Assembly: GCF_003044035.1 (NCBI RefSeq)
Contig: NZ_NVQC01000013.1
Location: 121,078 to 153,077 of the forward strand
Length of the DNA stretch: 32,000 nucleotides
Reading direction: 5' to 3'
DNA from: Candidatus Methylomirabilis limnetica
GTDB taxonomy: Bacteria > Methylomirabilota > Methylomirabilia > Methylomirabilales > Methylomirabilaceae
Shown piece by piece: positions 1-32,000 of the stretch. How positions within the stretch are numbered: the first letter of the stretch is position 1; every line of letters starts with the position of its first letter. The position numbers were made by a program, and so were the translations under genes. The notes under the pieces are model-generated. The model had not been told where the DNA came from. It did no database searches and saw nothing but the letters and a program-made list of their open reading frames with translations.

Positions 1-257
1 GACTGAGGGCCAAGATCAGCAGCGGGGTGATCGTTCTGGCAACGTCCTCGGATGGACGGGTAAGCTGGGTGGCGGCCGTGACACCCGACCTCACCTCGCG
101 GCTGCACGCCGGCAAATTGGTGAAGGAGGTGGCAAGTATTACGGGTGGGAGCGGAGGCGGCCGGGCCGATCTCGCCGAAGCCGGCGGGAAGGATCCTGAT
201 AAGCTGAATCTGGCGCTCCAGCTTATCCCGGACTTGGTTAGACGGTTTCTCGCATGA
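1..257 (+). CDS. alaS: alanine--tRNA ligase, C-terminal fragment (5' end lies outside the window)
   Basis: The frame is open from base 3. The tail ...ITGGSGGGRADLAEAGGKDPDKL... matches the C-terminal DHHA1-type motif of AlaRS. Confidence 0.75.
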   Translation, partial: LRAKISSGVIVLATSSDGRVSWVAAVTPDLTSRLHAGKLVKEVASITGGSGGGRADLAEAGGKDPDKLNLALQLIPDLVRRFLA

Positions 258-352
258 GCCCATTGTTGACCCTATTTCCCTTGGCGATCGCCGCCAGCCA
301 TGGTATCAATGACAAGAATCACTGATCAAATACCCTTTTGTGGGCAGCGTAG

Positions 353-982
353 ATGACGATACCTCTTGCACGAGAAGGGTGGCCATTTATCCTAGCACCG
401 CTGGGCCTGGCTGCCATCCTATGGGTTGCAGGGTGGCATGGTGGTGGCGTTGCTGTACTTGTTTTGGCTGTGTTGGTGGCGTTATTTTTCCGTGACCCAC
501 CCCGCGACGTCCCGCAGGGCAAGGGGTTGCTCCTTGCCCCTGGCGATGGGACCGTTGTCCAGGTTATCCCGTATCTTGGCCACGAGTTGCAAGAACCGGC
601 CACCCAGATCAGCATCTTCCTATCGGTTTTCAATGTACACATCAACCGTGCCCCGTTTCCCGCGGTGGTCGAAACGGTTGAGTACAAACCGGGGACATTT
701 CGCCCCGCATGGGAGTCTAAGGCGTCGACAGGCAATGAACAGAACCTCATCATACTGAAGGCGCCGGAAGGCCGACTATTGGTGAAACAGATCGCAGGCT
801 TGATCGCAAGGCGCGTTGTATGCCGGGTCGTTGCCGGGCAAAAGCTTGAGGCTGGAGAGCGATTCGGGCTGATTCGGTTTGGGTCGCGCGTAGATCTGAT
901 CGTTCCGGCACGTGCGGAGCTTTCCGTGAAACGCGGAGATCGTGTCAAGGGAGGAATCACTGTGATGGGGATGCTCCGATGA
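353..982 (+). CDS. psd: phosphatidylserine decarboxylase family protein (short form)
   Basis: 209 aa with N-terminal TM helices and a conserved ...RFGLIRFGSRVDLIVP... block containing the Gly-Ser self-cleavage-type site. ATGA overlap with the downstream pssA. Confidence 0.8.
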   Translation: MTIPLAREGWPFILAPLGLAAILWVAGWHGGGVAVLVLAVLVALFFRDPPRDVPQGKGLLLAPGDGTVVQVIPYLGHELQEPATQISIFLSVFNVHINRAPFPAVVETVEYKPGTFRPAWESKASTGNEQNLIILKAPEGRLLVKQIAGLIARRVVCRVVAGQKLEAGERFGLIRFGSRVDLIVPARAELSVKRGDRVKGGITVMGMLR

Positions 983-1779
983 GCAAGGGCCGTCGCCGGC
1001 GGGGGGTCTACCTCCTACCAAGCCTGCTGACCATCAGCAATCTGCTGTGCGGGGTCTACGCTATCGTCGCCGTGCATAATGACGAGTACACCCGCGCAGC
1101 CATCGCTATTCTCATTGCGCTGATTATGGATGGCCTCGACGGGGCCGTGGCTCGGCTCACCAACACCCAGAGCGACTTTGGAGTGCAGCTCGATTCGTTA
1201 GCGGATCTGGTTGCTTTCGGCGTCGCGCCCGCCATCCTCACCTATGCGTGGGCGATCAAACCCTACAGCAAGATGGGATTGCTGTTCGGATCGATCATCC
1301 CGACGGCGCTGTTCGTTTCGAGTGGCGCCTTCAGGTTGGCGCGTTTCAACGTTCAGACGCGAATTCTCGACAACCGCTATTTTGTCGGCCTCCCGATTCC
1401 GGCGGCCGCAGCGGTTATCGCCTCCTTCGTGCTCTTCATGCGAGAGTCGCCTTCGCTGATCCTCTTTCAGCGTGAGTTGCTCTCAGATCGGGTGACGTCT
1501 GCGCTCATGGTCGTCATCGTCTACGCGCTATCGTTCTTGATGGTCAGTCCCCTCCGGTACCGCAGTCTGAAAGGGATCGAGATCAAGAAACGTCAACCCT
1601 TCGCGCTCCTCATCGGCCTGACACTTGTGGTCTCGGTCATCGCTTCAGAGCCAGGATTGGTGGCCTTTTTCTGCTTCTTTCTCTATGCCATGTCTGGCGT
1701 CATTCGCATGATTCCGTCAATTAGAAGACACGTATCAGAGCCGGTGGAGCACGTGATCGGCGGGGAAGGTGGACCGTAG
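979..1779 (+). CDS. pssA: CDP-diacylglycerol--serine O-phosphatidyltransferase
   Basis: CDP-alcohol phosphatidyltransferase motif DGLDGAVAR...D..AD, a multi-TM protein, translationally coupled to psd. Confidence 0.85.
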   Translation: MSKGRRRRGVYLLPSLLTISNLLCGVYAIVAVHNDEYTRAAIAILIALIMDGLDGAVARLTNTQSDFGVQLDSLADLVAFGVAPAILTYAWAIKPYSKMGLLFGSIIPTALFVSSGAFRLARFNVQTRILDNRYFVGLPIPAAAAVIASFVLFMRESPSLILFQRELLSDRVTSALMVVIVYALSFLMVSPLRYRSLKGIEIKKRQPFALLIGLTLVVSVIASEPGLVAFFCFFLYAMSGVIRMIPSIRRHVSEPVEHVIGGEGGP

Positions 1780-1880
1780 GGCAGGGCGGAAGGCTCGTTC
1801 CGTCGCCGCGAGAGGCAGCAACAGAGGATCAGTGAAGCGGAGATAGTTAGTTGTGTACGTCTCATGCTTCTGTGTATTTA

Positions 1881-1958
1881 CCGTTCGCCCTGAGCTGGTC
1901 GAAGGGTGAAGCATTTCGACAAGTTCCGTTCATGGTTCGACCAGCTCACCACGAACGG
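1881..1958. repeat. nested inverted-repeat (REP-like) element upstream of leuA
   Basis: Outer arms are CCGTTCG (1881-1887) and CGAACGG (1952-1958). Inner 12-bp arms are GAGCTGGTCGAA (1892-1903) and TTCGACCAGCTC (1936-1947). Confidence 0.7.
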
Positions 1959-1986
1959 AATATAAAGGGATACCCTAGAGGATAAG

Positions 1987-3534
1987 ATGGGCAATCGTAT
2001 TATGATCTTCGACACCACGCTCCGGGATGGCGAGCAGGCGCCGGGCTGCAGCATGAATACCAGGGAGAAGCTGGAAATGGCCCGGCAACTGGCGCGTCTT
2101 AAGGTGGACGTGATCGAGGCCGGCTTTGCTATCGCCTCCGAAGACGACTTCGAGGCGGTCAAGACGATCGCCCAGAACCTGAAGGACGGACCGATCATTG
2201 CCAGCCTCTGCCGAGCTCGCGATATCGACATCGATCGCTCCTGGGAGGCGTTGCAATATGCTGAGCGCTCACGGATTCATATCTTCATCGCCACCTCCGA
2301 AATTCATATCACCTACAAGCTGAAATCAACCCATGAGGATGTCCTGCAGGCGGCTGTTACGGCAGTCAAGCATGCCAGGCGCTATACCGACGATGTCGAG
2401 TTCTCACCAGAGGACGCTCATCGGAGCGAGCAGGATTATCTCTGTAAGGTTGTTGAGGAGGTGATCAAGGCTGGCGCCACCACGATCAACATTCCAGATA
2501 CGGTCGGCTATGGTGTCCCCTGGGAGTTTGGAGCCCGGATCAAGAATCTGTTCGATCGGGTGCCCAACATCGACAAAGCGGTGATAAGCTGCCACTGTCA
2601 TAACGACCTTGGGCTGGCGGTGGCGAACTCGCTGGAGGCGATCAGAAACGGGGCCAGACAGGTTGAATGTACCATTAACGGAATCGGTGAGCGTGCCGGA
2701 AACGCCTCTCTGGAAGAGATCGTAATGGCGCTGCGGACACGAAAAGACCTGCTGGACTTCGAGGTCGGGGTCAATACGGAGGAGATCTACCGGTCCAGCA
2801 AGCTCCTGACCAGCATCATCGGGATCCCCGTCCAGCCGAATAAGGCCATCGTCGGCGCCAACGCTTTCGCGCACGAGGCCGGTGTACACCAACACGGCAT
2901 GCTGCAGAAGCCGCTCACCTATGAGATTATGACCCCCGAATCAGTGGGGGTGCCTCAGAGCCGACTGGTTCTGGGGAAGCACTCCGGGCGGCACGCCTTT
3001 AAGAAGCGGTTGGAGGAGCTGGGCGTGATGTTGGCTGAAGAGGCCTTAAACAGGGCCTTCATCCGGTTCAAGATCGTGGCCGATAAGAAAAAAGAGGTGT
3101 TCGACGACGACCTGCTGGCCATCGTCGAGGAGGAGGCCCTGGCTGCCGGCGAGACCTATACCCTTGAGTATCTGCAGTTCACGAGCGGTATCAACATCGT
3201 CCCCACTGCCACCGTGCGGCTCAAGCGAGAGAACGAGATCTTCCAGGAATCAGGCTGGGGGGATGGCCCGGTGGATGCGGCCTACAAAGCGATCGACCAG
3301 ATCACGAAGATCCAAGGGCGGCTGGCTGACTACTCGATCAGGGCCATCACCGCCGGGAAGGACGCGTTGGGCGAGGTGGTCCTGAAGCTGGAAGTCAATG
3401 GCCATACCGTAATCGGCAGAGGAACCTCTACCGATGTCATCGAGGCCAGCGTGAGAGCCTACCTGAACGCGATCAATAAGATTGTCGGCGCGGCTCGGCC
3501 TCCCAAAGATATGGCCGCGCCAAGGGGACTGTGA
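1987..3534 (+). CDS. leuA: 2-isopropylmalate synthase
   Basis: 515 aa with [31 protein letters not shown] and a C-terminal LeuA dimerisation/regulatory region. Confidence 0.9.
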
Positions 3535-3549
3535 CCGCGAGGACGTGAC

Positions 3550-4572
3550 ATGGCGAACAGAACATACACGGTAGCGGTCGCCGGAGCCACCGGCGCGGTC
3601 GGAGAGACAATGCTTCGACTGCTCGAAGAGCGGAACTTTCCCGTCCGACGACTGAAGCTCCTGGCCTCCGAGCGCTCAACCGGGAAGAGCCTCACCTTCA
3701 AAGGGGAGGAGATCAAGGTCGAGCGGCTGGACGATGGCTCGTTCCAGGGGATTGATATCGCCCTCTTTTCGGCCGGCGCCACCCGCAGTCAGGAGTTCGC
3801 CCCGGCGGCTGTCAAGGCGGGCGCGGTCGTCATCGATAACAGCTCCGCGTTCCGGATGCAGTCCGATGTCCCGCTCGTCATTCCGGAGATCAACCCGGAC
3901 GCGATTGCCGGGTATCAGGCTCGTGGCATCATCGCCAACCCCAACTGCACCACGATCGTCATGCTCATGCCGCTCAAGCCGCTGCACGACTATGGCCGGG
4001 TCAGGCGTGTCATCGTTTCGAGCTACCAGGCAGTGTCCGGTGCGGGGGCGAAGGGGATCGAGGAGTTGAGACGGCAGACGTTAGCCTGGGCCAGGGGCGA
4101 GCCGATCGAGGTCAGCGCCTTCCCCCAGCAGATTGCGTTCAACCTCATTCCTCACATTGACACGTTCCAGCCGAATGGCTACACGAAAGAGGAACTGAAG
4201 CTTGTCTTTGAGACCCGGAAGATCCTGGGAGACGAATCGATCGGGGTCTCTCCCACTACCGTACGCGTCCCCGTCTTTACAGCCCATTCAGTTTCCATGA
4301 ACGTCGAGACGGAACGAAAGATTGGGGTAGATAGGGCAAAGGAGTTACTCTCGAAGATGCCGGGACTTGTTGTGATCGATGAGCCAGAAGCAGGCCGCTA
4401 CCCGATGCCGATCTTCGCGGCCGGCAAGGACGACTGCTTTGTCGGTAGGATCAGAGAAGATCTTACGAATGATCATGCCCTCAACCTCTGGGTGGTGGGA
4501 GACCAGCTTCGAAAGGGGGCGGCCCTGAACGCCATTCAGATCGCTGAGCTGTTAGTGGACCGCTATCTTTGA
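3550..4572 (+). CDS. asd: aspartate-semialdehyde dehydrogenase
   Basis: 340 aa with an N-terminal VAVAGATGAVG Rossmann motif, active-site IANPNCTT, and SSYQAVSGAG. Confidence 0.9.
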   Translation: MANRTYTVAVAGATGAVGETMLRLLEERNFPVRRLKLLASERSTGKSLTFKGEEIKVERLDDGSFQGIDIALFSAGATRSQEFAPAAVKAGAVVIDNSSAFRMQSDVPLVIPEINPDAIAGYQARGIIANPNCTTIVMLMPLKPLHDYGRVRRVIVSSYQAVSGAGAKGIEELRRQTLAWARGEPIEVSAFPQQIAFNLIPHIDTFQPNGYTKEELKLVFETRKILGDESIGVSPTTVRVPVFTAHSVSMNVETERKIGVDRAKELLSKMPGLVVIDEPEAGRYPMPIFAAGKDDCFVGRIREDLTNDHALNLWVVGDQLRKGAALNAIQIAELLVDRYL

Positions 4573-4606
4573 ACAGCCAACCCTTGATCTTCAAAGATAA
4601 TCCATG

Positions 4607-4642
4607 ACAGGAGCGCTGAATCGGCGCTCCTGTTCGTCTTTT
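4607..4642 (+). terminator. intrinsic terminator after asd
   Basis: Stem ACAGGAGCGC / GCGCTCCTGT (4607-4633) followed by the T-rich tract tcgtctttt. Confidence 0.6.
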
Positions 4643-4700
4643 AGGACAATACCTCATTAAACTTTTATTTGCCCTTAGAGATGAACACCAGGACCAATCA

Positions 4701-4750
4701 CCCACTCCCCAACCCTCCCCCCTCGGAGGGGGAGGGGACGGGTGGGGGGG
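4701..4750. repeat. C-run/G-run hairpin repeat (family 1, copy 1)
   Basis: CCCTCCCCCC (4713-4722) is complementary to GGAGGGGGAGGG (4726-4737). Same style as the copies at 8858-8890, 21438-21467 and 30293-30329. Confidence 0.6.
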
Positions 4751-4765
4751 ACTTTCGAAGCAGTG

Positions 4766-5560
4766 ATGCCTACCTTCAAATTGACGATCGAATACGATGG
4801 GACAGACTATCATGGCTGGCAAGTTCAGCCTGGAATGACCACCATTCAAGGAACGCTACAGAAAGCGGTCAAGCGGATTGTCGGGAAGGGCGTCCACGTC
4901 ATGGGTGCAGGCAGAACCGATTCCGGCGTCCACGCCCTCGGTCAGGTCGCCAGTCTTCGAGCTGAATTCAGCCATCCACCAGACATTCTCCGGCGAGCCC
5001 TGACCAGTGTTCTGCCGCCCGATATCGTCGTGACGGCGGTGGAGGAGATGGACAACGACTTTCACGCTCAGCTCTGGGCGAAGTGGAAGCGGTACCGGTA
5101 TACCATCCTTACGCGCCCATACCCATCCGCCCTCGAGCGTCGATACACCTTATTTGTCCCTTACCCACTCAAGATAGATGCCATGGCTGATGCCGCGAAG
5201 ACCCTGATCGGTACCCACGATTTCAGCGCCTTTCAAGCGGCTGGTAGTTCCGTAAAATCTTCGATCCGAACGGTATTGGTAGCTGAGTTACGGCAGGAGG
5301 GGGATCACCTGTTGCTTGAGATCGTGGCGAGCGGGTTTCTCCGCCACATGATTCGGATCATCATGGGGACTCTGCTGGACGTTGGGAGGGGAAGATTACG
5401 GCCTGAAGATCTTAAAGCGATACTTGAAGGAAAAGATCGCAACAATGCATCTAAGACTATTTCTCCACATGCACTATGTTTGCTCGAAGTGGGCTACCAG
5501 CCGTTCACGCCTCACGCCTCACGCCCTCACGTCCTTTCGCAGGAGGTTTGCTTCCCATGA
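4766..5560 (+). CDS. truA: tRNA pseudouridine(38-40) synthase
   Basis: MPTFKLTIEYDGTDYHGWQVQPG...GAGRTDSGVHA catalytic Asp motif. The upstream ATG at 4742 lies inside the hairpin repeat, so 4766 is preferred. Confidence 0.85.
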   Translation: MPTFKLTIEYDGTDYHGWQVQPGMTTIQGTLQKAVKRIVGKGVHVMGAGRTDSGVHALGQVASLRAEFSHPPDILRRALTSVLPPDIVVTAVEEMDNDFHAQLWAKWKRYRYTILTRPYPSALERRYTLFVPYPLKIDAMADAAKTLIGTHDFSAFQAAGSSVKSSIRTVLVAELRQEGDHLLLEIVASGFLRHMIRIIMGTLLDVGRGRLRPEDLKAILEGKDRNNASKTISPHALCLLEVGYQPFTPHASRPHVLSQEVCFP

Positions 5561-7158
5561 GTGAAGCTACTGATCTCTCCAGGAGAAGGCTATTGCAATA
5601 CCTCGGTCTCACCGCAGTGGCTACGGCAGTAGTGCCGGAGTGGTTATTTGCGGCGGACGAACAGGGTTCCCAGGAACGCTCGGGTCAGTCGGAGCCGGAT
5701 ATCGAGGTCGGAATAACAGCCCAGCCAGCAGAGAGTCCGATCCTACCGGGTCGTCCGACAAAGGTATGGAAGTTCTCGGGGGAGTTGGTCAAGGGGCCGC
5801 CCGGCACCGTGGAGGATATCCCGGATAGCTATCTCGGCCCCATACTACGGTTGCGCCAGGGGCAAAAGGTCCGCATCCGTTTCCACAACAAACTGCCAGA
5901 ACCCTGCGTGATCCATCAACATGGCCTGCATGTGCCTGAGAAGGCGGACGGCCACCCTCGGCATCAGATAGGCAGCGGTCAGACCTCTGTGTATGAATTC
6001 ACGGTCCTCGATCGAGCCGGCACCTATTGGTTCCACCCGCACACCCACCATCGGACCGCTGAGCAGGCCTACTACGGTCTGTCGGGTTTGATCCTCGTGA
6101 CTGATGCTGAGGAGCAGTCACTGGATCTGCCGCGCGATGAGCATGATATTCCATTGGTCATTCAGGATCGCAGCTTTGATGACCACAACCAACTGCGCTA
6201 TATCGGACATATGCATGATCGGTTCAGGGGGTTCTTGGGCGATCGGGTGCTGGTCAACGGCAAACCGGATTTTGTCCTCCCGGTGGCTACCCGAGTCTAC
6301 CGCCTTCGGATCCTCAACGGATCGAATTCCCGCATCTACAAGTTGGCCTGGAACGATGGGAGCCCGTTGACCGTGATCGGCACTGATGGGGGGCTTCTGG
6401 AAAGCCCGGAGGTCCGCAACTATCTGATGCTGGCCCCCGGTGAACGAGTAGACCTTTGGGCAGACCTTCGCGGCCGAAAGCTCGGTGACGAAATTACGCT
6501 GCGCAGCGCTGCCTTCTCTGGTGTGATGCCCATGATGGGCATGGGCGGCGGCATGATGGGGATGGGGCGCGGCATGCGAGGCGGGATGATGGGCGGGATG
6601 GGCGCCGCACTGCCTCACGGGGCGGAGTTCTCTATCCTGACAGCTCGCATTGTACGGGAGGAACGTGATCAGCGTGTCCTCCCGCGCCGCTTATCGCAGA
6701 TTCAGCGGTACCGGCCGCAAGATGCTGCCAATGCCCAGAAGCCCAAGTCCATTCATCTGTCCATGAGGGGTATGTCGCCACGACTGAACGGCCGCTCGTT
6801 TGAAATGACCAGGGTAGCTGAAGAGGAGATCATCCCGCTGAATACCATGCAGCTACTGGAATTCGTGAATCGGGACCACCGTGCCCACGGGATGATGATG
6901 GCCCACCCGATGCATATCCATGGTCAGCAGTTTCAGGTGCTCAAGCGAGAGATGGCCCCCGGATTTGAACGACATTACTCTTCGGTCAGTCAAGGGTTCG
7001 TAGATAATGGTTGGAAGGACACGGTGCTTGTGATGCCGGGGGAAAAGGTCACGATCCTCAAACGCTTTGACCATTTCACGGGCCTGTATCTTTATCACTG
7101 TCACAATCTCGAGCACGAGGACCTGGACATGATGCGAAACTTTCTGGTCCAGGCTTAG
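5557..7158 (+). CDS. Tat-exported multicopper oxidase with a Met/Gly-rich insert (CueO-like)
   Basis: Twin-arginine leader SRRRLLQYLGLTAVATA. Copper-ligand motifs HQHGLHVP, WFHPHTHH, HPMHIHG, YHCHNLEHEDLDMM. ATGA overlap with the truA stop. Confidence 0.85.
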   Translation: MSEATDLSRRRLLQYLGLTAVATAVVPEWLFAADEQGSQERSGQSEPDIEVGITAQPAESPILPGRPTKVWKFSGELVKGPPGTVEDIPDSYLGPILRLRQGQKVRIRFHNKLPEPCVIHQHGLHVPEKADGHPRHQIGSGQTSVYEFTVLDRAGTYWFHPHTHHRTAEQAYYGLSGLILVTDAEEQSLDLPRDEHDIPLVIQDRSFDDHNQLRYIGHMHDRFRGFLGDRVLVNGKPDFVLPVATRVYRLRILNGSNSRIYKLAWNDGSPLTVIGTDGGLLESPEVRNYLMLAPGERVDLWADLRGRKLGDEITLRSAAFSGVMPMMGMGGGMMGMGRGMRGGMMGGMGAALPHGAEFSILTARIVREERDQRVLPRRLSQIQRYRPQDAANAQKPKSIHLSMRGMSPRLNGRSFEMTRVAEEEIIPLNTMQLLEFVNRDHRAHGMMMAHPMHIHGQQFQVLKREMAPGFERHYSSVSQGFVDNGWKDTVLVMPGEKVTILKRFDHFTGLYLYHCHNLEHEDLDMMRNFLVQA

Positions 7159-7198
7159 CGTAATCAGGCTTCTGAAACCAATGAGTAAGGAGTGTATC

Positions 7199-8266
7199 AT
7201 GCTGTTAGTGGGAAAGAGCAGATCTGAAGGCCGGGCCATTGCGATCGGCGTAGCCTTTCTCTTATGGGCAGTTCTATTTGAGCAGTCTGCGTTTGGTGGG
7301 GGGCCGCCAGCCAAATCGGTAGATCCGGGAGTGGCTGCAAAGGTGGGTGACCAGATAGTCACGCTAGATGAGCTCGAGAAGGCGCTGGCCCCGCAGCTTG
7401 CCAAGCTGCAAGATCAGAAATTCCAGCTCATGGCGTCGAAGCTGGAGGAACTGATCGCGGGGCGCCTTCTGGCACTCGAGGCTAAGCGGCGCGCGATCAC
7501 GGTTGAGGAGCTATTGAAGGCCGAGGTTACTTCGAAGGCGCCTGGGGTCACTGACACAGAGGTCACGGCATTCATAACGCAGAATAAGGCGCGGCTTCAG
7601 GGGCAGGAAGCCGAGATTCGCCCTAAGGTTCGCGAGCACCTGGTGGGTCAGAAACTACAAGAGACGCGCAGTACCTATCTGGCCGGCCTCCTGCAACGCG
7701 CCAAGGTTGAGCGCTTCCTGGAGGAACCAGAGCCGATTCGGATCCCGGTGAGTGCGGAAGGGGCCTTTGCTCAAGGCCCAAAGGATGCGCCAATCACCAT
7801 CGTTGAGTTCTCCGACTTTCAATGTCCGTACTGCAGTCGGGTCATCGCGACACTGAAAGAGGTGGTGCGGCTCTATCCTAAGCAAGTACGGTTAGCGTTC
7901 CGGGATTTCCCGATCGCCGGTCTTCATCCTAAGGCATTGAAGGCGGCTGAGGCGGCGCGATGCGCTGGCGAGAAGGGAAAGTTCTGGGAATACCACGACC
8001 TCCTCTTTGAGTCTCAGGCTCAAGCGACGCCCGCAGACTTCAAACGATTCGCTGAGCAGTTGAAGCTCGATGCCAACAGCTTCGCTACGTGCCTGGACAG
8101 TGGAAGGCACGCAGCAGCGGTCGCCGCTGATGTCCAGGAAGGGACGCGCCTCGGTATCACCGGGACCCCGACCCTTTTTATCAACGGGCGGTTTGTCGTT
8201 GGCGCCCTGCCATTGGAGGCCTTTCAGGGGATCATTGATCGCGAGCTTCGCCGCTCCTCGAAATAA
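7199..8266 (+). CDS. thioredoxin-fold thiol:disulfide oxidoreductase (DsbA/DsbG/ScsC-like) with a long N-terminal helical region
   Basis: C-terminal domain has FSDFQCPYC and GTPTLFING (cis-Pro loop region). AAGGAG sits 6 nt before the ATG at 7199. The N-terminus is a signal/anchor followed by a helical segment. Confidence 0.75.
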   Translation: MLLVGKSRSEGRAIAIGVAFLLWAVLFEQSAFGGGPPAKSVDPGVAAKVGDQIVTLDELEKALAPQLAKLQDQKFQLMASKLEELIAGRLLALEAKRRAITVEELLKAEVTSKAPGVTDTEVTAFITQNKARLQGQEAEIRPKVREHLVGQKLQETRSTYLAGLLQRAKVERFLEEPEPIRIPVSAEGAFAQGPKDAPITIVEFSDFQCPYCSRVIATLKEVVRLYPKQVRLAFRDFPIAGLHPKALKAAEAARCAGEKGKFWEYHDLLFESQAQATPADFKRFAEQLKLDANSFATCLDSGRHAAAVAADVQEGTRLGITGTPTLFINGRFVVGALPLEAFQGIIDRELRRSSK

Positions 8267-8320
8267 CCTTCAGCCTTCAGCCTAAACCCCTAAACATCAC
8301 TCATGTTCAGGAGGCATGAA

Positions 8321-8770
8321 ATGTCGACCGAAGAGAACAAACGTTTGGTGCGTCGTCTCTACGAGGAAACCGATAAGCAGAATTTCGCGGCGATGGATGA
8401 GTTCTTCTCCGCCGATCTGATCGATCACGACCCACCGCCGATCCCTAATCTTCAGCCCGGGCTTGAAGGGATCAAGCAGGCGTTCAGGGTGTTCGCGACC
8501 GCGTTCCCAGACGGCACCCATGTCATCCACGATCTGATTGCCGAGGGAGACCGGGTGGTGATCCGAGTGAGCGGAATCGGAACGCATCAAGGCGAATTCA
8601 AGGGTATCAAGCCAACTGGGAAGCCGGTCGAGATGACTGGCATTGCCATCTACCGTATCGATGGAGGGAAGATCGTGGAGCGATGGGCGCAGCACAACTT
8701 CCTTGGGTTCGTCATGCAGCAATTGGGGGTGATCTCCGCTCACGGGCATGAGTCCTCACCCCCATCCTGA
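8321..8770 (+). CDS. SnoaL-like (ester cyclase-like) small protein
   Basis: MSTEENKRLVRRLYEE...DLIDHD...GKIVERW pattern typical of the NTF2/SnoaL fold. AGGAGG lies upstream of the ATG at 8321. Confidence 0.65.
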   Translation: MSTEENKRLVRRLYEETDKQNFAAMDEFFSADLIDHDPPPIPNLQPGLEGIKQAFRVFATAFPDGTHVIHDLIAEGDRVVIRVSGIGTHQGEFKGIKPTGKPVEMTGIAIYRIDGGKIVERWAQHNFLGFVMQQLGVISAHGHESSPPS

Positions 8771-8857
8771 CCAGCTCAAACTACATGCGCCCTCTACGCC
8801 TAACGGTCGAGATTACTCGCCAGGGATGGCGGCGAGCGACGTTGAATGTACGCGCAT

Positions 8858-8890
8858 GCTCCCTCTTGATGGGGGAGGGTGGGAAAAATG
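8858..8890. repeat. C-run/G-run hairpin repeat (family 1, weak copy)
   Basis: CTCCCTC ttgatg GGGGAGGG, between convergent genes. Confidence 0.4.
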
Positions 8891-8915
8891 GGCGGGTTCT
8901 TTTACTGGCGTGAGA

Positions 8916-10283
8916 TCAGCTCTTCTCGCGGATCTGTAGTTCTTTGATCAGGCGGGCAAGGTCGGTCCGCTGCAGGCCAAGGGCGCTCGCAGCCTTCGAT
9001 TGATTGCCTCCTGAGCGGTACAGGGTCTCCCGGATGACCTGTCGTTTGTAAGCCACCACAGTTTCATGGAAGTCGCGAGGCGCTTCTCCAGCAGGCGACT
9101 CCGGTGCGCCGGCAAGGACAGTCAGTGGGAGGTCTTCCGAGGTGATCCGATCGCGGGTACTCAGGACAACGGCCCGCTCGATAAAATTCGCCAGCTCTCT
9201 CACATTGCCTGGCCAGTGGTAGTGTCGCAGTAACTCCCATGCGTCCGGAGTGATCTCCTTAATTCGCTTTCCCATGCGGTCGCAGTATTGGGTGAGGAAG
9301 TGATTGGTGAGGGAGACAATGTCCTCCAGGTGGTCTCGGAGTGGGGGGAGCGAGACGGTAATGACATTGAGACGGCGGTAGAGATCCTCACGGAACAACC
9401 CCTCGCGGATCGCCTTGTCCATGCGGCGATTCGTGGCGGCAACGAAGCGGAGGTCGACCCGTATCGGCCTCGTCCCGCCGACCCGCTCAAACTCGTGCTC
9501 TTGAAGGACACGGAGCAGCTTTGCCTGTAGGTGCGGCTTCAGATCGCCGATCTCATCGAGGAAGGCCGTCCCGCCGTCGGCCAGCTCCAGCTTCCCGCGC
9601 TTGCGCTGGTGCGCGCCCGTAAAGGCTCCGCGCTCATGCCCGAACAAATCGCTCTCAAGCAGATCTTCCGATACTGCCACGCAGTTCACCACCACAAAGG
9701 GCTGATCCCGCCGCTGGCTCCATTGATGGATAGCTCTCGCGAATACCTCCTTGCCGGTTCCAGTCTCCCCCTGCAGGAGAATCGTAGAACTTCTGGCCGC
9801 CGCTCGTTTGGCGGCCTCGATGGCATTCAGGATCGACGGGCTGTGCCCGATGATCGGCCGATCTTGTCCCCTGACCTCCCCTGACAGTAGGAGGTTGTCC
9901 CGCTTCAACGCCTCCCGTTCTAGCGCCTTGCCGATAACCACTTCCAGATGCCCCGGGCTAAACGGTTTGGTCAAGAAGTCGTACGCGCCGGCCCGCATCG
10001 CCTCCACGGCCTTATCGATGGTGCCATACGAGGTCATTACGATAGTTGTCGTCTCGATCCCCTCATCGCGGATCGCCTTCAGCACCTCGAGGCCACTCTT
10101 CTTCGGCATCATAAGATCAAGGAGGGTGATGGTCAGCGAGTTCTCTCTCAGCCGCGTCAGCGCCTGCACACCATCTTCTGCCTCCACGACCTCGAACCCC
10201 ATGGCCTTCAGCCGATCACGCACCACCTCCCGAATGTCGGGGTCATCGTCCACGATCAGGATCTTGCTATGACTGGGGATCAT
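8916..10283 (-). CDS. sigma-54-dependent Fis-family response regulator (NtrC class)
   Basis: N-terminal REC domain (ILIVDDDPDIRE...LDLMMPKKSG), AAA+ core GETGTGKE and ESDLFGHERGAFTGA (GAFTGA), C-terminal HTH ...NQSKAASALGLQR. Confidence 0.9.
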   Translation of the reverse strand: MIPSHSKILIVDDDPDIREVVRDRLKAMGFEVVEAEDGVQALTRLRENSLTITLLDLMMPKKSGLEVLKAIRDEGIETTTIVMTSYGTIDKAVEAMRAGAYDFLTKPFSPGHLEVVIGKALEREALKRDNLLLSGEVRGQDRPIIGHSPSILNAIEAAKRAAARSSTILLQGETGTGKEVFARAIHQWSQRRDQPFVVVNCVAVSEDLLESDLFGHERGAFTGAHQRKRGKLELADGGTAFLDEIGDLKPHLQAKLLRVLQEHEFERVGGTRPIRVDLRFVAATNRRMDKAIREGLFREDLYRRLNVITVSLPPLRDHLEDIVSLTNHFLTQYCDRMGKRIKEITPDAWELLRHYHWPGNVRELANFIERAVVLSTRDRITSEDLPLTVLAGAPESPAGEAPRDFHETVVAYKRQVIRETLYRSGGNQSKAASALGLQRTDLARLIKELQIREKS

Positions 10284-10350
10284 TGTGATTGCTCCGCGTC
10301 AGCGAGGGTTGTCGTTACATTGGTCTGCGCCAGGGGCCGCCTGGGCAGGG

Positions 10351-10419
10351 TCATGTAGTGCCCCCCTGAAAGTCATTGGGGACGACGCGCTGCATGAGCG
10401 ACACGCACTCGCGCCGAAG
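10351..10419 (-). pseudogene. 3'-terminal remnant of a second hepT (DUF86) gene
   Basis: The minus strand reads ...RECVSLMQRVVPNDFQGGTT*. This aligns with the last codons of the intact hepT (...RECMSLMPCVAPND...) at 14547-14606. Confidence 0.55.
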
Positions 10420-10816
10420 TCACTTCCGCATACGGCGTTGTCTCTACCATCTGGTTCTCCCCATGAGGCTAACAGATATTAGCCGACAGTTCTTAGGCGG
10501 ACTCTACGATATTGGTGTGTGCAATGCAACACGATACTCGTGACACACTCCTTGGAACACTCTTGAACAAAACGCTTGCACGGGAACCCACTGTTGGATA
10601 GCCTGTTCGTCAGCTAGGGATGATACCCAATGCCTCAGGTGTGGACCCGTCGCCCCCTTGCCCCAGATTCCCGGTGGCCAGCAGGGTACTTGCAGGTGGC
10701 CATAGACTCTTTTCTCCAGGCGCTGACAAACGATTCGGTGGTTGCTGTGGTAGAGGCCGACCGGTTGCTCGGTGGGGCCGTCAGGTGTTGGCCATAGCAA
10801 CGGAGGTGAGAGACTG
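10410..10816 (-). repeat. conserved non-coding element, copy A (core 10469-10658, plus flanks shared with copy C)
   Basis: Aligns by eye with 14345-14533 and 15331-15520. The flanks 10410-10468 and 10659-10816 align only with copy C. Strand assignment is tentative. Confidence 0.8.
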
Positions 10817-11299
10817 ATGCGGCGAGCGTTGACCATCGCGGGCTCCGATTCCGGCGGTGGAGCGGGGATCCATGCCGATCTGAAAACGTTCACAGCCCTT
10901 GGTGTGTTCGGGACATCGGCGATTACGTCGGTTACGGCCCAGAACACGATCGGCGTCCATGGGGTGCACGATCTGCCGCCGGAGTTCGTAGGGGGCGCCA
11001 GATCGACTCGGTCCTTGACGATATCGCCATCGACGTGGCCAAGACCGGGATGCTTTCGAGCGCAGCGATCATCGAGGTGGTCACGGCGAAGGTGAAGGCG
11101 CATGCGATCCAGCGGTTGGTAGTCGATCCGGTGATGGTGGCCAAGAATGGGGCGCCGTTACTTCGGTCTGATGCCGTGAACGCGCTCATTGAGCGTCTGC
11201 TGCCCCTTGCCCTTGTTCTCACGCCGAATGTGCCGGAGGCTGAGGCGCTCACAGGGCTGACGATCACTGAGCTCAATGGGATGCGTCAGGCGGCGCGGC
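10817..11299 (+). pseudogene. thiD: 5' fragment of a thiD paralogue, frameshifted and truncated
   Basis: Colinear with thiD 15904-16384. Two extra G in the G-run 10991-10995 shift the frame, so the ORF track splits into 10772..11095 and 11035..11316. Homology ends at 11299. Confidence 0.85.
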
Positions 11300-11329
11300 C
11301 TACAACAGGCGGATAGAAAGGTGGAAGAC

Positions 11330-12760
11330 ATGAATGTGCGTTCAATCCTGACAATTGTAGCCACGCTCGCGCTGGCGTTACCGGCACAGGCGGACGATGA
11401 AGGCGTCGCGCTGACGATCTACAATCAGAGCTTCGGGGTCGTGCGCGAGAAACGAGGCGTCGAGATCAAGGACAAGCTTGGCGTGGTCCGGTTCACGAAC
11501 GTGGCGGCGCAGATTGACGGCACGAGCGTGCAATTCAAATCGCTCACCGATCCCGCCGCGCGTGTGCTGGAGCAGAACTACGAGTATGACCTCGTCTCCG
11601 CGGACAAGCTCCTGCACAAATACATCGACAAACAGATCGCGGTGCTCACCAAGGACGGCTCGCGCTATTCCGGCAACCTGATGAGCTTCGACGCGAACCA
11701 ACTCGTCATCCGGCAGTACGGGGAGAAGGGCGAGATCGTGATGGTGCAGCGCGGCGACAACGTCAAAGACATCCAGTTTGGCGCGTTACCGGAAGGATTG
11801 ATTGCGAAGCCGACGCTGGTGTGGAAGCTCGCGACAGAGAAACCAGGCACGCATCTCGTCGAGGTCGCCTATCAGACCGGCGGCTTGAACTGGCAGGCCT
11901 CTTACAACGCCGTGCTCAACGCCAAGGATACCGGGCTGGACCTCGGCGGCTGGGTGACAATCAACAACACGTCCGGCGCGACCTATAAGGACGCGAGGCT
12001 CAAACTTATTGCCGGAGACGTGCGCCGGGTCCAGCCGCCGTCTCGCGCATACGCCATAAAAGGCGCGATGGCGATGGAAGCGGCCGCAGCGCCACAATTC
12101 GAGGAAAAAGCGTTCTTCGAGTATCACCTGTACACGCTGCAACGGCCCAGCACGGTCGCCGACAACCAAACGAAGCAGATCGAATTGCTTAAGGCGGCGG
12201 ACGTACCGGTCAAGAAGGTGTTGCTCTACGAGGGCGCGCCGCAATTCCGGTTCTACGGTGGACTGCACACGTCGGCGGAGTATGGCAGCCAGGAGTTCAA
12301 CAAGAAGGTCAACATCATCATCGAGGTCAAGAACTCGAAGGACAATCACATGGGCATGGCACTGCCGAAGGGCAAGGTGCGACTCTACAAACGCGACGAG
12401 GCCGATGCGGCGCTGGAATTCATCGGCGAAGACGAGATTGATCACACGCCGAAGGACGAGACGATCAAGCTGCACATCGGCGACGCGTTCGACGTCGTCG
12501 GCGAACGCAAGCGCACCGATTTCCGCGTGGACAGCGGCCGGCACGTCATGACCGAGAGCTTCGAGATTCGCATTCGCAACCACAAAGACGAACCCGTGGA
12601 CGTGCTCGTCAAAGAGACGCTCTATCGCGGGAACAACTGGGAGATCACCGCGTCGAGCCACAAGTGGACCAAATTCGACTCCGGCACCATCCACTTCCCG
12701 ATCACCGTAGCCAAAGACGGCGAGCGGGTCGTGACGTACACGGTGAGATATACGTGGTGA
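11330..12760 (+). CDS. secreted DUF4140/DUF4139-type (MuiA-like) protein
   Basis: Signal peptide MNVRSILTIVATLALALPAQA, then ALTIYNQSFGVVREKR...FTNVAAQIDGTSVQ and a beta-rich C-terminal region. GGTGGAAG lies before the ATG at 11330. Confidence 0.6.
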   Translation: MNVRSILTIVATLALALPAQADDEGVALTIYNQSFGVVREKRGVEIKDKLGVVRFTNVAAQIDGTSVQFKSLTDPAARVLEQNYEYDLVSADKLLHKYIDKQIAVLTKDGSRYSGNLMSFDANQLVIRQYGEKGEIVMVQRGDNVKDIQFGALPEGLIAKPTLVWKLATEKPGTHLVEVAYQTGGLNWQASYNAVLNAKDTGLDLGGWVTINNTSGATYKDARLKLIAGDVRRVQPPSRAYAIKGAMAMEAAAAPQFEEKAFFEYHLYTLQRPSTVADNQTKQIELLKAADVPVKKVLLYEGAPQFRFYGGLHTSAEYGSQEFNKKVNIIIEVKNSKDNHMGMALPKGKVRLYKRDEADAALEFIGEDEIDHTPKDETIKLHIGDAFDVVGERKRTDFRVDSGRHVMTESFEIRIRNHKDEPVDVLVKETLYRGNNWEITASSHKWTKFDSGTIHFPITVAKDGERVVTYTVRYTW

Positions 12761-12983
12761 TGTCTGAGGCGTTGAAGCTTTTAGCCGAGTGAAGCGAGTC
12801 GCCGCTCACCCAAGGCGGTCTGGCAAGACTGGTGAAGTCCAGCCAGTCCAGGGTCGCCAAGATGGAAGCCGACGATCCCTCGGTGTCTTGGACCTGCTCA
12901 TTAGAACCCTTCTGGCGCTGGGAGCCTCGAGTCGCGAGATAGCGAGAACCTTCGCGCCCTCTCGTCGCGCCACGGCGGCCTAA
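12760..12983 (+). pseudogene. decayed XRE-family HTH (antitoxin-like) gene
   Basis: MSEALKLLAE-TGA-SESPLTQGGLARLVKSSQSRVAKMEADDPSVS, then a -1 shift into LDLLIRTLLALGASSREIA...*. It carries one in-frame stop and one frameshift. Confidence 0.55.
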
Positions 12984-13053
12984 CGCTCCGCTTCATCTGC
13001 GGGCGCTCACGCCTCATCAATGGCGAGCCGTCAACTGCAAGCGGTAGTTAGGT
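12978..13053. mobile_element. attC-like hairpin site R (76 bp)
   Basis: The plus strand reads GCCTAAC ... GTTAGGT and the minus strand ACCTAAC ... GTTAGGC, so RYYYAAC / GTTRRRY appear on both strands. The interior is an imperfect palindrome (CCGCTT/AAGCGG, CGCC/GGCG, GCT/AGC with bulges). Confidence 0.5.
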
Positions 13054-13057
13054 CTTT

Positions 13058-13384
13058 TCACGAAAACAGTTCCGCCAAAGTCGAGAAAACCGCCGACTGT
13101 GTTTGCGGCCCAACTTTCCCCAATCTTTTCACCAATCTTGATTTGTCGACAGTTCGAATCTGGTCGAGAACAATCTGGGCTTGCTTGCCTTGGGAAACAC
13201 AAGAAACCCGAGAGGGATAATCTCGCCCCTTCGTGGTCATTGGGGCAACTATGACTGTGGCAATGAAACGGTTTAATTCGTCCGGCGAGATGATCAGACA
13301 GGGGCGACTCTTCTTGATCTCGCTTCCAACAGTAGGGTCCAGGTTTACCAGATAGACTTCAAACCGTTTCACTTCCATTCCCAT
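13058..13384 (-). CDS. mazF: type II toxin, MazF/PemK-family endoribonuclease
   Basis: 108 aa with VYLVNLDPTVGSEIKKSRPCLIISPD...VIVAPMTT...VLDQIRTVDKSRL. Confidence 0.85.
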   Translation of the reverse strand: MGMEVKRFEVYLVNLDPTVGSEIKKSRPCLIISPDELNRFIATVIVAPMTTKGRDYPSRVSCVSQGKQAQIVLDQIRTVDKSRLVKRLGKVGPQTQSAVFSTLAELFS

Positions 13385-13626
13385 TCTTCCTTATCCCAGG
13401 AAGTCTGGCTAGCCGCATCCGCATCCAACAACTTGTCATCGCCCCTTGCCGCCATGGCCCGGAACTTTTCCGCCCAGCCTTCGCGCGGCTTTTTCACTGA
13501 GCGAATGATAATCTGGCGGTCCCCAACCTGAAGCTCAACCTCGCCACTCAGATGGGTCTGCTCCAACACCACTTTGGGGATTCTAATGCCTTGGGAATTA
13601 CCGATGCGAACGATGCTTGCCTTCAT
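13369..13626 (-). CDS. mazE: type II antitoxin, AbrB/MazE/SpoVT-family
   Basis: 85 aa with IVRIGNSQGIRIPK swapped-hairpin motif. Overlaps mazF by 16 nt. GGAGGTGG RBS. Confidence 0.8.
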   Translation of the reverse strand: MKASIVRIGNSQGIRIPKVVLEQTHLSGEVELQVGDRQIIIRSVKKPREGWAEKFRAMAARGDDKLLDADAASQTSWDKEEWEWK

Positions 13627-13656
13627 CGAATACCACCTCCAACCAACCTTGATATA

Positions 13657-13690
13657 ATTACAATGTAATCACATCGTACTCTTTCGTCAA
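13657..13690 (-). promoter_or_regulatory. putative mazEF promoter with palindromic operator
   Basis: Minus strand: TTGACG (13690-13685), 17 nt, then TACATT. A perfect palindrome ATTACAtTGTAAT (13657-13669) overlaps the -10 region. Confidence 0.4.
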
Positions 13691-13701
13691 TAGTGAAATA
13701 G

Positions 13702-13768
13702 GCCCAACGTTCACGTCAACCGGCGCGCGCCGCTCTTGCGCGCGTCCGTGTTGGGCGTGCTGTTAGGG
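13702..13768 (-). mobile_element. attC-like hairpin site Q (67 bp)
   Basis: Minus strand: CCCTAAC-ag-CACGCCCAACA-CGGaCGCGCGC-aagagcg-GCGCGCGCCG-GTTGACGTG-aac-GTTGGGC. Homologous in architecture to the site at 31522-31587. Confidence 0.6.
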
Positions 13769-14334
13769 TGCCCTCGCTGCTCAGTGGGCTTGCCGACAAT
13801 TGAAGGCGTCGACGCAAAGTCCCAGTTGTCTTCATACACCGAAGCCAGCGGTGCAGGGACGGCGATCGGGCGATCATTGGGAAGACCGATGCGAAATAGA
13901 CGCCGGTCGCTGGTGCGGTGCGCCGGGTTGTCTTTGAGCCATAGTTGATGCTCGTCTCGCACGTATTTGGCAACGACGACACTCGGGACGATAAAAAATC
14001 GCAACGCGTACTTCGACAACTCAGTCCGGCTCGAATTGATGTGCACGAAGCAGTAGAACAGGTTCGGGTCAATGACGCCTTCGTGCTTGGCGCTCATCTG
14101 CCAATCGGTAACGAATGTTTCAAAGAGCCTTGAATCACTGTCGCGGGTGCGAGTCTCGAGGTTTGTCTTAACCTCGACTTCGTAACGTGCGCCCCTGCGG
14201 GGGTCGAGCACCAGGATGTCGATGTTCTTCGTATGACCCAGAGTCATGCCTGCGTCGTAGCCCCGCAGTGTCAATTGCGATAGGACGGCAAATTCTCCCG
14301 CGAGCCCTACTGAATTGGGTGGAATTCGCGCCAT
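13711..14334 (-). CDS. PD-(D/E)xK nuclease-like hypothetical protein
   Basis: The N-terminus GLAGEFAVLSQLTLRGYDA...NIDILVLD...YEVEVKT matches the G..GE / D / E-x-K layout of Hjc/YraN-type nucleases. No family was recognised for the C-terminal half. Confidence 0.55.
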   Translation of the reverse strand: MARIPPNSVGLAGEFAVLSQLTLRGYDAGMTLGHTKNIDILVLDPRRGARYEVEVKTNLETRTRDSDSRLFETFVTDWQMSAKHEGVIDPNLFYCFVHINSSRTELSKYALRFFIVPSVVVAKYVRDEHQLWLKDNPAHRTSDRRLFRIGLPNDRPIAVPAPLASVYEDNWDFASTPSIVGKPTEQRGHPNSTPNTDARKSGARRLT

Positions 14335-14344
14335 ATTGAGTGCC

Positions 14345-14540
14345 CTAACAGATATTAGCCGACACTTCTTGGACGGGCTTTACGATATTGGTGCGTGCTA
14401 TACCAACACGATACTCGTGACACACCCCTTGGAACATCCTTGAACAAAACGCTTGCACAGGAACCCCCTGTTGGATAGCCTGGTCGTCAGATATGGATGA
14501 TACCCAACACCTCAGGCGTGGACCTGTTGCCCCCTCCAAC
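14345..14540 (-). repeat. conserved non-coding element, copy B (core only)
   Basis: 14345-14533 aligns with 10469-10658 and 15331-15520. On the minus strand it is bounded by GTTGGAG (14540-14534) and GTTAGGG (14349-14343). Confidence 0.8.
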
Positions 14541-14546
14541 GCGGTG

Positions 14547-14909
14547 TTAGCCCACCTCGTCATTGGGGGCGACGCAAGGCATGAGCGACATGCACTCGCG
14601 CTGAAGCACCGATACATCGTGTTCGACGATCGCCCACACGACAGCGTCATCCACGGTCGGGTACTCGTGGGTAAGCTGGTTGCGGAAGTCCACGATCCTC
14701 CGTGCCCGCGTGATTGCATCGAAGGCATCCGGTGCGACTCGGCCGAGTGCCGCGGCCGCCTCTCCGATGATGATGAACTCGCGCTCGACCGAAGAGCGGA
14801 CGAGGCGATTGCTTTCATACCCGGCGAGATTAAGGTCTCGAACCGCGACGGTGATCGCGTCGCACGACTCGATGATGTCGGCCAAGTAGGCACGCGCATC
14901 ACGCGGCAT
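14547..14909 (-). CDS. hepT: HepT (DUF86) toxin of a HepT/MNT module
   Basis: 120 aa with the Rx4HxY motif RNQLTHEY. Overlaps the upstream MNT gene by 11 nt. Confidence 0.85.
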   Translation of the reverse strand: MPRDARAYLADIIESCDAITVAVRDLNLAGYESNRLVRSSVEREFIIIGEAAAALGRVAPDAFDAITRARRIVDFRNQLTHEYPTVDDAVVWAIVEHDVSVLQRECMSLMPCVAPNDEVG

Positions 14910-15207
14910 AAAGCATCTGCCTCGTACGCTCGATGTCGCGGGCGATGTACGGGTTTTTGATGGCCCCCACCATGACCAAGTCGATCTTCAGGCCTAATAC
15001 GGTCCGGAGTTCTTCCAGCATGCCGAAGTAGGCCTCGACTCGAGCGTACGGCTCCATCGGCCCGAACTCGACCAACAGGTCCAGGTCGCTCTCATCCGGT
15101 TTGAAGTCATCATGCAAAGCCGAACCGAACGCGTACAGCCGTACCACACCATGGCGCACGCAGGCCGCAGCTATCGCTTGGCGATTGTTCTCGAGAACAC
15201 CGATCAT
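14899..15207 (-). CDS. mntA: MNT-family nucleotidyltransferase antitoxin
   Basis: 102 aa with LYAFGSALHDDFKPDESDLDLLVEF (the GS...D.D nucleotidyltransferase motif). Confidence 0.85.
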   Translation of the reverse strand: MIGVLENNRQAIAAACVRHGVVRLYAFGSALHDDFKPDESDLDLLVEFGPMEPYARVEAYFGMLEELRTVLGLKIDLVMVGAIKNPYIARDIERTRQMLYAA

Positions 15208-15268
15208 GACGTGTCTCCCACGTTCATCGTACCTACAGCGGGTGAGGCGCGCACCGGCCAGGAACGAT

Positions 15269-15660
15269 CCGCGCCGAAGTCACTTCAGTGTGCGGCGTTG
15301 TCTCTACCCTCTGGTTCCCCCCCGATGGGGCTAACAGATATTAGCCGACACTCCTTGAATGGACTCTACGATATTGATGCATGTAAGGCAACACGATACT
15401 CATGACGCGCCAATTGGACAACTTTTGAACAAAACGCTTGCACAGGAAGCGACCGTTGGATAGCCTGTTCGTCAGATATTGATGATACCCAACAACTTAA
15501 GCGTGGACCAATCGCCCCCTTTAACCGAGATCCCCGGTGGCCAGCATGGTACTTGTAATTGGCCATGGGGTCTTTTCTTCAGGCGGAGACCAACGATCCG
15601 GCGGTTGCTGTGGCAGAGGTCGACCGGATGCTGGATGGGGCGGGCAGTCTCCGGTGGAGT
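15269..15660 (-). repeat. conserved non-coding element, copy C (core 15331-15520, plus flanks shared with copy A)
   Basis: Aligns with copy A across both flanks and the core. It lies between the mntA start and thiD. Confidence 0.8.
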
Positions 15661-15759
15661 ACGTGGACGATATCCAGAGGACGTCGGCCGGGCAAGCACC
15701 CGTGCGTGGTTTGCTATGTCCCGCCAGTATAGTGTCCCATAAGTCCCTTTACAGTGATT

Positions 15760-15874
15760 GTCATTCTGGGCTTGACAAGCCTGCCCCGTACTTGATACGG
15801 GGGAATCCAGTCTTTCTGTGCTGGATTCCCGCTCCCCGCTTAAGGCATGCGGGGACAAGCTTCGCGGGAATGAC
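15760..15874. repeat. multi-hairpin REP-like element (family 2)
   Basis: Outer arms GTCATTC (15760-15766) and GAATGAC (15868-15874) enclose three hairpins: CCCCGTA/TACGGGG, GGAATCCAG/CTGGATTCC, CCCCGC/GCGGGG. It is absent from the otherwise homologous copy A. Confidence 0.7.
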
Positions 15875-15903
15875 GGCTTCGGTACAACGGAGGTGATAAA
15901 CCG

Positions 15904-16698
15904 ATGCGGACGGCGCTCACGATAGCAGGCTCCGATTCCGGGGGTGGAGCGGGGATCCAGGCTGATCTGAAGACCTTTGCCGCCTTGGGTATCTTCGGGA
16001 CATCGGCGATTACGTCGGTCACTGCCCAGAACACGGTCGGTGTCCAGGGGGTGTACGATCTGCCGCCGGAGTTCGTCGGGCGCCAGATCGACTCGGTCCT
16101 GGAAGATATCCACATCGACGCGGCCAAGACCGGGATGCTTTCGAGCGCAGCGATCATAGAGGTGGTCGCGGAGAAGGTGAAGGCGTATGCGACCATGCGG
16201 CTGGTGGTCGATCCGGTGATGGTGGCCAAGGGTGGGGCGTCGTTACTTCGGCCTGATGCCGTGAAGGCGCTCGTCGAGCGTCTGCTGCCCCTTGCCCTTG
16301 TTCTCACGCCGAATGTGCCGGAGGCTGAGGCGCTCACAGGGCTGACGATCACCGAGCTCAATGGGATGCGTCAGGCGGCGCGGCAGATCCACGGCCTCGG
16401 CCCGAGGTACGTTGTCCTCAAGGGGGGCCACCTTGGCGGTCGCGCGATCGATCTCCTGTTCGACGGAAGTCACTTCACGGAGTTGGATGCCGAGCGGATC
16501 GATACGCCGCACACCCACGGGACCGGATGCGTCTTCTCTGCGGCCATCACCGCGGAGCTGGCCAAGGGCAGTCCGGTTCCAGAGGCAGTTGCCATCGCCA
16601 AGCGCTTCATCACGGCTGCAATCCACTATGGGTTTCGGCTTGGCAAGGGATTCGGTCCGACCGATCCGATGGCGGCCGCAAGGAGCCTCACGCCATAA
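15904..16698 (+). CDS. thiD: hydroxymethylpyrimidine/phosphomethylpyrimidine kinase
   Basis: 264 aa with [21 protein letters not shown]...[11 protein letters not shown]...HTHGTGC. GGAGGTG RBS. Confidence 0.9.
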
Positions 16699-16731
16699 GA
16701 ACAGGGTAGAGGGTTTAGGGTATATTGAATC

Positions 16732-16899
16732 ATGCGCAACCGGACTCTGCAACGATGGGACGTCTCACCGCAAGAGGCCATAGCGATCCAGCTCACACTG
16801 CGTTCCCATCTTTGTCTGCACGGTACAGGATCTTTTGCCACAGTCGCAGGGGTAGATATCGCGTATGATGAGACCACAAAGTTGATGTACCCTTCATAG
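16732..16899 (+). pseudogene. nfi: N-terminal remnant of endonuclease V
   Basis: 55 codons, MRNRTLQRWDVSPQEAIAIQLTLRSHL...VAGVDIAYDETTKL, match the EndoV N-terminus through the catalytic-Asp region and then stop. A full EndoV is about four times longer. Confidence 0.55.
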
Positions 16900-16951
16900 G
16901 GTGTGGGGGATAGGGTCTAGGGTAAAGTGAGAGCGTAAAGGAGGGGGCAAC

Positions 16952-17722
16952 ATGGAGTTGGGGTTGCGTGGGAAGGTTGTGATGGTGACCGGCGGAAGCC
17001 GAGGGATCGGCAGGGCGATCGCCCTGGGTTGTGCCGAGGAGGGGTGCCGGCTCAGTATCTGTGGTCGAGGCCTTATAACACTGGAAGAGGTGGCCGAGAC
17101 GATCAAAGCCTACGGGGTCGAACTCCTCACGGTGTCCGCCGACCTCACCGACCCTCATGGGGCCGAGCGCTTTGTGCAGGCGACGCTCGAGCGGTATGGC
17201 CGGATCGATGTGCTGGTGAACAATGTCGGCGGGTCACGCCGCGGGGAGCTGGAGGCCCTCTCGGAGGAGGATTGGCGAGAGGTGTACGATCTGAACTTCT
17301 TCTCGACGCTACGGATGGTCCGGCTGGTGGTGCCGGTGATGAAGCGGCAGGGCGGAGGCCGGATCATCAACATCGCCTCGATCTGGGGGCGAGAGTCGGG
17401 AGGGGCGATGACCTACAACGCGTCTAAGGCGGCGGTGATCAGCCTCTCCAAGTCACTCGCCAGGGAGCTGGCCCCTCACAATATCCTGGTCAACAGTGTG
17501 GCGCCTGGCTCGACACTCTTTCCGGGTGGCTCGTGGGACAAGCGGCAGCGCGAGAACCCGAGCCAGATGGCCCAGTTTATCAAGGACGAGCTTCCGCTTG
17601 GCCGATTCGGCCGTCCCGAGGAGGTCGCAGCCGTAGTGGTCTTTCTGGCGTCCCAAAAGGCGAGCTTAGTGACCGGAGCGTGCGTTACGGTCGATGGCTG
17701 TCAGTCGCGGTCGCTTATCTAA
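16952..17722 (+). CDS. SDR-family oxidoreductase (FabG-like)
   Basis: VTGGSRGIGRAIA, NNVG, S...YNASKAA catalytic tetrad region. GGAGGGGG RBS. Confidence 0.85.
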   Translation: MELGLRGKVVMVTGGSRGIGRAIALGCAEEGCRLSICGRGLITLEEVAETIKAYGVELLTVSADLTDPHGAERFVQATLERYGRIDVLVNNVGGSRRGELEALSEEDWREVYDLNFFSTLRMVRLVVPVMKRQGGGRIINIASIWGRESGGAMTYNASKAAVISLSKSLARELAPHNILVNSVAPGSTLFPGGSWDKRQRENPSQMAQFIKDELPLGRFGRPEEVAAVVVFLASQKASLVTGACVTVDGCQSRSLI

Positions 17723-20232
17723 CCGGTCGCATCGGGTGGGCTAGAGGATGGCTTGATGTTCCAGATCTCCCGGGCGTACTCAGCGATGGCGCGGTCGCTG
17801 GAGAATTTGCCCGTCCTGGCAACGTTTAAGATGGCCTTGCATGTCCAGCCCACGGGGTCTTTGAACGCTTGAGCCACCCGTTCCTGGGTCTCGATATACG
17901 ACTCCAGATCGGCCAAGTGGAAGTATGGGTCCCCCCGGTCCAGGACCGACTCATAAATCCAGCGAAACCGGCTTGGCTCATCCGGGCAAAACAGGCCGGA
18001 CGCAAACGTGTCCATGAGCCGTCGTATATCGGGGTTGCGATGATAGTAGGTTCGAGGATGATACGACCCTCCCGCACGCATCTGCCGGATCTCTTCGACC
18101 TGTAATCCGAAGAGAAAGATATTCTCCTGACCCACCTCATCCATGATCTCTATCGTGGCCCCATCATGAGTGCCGATGGTGAGCGCCCCATTCATCGCGA
18201 ACTTCATGTTCCCCGTGCCTGAAGCTTCCGTCCCAGCCATGGAAATCTGCTCGCTCACATCCGTAGCGGGGACGATCTGCTCCGCCAGAGAGACTCGATA
18301 GTCGGGCAGGAAGACCACTTTGATCAACCCCTGCACCCGGGGATCGGCATTGATAACCTGGCCCACGCTGGTGATTAATTTGATGATCTGTTTCGCCGCC
18401 CAATACCCCGGCGCCGCCTTACCGGCAAAGATGTATACGCGAGGTACCGGCGGCGTTATCCCGTCTTGGATCATGCGCAGATACTGGTGGATGATCTGCA
18501 TGACGTTGAGCAATTGCCGTTTGTACTCGTGGATCCGTTTGACGTGAACATCAAACAGCGCATCCGGACTGACGGCCACTCGACAGCGGTCATAGATGAT
18601 CTGAGTGAGGAGCGTCTTGCTGGATCGCCTCACCATCATGAATGCTTGTTGGAAATCCGGATCCTGCGCATAAGGTTCCAAAGCCCTGAGCTTGCCAAGG
18701 TCAGTAATCCAATCGCTCCCAATGGTGCTGGTAATGAGATCGGCTAACAGCGGATTGGCTTGAAGCAACCAGCGTCGCGGCGTGACCCCATTTGTCTTCG
18801 TGTTAAATTTCTCCGGCCAGAGTTGATAGAAATCTGGCACCAAGGAGGTTTTCACTATTTGGGTGTGGAGAGCCGACACCCCATTTGTAGAATGGCTGCC
18901 GACAAGCGCCAGGTTCACCATGCGCACAGCTTTCTGCTCCCCTTCCTCAATCAGGGACATGCGTCGCAATCGCTCGTGGTCATCTGGCCACACGGAGGCC
19001 ACCTGCGCGAGGAACCGGTGGTTGACCTCATAAATGATCTGAAGATGCCGTGGCAAGACGTACTCTAATAGCGAGACCGACCACTTCTCTAACGCTTCAG
19101 GCATCAAGGTGTGATTGGTATACGACAGTGTGGCCTGAGTCGTCTCCCAGGCTTTCTCCCATGGTTGGGCATGTTCGTCGACCAGAATGCGCATCAATTC
19201 TGCGACGGCCAGGGCTGGATGGGTATCGTTGAGGTGAATGGCGACCTTGGAGGCGAACTGGTCAAAGGTGGCATGACTCTTTTCATAGCGCCTGACAATG
19301 TCTCGAAGGGTGCATGCCACAAGTAGGTATTCTTGAACCAGTCGCAGTTCCCGACCCGCTTCGACCAAGTCAGAGGGGTAGAGGACCTTTGAGATGGTCT
19401 CCGAGGCGATCTGCTGCTCGACCGCTTTCAAGTAGTCCCCCTCATTAAAGATCTGCATATCAAATTCCGCGGACGATCGCGCCGAGTACACTCGCAGCAC
19501 ATTCACCGTCTGGCCACCGAACCCCACGATCGGCATGTCGTGCGGAACGCCGACGATGATCTTCCAATCCATCCACATGGGGTTGTATTGGCCTGCGCGG
19601 TCGATGCCGTGTTCGATGCGACCGTATAGGGGAACGATGCAGGCCTCATCGGGACGCTCAATCTGCCAGGGGCTTCCGTGGATCAGCCAGTTGTCCGGTT
19701 TTTCCTTCTGGTACCCATTGTCAATGTCCTGTTTGAACAAGCCATACTCATAGTTAAGTCCGTATCCGTACCCCGGCATACCCATGGTGGCTAGGGAGTC
19801 CAGAAAACACGCCGCCAAGCGACCGAGCCCGCCATTTCCCAGGGCGGCCTCACATTCACCTTCCATCACCTCCTCAAAATCAACGCCCATCTTGCGCAGC
19901 GCATCTCGGCAAAGATCGAGCATCCGCAGATTGCTCAGGTTATTTTTCAAGGACCGACCCAGGAGATACTCCATAGAGAGATAATGCACGCGCTTGGGAT
20001 CGGTCTGTTGATACCGATCCTCGGTCTCCAACATTCTGTCGATGAGGGCGTCTCGAACAGCTAACGCGACAGCCGTAAAAAGTTCGCGACCGGAACAGAG
20101 CCCCCACCTTTTGCCCAACGAGTACCGGGCATGATAGCGGATAGTATCTAGAAAGGCAGGTACGGTAAGGGCCACATCGCTATGCTTTTTAGATGTCAGC
20201 CGCGCTTGCTGCTCAGGCCTTCTGTTCGACAT
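17719..20232 (-). CDS. glgP: glycogen/alpha-glucan phosphorylase
   Basis: 837 aa with the EASGTGNMKFAMNGALTIGTHDGATIE pyridoxal-phosphate Lys motif and GNGGLGRLAACFLDS. Confidence 0.9.
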   Translation of the reverse strand: MSNRRPEQQARLTSKKHSDVALTVPAFLDTIRYHARYSLGKRWGLCSGRELFTAVALAVRDALIDRMLETEDRYQQTDPKRVHYLSMEYLLGRSLKNNLSNLRMLDLCRDALRKMGVDFEEVMEGECEAALGNGGLGRLAACFLDSLATMGMPGYGYGLNYEYGLFKQDIDNGYQKEKPDNWLIHGSPWQIERPDEACIVPLYGRIEHGIDRAGQYNPMWMDWKIIVGVPHDMPIVGFGGQTVNVLRVYSARSSAEFDMQIFNEGDYLKAVEQQIASETISKVLYPSDLVEAGRELRLVQEYLLVACTLRDIVRRYEKSHATFDQFASKVAIHLNDTHPALAVAELMRILVDEHAQPWEKAWETTQATLSYTNHTLMPEALEKWSVSLLEYVLPRHLQIIYEVNHRFLAQVASVWPDDHERLRRMSLIEEGEQKAVRMVNLALVGSHSTNGVSALHTQIVKTSLVPDFYQLWPEKFNTKTNGVTPRRWLLQANPLLADLITSTIGSDWITDLGKLRALEPYAQDPDFQQAFMMVRRSSKTLLTQIIYDRCRVAVSPDALFDVHVKRIHEYKRQLLNVMQIIHQYLRMIQDGITPPVPRVYIFAGKAAPGYWAAKQIIKLITSVGQVINADPRVQGLIKVVFLPDYRVSLAEQIVPATDVSEQISMAGTEASGTGNMKFAMNGALTIGTHDGATIEIMDEVGQENIFLFGLQVEEIRQMRAGGSYHPRTYYHRNPDIRRLMDTFASGLFCPDEPSRFRWIYESVLDRGDPYFHLADLESYIETQERVAQAFKDPVGWTCKAILNVARTGKFSSDRAIAEYAREIWNIKPSSSPPDATG

Positions 20233-20235
20233 CGG

Positions 20236-20715
20236 TCACCCTTTCAATGGTCCGTCTTTGGCTTGACACGGTCCGAAAAACCTGGTCAAGGTCAGGATAT
20301 TTTTCCCCTCGCAGGTGGTATACGTCACATCGTCCATCGTTGCCTTGATAATCGCGAGCCCCAACCCCCCTTCTGGAATACTGCTCAGGCGACACGGATC
20401 GAAATCGAAGGGTGATGCCGCCTGAGGCTTGAGGTGCTTCGGATCCATGGCCATTCCCGTGTCACAGATCTGAAGGGTCAGGTGGTCGGGATACTGCCAG
20501 AAGAGTACCTCCACCTCATGTCCTGCCTCATTGCCGTAGGCGTGCAAGATGGCATTGTTGACAGCCTCGACAACACACAGCGCGATCCGGTGTGATTCGA
20601 CATCGGACAGTGGGATGAGGGAGCAAAACCGCTCTACCGCCTGACCGATAAGCGGCACATTCTGCAGATCGCTGGTGATGGCTAGTGTGATCCGTTTTCC
20701 GCTCAACTTGCCCAA
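20236..20715 (-). CDS. RsbW/SpoIIAB-like anti-sigma-type serine kinase (HATPase_c)
   Basis: 159 aa with N-box EAVNNAILHAY, DTG, and GGLGLAII. Confidence 0.75.
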   Translation of the reverse strand: MGKLSGKRITLAITSDLQNVPLIGQAVERFCSLIPLSDVESHRIALCVVEAVNNAILHAYGNEAGHEVEVLFWQYPDHLTLQICDTGMAMDPKHLKPQAASPFDFDPCRLSSIPEGGLGLAIIKATMDDVTYTTCEGKNILTLTRFFGPCQAKDGPLKG

Positions 20716-20722
20716 TCCTTGT

Positions 20723-21061
20723 TTAGCAGCCTAAGGCTGATATGGCCTGCTGCTCATTGCCAAAGACCTGAAACACCCGGTCCATCCTAGTGAGCCGGAA
20801 CATGGTCATGGTGGTTTCCTGCAATCCGCATACGACCAGATCCCCTTGTCCCCCCATGCGTTTCAGGCTCGAGACGATCGCCCCCAACCCACTGCTGTCG
20901 ATGAACTCAACCCTGGAGAGGTCCAGCACGATCTTCGTATTCCCCGAAGCGATCAGTTCGGCCATCCGCTCCTTAAAATCAGTCGCGACCCTGGCATCCA
21001 GTCGATCCTCTAGCGGCGCAACCACCAAGGCCTCGCCTGCTCTCCGCTGCTCAAGCTGCAT
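20723..21061 (-). CDS. STAS-domain anti-sigma-factor antagonist (RsbV/SpoIIAA/HsbA-like)
   Basis: MQLEQRRAGEALVV...DLSRVEFIDSSGLGAIVS, with the conserved phosphorylatable Ser in DSSGLG. The start was chosen at the internal Met of the 138-aa ORF. Confidence 0.75.
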   Translation of the reverse strand: MQLEQRRAGEALVVAPLEDRLDARVATDFKERMAELIASGNTKIVLDLSRVEFIDSSGLGAIVSSLKRMGGQGDLVVCGLQETTMTMFRLTRMDRVFQVFGNEQQAISALGC

Positions 21062-21078
21062 CGCATGTGCTCCTTTGC

Positions 21079-21393
21079 CTATACCTGCCCCCGGACCTGA
21101 ACTGTTACAGCCGCAAGGTACGCTGCCAGCCGCTCGCACAGTGTCGTGATGGCCTTCCGATCGCCCCGCACACTCGCCTCCTCGATCCCCCGTCCTATCT
21201 CGCTGATCTCTGCGAACCCATAGCCGCCACCGGTCCCTTTCATCGTGTGGCCTAACCGCGTGAGCTCCTCATGGTTGCCTTCCTGGACCAGCCGCGTGAT
21301 CGTCTCAACATCCCGTCGCCGATTCTCTAAAAACTCCGGGATCAGGTCTGCCAGTTCTTCGTCAACAAAGACAACAGTCGTCTGTTCCCCCAT
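21079..21393 (-). CDS. Hpt (histidine phosphotransfer) domain protein
   Basis: HTMKGTGGGYGF phospho-His motif. GGAGGGAGG RBS before the ATG at 21393. Confidence 0.7.
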   Translation of the reverse strand: MGEQTTVVFVDEELADLIPEFLENRRRDVETITRLVQEGNHEELTRLGHTMKGTGGGYGFAEISEIGRGIEEASVRGDRKAITTLCERLAAYLAAVTVQVRGQV

Positions 21394-21421
21394 TTTCACC
21401 TCCCTCCGAAAATCCCACTTA

Positions 21422-24400
21422 TCAAATACCACCGTGGCCCCCCTTTGCTAAAAGGGGGGGTGGGGGGTTTTCGTAATCGGCCAGATAGCGGGCCACCGTC
21501 GCAAGCAGGAGATCCTTCTTCAGCGGCTTCGTGAGGTAGTCATCCATTCCTAGCTGGAGACACTGCTCTCGATACCCCGCGATTGCATGCGCTGTCAACG
21601 CGATAATGGGCGTCCGTCCTACGTTATGCTCGCGTTCCCATGCCCTGATGGTTCGAGTGGCCTCAAACCCGTCCATTTCCGGCATCTGCACGTCCATCAG
21701 AATGAGATCATAGCGGGCCTGCCGCACGGCGCTCACTGCTGCTACCCCATTTCCCGCAATGACGACCCAGTACCCAGCCTTCTCCAGAATCCTTCTCACC
21801 AGGTTCTGATTGTCCACGTTGTCCTCGACCAGCAGGATGTGTTGCTGGATGGTGGGGCGCATTGCCTTCGGGATCGCCGGCTCAGCGAGTGTCACCGCTT
21901 CCTCCGGTCTTCGTAGCAGCCCCATCAACATATCGAAGAGCTTCGACTGTTTGACCGGCTTGGTCAGGACCACCGTAATCCCCAGTTCCTCCCTTACGCC
22001 GGCGAGCAGCCCCTCCCAGGACGAGAGCATCACCAACTTGATCCCCTGGAGCTTTGGATCGTGCCGGATGGCTCGTGCCACGTCTACCCCATCCATGTCC
22101 GGCATCTGATGATCCAGGATGACGACCTGAAAGTGCGTGTGCGACGTACGCAATAACGCCAAGGCCTCCTCCCCCCCGGATGCTTCCCCTACGGAGGTGC
22201 CCCACGCTTGCAGCGTCCTGCGCAGGATCAGGCGATTGGTCGGATTGTCGTCCACCACCAACACCGCCACGTCGCGCAGATCGGGATAGACCTCGCCCTC
22301 CACCCGCAGTATCTCAGCTTCAGGCTCCGCCAAGGATACCGCAAAATCACAATGGAAGGTGGACCCCTTTCCGATCTCGCTCTGCACCCATATCCGCCCG
22401 CCCATTAGCTCGACCAGGGACTTTGAGATACTCAACCCCAATCCGCTTCCCCCGAATCGCCGCGTCGTGGTGGAATCCGCCTGAGCGAATGGGTCAAAGA
22501 TCCTGGCTTGTTGATGCGTGGGAATGCCGATCCCGGTATCGGCCACCGAAACATGGAGCCCAACTCGTCCAGGCGCGGCGGCAGCGGCCTGCTCAACTTG
22601 AATGGCTACCTCCCCGCGCTCCGTGAACTTGATGGCATTGCCCACGAGGTTCACCAACACCTGCCTCAGGCGAGTGGGGTCGCCGAGCACTCGAGATGGC
22701 AGCACCGGATCCACATAGCACGTCAGCTCTAGCCCCTTTTTCTGGGCCCGGATGCTCAGGACCTCGGCCACACCTTCCACGACTTCACGCAGGTGAAAGC
22801 CCACATCCTCAATGACCATCTGGCCCGCCTCAATCTTGGAGATATCGAGAATATCGTTAATGACCGTCAGCAGCGCTTCAGAGGACGACAGCACGACCTG
22901 CAAGAACTCTCGTTGCTCCGCAGTAAGCGCGGTGTCGAGGGTGAGCTCCGTCATACCAATGACGGCGTTGAGCGGGGTCCGAATCTCGTGGCTCATCATG
23001 GCCAAGAACTCACTCTTGGCGCGGTTGGCCGTTTCGGCGGCGGACTTCGCCTGTTGGAGCTCTATCTCCGCCCGCTTGCGCTCTTCAACCTCTCGTCTCA
23101 GCTCTTCGGCATGACGTTGCACTGAGTTGTACATGCGGCTATGCTCAATGACAATGGCCACCTGGTCAGCCAGAGGGAGCAGACGCTCAATGTCTCGTGC
23201 GGAGTACGTCCCGGCCGTCAAACTATCGAGGAAGAAGACCCCCACTGCCCTCCCTCCAACCAGAAGCGGGAGCTCAATGGAGGACCGGACGCCCTCCTGC
23301 ACCATATACATCTCATCGTGGAACCTGGCCTCCTTTACCATGTCGCGCACAAGTCGAGGCTCCCTCTGGGTGAGCATCCACTCGATCGCCGTGTCGTTCG
23401 TCTTTGGCCAGCTCTGTCCCTGGTAGGCGGCGAGTGGGGGGTTCGCCACGGAGTAGGCCACCCGGAGCTGGTCGACTTCCGGGACGATCACCCCCAGCCG
23501 GTCATACGGGACGTAGGACTCCACCGCCTGGGCAAACGTCCCAAAGACCTCGTTGAGTTCGAGCGATCGGTTCAGCAGTCGGCCCAGCGTGAAGAGCGCC
23601 TCCCACCGCGCGGCGTGGTCCTTCGTCGTCTCATACAATTCGGCGAGATCGGCGTGGGCGGCTCCTAGGTCAGCGTCTGCCTGCTTGCGGGCGGTGACGT
23701 CCTGTTTGACCGCGATGTAGTGGGTGATCTGACCTCGGCTGTCTCGGACGGGGGCGATGGCCTGCTCCTCGGTGTAGAGGCCCCCATCCTTACGCCGATT
23801 AATTATCTCCCCGTGCCAGACCTGTCCGGCGAGAATCGTTGCCCAGATCTGCTGGTAGAACGCGGTGTCGTGCTGGTCTGACTTGAGGAAACGCGAATTT
23901 CGGCCGAGCATCTCTTGGGCTGTGTAGCCGGTGAGCTGGGTGACGGCGGAATTGACCCAGGTGATCGTTCCCTCTCGGTCAGTGATCATGATGCCGTTGG
24001 CCGCCGCCTCCAATGCAGTGTGTTGCAGGTGCAGTTGAGCTTCTGCCTGCTTACGGGCGGTGATGTCGCGGATCGCGCTCATGGCGATACCGCCATCTTT
24101 GGTGGGATAGTGACTCAGCTTGATGTCAACGGGAAACTCACGCCCATCCTTGCGCACGGCGTATAATTCCAGACCCACCCCCATGGGTCGCGTCACAGGG
24201 GTGGTGGTGTAGGTAGCGCGATGCTCTGTGTGCTGGCTGCGGAGACGCTCTGGCACCAGCATCTCAACTGGTGCGCCCAGCAACTCTTGCTGCGCATAGC
24301 CGAATATCCTCTCCGCTTCTTCATTTGCGAGCACGATGCGTCCTGCCTTGTTGACGAGCAGTATGGCGTCCGGCGCAGCATTCACCAGCCCGCGAAACTT

Positions 24401-25177
24401 GTCCTCGCTTTCGGTAAGGGCGTCGAGCATCTCATTCAGAGAACTGGCCAGACGGCCAAGCTCATCGGCAGCCAAGACCGGGGCGTACGCCGTCGCCTCA
24501 CCCGCCGTGCGGGCATCCATGGTTGCACGAATGGTACTGACCGGACGTAGGATCAGCCGCTGGAGCAGCGTCCAGGCGAACAACAGGGTCAGCAGGATGA
24601 CCGTGAACAGGATGGCGCGCACTTGCCACATGGCCCGGGACACCTGGCGCTCGATCGGGTGGGCGTCCAGACGGACCATGACCGCCCTATCCGCCCTGTC
24701 CCTTGGGCTGGCTCCTGCGCCATCTAGGTCGAAGGGTAGTATGAGCTCGAACTCACTGGTCTCGGTGTGAAAGTGAAGGTGCTCCTGTTGGGTCGCCATC
24801 GTGTTGGTCAGGTGCTGAGTCGCGTCCTTCTCAGGAAGATCAGAAATGGACCGGCCGATCCAGGCCTGCTTCGTTGCAGCCAAGACGCGAAGGGTCTCCC
24901 CGCTTGCTACAACAATGAAGGTGACGTCCGGCTCCTCACCCAGGGCGTGGACAATCCGCATGAGCTCCGTCGGCTCGCCCGCGATCCTCGCGACAGCCTT
25001 CACGGCGCTCGCCAGATGGTGCACACGATACGCTGCCTGTTCTTCAAGCCGCTCCGCGAACAGTCGCTGGGTCACCCACATGCTCAGCGCCACCAAGAGG
25101 GCGCTGATCACGAGCAGCGGGATGACGATCTTGGTCTCGAGGGAACGGAATGGGCTGGGAGGTGAGTTGAGCTGCAT
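21422..25177 (-). CDS. multi-sensor hybrid histidine kinase (TM-HAMP-PAS x3-GAF-HisKA-HATPase-REC-REC)
   Basis: 1251 aa with H-box [19 protein letters not shown], an N/G-box region, and two receivers ([11 protein letters not shown]...[10 protein letters not shown] and [11 protein letters not shown]...[11 protein letters not shown]). Confidence 0.9.
21438..21467. repeat. C-run/G-run hairpin repeat (family 1, copy 3)
   Basis: CCCCCCTTT (21438-21446), loop gcta, AAAGGGGGG (21451-21459), then a G-run. It overlaps the last codons of the kinase ORF. Confidence 0.65.
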
Positions 25178-25193
25178 CGATGTCCTCTAGTCG

Positions 25194-26381
25194 CTACACC
25201 CGCTCAAGCGCCAAAAGCGTGATATCGTCTTCGAACTCATTGCTGCCCCTCCAGCGCTCTAGTGTTTGCTCTATACCCGCCATCACCTCCCGTAACGGAC
25301 GGTCTCGCCATTCTTCCAAGAGGGTCATGAGGCGGTTGACGGAAAAATGCTCTCCATGCTTACTGGTACATTCTGTAATACCGTCGGAGTACAGGAAGAG
25401 GCGGTCGCCCGGTTGGAGGGTGAGGTCGAGTTCCCCATACTTGGCATCAAGCAACATTCCCACAGGAAACCCCCCTGTTCCCAGCAGCTCAGCTTTGGCC
25501 CCCCTGGGTTGATAGATTGGGGATGGATGACCGGCCTGAGTGAGCAGCATTCTGGCACTCCGAGTCTCGACGATGCCATAGACCATAGTGAAATAGTGCA
25601 TCGCATCATCCTCGGACTGAAACAGTTGGTTGAGGGATTGGACAGCCTCTGCAGGCGTCGCGATGTCGTAGTGGGGTGGGTCTGAGACGAAACGCATCAA
25701 TGGACTGCCCTGACTGGATATGGGGGAGAGGACCTTACTCAACGTGACCGACAGCATCGCCGCAGGAATCCCGTGACCGGCAACGTCAAGGATGTAAAAG
25801 CCCACCTGATGTTCATTGAGCTGAAAGAAATTAAAGATATCCCCCGCGACGAAATGACAGGGAGTGAATATCCAATCAAACTTGAACCCAGGGATGGTCA
25901 GCGCACTGCTTGGCAGGAGACCTCGCTGCATCTTCACCGCGGCATCAAGGTCCTCACGAATCCTGGAATAGGCCTCCTGTAGCTTTTTATTCTGCTCTTC
26001 CAGATTACTTTCCAGTGTGACGATCCGTTCCCCAGCTCTGATACGGACCTTGAGTTCACCGGCATTGAAGGGTTTGATCAAAAAATCGTCGGCCCCGGCC
26101 TCCATCCCCGTGATGAGTTCATCCTTCGCATTCTTGGCCGTCAGGAGGATGACGTAGATGTATCGTGCGAATTTCGCCTCTCTGATCCGGCGGCAGAGCC
26201 CCAAACCGTCGAGATTCGGCATGGTCCAGTCAGTGATCACAAAACTAATCGGTTCGTTCTGGAGACGCTCCCACGCTTCCACTCCATCGGCCGCAGGGAC
26301 GGCGTCGTATCCCCATCGTTGGAGGGTTCGCAGAAGCAGCTTCCGCATATCCACATCATCGTCAACGATCAGAATTCGCAT
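25194..26381 (-). CDS. response regulator with PP2C (SpoIIE/RsbU-type) phosphatase output
   Basis: REC domain (ILIVDDDVDMRK...TDWTMPNLDG...K) followed by the SpoIIE-type region ...DVAGHGIPAAM...LYSDGITE...DDITLLAL. Confidence 0.85.
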   Translation of the reverse strand: MRILIVDDDVDMRKLLLRTLQRWGYDAVPAADGVEAWERLQNEPISFVITDWTMPNLDGLGLCRRIREAKFARYIYVILLTAKNAKDELITGMEAGADDFLIKPFNAGELKVRIRAGERIVTLESNLEEQNKKLQEAYSRIREDLDAAVKMQRGLLPSSALTIPGFKFDWIFTPCHFVAGDIFNFFQLNEHQVGFYILDVAGHGIPAAMLSVTLSKVLSPISSQGSPLMRFVSDPPHYDIATPAEAVQSLNQLFQSEDDAMHYFTMVYGIVETRSARMLLTQAGHPSPIYQPRGAKAELLGTGGFPVGMLLDAKYGELDLTLQPGDRLFLYSDGITECTSKHGEHFSVNRLMTLLEEWRDRPLREVMAGIEQTLERWRGSNEFEDDITLLALERV

Positions 26382-26459
26382 CGTAAGCTCCCGCTACATG
26401 CTTTGTCGGCGCACCCATGGTCCTGGAAGCCAGCGCCTTGCCTCCCTCAGCCTTCCCAT

Positions 26460-26516
26460 TGTAGGGGCAGGCCTTGTGCCTGCCCAGATCGGGCGACCAC
26501 GAGGGCCGCCCCTACA
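26460..26516. repeat. REP-like nested hairpin (family 3)
   Basis: TGTAGGGGC (26460-26468) pairs with GCCCCTACA (26508-26516), with an inner hairpin GGCAGGC cttgt GCCTGCC. Confidence 0.65.
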
Positions 26517-26631
26517 TCGGGACGGGTGATGGAGAACTTTCAAAGTAATAACAATAATAGTGTAGGACGAGGAGGGCCGGGATGCAACTGCATGATGCAG
26601 CCGCGATAGACAATAGATCAGTTCTGTCCGA

Positions 26632-26689
26632 GGCTGAAGGTAGATAGACTGAAGATGTTAAGGATTCTTCAGCCTTCGGTCTTCAGTCT
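26632..26689. repeat. interleaved inverted repeats built on CTGAAG/CTTCAG units
   Basis: GGCTGAAG (26632-26639) pairs with CTTCAGCC (26667-26674), and AGACTGAAGA (26646-26655) pairs with TCTTCAGTCT (26680-26689). Confidence 0.6.
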
Positions 26690-26728
26690 GAATACCTGCT
26701 TTTGGCGCTGATTGCTGACCGCTACTTT

Positions 26729-27940
26729 CTAGCGAACGATGGAGAAATCAAAATGGTCGAGCGTAGTTTGAACGTGGTTGAGGAAGGCGCTGGCGTAGGC
26801 GCCGTCGATGAGGCGGTGATCGTAGGAGAGGCAGAGGTAGGCCATCGAACGGATGGTGATGGCATCGTTGATCACGACCGGCCGCTTCACCACCTTGCCG
26901 AAGCCTAAGATTCCCGCCTGCGGCTGAACAATGATCGGCGTCCCGATCAGGGTCCCTAACGCGCCGAAGTTATTCACTGTGAAGGTCCCTTGGTGGACCT
27001 CCTCAAGACTGATCCGCTTGTCGCGTGCCCTCGCGGCCAGGTCGGCTAGCTGTTTCGCCAGGGTCAGGAAGCTCTTTTTGTCAGCCTCCCGCAGCACCGG
27101 GACGATGAGACCCTCCTCCAGAGCCACGGCAATCCCGATATTGACCGCTTGTTTGACGATGATCCCCTCACGGGTGTAGGAAGCGTTCATAAGCGGATAG
27201 GCGCGCAGGCCATCCGCAGCGGCCTTCACCACGAAAGGCAGAAAGGTGAGCGTAATTCCGGTCTGCTTGAGGAAGGTCTCTTGGTGGGCCTGCCGGTATC
27301 CATCGATGGCCGTCATGTCGACCTCGTAGATCTGCGTCACGTGAGCAGCGGTTCGCTGACTCCGGACCATATGCTCAGCGATTGCCTTTCGCATAGGGCT
27401 GATCGGGAGGATCTGGTCCTCGGTAGCGGGGGCAGGAGGTTGGGGGCCCACTCCGGGCGGCTGTACAGTTACCTGTGGTCGCTGCGCGATGAAGTCTAGC
27501 AGATCCTTCCGCGTGATGCGTCCATCCGTACCGGTTCCTCTCACCCGGGTAAGGTCCACGCCGTGCTCCTTTGCCAGATCGAGGACGACGGGCGAGTACC
27601 AGTGCGTTGTCTGCGTCGCAGCCTCTGCTCCGAGCGCAGTGGCCTGAACGCCCTCCCGCCGCTCTACCACCGGCCTGCCTGGCGGGACCGTATCGGCGTG
27701 AGAAGCCTCGCTGATATAGGCCAGCACAGCTCCGACCGACGCCGTGCCCCCATCCTGGACGACGATCTCAGCGAGTACTCCAGCGGCAGTGGAGGGGATC
27801 TCGACATCTACCTTGTCTGTGGAGATGGCCACCAGTGGCTCATCCTTGGCGACCAATTCACCGACCTTCTTCAGCCAGGCGATGACCGTCCCCTCCGCAA
27901 TACTCTCGCCCATCTGTGGCATTATGACTTGAATGTGCAC
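26729..27940 (-). CDS. 2-oxoacid dehydrogenase E2 (dihydrolipoamide acyltransferase)
   Basis: Lipoyl domain ...LVAISTDKVDVEIPS, an E1/E3-binding region, and catalytic DHRLIDGA. Confidence 0.9.
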   Translation of the reverse strand: MHIQVIMPQMGESIAEGTVIAWLKKVGELVAKDEPLVAISTDKVDVEIPSTAAGVLAEIVVQDGGTASVGAVLAYISEASHADTVPPGRPVVERREGVQATALGAEAATQTTHWYSPVVLDLAKEHGVDLTRVRGTGTDGRITRKDLLDFIAQRPQVTVQPPGVGPQPPAPATEDQILPISPMRKAIAEHMVRSQRTAAHVTQIYEVDMTAIDGYRQAHQETFLKQTGITLTFLPFVVKAAADGLRAYPLMNASYTREGIIVKQAVNIGIAVALEEGLIVPVLREADKKSFLTLAKQLADLAARARDKRISLEEVHQGTFTVNNFGALGTLIGTPIIVQPQAGILGFGKVVKRPVVINDAITIRSMAYLCLSYDHRLIDGAYASAFLNHVQTTLDHFDFSIVR

Positions 27941-27949
27941 GGTCGGACC

Positions 27950-28933
27950 TCAGAAGCTGGCCAGTTCTCTTGCCTTACTGGCGATGGTTTCGGCATTGGG
28001 CAAGTACGCCTCCTCCAGCACGGGACTATAGGGGATAGGAGTGTGGGGGGGCGCCACGCGGGCGATAGGGGCATCCAGATAGTGAAAGAGCTCCTCGGCG
28101 ATCCGGGCTGCGATCTCGCCGCCTATGCCACCGGTCTTTTGGGCCTCATGCACCACCATTACTCGTCCTGTCTTCTTGACTGAGGCGGCGATTGCGGCCA
28201 TATCGAGGGGCTGGAGCGTGCGGAGGTCCACTACCTCCAAGTCAATCCCTTCCGACATGAGTAGCTCCGCCGCTGCGAGCGACTGCTGGAGCATGGCGCC
28301 GTAGGTGATCACGCTGACGGTACTGCCCTGTCTTTTCACCTCTGCCTGGCCGATCGGCACGATGATGTCTCCTTCCGGCACATTCCCCTTGATGTGACGA
28401 TAGAGGTACTTGTGCTCAAAGTAGATCACCGGGTTAGGATCGCGAATGGCTGCCTTCAGCAGACCTTTCGCATCGGCAGGGGTGGAGGGGGCCACAAGCT
28501 TCAGGCCCGCCACATGAAAGAACCACGCCTCTGGACATTGGGAATGGAACGGTCCCGCGTGGATGCCGCCTCCATAGGGGGCCCGAATCACCAGGGGGAC
28601 CGGTTCACCGGTGCGGTAGTGATGTTTGGCCGCCATGTTGACGATCTGGTCAAAGGCGCAGGCAATGAAGTCGGCGAACTGCATCTCGACTACCGGTCGC
28701 ATCCCCATGAGGGCGGCGCCGATCGCGGCTCCGACGAACCCAGACTCAGACAGCGGCGTGTCGATCACCCGCTCCGGCCCGAACTTGTCGAGAAACCCCT
28801 TTGTCACCTTGAAGGCGCCGCCATAGACGCCGATATCCTCTCCGAGCATGAAGACGCGCTCGTCCCGGTCCATTTCTTCCCACAAGGCTTGTCGAATCGC
28901 TTCGAGGTAGGTGATCTCCATCCTCTTCCTCAA
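27950..28933 (-). CDS. 2-oxoacid dehydrogenase E1 beta subunit
   Basis: 327 aa with a transketolase-like pyrimidine-binding region ...RVIDTPLSESGFVGAAIGAALMGMRPVVE... Confidence 0.9.
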   Translation of the reverse strand: MRKRMEITYLEAIRQALWEEMDRDERVFMLGEDIGVYGGAFKVTKGFLDKFGPERVIDTPLSESGFVGAAIGAALMGMRPVVEMQFADFIACAFDQIVNMAAKHHYRTGEPVPLVIRAPYGGGIHAGPFHSQCPEAWFFHVAGLKLVAPSTPADAKGLLKAAIRDPNPVIYFEHKYLYRHIKGNVPEGDIIVPIGQAEVKRQGSTVSVITYGAMLQQSLAAAELLMSEGIDLEVVDLRTLQPLDMAAIAASVKKTGRVMVVHEAQKTGGIGGEIAARIAEELFHYLDAPIARVAPPHTPIPYSPVLEEAYLPNAETIASKARELASF

Positions 28934-28953
28934 ACCCGGCTGATAGCTGTTAG

Positions 28954-29925
28954 CTAGGAGGCGTAGACTCCATCGAGAAGTTCCTTCGCATCCGGAAACG
29001 GGCTCGATTCCGCGAATAAAACGGCCTCCTCGATTTCCCCGGCAATGCGGTCGTCGATCGCCTTGACGGATGCGTCGTCAAGGACCTTCTGATCTCGCAG
29101 GTACGCGACGAATCGATCGATTGGGTCTCGCTTTCGCCACTCCTCGATCAGGGCAGGCGGGACATACGAGGCGTCGTCATGCTCGGAATGACCTCGCATC
29201 CGCATCGTCTTACCTTCTACGAGGGAAGGGCCTTCGCCTGATCTCGCGCGAGCGGCCGCTAAAGAGACGGCCGCGCGGACGGCGAGCACATCGTTACCAT
29301 CCACGCTGACGCCCGGCATCCCATAGGCCTTGGCACGATCAGCGACATGCTCGATGGCCATCTGACGGGAGACCGGGGTGGAGTAGGCGTACTGATTGTT
29401 ATGACAGATGAAGATGACGGGCAGTTTCAGCACGGCAGCGAGGTTCAGGGCTTCGTGGAAATCGCCGCGACTTGACGCGCCGTCGCCGAAAAAGGCCGCG
29501 ACCACGCGGCGCTCGCGCCGAAGCTTGAAGGCTAATCCGACGCCTGCCGCCACCGGCAGCAGGTCGGCCATCGGACTGATGAATCCGATGATGCCCCGTG
29601 TGATATCGCCGAAATGGACATTGCCGTCACGTCCCCTGGTCAGTCCGGTCTGTCTGGCCAGGTACTGGGCCATAAATTCCTTCGGTGTGATTCCCTTTAC
29701 GAGATTCGCGCCGAGGTCCCTATGGGTTGGGGCGATGACGTCGTCGGGCTCGAGTGCGACGGCACTCCCCACCGCGATTGCCTCTTCCCCTGTGCCAAGG
29801 TAGACGCCACCCACGATCTTGCCCTGTCGGTAGAGAGTGATGACCCGCTGCTCCAGCCCGCGGGTGAGCTTAAGGAAGTAACAGATATTGAGCAGCTCGT
29901 CTGGTGTGGGTTGCTGAACCCCCAT
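28954..29925 (-). CDS. 2-oxoacid dehydrogenase E1 alpha subunit (TPP-binding)
   Basis: TPP motif GDGASSRGDFHEALN...NN. The start was placed at Met14 of the ORF because GAGAGGTGG precedes it. Confidence 0.85.
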   Translation of the reverse strand: MGVQQPTPDELLNICYFLKLTRGLEQRVITLYRQGKIVGGVYLGTGEEAIAVGSAVALEPDDVIAPTHRDLGANLVKGITPKEFMAQYLARQTGLTRGRDGNVHFGDITRGIIGFISPMADLLPVAAGVGLAFKLRRERRVVAAFFGDGASSRGDFHEALNLAAVLKLPVIFICHNNQYAYSTPVSRQMAIEHVADRAKAYGMPGVSVDGNDVLAVRAAVSLAAARARSGEGPSLVEGKTMRMRGHSEHDDASYVPPALIEEWRKRDPIDRFVAYLRDQKVLDDASVKAIDDRIAGEIEEAVLFAESSPFPDAKELLDGVYAS

Positions 29926-30069
29926 GATGCCACCTCTCCCCTCTGTTGTGAAAAGCGGCTTCACTCTAACTGGTAGCAGTATAATCTGTCCAAACCGAGT
30001 TTGTAAATCATTTCATCGCGCATACGACGATTTCTCGCCGTCTGCTGAACAGGCTTTCCCCGGCTGTTC

Positions 30070-30183
30070 TCAGCGCCCCATAGCGAACATCATCAGGACG
30101 ATCAAAGCAACAGTGACAGCGGCCACAATCAGGAGTAAGCGGGTGGCCCTTCGTGTGTACTTGCGTATCTGTCGTTGTGACAT
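30070..30183 (-). CDS. possible 37-aa single-pass membrane peptide
   Basis: MSQRQIRKYTRRATRLLLIVAAVTVALIVLMMFAMGR, preceded by GGAGTGAGAG. Basic N-terminus plus a hydrophobic helix. No homology was recognised. Confidence 0.3.
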   Translation of the reverse strand: MSQRQIRKYTRRATRLLLIVAAVTVALIVLMMFAMGR

Positions 30184-30292
30184 CTCTCACTCCACCGCAG
30201 TAACGATCTCCCCACCGACTTTCCTCCATGACCGCTTTTACCATAGCATACGGCCCTTGGACTCCGCTACAGTAGATCACTCCTCATCACCC

Positions 30293-30329
30293 AATCCCCC
30301 CCTTTCAAAAAGGGGGGCGAGGGGGGATT
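30293..30329. repeat. C-run/G-run hairpin repeat (family 1, copy 4)
   Basis: AATCCCCCCCCTTT caa AAAGGGGGG cga GGGGGGATT, with alternative nested pairings. Confidence 0.65.
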
Positions 30330-30367
30330 TGGCGGTGACACTGATTGGAAAGTCTCCCCCACCCGCG

Positions 30368-30467
30368 TCACCGCGAGGGAGCGGAGCGACCGAAGCAATC
30401 CCATCGTTCTTCACACCCTCAAGGACATTCAGATTGCCACGCTCCCTTCGGTCGCTCGCAATGACGA
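30368..30467. repeat. REP-like long imperfect hairpin (family 4)
   Basis: GAGCGACCGAAG (30384-30395) pairs with CTTCGGTCGCTC (30446-30457), and CAATC pairs with GATTG. Confidence 0.6.
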
Positions 30468-30839
30468 GCCAGTGAGTGGCATAGTCTGGCTTTAAACTTT
30501 CATACCCAAGAGCGCCCTATATCCACATGGCTGCCAACACACTACGACGATCTATACCCATGTAATGAACCGAAGGGACAAGGGAATCCACAGCCCAGTC
30601 GATAGGCTCGAATTTAGCTAGGGCAGTTCGCTGTGGGAAGGTTGAATAGGCTGACCTGGGTGCAGCGTTTGCCGTCATCAGGATTTATAAGAATGTATTG
30701 CTAACTACGCGATAAGGCTGTACTATTTGCTCTGACCTAAAAACGGTTGGTCTGGATATACTGGTCAGCATACATAATAGTTGGGCAACATGTACCCCAG
30801 TGTTGTCTGACTCTTTAATCAAGGGGAAGGGAGAGCAAT

Positions 30840-30905
30840 ATGTTTTGTCTAAAGTGCGGCAAGGAAAACTCTAACGACGTAAAGTTTTTCGTCTTGACCG
30901 TGTAG
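30840..30905 (+). pseudogene. possible frameshifted zinc-ribbon mini-gene
   Basis: MFCLKCGKENSNDVKFF... (CxxCG knuckle) stops after 21 codons. A second knuckle, CRKICG, is readable in another frame just downstream. GGGAAGGGAG lies upstream. Confidence 0.25.
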
Positions 30906-31002
30906 AAAGATCTGTGGTGTACTTAGCCGTACATCTAATGATTGGTCAGCCGTGGTCCGGCGCTTGGAGTAAAATTTACCCGACATTTCGAGAGGTAGGG
31001 GC

Positions 31003-31224
31003 ATGAAGCAATCGTCGGTTGTGCACTGCGATCCTGATATCCTGGGGGGCACCCCGGTGTTCGTTGGAACGCGCGTTCCTGTTCAGGCGCTGATTGACTA
31101 TATCGAGGGCGGCCACTCCCTTGAAACGTTCCTTGATGACTTCCCAACCGTGAGCCGGGACATCGCGGTGGCTGCTCTCGAGCAGGCGAAAGTGCATTTA
31201 CTCGCCGATGCGCGTGCTGCTTGA
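31003..31224 (+). CDS. DUF433-family protein (putative antitoxin)
   Basis: 73 aa with ...DPDILGGTPVFVGTRVPVQALIDYIEGGHSLETFLDDFP..., the typical DUF433 core. Confidence 0.8.
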   Translation: MKQSSVVHCDPDILGGTPVFVGTRVPVQALIDYIEGGHSLETFLDDFPTVSRDIAVAALEQAKVHLLADARAA

Positions 31225-31510
31225 CGAATGTTTCCCCCGAGCCTTACGCGTGGAGCTTCCTGGCCACGAAATCGCGACGGTCGCTGAAGCCGGGTGGGCT
31301 GGCGTTAAAAATGGCGCGCTCTTGCAACTTGCGGCAGCGCGGTTTGAAGTTCTCTTGACCGTTGATCGCAATCTAGAGTATCAGCAGAACTTTTCCAGTC
31401 TTACGATCGCCGTCATCGTAGTTGACTCCCCAAGCAACGATGTTGAGGTGCTTCTGCCATTGTGCCCAAGGTCCTCGAAGCCTTACCCAAGGCCAAGCCT
31501 GGAGTCGTGA
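31208..31510 (+). CDS. DUF5615-family PIN-like protein (putative toxin), with a likely 3' frameshift
   Basis: MRVLLDECFPRAL...LLTVDRNLEYQQN. Overlaps the DUF433 gene by 17 nt. After about 31455 a different frame gives the family-like tail IVPKVLEALPKAKPGVVTHVHG*, ending at 31527. Confidence 0.7.
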   Translation: MRVLLDECFPRALRVELPGHEIATVAEAGWAGVKNGALLQLAAARFEVLLTVDRNLEYQQNFSSLTIAVIVVDSPSNDVEVLLPLCPRSSKPYPRPSLES

Positions 31511-31521
31511 CGCATGTCCAC

Positions 31522-31587
31522 GGCTAACAGCGCAATCACACCGACGCGCGCAAAAGCGGTGCGCGCGGGTGATTGCGAACGTTGGAC
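31522..31587 (+). mobile_element. attC-like hairpin site P (66 bp)
   Basis: GGCTAAC-ag-CGCAATCACa-CCGaCGCGCGC-aaaagcg-GTGCGCGCGG-GTGATTGCG-aac-GTTGGAC. Same architecture as site Q at 13702-13768. Confidence 0.6.
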
Positions 31588-31903
31588 GACATAACAATGG
31601 ACAAACGTATCTTGTGGGCAGTGTTCTCGGATTACTCGCTTTAATATTTGCGTATTCCTATCAAAGCCGCTACCCATTCTGATCGCAAAGTAGACATCTC
31701 TTCCGATTGAACTCGGCCAGACGTTCCGATGTTGGTGCAGATTTGTGGTTGAAATCTACACCGCGATGCCGAGGGTGACATCCCCGCTTGGAGGTGGAGA
31801 GTCCTTCTGATCAGCGGGAATAGGCTGACCGTTCCTGCAGTGTTTGCCATGTTCCGGATCGTTGGAAATTCCTTGCGGGTGTAAGACAAATTTATGGGTA
31901 ATA

Positions 31904-31955
31904 TTGACTTTTCCCTTTTTTTGGCCTATCATCTGATTGTTAATTGAGCAATCAG
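31904..31955 (+). promoter_or_regulatory. sigma70-type promoter with downstream operator palindrome
   Basis: TTGACT (31904-31909), 17 nt, TATCAT (31927-31932), immediately followed by CTGATTG-ttaattgag-CAATCAG (31933-31955) and then the AAGGAGG RBS. Confidence 0.5.
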
Positions 31956-31968
31956 ATAAGGAGGCCTT

Positions 31969-32000
31969 ATGACAACACCACTTGAACAACTGGAAGAGCG
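31969..32000 (+). CDS. start of an unidentified gene (3' end lies outside the window)
   Basis: ATG at 31969 follows AAGGAGG. Only MTTPLEQLEE is visible. Confidence 0.35.
   Translation, partial: MTTPLEQLEE

Follow-up and report, generated by a model that had tools for sequence, protein, structure and literature searches.

On the chromosome of Candidatus Methylomirabilis limnetica (NC10 phylum), toxin–antitoxin and nuclease-like genes lie next to thiD in a series of units separated by GTT motifs, which raises the question of whether they form an integron cassette array and, if so, what became of its integrase. The first-pass annotation had described an integrase-less cassette array jointed at G/TT (the slash marks the crossover). 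Cassettes and joints are supported by the analysis of the whole 32,000-nt stretch of DNA (the window), to which all coordinates refer, but the locus is not strictly integrase-less, because fragments of an intI pseudogene are present. The array very probably belongs to a sedentary chromosomal integron with a decayed intI (Table 1).

Read on the minus strand, the units follow the order previously proposed, with every GTT motif in place: platform C (an intI relic with a putative attI), mntA–hepT, platform B (a second such relic), the gene for a predicted PD-(D/E)XK protein with site Q, and mazEF with site R. Copy C of a ~200-nt repeat ends in ggctaatatctG/TTAGCC (G at 15335), hepT ends in GGCTAAC (14552–14546), accgc and GTTGGAG (14540–14534), and copy B ends in ctG/TTAGGG (G at 14349); aacGTTGGGC (13708–13702) comes after the 207-aa ORF and agcGTTAGGC (12984–12978) after mazEF. 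Beyond mazEF lie an unrelated DUF4139 gene, the thiD′ fragment, which brackets the far end of the array, and a third platform, A, followed by a deleted mntA–hepT.

Table 1 Features of the locus. L numbers denote sequences compared with the window.
Feature	Position	Strand	Details
Degenerate mntA–hepT copy behind platform A	10372–10472	−	53-nt leader fused to last ~48 nt of hepT
Platform relic A	10459–10659	−	Core GGCTAATATCTG/TTAGCC at 10484–10467, putative crossover between 10473 and 10472
intI N-terminal relic A	10630–10797	+	Aligns to L124 integrase fragment; 36-residue internal deletion
thiD′, frameshifted duplicate of thiD 5′ half	10798–11292	+	84–93% identical to 15885–16377; PF08543, first 49 profile positions only
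attC R of mazEF cassette	12978–13053	−	ACCTAAC..CCGCTT...AAGCGG..G/TTAGGC, 76 nt; fold z −2.5
mazEF cassette	12984–13707	−	mazE 13369–13626, mazF 13058–13384; start TTGGGCCTATTTCAC
attC Q of 207-aa gene cassette	13702–13768	−	CCCTAAC agcac ... gtgaac G/TTGGGC, 67 nt; fold z −3.45
207-aa gene cassette	13708–14348	−	ORF 13711–14334, predicted PD-(D/E)XK fold; UniRef label DUF4365
Platform relic B	14349–14539	−	Antisense of intI codons 1–16 (MDDTQHLRRGPVAPSN, + strand 14493–14540), spacer, core GGCTAATATCTG (14360–14349)
Vestigial attC of mntA–hepT cassette	14534–14552	−	GGCTAAC accgc G/TTGGAG
mntA–hepT cassette (putative)	14540–15334	−	mntA 14899–15207, hepT 14547–14909
Platform relic C	15335–15522	−	Ends in attI-like core GGCTAATATCTG (15346–15335)
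intI N-terminal relic C	15478–15650	+	Start codon mutated to ATT; IDDTQQLKRGPIAPFNRDPRWPAWYL, then stop
thiD, intact (HMP/HMP-P kinase)	15904–16698	+	Conserved neighbour of the platform in all relatives
intI C-terminal relic	30496–30621	+	Ends in TTTIYTHVMNRRDKGIHSPVDRLEFS and a stop; upstream of DUF433/DUF5615 cassette, same strand
DUF433/DUF5615 toxin–antitoxin cassette	30946–31581	+	5′ core mutated: GTCAGCC, not GTTAGCC
attC S after DUF433/DUF5615 pair	31522–31587	+	GGCTAAC agcgc ... gcgaac G/TTGGAC, 66 nt; fold z −4.1

Sites Q, R and S are attC-type hairpins, assigned by manual criteria. Their ends fit RYYYAAC...GTTRRRY within the 55–140-nt spacing expected of attC, on the same strand as an ORF and 3′ of it; Q overlaps the 3′ end of the 207-aa gene. 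As single-stranded DNA they fold with z-scores of −2.4 to −4.4 against shuffles, and all three carry a 2 × 3-nt internal loop beside the outer (R) box and two single-base bulges in the inner-repeat arm. Q and S align without gaps and with compensating changes. At the locus itself, Q and R represent such sites, and homology limits fall at G/TT in independent contexts. The vestigial site behind hepT retains both cores, with 5 nt between them and no stem, and its GTT is the antisense of an intI Asn codon; no fuller copy was found in searches for other mntA–hepT contexts.

In each cassette of the window, the six bases at the start are complementary to the inner core of the attC that belongs to it, following the split-outer-core rule. 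The junction 7-mer pairs with its inner repeat at seven of seven positions for mntA–hepT (start TTAGCC, with GGCTAA at its own end) and for the 207-aa gene (start TTAGGG, inner repeat CCCTAA), at six of seven for the DUF433 unit (a T-to-C change) and at five plus one G–T wobble for mazEF, copies of which have the start TTAGGC in L122 and L124 and the inner repeat GCCTAAC in L121 and L123. The same complementarity recurs in a relative, L117 (TTAGGT with ACCTAAC). Matching by chance at the three free positions has a probability of 1/64 per cassette.

Judged by their sequence limits, three of the four units are discrete, bounded by G/TT and mobile between contigs. The 207-aa gene, mazEF and DUF433/DUF5615 units have copies 90–100% identical in unrelated contigs, with homology that starts exactly at G/TT and stops at the attC. 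For mazEF there are five contexts, both limits being at GTT and the end being the GTT of the outer repeat R′; for DUF433/DUF5615 there are at least four, with homology from G/TTAGCC; and the 207-aa gene cassette also occurs in L111, again with limits at GTT. A search for a second context of mntA–hepT returned its own locus only, and it is the junction rule that points to this unit as a putative cassette. Some of the contigs with identical cassettes are labelled Opitutaceae, Acidobacteria or Bacteroidia.

The units might instead have been moved by another site-specific system, such as Xer recombinases and dif-like sites, of the kind known from the dif modules carried by Acinetobacter plasmids. 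Toxin–antitoxin modules are common cargo of dif modules, and the platform core, GGCTAA-tatctg-TTAGCC, is a 6-6-6 palindrome like the core sites of tyrosine recombinases; the unit 3′ ends, however, read as imperfect hairpins of 55–76 nt that have single-base bulges and end in AAC/GTT, rather than as 28-bp XerC/XerD sites with a 6-bp spacer. The complementarity between the first six bases and the unit's own distal repeat is specific to single-strand attC recombination, and the adjoining recombinase relics match integron-integrase models only. A 291-aa Xer-like integrase does occur near the DUF433 unit in L007, but it has an IS91 transposase as neighbour, and an assembly gap separates it from the cassette. 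Such an origin is very improbable.

The toxin–antitoxin gene calls hold. MazE (PF04014) and MazF (PF02452, 1e-29), like MntA (PF01909, 2e-12) and HepT (PF01934, 7e-16), are adjacent small genes of known families, as in type II toxin–antitoxin systems; for MntA there is a further match, to the candidate defence family PDC-S09. In the degenerate copy behind platform A, a deletion bounded by two short repeats, cttcGgcgcg and cttcAgcgcg, has removed mntA and most of hepT. The fold of the 207-aa protein was approached through structure prediction because Pfam and PADLOC gave no match. Its AlphaFold model (pLDDT 83) has PD-(D/E)XK nucleases as best PDB folds, at modest TM-scores of 0.3–0.6, and 43 homologues all share residues E14, D39, E54 and K56. 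The product is a predicted PD-(D/E)XK-fold nuclease-like protein, in keeping with its earlier label.

The ~200-nt repeat occurs in three copies (10459–10659, 14336–14536 and 15321–15521), and its homology does break at GTT, copy B resembling A and C only from GGAGGGGGC to CTGTTAG. It had been taken for a cassette boundary element. It is instead a platform relic, the antisense of the first ~17–25 codons of a divergent intI followed by the integrase-to-cassette spacer and an attI-like core; the relics in the window align to the integrase fragment of L124. The core GGCTAATATCTG/TTAG is invariant in seven aligned platform copies, including that of L129 beside a deleted intI, where the core GGCTAATATCaTG/TTAGGC is kept and the remaining spacer has diverged; a truncated platform copy in L017 has A/TT at the junction. 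Eight different cassettes begin at the platform junction, in the window at C (with a decayed copy at A) and B, and elsewhere in L017, L117, L124 (twice) and L129. The core GGCTAATATCTG/TTAG (GGCTAATATCTGTTAG) is a candidate attI of an uncharacterised integrase lineage, and is directly testable. Because the first-cassette ORFs start 12–25 nt past the junction, the spacer probably gives the promoter for each platform's first cassette; a sigma-70 scan within the repeat found no promoter above threshold.

Two of the three copies precede thiD or thiD′, and the repeat is 81–90% conserved between genomes whose thiD genes are 83% identical, as would suit a structured non-coding RNA or a thiD regulatory leader, with the hairpins acting as terminators or REP-type elements and the GTT pattern coincidental. 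Copy B, however, lies away from thiD, homology across unrelated contexts breaks at G/TT, and a terminator-like scan matched none of the three hairpins. Rfam at gathering thresholds returned zero matches in the window, and the repeat matched neither Rfam nor ARAGORN, so that it is not a known RNA or tRNA-type integration target. It shows no covariation on either strand and folds with a z-score of −1.5, values on which it was rejected as a conserved RNA and as an attC-like hairpin, respectively. An RNA or leader explanation is hardly credible.

The statement that no tyrosine recombinase is present in the 32 kb stands for intact genes but is wrong at the pseudogene level, given three N-terminal relics and one C-terminal relic of intI. 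The N-terminal pieces, in place of the intact intI of a complete integron, carry deletions, a lost start and a stop; in relic C, positions 15560–15616 are homologous to codons ~63–83 of the L124 integrase fragment. The C-terminal relic matches only integron-integrase models (TIGR02249, E 4.8e-6, model positions 288–315 of 315), its 41-aa piece reaching 26 bits where the cut-off is 265. In L124, a 167-aa ORF that starts within a copy of the element matches, apart from PF13495 (35 bits, cut-off 27), nothing but integron-integrase models (TIGR02249, 1.5e-5). The lineage of the cassettes also has deleted IntI-type genes. That of L129 is internally deleted, its C-terminal part scoring 216.9 bits on TIGR02249 versus ~85–89 on Xer models, and this part is contiguous with the N-terminal family of the window element and with the attI core; that of L123 lies upstream of the same mazEF cassette as in the window. 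The search for an intact integrase of the lineage returned fragments only: none of the 16 homologues found for the N-terminal fragment exceeds 179 aa, and none of the best 120 homologues of the C-terminal part from L129 exceeds 268 aa. The L007 integrase was rejected as the cognate IntI on its score (189.7 bits, cut-off 265) as well as on its surroundings.

The platform lies beside thiD in M. limnetica, L017, L117–L120 and L124. When relatives were compared for an invariant block, the content downstream of the thiD-proximal junction was found to vary: it comprises 188-aa and 91-aa ORFs in L117–L120, a DUF6308-like ORF in L017, a 233-aa lipoprotein gene and a DUF805 gene, with mazEF after them, in L124, and an IS630 transposase in L114–L116. 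The closest-strain variant, L122, is a mosaic within mazEF and could be an assembly chimera. A thiD-based search of JGI metagenomes gave only relatives at 65% identity or less, of no use for synteny, and a 19-mer of the repeat had, among representative genomes, five chance matches and one real relative, L017.

GWT sites throughout a genome can receive cassettes through IntI, a proposed origin of small CALINs (Loot et al., bioRxiv 10.1101/2022.09.11.507474). On this precedent, a foreign IntI could have placed the cassettes at genomic GTT sites (attG-type, off-target), the repeat being resident hot-spot DNA upstream of thiD. The hepT–platform B junction, which uses a GTT in coding sequence, and the lack of an intact intI nearby would agree with this, but the start of an integron-integrase gene, with its first codons, lies in the repeat, the terminal core of the repeat is kept beside the deleted intI of L129 in an otherwise diverged spacer, and eight different cassettes share exactly one junction. 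Together these features point to the attI behaviour of a former platform and not to a random attG, leaving off-target insertion improbable. The DUF433/DUF5615 cassette lies 330 nt downstream of the C-terminal intI relic and thus more likely represents the final cassette of another decayed integron than an off-target event.

In an integron with a decayed intI, the reading favoured here, the cassettes would have been captured singly by an IntI enzyme. In each event the attC of a circular cassette, folded as its bottom strand, would have been joined at G/TT to the double-stranded core of attI. The intI gene would have been destroyed later through deletions and point mutations, and the array would now be moved, if at all, by an integrase from elsewhere or by homologous recombination. 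Internal platform B may stem from unequal exchange in which the integrase recombined the hepT attC with the GTT (Asn codon) in the intI 5′ end. That the interleaved platforms are not random debris but products of an integrase recombining a cassette's attC with a GTT (Asn codon) in the 5′ end of its own gene, on the sister chromosome, is a tentative proposal that is more probably wrong than right. L124 has, independently, two platforms with one cassette between them, and the attC of this cassette is lost. If the proposal is true, the attI and promoter region would have been duplicated inside the array and truncated integrase copies left simultaneously, and the platforms would serve as insertion points within the array and, through their promoters, renew expression of the cassettes downstream. 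Tandem platforms made by the integrase would be a new route for integrons to rearrange and to self-inactivate.

No integron description for NC10/Methylomirabilota was found in the literature searched, the only NC10 trace being an entry for M. oxyfera among group IIC-attC introns (PMC3001079). With this locus, integron-type gene capture would reach the nitrite-dependent methane oxidisers of NC10, and the locus would offer a clean worked example of the origin of integrase-less cassette clusters, in this case integrase decay.

Compared with known systems, the putative attI resembles the attI1 simple site of class 1 integrons, GCCCTAAAACAAAGTTAGGC, in its inverted half-sites CTAA and TTAG, 6–7 nt apart, with the crossover at the G/TT of the right half, and in its position at the end of the intI-to-cassette spacer; it differs in having no homology beyond the core and no identified accessory direct repeats.

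With Q and R ~650 nt apart on the minus strand and no intact intI nearby, the locus has the make-up of a CALIN (at least two attC sites within 4 kb on one strand, without an integron-integrase gene), also in its small array and its unknown or toxin–antitoxin cargo (Cury et al. 2016, PMC4889954). It falls in the minority of CALINs that lie near intI pseudogenes (15 of 279; PMC4889954). Pseudogenes were defined there by more than 50% profile coverage, whereas the window relics span only 16–60 N-terminal or 31 C-terminal codons, so short that this criterion would class the locus as being without an integrase trace. The three intI-5′-end/attI platform relics interleaved with cassettes are a further difference from CALINs. 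Having S as its only attC, the DUF433/DUF5615 unit resembles the isolated cassettes of SALIN/attG insertions (bioRxiv 10.1101/2022.09.11.507474), and the hepT–platform B junction is like such insertions in using a GTT in coding sequence, but the window's isolated cassette has a C-terminal intI relic upstream.

From sedentary chromosomal integrons such as those of Vibrio and Xanthomonas the locus differs in its non-functional integrase, its very short array, the flanks formed by thiD and by a duplicate of the 5′ part of thiD, and its host in NC10/Methylomirabilota. It shares with them a fixed chromosomal site with cassettes that vary among relatives, toxin–antitoxin cassettes and a recurring attC family (Q and S).

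The array upstream of thiD is a minus-strand block of toxin–antitoxin genes and a 207-residue ORF, interspersed with copies of a repeat of approximately 200 nt, of which the window holds three (A, B and C). Every motif quoted in the first-pass annotation, which had read the block as an integrase-less, CALIN-like cassette array with junctions at GTT, was found in the window sequence where it had been placed. On its side away from thiD, the array meets a partial duplicate of the thiD 5′ half (thiD′), both in the window and in the related contig L017 (3402–3603), so that in both it is bracketed by thiD and thiD′. A small inverted-repeat, MITE-like element (gtcattcccgcgaa...ggaatgac) separates the integrase relic of copy C from thiD, with another in L017 (~605–710), and similar GC-rich palindromic repeats occur at two other places in the window. 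The short ORF that separates site R from the DUF4139 gene, encoded on the opposite strand, receives a weak HTH_31 call in the near-identical contig L002; it may be what is left of an antitoxin cassette in reverse orientation.

Features of the locus and of the region near 30.5 kb, in window coordinates
Feature	Position	Strand	Remark
GC-rich palindromic repeat	~4720–4760		
Sigma-54 response regulator	8916–10283	minus	
hepT 3′-end remnant			48 nt
Leader			53 nt
Repeat copy A	10459–10659		
Stretch beyond copy A			132 nt
thiD′	10798–11292		frameshifted duplicate of thiD 5′ half
DUF4139 gene	11336–12760		
Short ORF	12760–12984	plus	
Site R	12978–13053	minus	
mazF		minus	
mazE		minus	
Site Q	13702–13768	minus	
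207-aa ORF		minus	
Repeat copy B	14336–14536	minus	
hepT		minus	
mntA		minus	
Leader		minus	53 nt
Repeat copy C	15321–15521	minus	
Stretch beyond copy C			second 132-nt stretch
Small inverted-repeat element	~15770–15885		MITE-like
thiD	15904–16698		intact
GC-rich palindromic repeat	~30277–30480		
C-terminal intI relic	30496–30621	plus	31 codons at 30520–30609
Zinc-ribbon ORF	30840–30905	plus	truncated
Site S	31522–31587	plus	directly 3′ of DUF433/DUF5615 toxin–antitoxin pair

Both strands were searched for NNNNAAC...GTTNNNN pairs closing a stable fold, which recovered sites Q and R and one further site, S, that had not been listed previously. Compared with dinucleotide shuffles, the single-stranded DNA folds of the three sites reach z = −2.4 to −4.4, whichever strand is folded. 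They share a 2 × 3-nt internal loop beside the outer box, and in each the inner-repeat arm carries two single-base bulges, an arrangement that corresponds to the unpaired spacer and extrahelical bases of attC sites. Q and S align without gaps, with compensating stem changes and the common spacers ..TAACAGCRC.. and ..GAACGTTGG... Judged on sequence and predicted fold, Q, R and S thus appear to be attC-type sites.

The 200-nt repeat itself is not an attC site (fold z = −1.5), and with covariation absent on both strands a structured RNA is likewise unsupported. In L124, a contig of a relative with a thiD of 88% nucleotide identity, a 167-residue ORF begins inside a repeat copy and is directed away from the cassettes. 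Its only NCBIfam matches are two integron-integrase models (TIGR02249, E = 1.5e-5; PRK15417, 1e-3), and it exceeds the Pfam threshold for the integrase N-terminal SAM-like domain. Decayed versions of this reading frame are present in copies A, B and C: relic B reads MDDTQHLRRGPVAPSN and then meets the hepT junction, relic C reads IDDTQQLKRGPIAPFNRDPRWPAWYL to a stop and has lost its start codon, and relic A has a 36-residue deletion relative to L124. The 132-nt stretches are therefore further integrase remnants. The earlier statement that the 32 kb hold no tyrosine recombinase stands for an intact intI but not for decayed intI relics, which occur at A, B and C and near 30.5 kb.

In another relative, L129, a member of the same N-terminal family (68% identical) is joined directly to a 153-residue ORF that scores 216.9 bits over positions 164–315 of the integron-integrase model, against 85–89 bits for Xer models; compared with IntI1, this stretch has an equivalent of the integrase-specific insertion. 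The L129 gene is internally deleted. The database contains 16 homologues of the N-terminal integrase fragment, none longer than 179 residues, and none of the best 120 homologues of the L129 C-terminal part, several of which are on megabase contigs, exceeds 268 residues; this points either to widespread decay of the integrase lineage or to consistent splitting or mis-calling of its genes.

When L129 was aligned with the repeat copies, conservation was evident at the coding start and at the terminal core, T(C/T)GGCTAATATC(a)TG|TTAG, and the intervening spacer had diverged; the candidate attI core is GGCTAATATCTGTTAG. Eight different cassettes begin at this junction in the window and its relatives, including mntA-hepT (at copy C intact, at copy A decayed) and the 207-residue gene in the window, a DUF6308-like ORF in L017, a 188-residue ORF in L117–L120, a 233-residue lipoprotein and a DUF805 gene in L124, and a TIR-TPR gene in L129. 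The intI frame, the conserved core and these eight cassettes thus point to the repeat as an integron platform, consisting of the integrase 5′ end, promoter-spacer and putative attI, present three times in the window. Off-target insertion of cassettes at attG sites (Loot et al., bioRxiv 10.1101/2022.09.11.507474) explains the locus less well, given that insertion took place within a former integrase platform.

Across contexts, homology of the units breaks at G|TT, the crossover point originally proposed. Identical copies of the DUF433 protein were found in at least four unrelated contexts. Homology of the DUF433/DUF5615 unit begins exactly at G|TTAGCC in the related contigs L005, L009 and L013 (in the window the start is GTCAGCC, by a point mutation), and stops at the attC outer repeat where the attC is kept (L007, L014) and earlier in L005/L009 and L013. 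The 207-residue gene has a copy of at least 90% protein identity in another genome context (L111), with homology from GTT to a few bases past the outer GTT. The mazEF unit is preceded by five different attC sites in five contexts; its homology runs from G|TT(G/A)GGCCTATTTCAC to the GTT of site R. Several neighbouring attC sites (L121, L124) have the textbook order of inner core, 5 nt, L box ... L box, 6–7 nt and outer core. These three units thus behave as mobile cassettes with boundaries at G|TT.

In an integrated cassette, the six bases that follow the upstream G form the second half of the cassette's split outer core and therefore have to pair with the inner core of that same cassette; the chance expectation is 1/64 per cassette (three free positions). 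Complementarity is complete for mntA-hepT (7/7, GTTAGCC/GGCTAAC) and the 207-residue gene (7/7, GTTAGGG/CCCTAAC), 6/7 for DUF433/DUF5615, and five pairs plus one G–T wobble for the window mazEF. The rule also holds for TTAGGT/ACCTAAC in L117, and for mazEF the start TTAGGC found in L122 and L124 is complementary to GCCTAAC, the inner repeat in L121 and L123.

Two further arrangements were observed among these contigs. An ORF-less unit of approximately 110 nt in L007 (3460–3585), with 15-bp terminal inverted repeats (GAGGCTGTAGAAAAA) and GTT on both flanks, lies within the outer core of the attC that belongs to the DUF433 cassette. In L013 this same end is found ahead of the cassette, and the unit may be a MITE targeting attC sites. 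L005 (7300–10530) holds a longer integrase-less array between LysE and ABC transporter genes, carrying BrnA, Unstab_antitox, BrnT, YhcG-like and DUF433/DUF5615 genes, the last attC of which is degenerate past the inner core (GTCTAAC).

Alongside the directly observed site anatomy, homology boundaries at G|TT, junction rule and integrase relics, established integron biology suggests that IntI would have joined the folded bottom strand of a cassette attC to the double-stranded attI core at G|TT, that first-cassette expression would be driven from the spacer, and that later integrase decay would have left the present array. ORFs begin 12–25 nt past the junction in four cases; a consensus scan of the spacer gave no promoter above threshold. 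The mntA-hepT cassette has no genuine attC: only 5 nt separate its inner core from G|TTGGAG, and the GTT after hepT is the antisense of the Asn codon in the integrase motif VAPxN(P/R). Speculatively, this layout could stem from unequal exchange, as sister-chromosome exchange between the hepT attC and the intI GTT would give exactly the order platform, cassette, 17-codon platform. L124 has an analogous platform–cassette–platform layout.

A second, separate region near 30.5 kb contains a C-terminal intI relic, recovered by tblastn with integron integrases, whose 31 codons read TTTIYTHVMNRRDKGIHSPVDRL and which matches integron-integrase models only (TIGR02249, E = 4.8e-6, positions 288–315 of 315). 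It lies approximately 330 nt upstream of the DUF433/DUF5615 cassette on the same strand. Between the two is the truncated zinc-ribbon ORF (MFCLKCGKENSNDVKFFVLTV, then a stop), which has ~78% DNA identity to the start of the L124 DUF805 cassette, the first behind L124 platform 2, and represents what remains of a cassette; some 60 nt upstream of it is catacataataG|TTGGGC, a candidate attI end. L123 has the same co-oriented order, with an internally deleted intI (140 bits) followed by the attI end tctaattattG|TTAGGC. The region is best read as a second decayed integron, with its integrase co-oriented with its own cassettes. Upstream of the relic, another small inverted-repeat element has taken the place of most of the integrase gene.

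The mazEF and mntA-hepT cargo represents standard type II modules, and MntA also matches the candidate defence family PDC-S09. The 207-residue protein, without a match in a Pfam search, belongs to a family of more than 500 proteins across phyla, with E14, D39, E54 and K56 invariant. Its confident model (pLDDT 83) has fold matches, at modest TM-scores of 0.3–0.6, to the PD-(D/E)XK nucleases I-Ssp6803I, SPARDA nuclease domain, EcoRV and Hjc.

The content upstream of thiD differs in every relative examined, in line with the expectation that the units vary between relatives and do not form one invariant block. The closest variant, L122 (99.06% identity over 4.9 kb), has an HI_0787_N gene in place of the 207-residue gene, and is weak evidence because it is mosaic inside mazEF and may be an assembly chimera. 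The initial observation is confirmed and its interpretation supported, with corrections. The literature searched gave no description of integrons in Methylomirabilis, the sole trace being that M. oxyfera is listed with a group IIC-attC intron (PMC3001079). With no intact intI present, the locus is not a complete integron; it belongs to the class of CALINs, or decayed chromosomal integrons, and its array fits the CALIN definition of Cury et al. (PMC4889954).

Follow-up and report, generated by a model that had tools for sequence, protein, structure and literature searches.

Site Q, a 67-nt element at the 3' end of a gene for a 207-aa protein, is almost certainly a genuine integron attC site (59-base element) that ends a cassette carrying a PD-(D/E)xK-type nuclease-like gene and forms a two-attC CALIN with a neighbouring site, R. 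The attC site and its cassette are of a known kind, found in an unusual host, the methane-oxidising Candidatus Methylomirabilis limnetica. An earlier reading of the same DNA (the first-pass annotation) had proposed an attC-like site here, and the proposal is borne out by the bulged architecture of Q, by cassette junctions at G/TT (the slash marks the point of crossover) in at least four contexts, by covariation of the R'' end and by arrays of related sites beside intI genes. Positions below are those of the window, the whole 32-kb stretch of DNA that was analysed (Table 1).

Table 1. Positions of the sites, cassettes and neighbouring features in the window
Feature	Positions	Strand	Evidence or remark
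Site Q, attC of the 207-aa gene cassette (very probable)	13702..13768	-	67 nt; sequence, ssDNA fold, covariance models, covariation
R'' inverse core site of Q, CCCTAAC	13762..13768	-	sequence; covaries with cassette start
R' core site of Q, GTTGGGC	13702..13708	-	crossover between G13708 and T13707
Gene cassette, 641 bp	13708..14348	-	T14348 to G13708; blastn homology limited to unit, flanks unrelated
207-aa ORF	13711..14334	-	PD-(D/E)xK-like core, residues 1-173; apparent read-through tail, 174-207
Site R, attC of the mazEF cassette	12978..13053	-	76 nt, ACCTAAC...GTTAGGC
mazE-mazF toxin-antitoxin cassette, 724 bp	12984..13707	-	bounded by G/TT of Q and of R
MazE_antitoxin	13369..13626	-	Pfam
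PemK_toxin	13058..13384	-	Pfam
Sigma-70-like promoter (candidate), TTGACG-17-TACATT	13662..13690	-	between Q and mazE; consensus scan
MNT/HepT toxin-antitoxin pair	14547..15207	-	between A-type copies A and B
MNT	14899..15207	-	Pfam NTP_transf_2
HepT	14547..14909	-	Pfam HepT-like
A-type copy A	15331..15496	-	beside thiD; self-BLAST, alignments
A-type copy B	14345..14509	-	left junction of the 207-aa cassette at its terminal GTT (G14349); junction analysis
A-type copy C	10468..10630	-	self-BLAST
Site S, attC of the Q family	31522..31587	+	66 nt; self-BLAST, 78% identity to Q
DUF433/DUF5615 (PIN-like) gene pair	31003..31224; 31208..31510		toxin-antitoxin

Architecture of site Q and of its family

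The top strand of Q is the minus strand of the window, and its bottom strand is the plus strand. The ends described in the first-pass annotation, CCCTAAC (near RYYYAAC) and GTTGGGC (GTTRRRY), were found on the minus strand; position 1 of R'' is a C and no purine, and the same column varies across the site family. Between the ends lies the imperfect hairpin that had been described, and it is the single one in the ssDNA fold of the 67 nt (dG -22.1 kcal/mol). Dinucleotide shuffles folded at a mean of -14.8 +/- 2.1, which gives z = -3.45, and 0/200 shuffles were equally stable. The stems listed earlier are all present, that is, CACG with CGTG, CAAC with GTTG, CGG with CCG, and CGCGCGC with GCGCGCG. 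From the outside in, Q consists of a 6-7-bp terminal R''/R' stem (R box), a spacer of 2x3 unpaired bases, a bulged inner stem that is broken at C14-C16/A53, A20 and A24, and a 7-nt loop. To place every unpaired base on the 5' arm went too far, since A53 and the AAC at 58-60 are unpaired on the 3' arm; the description holds for the net bulged bases of the inner stem, C16, A20 and A24, which are all on the 5' arm of the top strand. The L-box position of Q (GCCCAAC with GTTGAC) has a polarity opposite to that of attC_aadA.

Q has R''/R' ends with the invariant AAC and GTT, extrahelical bases on one arm, and a crossover at the G/TT of R' that delimits discrete cassettes, and its imperfect hairpin has the attC layout of R box, spacer, L box and variable terminal structure (Cury et al. 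2016, Fig. 2, PMC4889954). The association with an integrase and with arrays was found for the family of Q and for its cassette in other loci, not within the window. An alternative 55-nt site, GCCCAAC...GTTGGGC (13756..13702), was rejected: its ends are perfectly complementary, but 12 nt of one arm stay unpaired in it, and it mismatches the family alignment. No Rfam family reached its gathering score anywhere in the 32-kb window.

A search for relatives of Q in one genome per species, with the core common to Q, its orthologues and site S as the pattern, gave at least 120 stretches, and the window's own genome was not among the matches listed. Most of the listed pattern matches are chance occurrences in GC-rich genomes, and about 20 among the matches listed have the full 65-67-nt architecture. 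The Q-type sites come from metagenome-assembled genomes (MAGs) of Burkholderiales, Nitrosomonadales, Methylomonas and other Gammaproteobacteria, Nitrospira, a deltaproteobacterium and others.

An alignment of 24 family members has AAC and GTT invariant in 24/24, with column 16 mostly C and column 24 A in at least 90% of the members. The bases assigned to the structure pair in 91% of cases overall and in 95% within the inner helix, compared with 27-47% in controls with a slid register. Compensatory double changes occur in 11/19 inner pairs, and the covariation score (0.353, against 0.127 for shuffled alignments) was reached by 0/500 shuffles. The central 7-bp GC stem is invariant by construction, because the pattern used in the search, derived from Q and S, included it; the covariation falls in stems outside that pattern. 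The two outermost R''/R' pairs are poor (unpaired in 13/24), as arrays would lead one to expect, the final 6 nt of R' being there part of the adjacent cassette.

The attC calls made here rest on proxy covariance models built on the Q family. With the family model, R1, Q reached 85.7 bits on the minus strand versus 13.7 on the plus strand, while the score of S was 76 bits. The model also matched R, which was outside its training set, over the full length (26.1 bits, E ~8e-5), and it found nothing else in the window at E<0.1. A leave-out model, made from 19 sites of other genomes and no window sequence, gave 82.6 bits for Q (E ~3e-21) on the minus strand versus 14.3 on the plus strand, 73.3 bits for S and 27.4 bits for R. 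Site R was thus matched by both models without training on it, with E values of ~3e-5 to 8e-5.

With the family model, co-oriented arrays of Q-type sites spaced 0.3-1.2 kb apart were found in related loci, comprising about 16 sites in L086, about 12 in L125, and 5-10 each in L074, L036, L084, L115 and L045. The L125 array starts just downstream of a divergent intI N-terminus, and arrays adjoin intI in L125, L030 and L061, the integrase fragments there being matched best by integron-integrase models.

In a reciprocal test, four class 1 integrons carried by clinical plasmids, 52 kb in all, were located with an IntI1 probe (100% identical to the annotated IntI1) and searched with the family model with filters off and E up to 1. 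All six matches lay on the cassette strand and at known attC positions, with none false: aac(6')-Ib (35.7 bits, twice), aadA2 (28.4), blaVIM-2 (24.3), gcuF (22.3) and aadA5 (21.9). Some longer attC sites on the same plasmids were missed (dfrA12, dfrA17, arr-3, aac(3)-Ia and aac(6')-Il). When aadA2 is aligned to the model, its two bulged bases fall at positions 16 (C) and 24 (A); on the bottom strand, the recombinogenic one, they correspond to the extrahelical G and T.

The gene cassette and the tail of its open reading frame

The 207-aa gene and Q form a discrete 641-bp unit that is present in at least four unrelated contexts. Homologues of the protein at 81-88% identity are encoded on contigs with unrelated neighbours: the cassette follows an IS91-family transposase and precedes prpD in L008, follows a pyridine-nucleotide oxidoreductase and precedes brnT in L009-L012, and lies directly and divergently beside a 116-aa gene in L013/L014. 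By blastn, L008, L009-L012 and L013/L014 match the window only within 14349..13704. On the left the flanks have nothing in common up to GTTA(G/A)GGC, while the right flanks split immediately after GAACG/TT, continuing as ttgggcc in the window, ttaaacc in L008, ttggcgt in L009 and ttggcct in L013. Since these edges of homology fall at G/TT, they mark integron-cassette crossover and define the cassette. The left junctions in L008 and L009 are a plain ...AC/GTT with no attC upstream. The 116-aa product in L013/L014 has as its sole NCBIfam matches the integron-integrase models TIGR02249 and NF011946 (N-terminal 68-84 positions, E ~1e-17), so that the gene is read as a truncated intI in the classic arrangement of intI, attI and first cassette.

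A further sign of cassette origin is that R'' is complementary to the cassette's own first bases and covaries with them, GTTAGGG corresponding to CCCTAAC in the window and GTTAAGG to CCTTAAC in L013; the extended pairs are GTTAGGGCGCTC with GAGCGCCCTAAC in L008 and GTTAAGGCGCTC with GAGCGCCTTAAC in L013. Such covariation is predicted by the circular intermediate, in which the first bases of the cassette complete R'.

In L008 the cassette copy comes immediately after a Xer-like tyrosine recombinase and the IS91-family (Y2) transposase (L008 236..2277), neighbours that may offer a second route of mobilisation. Two integrase-like genes were considered as intI and rejected, the one beside the cassette in L008 and another downstream of an A-type element (see below) in L139; each is matched best as a Xer-type recombinase and falls under the integron-integrase cut-off.

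By extension from what is established for integrons, the plus strand, that is the bottom strand of Q, would fold into the hairpin, and an integron integrase would recognise the R box, the L box and the extrahelical bases (the complements of C16, A20 and A24). It would then cut between A and C of AAC, equivalent to G/TT on the top strand, to excise or insert the 641-bp unit. The cassette was, we infer, brought here by an integrase working in trans, with its gene elsewhere in this genome or in a donor.

The first-pass annotation had placed the last 19 codons and the stop of the ORF inside the site, which is right within rounding: Q contains codons 190-207 (18 complete codons), one base of codon 189 and the TGA at 13713..13711. 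It had also suggested that the tail is accidental read-through, and the comparison of homologues agrees. In 19 homologues D39, E54 and K56 are invariant and the conserved core ends at YEDNW(D/E)F, near residue 173, the distant members stopping 2-10 codons later. We compared substitutions among four DNA copies of the cassette. In the core (codons 1-173) 30% of columns are variable and the changes at first, second and third codon positions number 20, 24 and 110 (110/154 third). In the linker (codons 174-189) 70% of columns are variable, and the even spread of changes (11, 11 and 11) indicates that it is neutral. In the part encoded by Q only 16% of columns are variable, with 5 and 3 changes at first and second positions and 3 at third positions, a pattern indicating that the tail is conserved as a DNA site and not as a peptide. 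Pairwise identity is 53-68% in the linker and 88-94% in Q, and residues 177-207 are predicted to be disordered (pLDDT <50). On these substitution patterns, the last ~34 codons of the 207-aa ORF appear to be fortuitous read-through into the spacer and the attC.

The label 'nuclease-like' given earlier to this gene stands at the level of fold class. The fold model of the 207-aa protein is moderate (pLDDT 73, pTM 0.72; the other four models are poor), and the fold search returned only PD-(D/E)xK nucleases (SPARDA nuclease domains, I-Ssp6803I, EcoRV and Hjc; E 1e-4 to 1e-2, modest TM). A profile search of the 207-aa family against PDB sequences gave no match.

Alternative explanations of site Q

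A GC-rich imperfect palindrome with related copies in the window (Q and S) might be a REP-type repetitive extragenic palindrome or another structural repeat without a role in recombination. This is exceedingly unlikely, given that the window holds only three copies in 32 kb, each at the 3' end of one or more co-oriented small accessory or toxin-antitoxin genes, that the G/TT junctions are exact in independent contexts, that arrays lie beside intI and that the family model picks clinical attC sites specifically. The first-pass annotation had itself named hairpins scattered without cassette context as the mark of a REP element, and no such copies were seen within the 32 kb. An intrinsic terminator or mRNA-stabilising hairpin of the 207-aa gene would likewise place a stable hairpin at the 3' end of the gene, but there is no T-run after the stem, the terminator scan did not report Q, and neither the strand asymmetry of the scores under the family model nor the conserved AAC and GTT ends are features of terminators; we give this reading almost no weight, and Q may have a secondary effect on transcription. 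A C-terminal peptide (NSTPNTDARKSGARRL) that is functional in the nuclease-like protein might instead be what selection has conserved in Q, with the palindrome incidental. The peptide is kept in the five closest homologues and the frame is open in 4/4 DNA copies. Selection for the peptide is nevertheless highly improbable, because the attC part lacks the third-position bias that is so marked in the core, the linker is neutral, distant homologues stop shortly after the core, the tail is predicted to be disordered, and the same family of DNA sites also lies behind unrelated genes.

It is conceivable, although we doubt it, that Q is an attC by descent and now an inert relic, the cassettes having come as a block by horizontal transfer or rearrangement into a host without an active integrase. 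The 32-kb window contains no intI, the locus has been rearranged by a segmental duplication, the L013/L014 copy of the cassette adjoins a truncated intI, and CALINs are frequent in integrase-less genomes (Cury et al. 2016, PMC4889954). Against this, Q has been kept while the linker decayed, which argues for continuing constraint on the site. Two Methylomirabilis-like loci, moreover, hold other content between the same flanks: L136 has thiD, the A-type element and then different sequence, and in L145 the A-type element is followed by 1.6 kb of other genes and a different attC, after which the same distal flank sets in from R' on. The same flanks with different content argue for turnover within the lineage.

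Locus context and comparison with known integrons

The Asd, GlgP and ThiD proteins encoded in the window are identical to PTL36733.1, PTL36747.1 and PTL36745.1 of Ca. M. limnetica. Taking Q as an attC site, the order along the minus strand, from Pfam and the L001 gene calls, is thiD (on the opposite strand), A-type copy A, the MNT/HepT pair, A-type copy B, the 207-aa ORF, Q, mazE-mazF, site R and a gene for a DUF4139 protein (on the other strand). Site R has the same layout as Q (dG -16.4, z -2.5). The promoter-like sequence ahead of mazE suggests, as a hint only, that the mazEF cassette might carry its own promoter, the promoter-scan matches in this region being not above those in shuffles. 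No ORF of the window has an integrase domain by Pfam, tblastn with IntI1 found none in the 32 kb, and the adjacent intI with attI that would make a complete integron was not found there. Q and R lie ~650 nt apart and, with no integrase in the window, make up a CALIN, defined as at least two attC sites close together with no integron integrase nearby (Cury et al. 2016, PMC4889954).

Site S, 17.8 kb from Q, lies directly behind the DUF433/DUF5615 gene pair. It keeps the ends and the central GC stem of Q, and its middle stem is different yet paired (CGCAATCA with TGATTGCG). There is no second attC nearby and no integrase within the window, and this lone attC is accordingly, within the limits of the window, a SALIN (Loot et al., bioRxiv 10.1101/2022.09.11.507474). 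A candidate left junction of the S cassette lies at ~30921 (CTTAGCCGT, complementary to the extended R'' of S). The assemblies of several samples break or diverge ~180-290 nt past S (L003 at 31764, L007 at 31876); by coordinate mapping a 152-kb ENA contig (NODE_42) ends near 31770, and a new ORF starts at 31970. These breaks suggest strain-variable or repeated sequence just past the window end.

The locus also contains a segmental duplication, 10372..11299 versus 14559..16384 (82-89% identity), which covers the first 164 codons of thiD, the thiD upstream region, the A-type element, ~60 nt of the 5' part of MNT and 48 nt of the 3' part of HepT. The duplicated thiD is a frameshifted pseudogene (10817..11310, plus strand), and the duplicated copy has an internal deletion, being without the 237-nt stretch 15648..15884. 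The DUF4139 gene and the cassettes lie between the two copies, and the related contig L145 is without the duplication. GC-rich palindromic REP-like stretches occupy 15648..15884 and 30280..30470 (for example cccccctttcaaaaaggggggcgagggggg; gcggggagcgggaatccag...ctggattccc). The metagenomic contigs L135 and L140 again have such stretches near A-type elements, and the duplicated copy C has none.

The A-type element, at whose copy B the 207-aa cassette begins, is ~165 nt long, its three copies in the window being 82-88% identical and ending in ...GTCGGCTAATATCTG/TTAG. A metagenome scan found ten further copies (L135-L137, L139-L145), in all of which homology ends right after CTGTTAG and the downstream sequence differs each time. 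The genes upstream vary by locus (thiD; bipA and a lipoprotein gene; hemC/cobA/maf), and L140 and L141 have a common upstream side of the element and different downstream sequences. Copy B, L137, L143, L144, L145 and, weakly, L140 continue from the element into one or two ORFs ending in a co-oriented attC recognised by the model. With the family model no attC was found upstream of any A-type copy, and no intI adjoins any of the copies examined. Given its constant G/TT end and the varied cassette-attC units downstream, the A-type element behaves like a receptor site that is present in several copies and has no integrase beside it. Its end reads GGCTAA-N6-TTAGCC with the junction at G/TT, an arrangement that resembles the inverted boxes of the attI simple site.

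Several other readings of this element were rejected. Repeats A (15329..15461) and B (14343..14476), 134 nt with ends ATCCAAC...GTTAG, do not qualify as long attC sites in a four-site array, having no hairpin (z ~-1); the alignment fold of the three A-type copies is likewise without R''-R' pairing, and they gave no attC-model match even at E<10. TTGCAT-17-TAGAGT within the element fails the scanner criteria for a promoter. We advance only tentatively the idea that the A-type element is an orphan attI-like site, or a specialised attG receptor, for a trans-acting integron integrase, and so a multi-copy landing pad at housekeeping loci; we consider it somewhat unlikely. If true, the integron platform of Methylomirabilis would be split into several chromosomal entry points, and of the whole system it is this receptor element that could raise a new question.

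The workings of attC sites and CALINs are already well established, and the finding itself will not surprise specialists. It places a mobile integron cassette and a small integrase-less cluster in Ca. M. limnetica, a nitrite-dependent methane oxidiser of NC10; our literature search returned no reports of integrons or attC sites for NC10/Methylomirabilis. The sole related entry found was a group IIC-attC intron of Methylomirabilis oxyfera, listed as not inserted in an integron cassette array. The spread of Q-type sites through environmental Beta- and Gammaproteobacteria and other MAGs implies that cassettes move from phylum to phylum. The locus also provides a natural example of two effects that are known yet seldom documented, namely the extension of a cassette ORF by read-through into its own attC, and the covariation of R'' with the bases that begin its cassette, which follows from the circular intermediate.

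Among the systems already described, CALINs resemble the Q/R array in being small, rich in toxin-antitoxin genes and set among housekeeping genes with no intI nearby (Cury 2016, PMC4889954), whereas the Q/R array begins upstream at a ~165-nt multi-copy element that is neither an attC nor a recognisable attI. Site S, a lone attC after one toxin-antitoxin cassette, is comparable to the SALINs described alongside attG insertion (Loot et al., bioRxiv 10.1101/2022.09.11.507474). The left junctions in L008 and L009 fit the pattern expected at genomic GWT sites, as in attG insertion; the receptor in the window is, unlike attG, a repeated element (copies A, B and C) and not a unique genomic sequence. 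The window differs from the sedentary VCR arrays of Vibrio in having three attC sites at two loci and no long array, although the Q-type sites of L086, L125, L074 and L036 do form long co-oriented arrays of similar attC sites, as in Vibrio. Compared with class 1 attC sites, Q has a GC-rich 7-bp central stem (CGCGCGC with GCGCGCG) common to many environmental genomes, a third bulge at A20, a host in the Methylomirabilota (NC10) and no integrase nearby. In other respects Q is built like attC_aadA2 and attC_aac(6')-Ib, with RYYYAAC-like and GTTRRRY ends, an R-box stem, a central spacer, a bulged stem and a variable loop, and it resembles the class 1 sites further in the alignment of bulges C16 and A24 with attC_aadA2, in its length of 67 nt, in its position 3' of a co-oriented ORF and in its crossover at G/TT.

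Follow-up and report, generated by a model that had tools for sequence, protein, structure and literature searches.

A conserved intergenic element upstream of thiD in Candidatus Methylomirabilis as a candidate attI-like docking site for integron-type cassettes

The systems that most closely resemble the locus described here all belong to the world of integrons. In attI1, the recombination site of class 1 integrons, the L box reads CCCTAAA and the minimal delta-attI1 is AAACAAAGTTRRRY (PMC12901181, which also gives consensus definitions for the R'' and R' boxes of attC), while a simple site is common to the attI sites of other classes (PMC3146285). Delta-attI-type or attI-ORF-attI cassettes have no attC behind the ORF but all or part of an attI in its place; copies of 14-18 nt, of 244 nt and of the entire 65-bp attI1, the last flanking the ORF at both ends, have been described (Gonzales Machuca et al., Sci Rep 2026, PMC12901181). 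These cassettes were found in mobile resistance integrons of classes 1 and 2, whose integrase is known, and IntI1 has been shown both to excise and to insert them (PMC12901181). A cluster of attC sites that lacks an integron-integrase is known as a CALIN (Cury et al. 2016, PMC4889954). Finally, cassettes can insert outside the canonical integron at genomic attG sites, which are located at G(W)T, are numerous and weakly defined, and have a CRGM motif reported to their right (Loot et al., bioRxiv 10.1101/2022.09.11.507474). Searches of the literature and its supplements for integrons in Methylomirabilis returned nothing specific.

The DNA analysed here (the window) is a stretch of 32,000 nucleotides from Candidatus Methylomirabilis limnetica, for which the original prediction had noted three copies of a conserved non-coding repeat, possibly a structured RNA or a portable promoter. 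Three direct copies do indeed align end to end: A at 10469-10665, B at 14345-14541 and C at 15331-15527, none of them assigned to a strand, and each of the invariant blocks singled out at the time occurs exactly three times in the window, compared to approximately zero occurrences expected by chance. It also holds that each copy sits directly 5' of a minus-strand gene or remnant, C at 123 nt from mntA, B at 10 nt from a 207-aa ORF, and A touching a 48-nt remnant of the 3' end of hepT. Pairwise identity between the copies is 80-84% (80% for B versus C); C carries 10 private substitutions, the highest number among the three, and B a 1-nt indel relative to the aligned copies. The copies are as distant from each other as they are from a copy in another metagenome (88%), and their substitutions stay clear of alignment columns without variation in other genomes (Fisher p 4e-5 to 0.01), a combination that points to import rather than recent local duplication. 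The limits of the element are set by B only, which is the sole free-standing copy, located between the hepT stop codon and the start of the 207-aa ORF. A and C, by comparison, are embedded in a diverged duplication of ~0.9-1.1 kb (10372-11292, corresponding to 15270-16377) that takes in the 5' part of thiD. C is the copy nearest to intact thiD (hydroxymethylpyrimidine/phosphomethylpyrimidine kinase; 15904-16698, plus strand), the conserved anchor gene of the locus, and A is followed on the plus strand by a truncated, frameshifted thiD pseudogene (10818-11292) that duplicates 15904-16377 at 84-93% identity.

The element is normally present once in related Candidatus Methylomirabilis contigs, just upstream of thiD, and such a single thiD-upstream copy is present in all eight related contig lineages that carry the element at all. 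The more distant thiD contigs (L026-L030, L046 and L047) lack it. A 19-mer scan of 185,579 species genomes plus a metagenome set recovered only thiD-linked copies, the other matches being devoid of the second conserved block and looking like chance, and scans of viral contigs with 16- and 17-mers gave chance matches only, with no extension. On the side facing away from thiD, the neighbours differ from lineage to lineage (HNH, BcGHD, a 205-aa ORF, GDT1, DUF523, toxin-antitoxin pairs) and make up a hypervariable stretch of toxin-antitoxin and defence-type genes on the minus strand. The conserved unit measures 135-195 bp. Its left-end block is lost or decayed in L031 and L010b, where minus-strand cassettes do not adjoin, with the thiD-side block retained, and in L020 an insertion of ~100 nt is tolerated between the two halves; taken together, these observations indicate that the element is modular. 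We would describe it, for this subclade of Methylomirabilis, as a putative intergenic platform between thiD on the plus strand and a hypervariable integron-type cassette array on the minus strand.

What happens at the cassette-side end of the element is central to this description. In 11 junctions, each with a different first cassette or downstream sequence, conservation ends at one point, GTCGGCTAATATCTG|TT(A/G)G on the minus strand. The terminal base is identical throughout (...GGCTAATATCTG|TT(A/G)G), with a full GTTRRRY at seven junctions and deviations from it at the remaining four. In the window, the corresponding attI-like simple sites are found on the minus strand at 10467-10484 (A, GGCTAATATCTG|TTAGCC), 14343-14360 (B, GGCTAATATCTG|TTAGGG) and 15329-15346 (C, GGCTAATATCTG|TTAGCC), which would place the crossover between plus-strand positions 10472 and 10473, 14348 and 14349, and 15334 and 15335, respectively; the start codon of the 207-aa ORF lies 10 nt past the putative crossover in B. 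Judged on sequence alone, the arrangement GGCTAA(T)-N4-5-GTTRRRY at the junction has the geometry of an attI simple site, and at the 11 junctions the first cassette of the array starts at the G|TT of that site. In addition, L021 contains a second, exact 22-nt copy of the element end, 3.5 kb away and flanking a cassette block. We suggest that the last ~20 nt of the element behave as a cassette insertion site resembling the attI simple site: the minus-strand end GTCGGCTAATATCTG|TTRRRY would act as a docking point, functionally attI-like, where an L-box-like GGCTAA and a GTTRRRY R box are separated by a few bases and G|TT marks the start of the first cassette. The same nucleotides had previously been read as a terminal hairpin, GGCTAA-tatctg-TTAGCC, a description that fits A and C; B (GGCTAA...TTAGGG) can pair over 4 bp only, and the hairpin is missing from most homologues.

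The element is not itself an attC. Its 24-nt end reaches 7-9 bits (E 0.5-1.5) with the attC model described below, including weak matches at site A (10464-10487, 8.0 bits, E 0.86) and site C (15326-15349, 9.1 bits, E 0.5), and B with its flanks (236 nt) does not fold end to end (z -0.84) and leaves its ends unpaired, so that the whole element as one long attC was rejected.

Hairpins of 55-80 nt that are attC-like (RYYYAAC...GTTRRRY) are found 3' of ORFs, and five of the first cassettes terminate in one. Nine of these sites align, sharing an R stem and an inner stem, the latter with compensatory pairs, and were used to build a covariance model (R1); note that attC calls throughout rest on this home-made model and on pattern scans, not on IntegronFinder. 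Scanning for the simple RYYYAAC/GTTRRRY pattern alone is unspecific (~14 matches per 177 kb of shuffled DNA), so that the covariance model was used instead. R1 retrieved a tenth site that had not been part of its seed, on the plus strand at 31519-31590 (36.4 bits, E 1e-5), after a DUF433/DUF5615 pair at 31003-31510. By the standard of this home-made model, the hairpins that follow neighbouring ORFs display the R''/R' core of attC and a structure that is kept despite sequence variation. Two seed sites of R1 lie on the minus strand close to B. One, at 13702-13756 (43 bits; R'' GCCCAAC, R' GTTGGGC), is a 55-nt hairpin with a DNA minimum free energy of -20.4 kcal/mol, within 88 nt that fold with a z-score of -2.8, and is overlapped by the predicted 3' end of the 207-aa ORF (13711-14334, minus strand), the first cassette after B, which has no match in Pfam or PADLOC. 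The other, at 12978-13053 (59.9 bits; R'' ACCTAAC, L stems CGCTT/AAGCG, R' GTTAGGC), contains in its plus-strand GCCTAAC the stop codon of an HTH pseudogene. A mazE/mazF cassette (13058-13626, minus strand; mazE 13369-13626, Pfam MazE_antitoxin; mazF 13058-13384, Pfam PemK_toxin) is located between the two sites. The toxin-antitoxin pair between C and B (14547-15207, minus strand) consists of mntA (14899-15207; Pfam NTP_transf_2, with MntA corresponding to PADLOC PDC-S09) and hepT (14547-14909; HepT-like), is flanked by the element on both sides in the manner of an attI-ORF-attI unit, and is not followed by a canonical attC. Going by these features, the minus-strand genes at the locus are integron-type cassettes.

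No integrase gene is found beside the element at any sampled locus, be it in the window or in the eight element-bearing related lineages, and none is intact within the window. Remnants do exist. Using IntI1 as the tblastn query (confirmed on checking to be 100% identical to IntI1), we find the C-terminal remnant of an integron integrase gene on the plus strand at 30535-30609 (...TTTIYTHVMNRRDKGIHSPVDRLEFS*), 15 kb from the element, whose best NCBIfam match is TIGR02249 'integron integrase' (E 3.9e-6, profile positions 288-315 of 315). A second remnant, in L022, lies 2.6 kb from the element (TIGR02249, E 1.6e-8); XerD, by comparison, reaches 0.005. A search for an intact Methylomirabilis integrase with a 59-aa remnant found nothing, and the IntI1 query returned proteobacterial-type integrases only. 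The element is also not the end of a group IIC-attC intron, an idea taken from PMC3001079, there being neither a GUGYG 5' end nor an Rfam intron match.

How, then, does this locus compare with the systems introduced above? Like the attI-Pc platform of class 1 integrons, the element sits at the promoter-proximal end of a cassette array, the G|TT within its R box (GTTRRRY) opens the first cassette, an inverse L-box-like heptamer is close by (here CGGCTAA-TATCT-GTTRRRY), and a predicted promoter faces the cassettes. Unlike attI1, however, it has thiD where intI would be expected, shows no sequence similarity to attI1, and is conserved over 135-195 bp rather than 65 bp. If the element end is an attI-like site, C-mntA/hepT-B and L021 would both qualify as delta-attI or attI-ORF-attI cassettes, given that copy B (~197 nt) and the 22-nt repeat of the element end in L021 share their architecture. 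Yet our array is chromosomal, lacks an integrase and belongs to an uncultured NC10 bacterium, its mobility is a deduction, and its repeated unit carries promoter-like motifs as well. The array as such looks like a CALIN, with two attC-like sites 650 nt apart (12978-13756; a CALIN having at least two in one array), no intI within 10 kb, a cargo of toxin-antitoxin systems and small unknown ORFs, and intI remnants elsewhere in the genome. That term covers the array and not its border, though, and the attC sites here come from a home-made model; what would appear to be new is a border sequence that different species conserve at one fixed housekeeping locus, next to arrays that are not the same from species to species. 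As for attG, cassettes have likewise been inserted outside a canonical integron, but here a single, strongly conserved site with L/R-box geometry is reused in many lineages, and the right-hand side, where CRGM would lie, is replaced by cassette sequence.

Might the element also drive expression of what docks there? The original prediction saw an outward promoter in each copy (TTGCAT or TTGCCT, 17 nt, TAGAGT). Such a motif is present on the minus strand in A (10501-10529, TTGCAT-17-TAGAGT) and C (15363-15391, TTGCCT-17-TAGAGT), whereas B has the weaker TTGGTA-18-TAAAGC (14377-14406), and all three candidates remain below the threshold of a promoter scan. Counted by hand the hexamers are weak, at ~7/12 (TTGCAT-17-TAGAGT) and 6/12, and TTGCAT-17-TA(G/A)(A/G)GT is retained in most homologues. 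The notion of a portable promoter came closer to the evidence than that of an RNA, considering that the element is always immediately upstream of differing minus-strand genes, that the motif is mostly kept and that B seems to have moved with a cassette; what it lacked was the explanatory context, namely a conserved thiD-proximal border of an integron-type cassette array. By analogy with the integron Pc promoter, the sigma-70-like motif ~30-60 nt inside the element would face the array and transcribe the docked cassette. For thiD, the promoter is probably the remaining half of the element (AAAACGCTTGCAC-N17-TAGCCT): a plus-strand TTGCAC-17-TAGCCT motif at 10576-10604 in A, 14453-14481 in B and 15438-15466 in C falls within the most conserved block, AAAACGCTTGCAC...GTTGGATAGCCTG, which is kept in L031 and L010b, too. 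With these motifs, transcription would be predicted to start near 10494, 14370 and 15356 on the minus strand and near 10611, 14488 and 15473 on the plus strand. Two further candidates were discarded, a sigma-54 promoter in TTGGAAC...TTGAAC, with a spacing off by 1-2 nt and a missing GC dinucleotide, and an intrinsic terminator at 15435-15451, whose stem exists in copy C only. We also note strong conservation of the ~100 nt between the docking site and the thiD promoter, for which the docking-site reading gives no account.

With moderate confidence, we conclude that the element is a DNA-level docking site with a probable outward promoter, that it shares its region with a probable thiD promoter, and that it borders an integrase-less cassette array. 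This conclusion has to be weighed against scenarios in which the conserved block is transcribed for its own sake. A riboswitch or another structured non-coding RNA, such as a thiD leader related to thiamine or an sRNA on the minus strand, would fit the high conservation with its long invariant blocks, the position upstream of a thiamine-pathway gene, and a genuine inverted repeat, GGTGTGT...ACACACC around CACGA-TAC-TCGTG, which pairs in 80.6% of cells as opposed to 13-52% with slid partners. We nevertheless consider it very improbable. As anticipated, no Rfam family is matched at gathering score anywhere in the window, and nothing, TPP included, is matched in the element even at E<=10. The 7-bp helix once thought to show a compensatory change does no better than column shuffles across 12 distinct copies (80.6% versus 81.2% of cells paired, covariation 0.198 versus 0.197), the fold energy of the element does not go beyond that of shuffled sequence (z -0.03 on the minus and +1.19 on the plus strand), and RNAalifold consensus energies for 12 homologues are close to zero (-1.6 and -5.6 kcal/mol) with a covariation term of ~0. 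Moreover, wobble substitutions favour opposite strands in different copies, the insertion in L020 falls mid-element, and the conserved part would be situated mostly upstream of either candidate start site. A likeness to the TPP riboswitch, seen by eye on the minus strand (CUGAGG...GUAUCAUCC...AUCUGACGA), was rejected because Rfam does not back it and thiD is encoded on the opposite strand. A small minus-strand protein-coding gene is harder still to credit: one frame is open through all three window copies and L003, but variable columns are spread evenly over the three phases (31/26/32, p 0.67, no 3-nt periodicity), most homologues have stop codons in every frame, there is no conserved start codon or Shine-Dalgarno sequence, and the 1-nt indel in B and the mid-element insertion in L020 speak against it as well. 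An insertion sequence end, raised at the outset as something that might account for the repeat, or a MITE finds no counterpart in the element, whose ends lack inverted repeats and which occurs once per related contig, the 19-mer scan having given no dispersed copies away from thiD other than the chance-like matches.

More serious is the scenario in which the element is simply the ordinary divergent promoter or leader of thiD and its neighbour, with no role in recombination, cassettes being kept because they are expressed, and the copies stemming either from segmental duplication or from Campbell-type integration of DNA of related strains. A thiD promoter would fit the position of the most conserved block, which is kept where no cassettes adjoin, no integrase is adjacent at any locus, and A and C lie within a duplication of ~1 kb that contains thiD 5' sequence. 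Such thiD-5' duplications are present in the window, in L010 and in L016, are most simply explained by homologous (Campbell-type) recombination, and in L010 and L016 take the form of element plus truncated thiD ... intact thiD, the classical footprint of integration by a single homologous crossover. If this were the whole story, however, we would not expect 11 junctions with differing cargo to break at the same phosphodiester and continue with TTRRRY, nor attC-like sites on the cassettes. In addition, homologous recombination would not be efficient over the mere 22 nt of the exact partial copy in L021 and would find a poor substrate in B and C at 80% identity, and the left-end block decays where cassettes are absent. 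We therefore regard this scenario as a possibility, if not a probable one. Less probable again is an integron cassette without an ORF, in which case the element as a whole would be a mobile 'promoter cassette' with G|TT at both ends and not a fixed platform. On the minus strand B does have such edges (CACCGCG|TTGGAG and ATATCTG|TTAGGG), GTTAAAG occupies the equivalent place on the right in C, the long-form GTTGGGT is preceded by CCTGAGG in a manner resembling the 3' end of the attC of a Phd-ParE cassette in L016, and there is a weak match to the attC model at 14499-14555 (9.2 bits, E 0.47). Yet A, L008 and L022 have no right-hand GTT, the fold around B provides no attC-type hairpin of its own, and beyond the window the element is single-copy and fixed by thiD in every lineage.

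On the preferred reading of a docking site at the border of the array, the genome would have come to hold three copies because platform copies travelled with cassettes. The arrangement C-mntA/hepT-B would have arisen when the site of a circle carrying the element and mntA-hepT recombined with the resident one, presumably with an integron integrase acting in trans, and the junction of an excised circle would read ...CACCGCG|TTAGCCCC... Taking this one step further, the ~200-bp unit might be a self-contained module of docking site and promoter, recognised by an integron integrase encoded elsewhere and mobilised along with a cassette by attI x attI recombination, so that cassettes could still be captured, expressed and exported by an integrase-less array anchored at the housekeeping gene thiD, and the platform itself could be dispersed as a mobile promoter; we put this forward tentatively and think it rather doubtful. 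Should the docking-site reading be correct, it would imply cassette capture of the integron type in NC10/Methylomirabilis at a fixed chromosomal locus without a resident integrase, would place cassettes of the attI-ORF-attI kind in environmental chromosomal arrays as well, and would provide a short, concrete candidate attI sequence for an uncharacterised clade of integrases. If GGCTAATATCTGTT, or the whole block, turned out to be shared with sequence beside an intact NC10 intI, the element would be a true attI/Pc platform. For annotation, the case cautions against assuming an RNA wherever a non-coding block is repeated and strongly conserved beside toxin-antitoxin genes.

Copy A may be part of a second, older and partly deleted copy of the whole unit of thiD 5' sequence, element and toxin-antitoxin pair. 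No fourth, truncated copy of the element is present to the left of the hepT remnant (10284-10371; alignment score 14 versus 14.8 +/- 2.1 for shuffles). In L012, two Phos_pyr_kin fragments are called at the truncated thiD. The remnant itself (10372-10419, minus strand) corresponds to the last 48 nt of hepT, with 88% identity to 14559-14606, and is fused to the A-side linker at a 10-nt repeat (CTTCGGCGCG/CTTCAGCGCG), a junction that looks like a deletion derivative of a C-like unit in which element, linker, mntA and hepT followed one another.

Three direct copies of a non-coding sequence of about 190-200 bp lie in the window (A, 10469-10665; B, 14345-14541; C, 15331-15527), with pairwise identities of 80-84%. 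The core of the original prediction therefore stands, and the long invariant blocks it listed occur exactly three times in the window, where close to none would be expected by chance. Two features ascribed to every copy hold for A and C only, namely a terminal hairpin GGCTAA-N6-TTAGCC (B has TTAGGG) and a promoter-like TTGCAT/TTGCCT-17-TAGAGT (B has TTGGTA-18-TAAAGC), none of these promoter-like sequences exceeding the threshold of a promoter scan. Note that A and C are not independent: both fall within a diverged duplication of about 1 kb (10372-11292 and 15270-16377) that extends into the 5' part of thiD, which is truncated and frameshifted on the A side. The limits of the element itself are therefore visible from B alone.

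Exact 19-mer scans of species-genome and metagenome collections returned three true homologues, on the related contigs L003, L008 and L010, other matches lacking the second conserved block. By its ThiD homologues, the source organism is related to Candidatus Methylomirabilis (phylum NC10). When contigs encoding ThiD homologues were searched with an nhmmer profile, the element was found directly upstream of thiD in eight related lineages (L003, L008, L010, L016-19, L020, L021, L022-25 from M. lanthanidiphila, and L031-34) and was absent from the more distant lineages L026-L030, L046 and L047, which marks it as locus-specific rather than a dispersed repeat. Six of the eight carry a single copy; L010 has two (L010a and L010b), and L021 has a complete copy and a partial one of 22 nt. 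In the alignment, the space between a core of about 135 nt (CTAACAGATATTAGCCGACAG ... GTTGGATAGCCTG) and the thiD start is filled by either of two leader types, the longer 'type 2' form being that of the window copies, L008 and L022. L003 (DATMXF010000064.1) is labelled as a Patescibacteria-group MAG and is probably mis-binned, because it carries Methylomirabilis-like thiD, DUF523 and CapK genes as well as the element. L028/L029 (ERZ25039602 contig_102707) has the gcvP-ATPase-thiD region twice, in inverted orientation, and may be an assembly palindrome.

The suggestion that the element is a structured RNA finds no support. Rfam gave no match at the gathering score across the window and none inside the element even at E<=10, copy B is no more stably folded than its shuffles on either strand (z = -0.03 and +1.19), and RNAalifold on the homologue alignment yields a consensus of only -1.6 kcal/mol (plus strand) or -5.6 kcal/mol (minus strand), with no contribution from covariation; the consensus-structure and covariation tests used 12 distinct element copies. 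The predicted 7-bp helix and its inner hairpin do form a true DNA inverted repeat, but they do not exceed column shuffles: they pair in 80.6% of cells, compared with 81.2% in the shuffles and 13-52% when the partners are slid, and their covariation score is 0.198 versus 0.197 in the shuffles. The wobble changes do not agree on a strand: those in copy C favour the minus strand, those in L010a and L020 the plus strand. A protein-coding role is ruled out by the absence of codon periodicity in the element's variable columns (p = 0.67), together with stops in all six frames in most copies.

The genes on the side opposite thiD are different in every lineage: mntA-hepT, a 207-aa ORF and mazEF in the window; HNH, DUF433/DUF5615 and Phd in L021; BcGHD in L022; a 205-aa ORF in L003 and L010; GDT1 and Phd-ParE in L016; and DUF523 in L020. 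Immediately after the cassette ORFs lie imperfect palindromes of 55-80 nt whose ends conform to the attC consensus (R'' RYYYAAC, R' GTTRRRY; PMC12901181). They are found at 13756->13702 and 13053->12978 in the window, 6893->6835 and 5686->5620 in L021, 6396->6337 in L022, 324->260 and 1256->1185 in L008, and 7473->7401 in L010, the last being the same site as L003 1464-1536. These sites align, with a conserved R stem and compensatory changes in the inner stem, and a covariance model seeded from nine of them identified a tenth, non-seed site at window 31519-31590 (GGCTAAC...GTTGGAC; 36.4 bits, E = 1e-5), directly after a DUF433/DUF5615 pair (31003-31590 (+) in all). A simple attC pattern scan proved unspecific, with about 14 matches per 177 kb of shuffled DNA, and the argument for attC therefore draws on the model, on folding and on positions relative to ORFs. 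A tblastn search with a query checked to be 100% identical to IntI1 located C-terminal integrase remnants at window 30535-30609 and L022 10525-10662, for which the best NCBIfam match is TIGR02249 'integron integrase' (E = 3.9e-6 and 1.6e-8, versus 0.005 for XerD). No intact integrase is present in the window or adjoining the element at any locus examined. The neighbouring genes are integron-type cassettes, and the window array is a CALIN, defined as a cluster of attC sites lacking an integron-integrase (PMC4889954).

Where cassettes meet the element, all junctions read ...GTCGGCTAATATCTG|TT... on the cassette (minus) strand, and the sequence past G|TT varies with the cassette: TTAGCC in A and C, TTAGGG in B, TTAGGC in L008, TTAGAC in L022, TTGGGC in L020 and (twice) L021, TTGGGT in L010a and L003, and TTATCC in L016. 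Seven of the 11 junctions have the full GTTRRRY, the first cassette ends in an attC-like site in five cases, and homology in the DUF523 leader picks up again at |TTAG(G/C) beyond the inserted cassettes in L003, L016 and L021. An inverted GGCTAA precedes the GTT by 5-6 nt. This arrangement has the geometry of the simple site common to attI sites of other classes (PMC3146285); attI1 has an L box CCCTAAA and a minimal delta-attI1 of AAACAAAGTTRRRY (PMC12901181). With filters off, the attC model matches exactly the 24-nt junction stretches end to end at 7-9 bits (E 0.5-1.5), which is weak and not significant alone, and consistent with a site made up of R boxes only. The element's end, as these junctions indicate, is probably the docking point for cassettes. 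The point at 11252-11294 where the thiD fragment breaks off (GGCGCGG|CCTACAACAGG) contains CAACAG / CTGTTG and matches the attC model weakly (9.6 bits, E = 0.37); it is a possible secondary site of recombination.

The element is modular. Its thiD-side block, AAAACGCTTGCAC-N17-TAG(C/T)CT, is kept in every copy, including L031 and L010b, which have no adjoining minus-strand cassettes; the cassette-side block, CAGATATTAGCCGACA, does not vary among copies with adjoining cassettes, is decayed in L031 and is absent from L010b. An insertion of about 100 nt in the middle of the L020 homologue falls between these two halves (1955-2045; it is GC-rich, with internal hairpins GGATTCCGTG...CACGGAAT and CCCCGCAGC...GCTGCGGGG). 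The thiD-side block is probably the thiD promoter, and TTGCAT-17-TA(G/A)(A/G)GT on the opposite strand probably an outward promoter. Both candidates have only about 6-7 of 12 sigma-70 consensus matches by hand count, NC10's own promoters being uncharacterised, and neither was listed by the promoter scan. The earlier idea of a portable promoter is compatible with the evidence, although unproven.

How might such a docking site come to be repeated within its own array? Cassettes of the delta-attI or attI-ORF-attI type, in which all or part of an attI stands behind the ORF where an attC would be expected, are excised and inserted by IntI1 (PMC12901181). Imagine a circle [element - 23 nt - hepT - mntA - linker] that recombines via its own site with the resident site: integration would yield exactly the order C - mntA/hepT - B - next cassette. 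The mntA-hepT pair of the window lacks a canonical attC; what follows it is copy B, both edges of which are at G|TT. L021 repeats 22 nt of the element's end exactly (CCCAACAGATATTAGCCGACAG) at a distance of 3.5 kb from its full copy, and the two bracket a block of cassettes. Copy A comes with its linker and the last 48 nt of a hepT, and has the appearance of another C-type unit from which mntA and most of hepT would have been deleted between the 10-nt repeats CTTCGGCGCG and CTTCAGCGCG.

The main rival for the duplications is homologous recombination, since a truncated thiD paired with an intact one is most simply the footprint of single-crossover integration. The pattern 'element + truncated thiD ... 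intact thiD' recurs in the window, where the truncated, frameshifted 5' fragment 10818-11292 duplicates the intact start 15904-16377 at 84-93% identity, in L010 (8244-8400 / 9687-) and in L016 (about 1620- / 8001-). This recurrence suggests that DNA has been integrated by single crossovers at the 5' end of thiD more than once, and homologous recombination therefore also shapes the locus. The window copies share 80-84% identity with one another, compared with 88% for L008, from another metagenome, to A and to B, and we regard them as equally different either way; their substitutions avoid columns that are invariant elsewhere. Both observations are consistent with copies imported from other strains, as opposed to copies that arose recently by duplication in place.

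In functional terms, the element is similar to an integron platform (attI plus the cassette promoter Pc) bordering a cassette array. Adjacency to intI, a defining feature of attI, is absent, however, and we do not file the element as attI for this reason. Our main reading, which we hold with moderate confidence, is that the element lies at the edge of a CALIN and provides an attI-like docking site and, probably, an outward promoter. Systems of this kind are already known; the novelty lies in setting and form, namely the NC10 lineage, the fixed thiD-linked locus, the array without an integrase beside it and the module of about 200 bp itself repeated within the array, which should concern mainly specialists in integrons and mobile elements.

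Several further observations concern the surrounding sequence. Within the array, the 207-aa 'nuclease-like' ORF (13711-14334 (-)) has no Pfam or PADLOC match, and its true product may be shorter because the last ~20 predicted codons overlap an attC-like site. An XRE-type HTH gene convergent with mazF (12760-12984 (+)), interrupted in the window and intact (74 aa) in the related contig L013, has its stop codon within the GCCTAAC box of an attC-like site. In L021, five tandem coding repeats of ~130 nt (4783-5513) lie in an unannotated part of the cassette array. A second, decayed integron-like patch in the window (30535-30609 (+), 31003-31590 (+), 31770-31865 (+)) runs from the last ~25 integron-integrase codons through an AT-rich stretch to the DUF433/DUF5615 pair with its clean attC-like site. 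Past the integrase stop come ~45 nt (GAATAGGCTGACC...GTTTGCC) that are repeated at 31818-31865, where a possible further, very short integrase-end remnant (..SPLGGGESF*) precedes them, and that recur after an integrase-like fragment in L022, near 13330-13450. Downstream of an SDR gene, L022 10384-13500 holds the integron-integrase remnant, a 120-aa ORF, a Y1 (IS200/IS605-type) transposase, an MNT gene and a duplicated SDR fragment, a second insertion hotspot with a like 'duplicated target-gene end' footprint; in other lineages this position is taken by TA pairs or a reverse transcriptase (L021 12245-13144). The thiD leader contains a MITE-like insert (15730-15880; terminal repeats GTCATTC.../...GGGAATGAC), also found in L003; at 15782-15835 the window insert matches Rfam's 'Transposase-2 RNA' below threshold (22.6 bits, E = 0.27), and an end like its own (GTCGCTCGCAATGACGAGCC) lies at about 30440-30475, just ahead of the integrase remnant. 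Finally, a 3'-end remnant of a CapK-like (AMP-binding) gene is present at 15600-15710 (+) and 10700-10790 (+) (VDRMLDGAGSLRW...PGKHPCVVCYVPPV, versus ...VDQMLEGAVKLRS...SGKFPYVVCKVPLEL in L003), and in L016 and L047 the interval from the element, or from the start of the contig, to thiD holds an intact glycosyltransferase / Mur-ligase / CapK operon.

Follow-up and report, generated by a model that had tools for sequence, protein, structure and literature searches.

Near the end of a 32,000-nucleotide stretch of DNA (henceforth the window), a hairpin-forming site, P, is very probably the attC site ('59-base element') of an integron gene cassette that occupies positions 30946-31581 and carries a DUF433/DUF5615 toxin-antitoxin-like pair. 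The attC membership of P, of a second site in the window (Q) and of ~90 relatives rests on anatomy and context: the sites keep their structure through compensated changes, stand in arrays of a single orientation and adjoin genes for integron integrases, and the P cassette recurs in other genomes. From these observations we infer recombination of P itself by an integron integrase, at present or in the past. The rest of the window mostly holds core genes (psd, pssA, leuA, asd, truA, thiD and genes for a multicopper oxidase, DsbA, NtrC, glycogen phosphorylase, a hybrid kinase and pyruvate dehydrogenase E1/E2), and this core region is broken by two small accessory islands. Q belongs to an island on the minus strand; the second island, made up of the DUF433/DUF5615 pair and P, follows the pyruvate dehydrogenase operon on the plus strand. 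P and Q do not mark the ends of one array: each belongs to its own cassette insertion, the two lying 18 kb apart in opposite orientation.

Structure of site P and covariation across its family

The pattern CTAAC-N30-60-GTTGGRC has two matches in the window, at 31524-31587 on the plus strand and at 13702-13766 on the minus strand, against a chance expectation of 0.08. These matches are P and Q (Table 1), which an earlier note on this DNA had already placed on opposite strands. The same note had ascribed a common architecture to the two sites, and we could read each of its elements directly in both: the CTAAC box, the AG and AAC spacers, the inner stem with its bulged A, the loop AARAGCG and the box GTTGGRC, giving the order YTAAC, stem, bulged A, 3 bp, bulged A, GC stem-loop and GTTGGRC. 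Q reads CCCTAAC AG CACGCCCAAC A CGG A CGCGCGC AAGAGCG GCGCGCG CCG GTTGACGTG AAC GTTGGGC (13768-13702). The outer stems of P and Q differ in sequence, yet each is self-complementary, that of Q (CACGcCCAAC/GTTGaCGTG) with the one C.A mismatch and the one extra base that the note had recorded.

Table 1. Coordinates of site P, its cassette and related features in the window; attC assignments and the crossover point are predictions.
Feature	Position	Strand	Details
attC site P	31522-31587	+	Pattern match, fold, family covariance model
P, inverse core R''	31522-28	+	GGCTAAC, then spacer AG
P, outer stem	31531-39 and 31569-77	+	Left arm CGCAATCAC, right arm GTGATTGCG
P, bulged A's	31540 and 31544	+	CCG between them; T's on the bottom strand
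P, apical stem-loop	31545-65	+	CGCGCGC (31545-51), loop AAAAGCG (31552-58), GTGCGCG; then CGG
P, core R'	31581-87	+	GTTGGAC, preceded by spacer AAC
P, predicted crossover	G31581/T31582		Between the two bases
P gene cassette	30946-31581	+	636 bp; homology limits to copies elsewhere; Pfam
Left junction core	30945-30951	+	GTCAGCC; GTTAGCC or GTTAACT in related copies (GTT to GTC in the window)
DUF433 gene	31003-31224	+	Pfam E 3e-16
DUF5615/PIN_10 gene	31208-31527	+	Frameshifted; 1 nt missing between 31462 and 31463
intI remnant	30517-30621	+	Last ~31 residues plus tail, ending in TTTIYTHVMNRRDKGIHSPVDRLEFS and stop; catalytic-tyrosine motif included
Unit after P	31582-32000	+	ORF starts at 31969 (ATG), ribosome-binding site; cut by window end
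attC site Q	13702-13768	-	R'' CCCTAAC (13768-62), R' GTTGGGC (13708-02)
attC site D	12978-13053	-	Divergent relative, longer apical structure; R'' ACCTAAC, R' GTTAGGC
Cassette between Q and D	13054-13701	-	mazE 13369-13626, mazF/pemK 13058-13384
207-aa ORF upstream of Q	13711-14334	-	No family match; frame runs ~55 nt into Q
Element E copies	15331-15616, 14345-14540 (E2), 10469-10733	-	~85-290 bp, promoter-like hexamers

Canonical attC sites carry extrahelical bases on the R''-L'' arm opposite the bottom-strand AAC (G16, T20 and T23-24) and a central spacer of 5-6 nt (PMC5027507). Compared with the consensus RYYYAAC/GTTRRRY, the P cores fit at six of seven positions (GGCTAAC, with the misfit of R'' at position 2) and at seven of seven (GTTGGAC). 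The spacer arms of P have the canonical length, with 5 nt (AGCGC) on one side and 6 nt (GCGAAC) on the other. Unlike in canonical sites, however, three of the 5-6 spacer positions are able to pair (CGC with GCG), which leaves only AG and AAC unpaired as a 2 x 3 nt internal loop. P has two extrahelical bases, A19 and A23, and they stand at 19 and 23 instead of 20 and 24 because the first of the canonical bases, that at position 16, is missing; a P-type copy in locus L003 retains it. In Q, all three canonical bases are unpaired on the top strand (~15/16, 20 and 24).

As single-stranded DNA, P folds more stably than its shuffles on the top strand (z = -4.3) and on the bottom strand (z = -3.9 to -4.4); the bottom strand of Q reaches z = -3.4, and the two strands of both sites together span -3.4 to -4.4. 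The predicted stability of the P stem is -21 to -25 kcal/mol. A GC-rich stem of such stability directly past stop codons could also act mainly as a transcription terminator or as an mRNA-stabilising 3' stem-loop of toxin-antitoxin operons. We regard this as highly improbable, since the P stem is followed not by a T-run but by AACGTTGGACGACATAAC, a terminator scan of 30400-32000 did not report P, a terminator would have no use for the conserved AAC/GTT boxes or for bulges placed asymmetrically on one arm, and the sites follow many unrelated gene families. A secondary effect of the P hairpin on transcripts is possible alongside its probable role as an attC site.

Relatives of P and Q were collected by scanning 185,579 species-representative genomes, one per species, for exact copies of the apical motif GACGCGCGCAANAGCGGNGCGCGC. 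The scan returned 98 stretches, ~90 of them with a full YTAAC...GTTRRRY frame, six of them chance matches inside genes and a few truncated, with one or two copies per contig. The relatives are mostly metagenome bins, predominantly of Betaproteobacteria/Burkholderiales, with labels that also include Nitrospira, Delta- and Gammaproteobacteria, Acidobacteria, Binatia and Rokubacteria. Rfam, which holds no attC family, gave no match in the window at gathering thresholds, and a literature search for the hairpin motif itself found nothing.

The earlier note had argued that structure is conserved over sequence, and an alignment of 89 members (A2) bears this out. Over the 26-pair structure that we counted, 90.6% of cells are paired; column shuffles reach 76%, and sliding the partners gives 25-47%. 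Double changes occupy 345 cells vs 118 in shuffles, a count reached by none of 500 shuffles, and the covariation score is 0.381 vs 0.123. Changes on both sides occur in 11 of the 12 pairs of the three variable helices, with 91-97% of cells paired. Conservation of AAC and GTT in the cores is 94%, and each of the three inner R-box pairs can form in no fewer than 94% of sequences; the invariance of the apical helix is uninformative because the apical motif was the search key.

The unpaired columns of A2 (17, 21 and 25) correspond to positions 16, 20 and 24 from R'' on the R''-L'' arm, the same arm and positions as G16, T20 and T24 of VCR2 from the Vibrio cholerae chromosomal integron (PMC5027507), an attC site with the same R'' ...AAC / R' GTTRRRY boxes around an imperfect palindrome. 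Two traits set the family apart from canonical attC sites: its position-16 base is no conserved bottom-strand G (and is absent from P), and the P/Q subfamily shares a GC-rich apical stem-loop of 24 nt (GACGCGCGCAARAGCGGYGCGCGC) that is unusually uniform, being identical across ~90 species-level genomes of several phyla. This 24-nt part, which contains the motif used as search key, could carry sequence-specific information while the integrase-binding stems vary.

A2 also served to build a covariance model, with P and Q both in its training set. P reaches 74.6 bits (E 3e-18) on the plus strand against 14 bits on the minus strand; for Q the minus strand is the better one, with 81.9 bits (E 3e-20) against 14 bits on the plus strand. 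The model is thus strand specific (75-82 bits on the gene strand vs 14 bits on the opposite one). It finds one more site in the window, D (28.2 bits, E 2.8e-5), and none besides P, Q and D. Over 100 fetched loci it finds 237 sites, the additional ones measuring 60-95 nt and having variable apical parts.

Cassettes, arrays and integrases around the sites

At 53 of 89 sites, the stop codon of a same-strand ORF lies within 20 nt of R'', upstream of it or inside it, vs 14 of 89 in an opposite-strand control, and at 20 of these 53 ORF-adjacent sites the stop is the TAA inside R''. The earlier note had named a stop codon inside the inverse core as a common cassette trait, and had held that copies never adjacent to the 3' ends of accessory genes would speak against its reading; the counts agree with it. 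The sampled upstream genes belong to diverse families (HNH nuclease, HTH/MqsA-like, HicB, Phd/YefM, PemK, GNAT, ankyrin and alpha/beta hydrolase). Among the best 150 of the model's matches, none of the 33 multi-site loci mixes strands, and the median distance between sites is 718 bp.

Tyrosine recombinase genes occur near family sites in ten loci. Full-length integron integrases are encoded in L082, L069, L098 and L052, at 1.5-3.7 kb from a family site and with scores of 443-490 bits against TIGR02249, whose integron-integrase cutoff is 265 bits; L047, L076, L083 and L073 hold decayed or cut intI copies. Seven of these eight loci show the classic layout, with intI divergent from the array. The exception is L052, where intI and array point the same way in the order intI, 215 bp, GTTAGGC, a cassette with a classic attC and a cassette with a P/Q-type attC. 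A survey of ~2,480 complete genomes counted 215 IntI (PMC4889954); assuming genomes of ~4 Mb, we estimate that about 1 in 5,000 random 8-kb stretches would hold an integrase.

This context bears on a reading of P and Q as REP- or MITE-like extragenic palindromes that are independent of integrons and end in AAC and GTT by chance. Such palindromes would likewise be GC-rich, imperfect and intergenic, and further palindromic repeats are present in the window, those at 15760-15900 and 30286-30328 among them. We nevertheless consider this reading very improbable: there are only two copies per 32 kb, and the exact motif occurs once or twice per contig in ~90 genomes; the sites have a fixed orientation to the upstream gene and keep to one strand per array; integron integrases adjoin them in at least eight loci; their unpaired bases occupy canonical attC positions; and the site travels with its gene as a unit bounded by G/TT.

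The sites might instead be substrates of another recombinase. A candidate is a 291-aa tyrosine recombinase that 2 of ~98 loci (L003 and L034, 80% identical) encode together with an IS91-family transposase, a few kb at most from a family site. Such a role is extremely improbable, since the two loci stand against at least eight with integron integrases, an assembly gap of N's separates the recombinase from the cassette in L003, and the pair is more simply explained as an insertion sequence that landed in cassette arrays. We also rejected the L003 recombinase as a cognate integrase. It is no integron integrase because its score of 189.7 bits is below the cutoff of 265, its match comes in two pieces and its 291 residues face 315 model positions; moreover, it adjoins the IS91 transposase across the gap. 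The recombinase/transposase pair (L003 564-2601 and L034 1725-2597) occurs in unrelated bins and may prefer cassette arrays.

The integron cassette that ends in P follows the description of the earlier note in placing P directly after a DUF433/DUF5615 pair, for which Pfam matches lie at 31003-31224 and from 31208. In the second gene, the window has GCCATTG-TGCCC where four related copies have GCCATTGATGCCC. Restoring the missing base yields a 106-aa protein whose frame ends ...CAC GGC TAA C, as the note had proposed, with the TAA (31525-27) inside R''. An independent assembly of the same organism is identical, including the deletion, which is therefore no one-off read error.

The same DUF433-DUF5615 cassette, at 89-98% DNA identity, lies between unrelated flanks in at least three other genomic contexts. 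The earlier note had asked whether relatives carry different genes between pairs of these sites, and on this point, too, the outcome favours its integron reading. The exact DUF433 protein is encoded in the window, in L001, L002, L004, L005 and L006, where it belongs to an array of small toxin-antitoxin genes flanked by a LysE gene and an ABC transporter, and on the L003 scaffold with the IS91 element. A diverged copy, whose DUF433 protein is not identical, was recovered by the apical-motif scan in L037, a bin labelled Bordetella. DNA identity to the window cassette is 95.6-95.9% in the L001 group, 98.1% in L003 and 88.8% in L037. On the left, homology starts at 30945/30946, at G/T(T/C)AGCC. 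On the right, copies with another attC lose homology at 31528 and those with a P-type attC at 31577-31583. L037 has the P-type site as far as AACG/TT and diverges from there on; L003 diverges ~4 nt earlier, in the spacer before G/TT. As judged by these homology limits, the cassette is mobile across genomes, with gene and attC moving as a unit bounded by G/TT. The L001-type copies (L001 10515-10600) diverge right after CTAAC and have a different, truncated attC; its left stem, CACGTCAAC, is the exact complement of the Q right stem, and the site resembles a swapped attC or a hybrid one at the end of an array.

Upstream of the P cassette lies a remnant of an integron integrase gene. In tblastn searches with the IntI proteins of L082, L098, L069 and L052, the only match in the window is 30517-30609 on the plus strand (48-61% identity, E 1e-6 to 5e-5). 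The translation reads TTTIYTHVMNRRDKGIHSPVDRL, then EFS and a stop (~34 codons), and of 18,950 NCBIfam models only integron-integrase models match it, TIGR02249 over its positions 288-315 of 315 (E 4.8e-6). The 32-kb window contains no intact intI and no IntI match other than this remnant. The integron reading of the earlier note thus gains both from this remnant and from the bona fide integrases that adjoin the family. The remnant is co-oriented with the P cassette and its stop lies 324 bp upstream, the same layout as in the complete integron of L052; as only the last ~34 codons survive, this can be taken only as the putative original layout.

P itself is structurally intact. Its locus, by contrast, appears to be a decaying integron, with intI truncated, GTT changed to GTC in the left core and the PIN-like gene frameshifted. 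The unit after P has a promoter-like TTGACT-17-TATCAT (31904-31932) and a palindrome, CTGATTG-N9-CAATCAG (31933-31955), ahead of its ORF, a layout that would be typical of an autoregulated antitoxin gene. Given this promoter-like site, the operator-like palindrome and the cut ORF, the array may continue past the window; the only syntenic contig stops at ~31794 in window coordinates, and two look-ups by exact protein yielded no match that would extend the sequence.

Separate from these features, palindromic repeats occupy 15760-15900 and 30286-30328, between thiD and E1 and just upstream of the intI remnant. One of them reads GTCATTCCCGCGAAGC...GGGAATCCAG, another is a poly-C/poly-G hairpin, and the part at 15760-15812 is shared at 90% with L117 (1512-1564). 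These repeats may be traces of the events in which the integrase gene was lost.

The minus-strand island and element E

On the minus strand the order is a nucleotidyltransferase/HEPN pair, the 207-aa ORF, Q, mazE-mazF and D. The ORF stops at a TGA in the right stem of Q, so its C-terminus is encoded by the attC; from a reading of its residues, a D...EVK motif seems to resemble that of PD-(D/E)XK nucleases. The cassette between Q and D matches PemK_toxin (1.2e-29) and MazE_antitoxin (2e-7) in Pfam. D starts 4 nt past the mazF stop and has a fold z of -2.4. Q and D share the strand, are 715 bp apart and have no IntI match within 15 kb by tblastn. The published definition of a CALIN asks for two or more attC sites within 4 kb and for the absence of a nearby integrase (PMC4889954); by this definition Q and D form a two-site cassette cluster without integrase that carries the 207-aa ORF and mazEF. 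Their array is also present in strain-level relatives.

A further repeated element, E, has three copies in the window, and it occurs on five metagenome contigs (L115-L119). Every copy ends in AGTGTCGGCTAATATCTGTTAG, that is GGCTAA-TATCTG-TTAG, an inverted GGCTAA/TTAGCC pair at 6-nt spacing, and homology between copies usually stops right after GTTAG. In four unrelated contexts, L116, L117, L119 and E2 of the window, E is directly followed by a different gene each time and then by attC sites on the same strand. No integrase gene lies near E in the 2-4 kb available of those contigs, and E has no similarity to the attI regions of L082, L069, L098 and L047. The terminal inverted core-like boxes of E presumably resemble the 'simple site' of attI. 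The left junction of the P cassette (ATCTAAT GATTG GTCAGCC, 30930-30951) and the end of E (GGCTAAT ATCT GTTAGCC) have CTAAT-N4-5-GTYAGCC in common, a layout which we take to recall the inverted boxes of the attI simple site, as in attI1. The segments 30640-30700 and 31815-31880 were compared with E and their similarity is too weak to count (54% mean column identity over the whole four-sequence alignment).

E may serve as a platform like attI, as a favoured secondary site of insertion or as a mobile promoter. It seems unlikely, if conceivable, that the Q array was nucleated by promoter-like E instead of by an integrase-linked attI. Should E be a portable platform that combines attI and promoter, or a favoured secondary insertion site, it would partly account for the origin and the expression of clusters without integrase.

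Three candidate attC sites in and around E were rejected. Sites B (14502-14552) and A (~15485-15540) have fold z-scores of -1.3 and -0.2, and the family model finds neither; they are not attC, because their right halves belong to E, which is found elsewhere without an upstream cassette. E2 taken as one 208-nt attC (14345-14552) has a fold z of -1.1 and no pairing beside its end boxes.

The 5' part of thiD is duplicated together with E (10795-11299 vs 15884-16400), and the duplicates bracket an island at 10469-15331 with a DUF4139 gene and the cassettes; in the related contig L115, thiD adjoins E. These duplicates around the island and the layout of L115 suggest that the island arose by rearrangement between E copies.

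Site P among known integron systems

If P works as established for attC sites, its bottom strand would be extruded as a hairpin (PMC5027507), and integron integrase dimers would bind the paired R''/R' and L''/L' boxes. Extrahelical bases select the strand in attC sites (PMC5027507), a role that would fall to the two bottom-strand T's in P. Cleavage and exchange would take place between A and C of the bottom-strand AAC, which corresponds to G/TT on the top strand at 31581/31582. Recombination with a neighbouring attC would then excise the cassette as a circle, and recombination with attI would insert it. The P cassette could presumably be mobilised only by an integrase supplied in trans.

Like attC sites at large, members of the P/Q family stand just past a cassette ORF, often with the stop in R'', are bounded by G/TT and belong to co-oriented arrays associated with IntI. 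The Q-D array resembles CALIN (Cury et al. 2016, PMC4889954) in being co-oriented and integrase-less and in carrying toxin-antitoxin and unknown genes instead of resistance genes, but it is very small, with two solid sites, and is preceded by the repeated element E and not by another attC. The intI remnant and the P cassette share a strand across the 324-bp gap, as in integrons with an 'inverted integrase', for example in Treponema (PMC4889954), although the P locus keeps only the last ~34 intI codons. The cassettes of the window are type II toxin-antitoxin-like (DUF433/DUF5615-PIN and MazEF), as are toxin-antitoxin cassettes of sedentary chromosomal integrons (PMC13108822), and the promoter-like site and operator-like palindrome of the unit after P add to this likeness. 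The frameshift in the PIN-like gene of the P cassette and the tiny size of the arrays in the window set them apart from sedentary chromosomal integrons.

The attC sites, integrase-less clusters, adjacent intI pseudogenes and co-oriented integrases have all been described (PMC4889954), and nothing here changes what is known of integrons; P is an ordinary case of a well-known element. The alignment and covariance model yielded ~140 further attC sites in the fetched loci and could be used for mining cassettes in soil and groundwater metagenome bins. For the organism, two accessory islands in a core chromosomal region, and the toxin-antitoxin pairs that they hold, are explained as integron-derived insertions, and copies of one cassette, 89-98% identical in DNA, have passed between different uncultured lineages.
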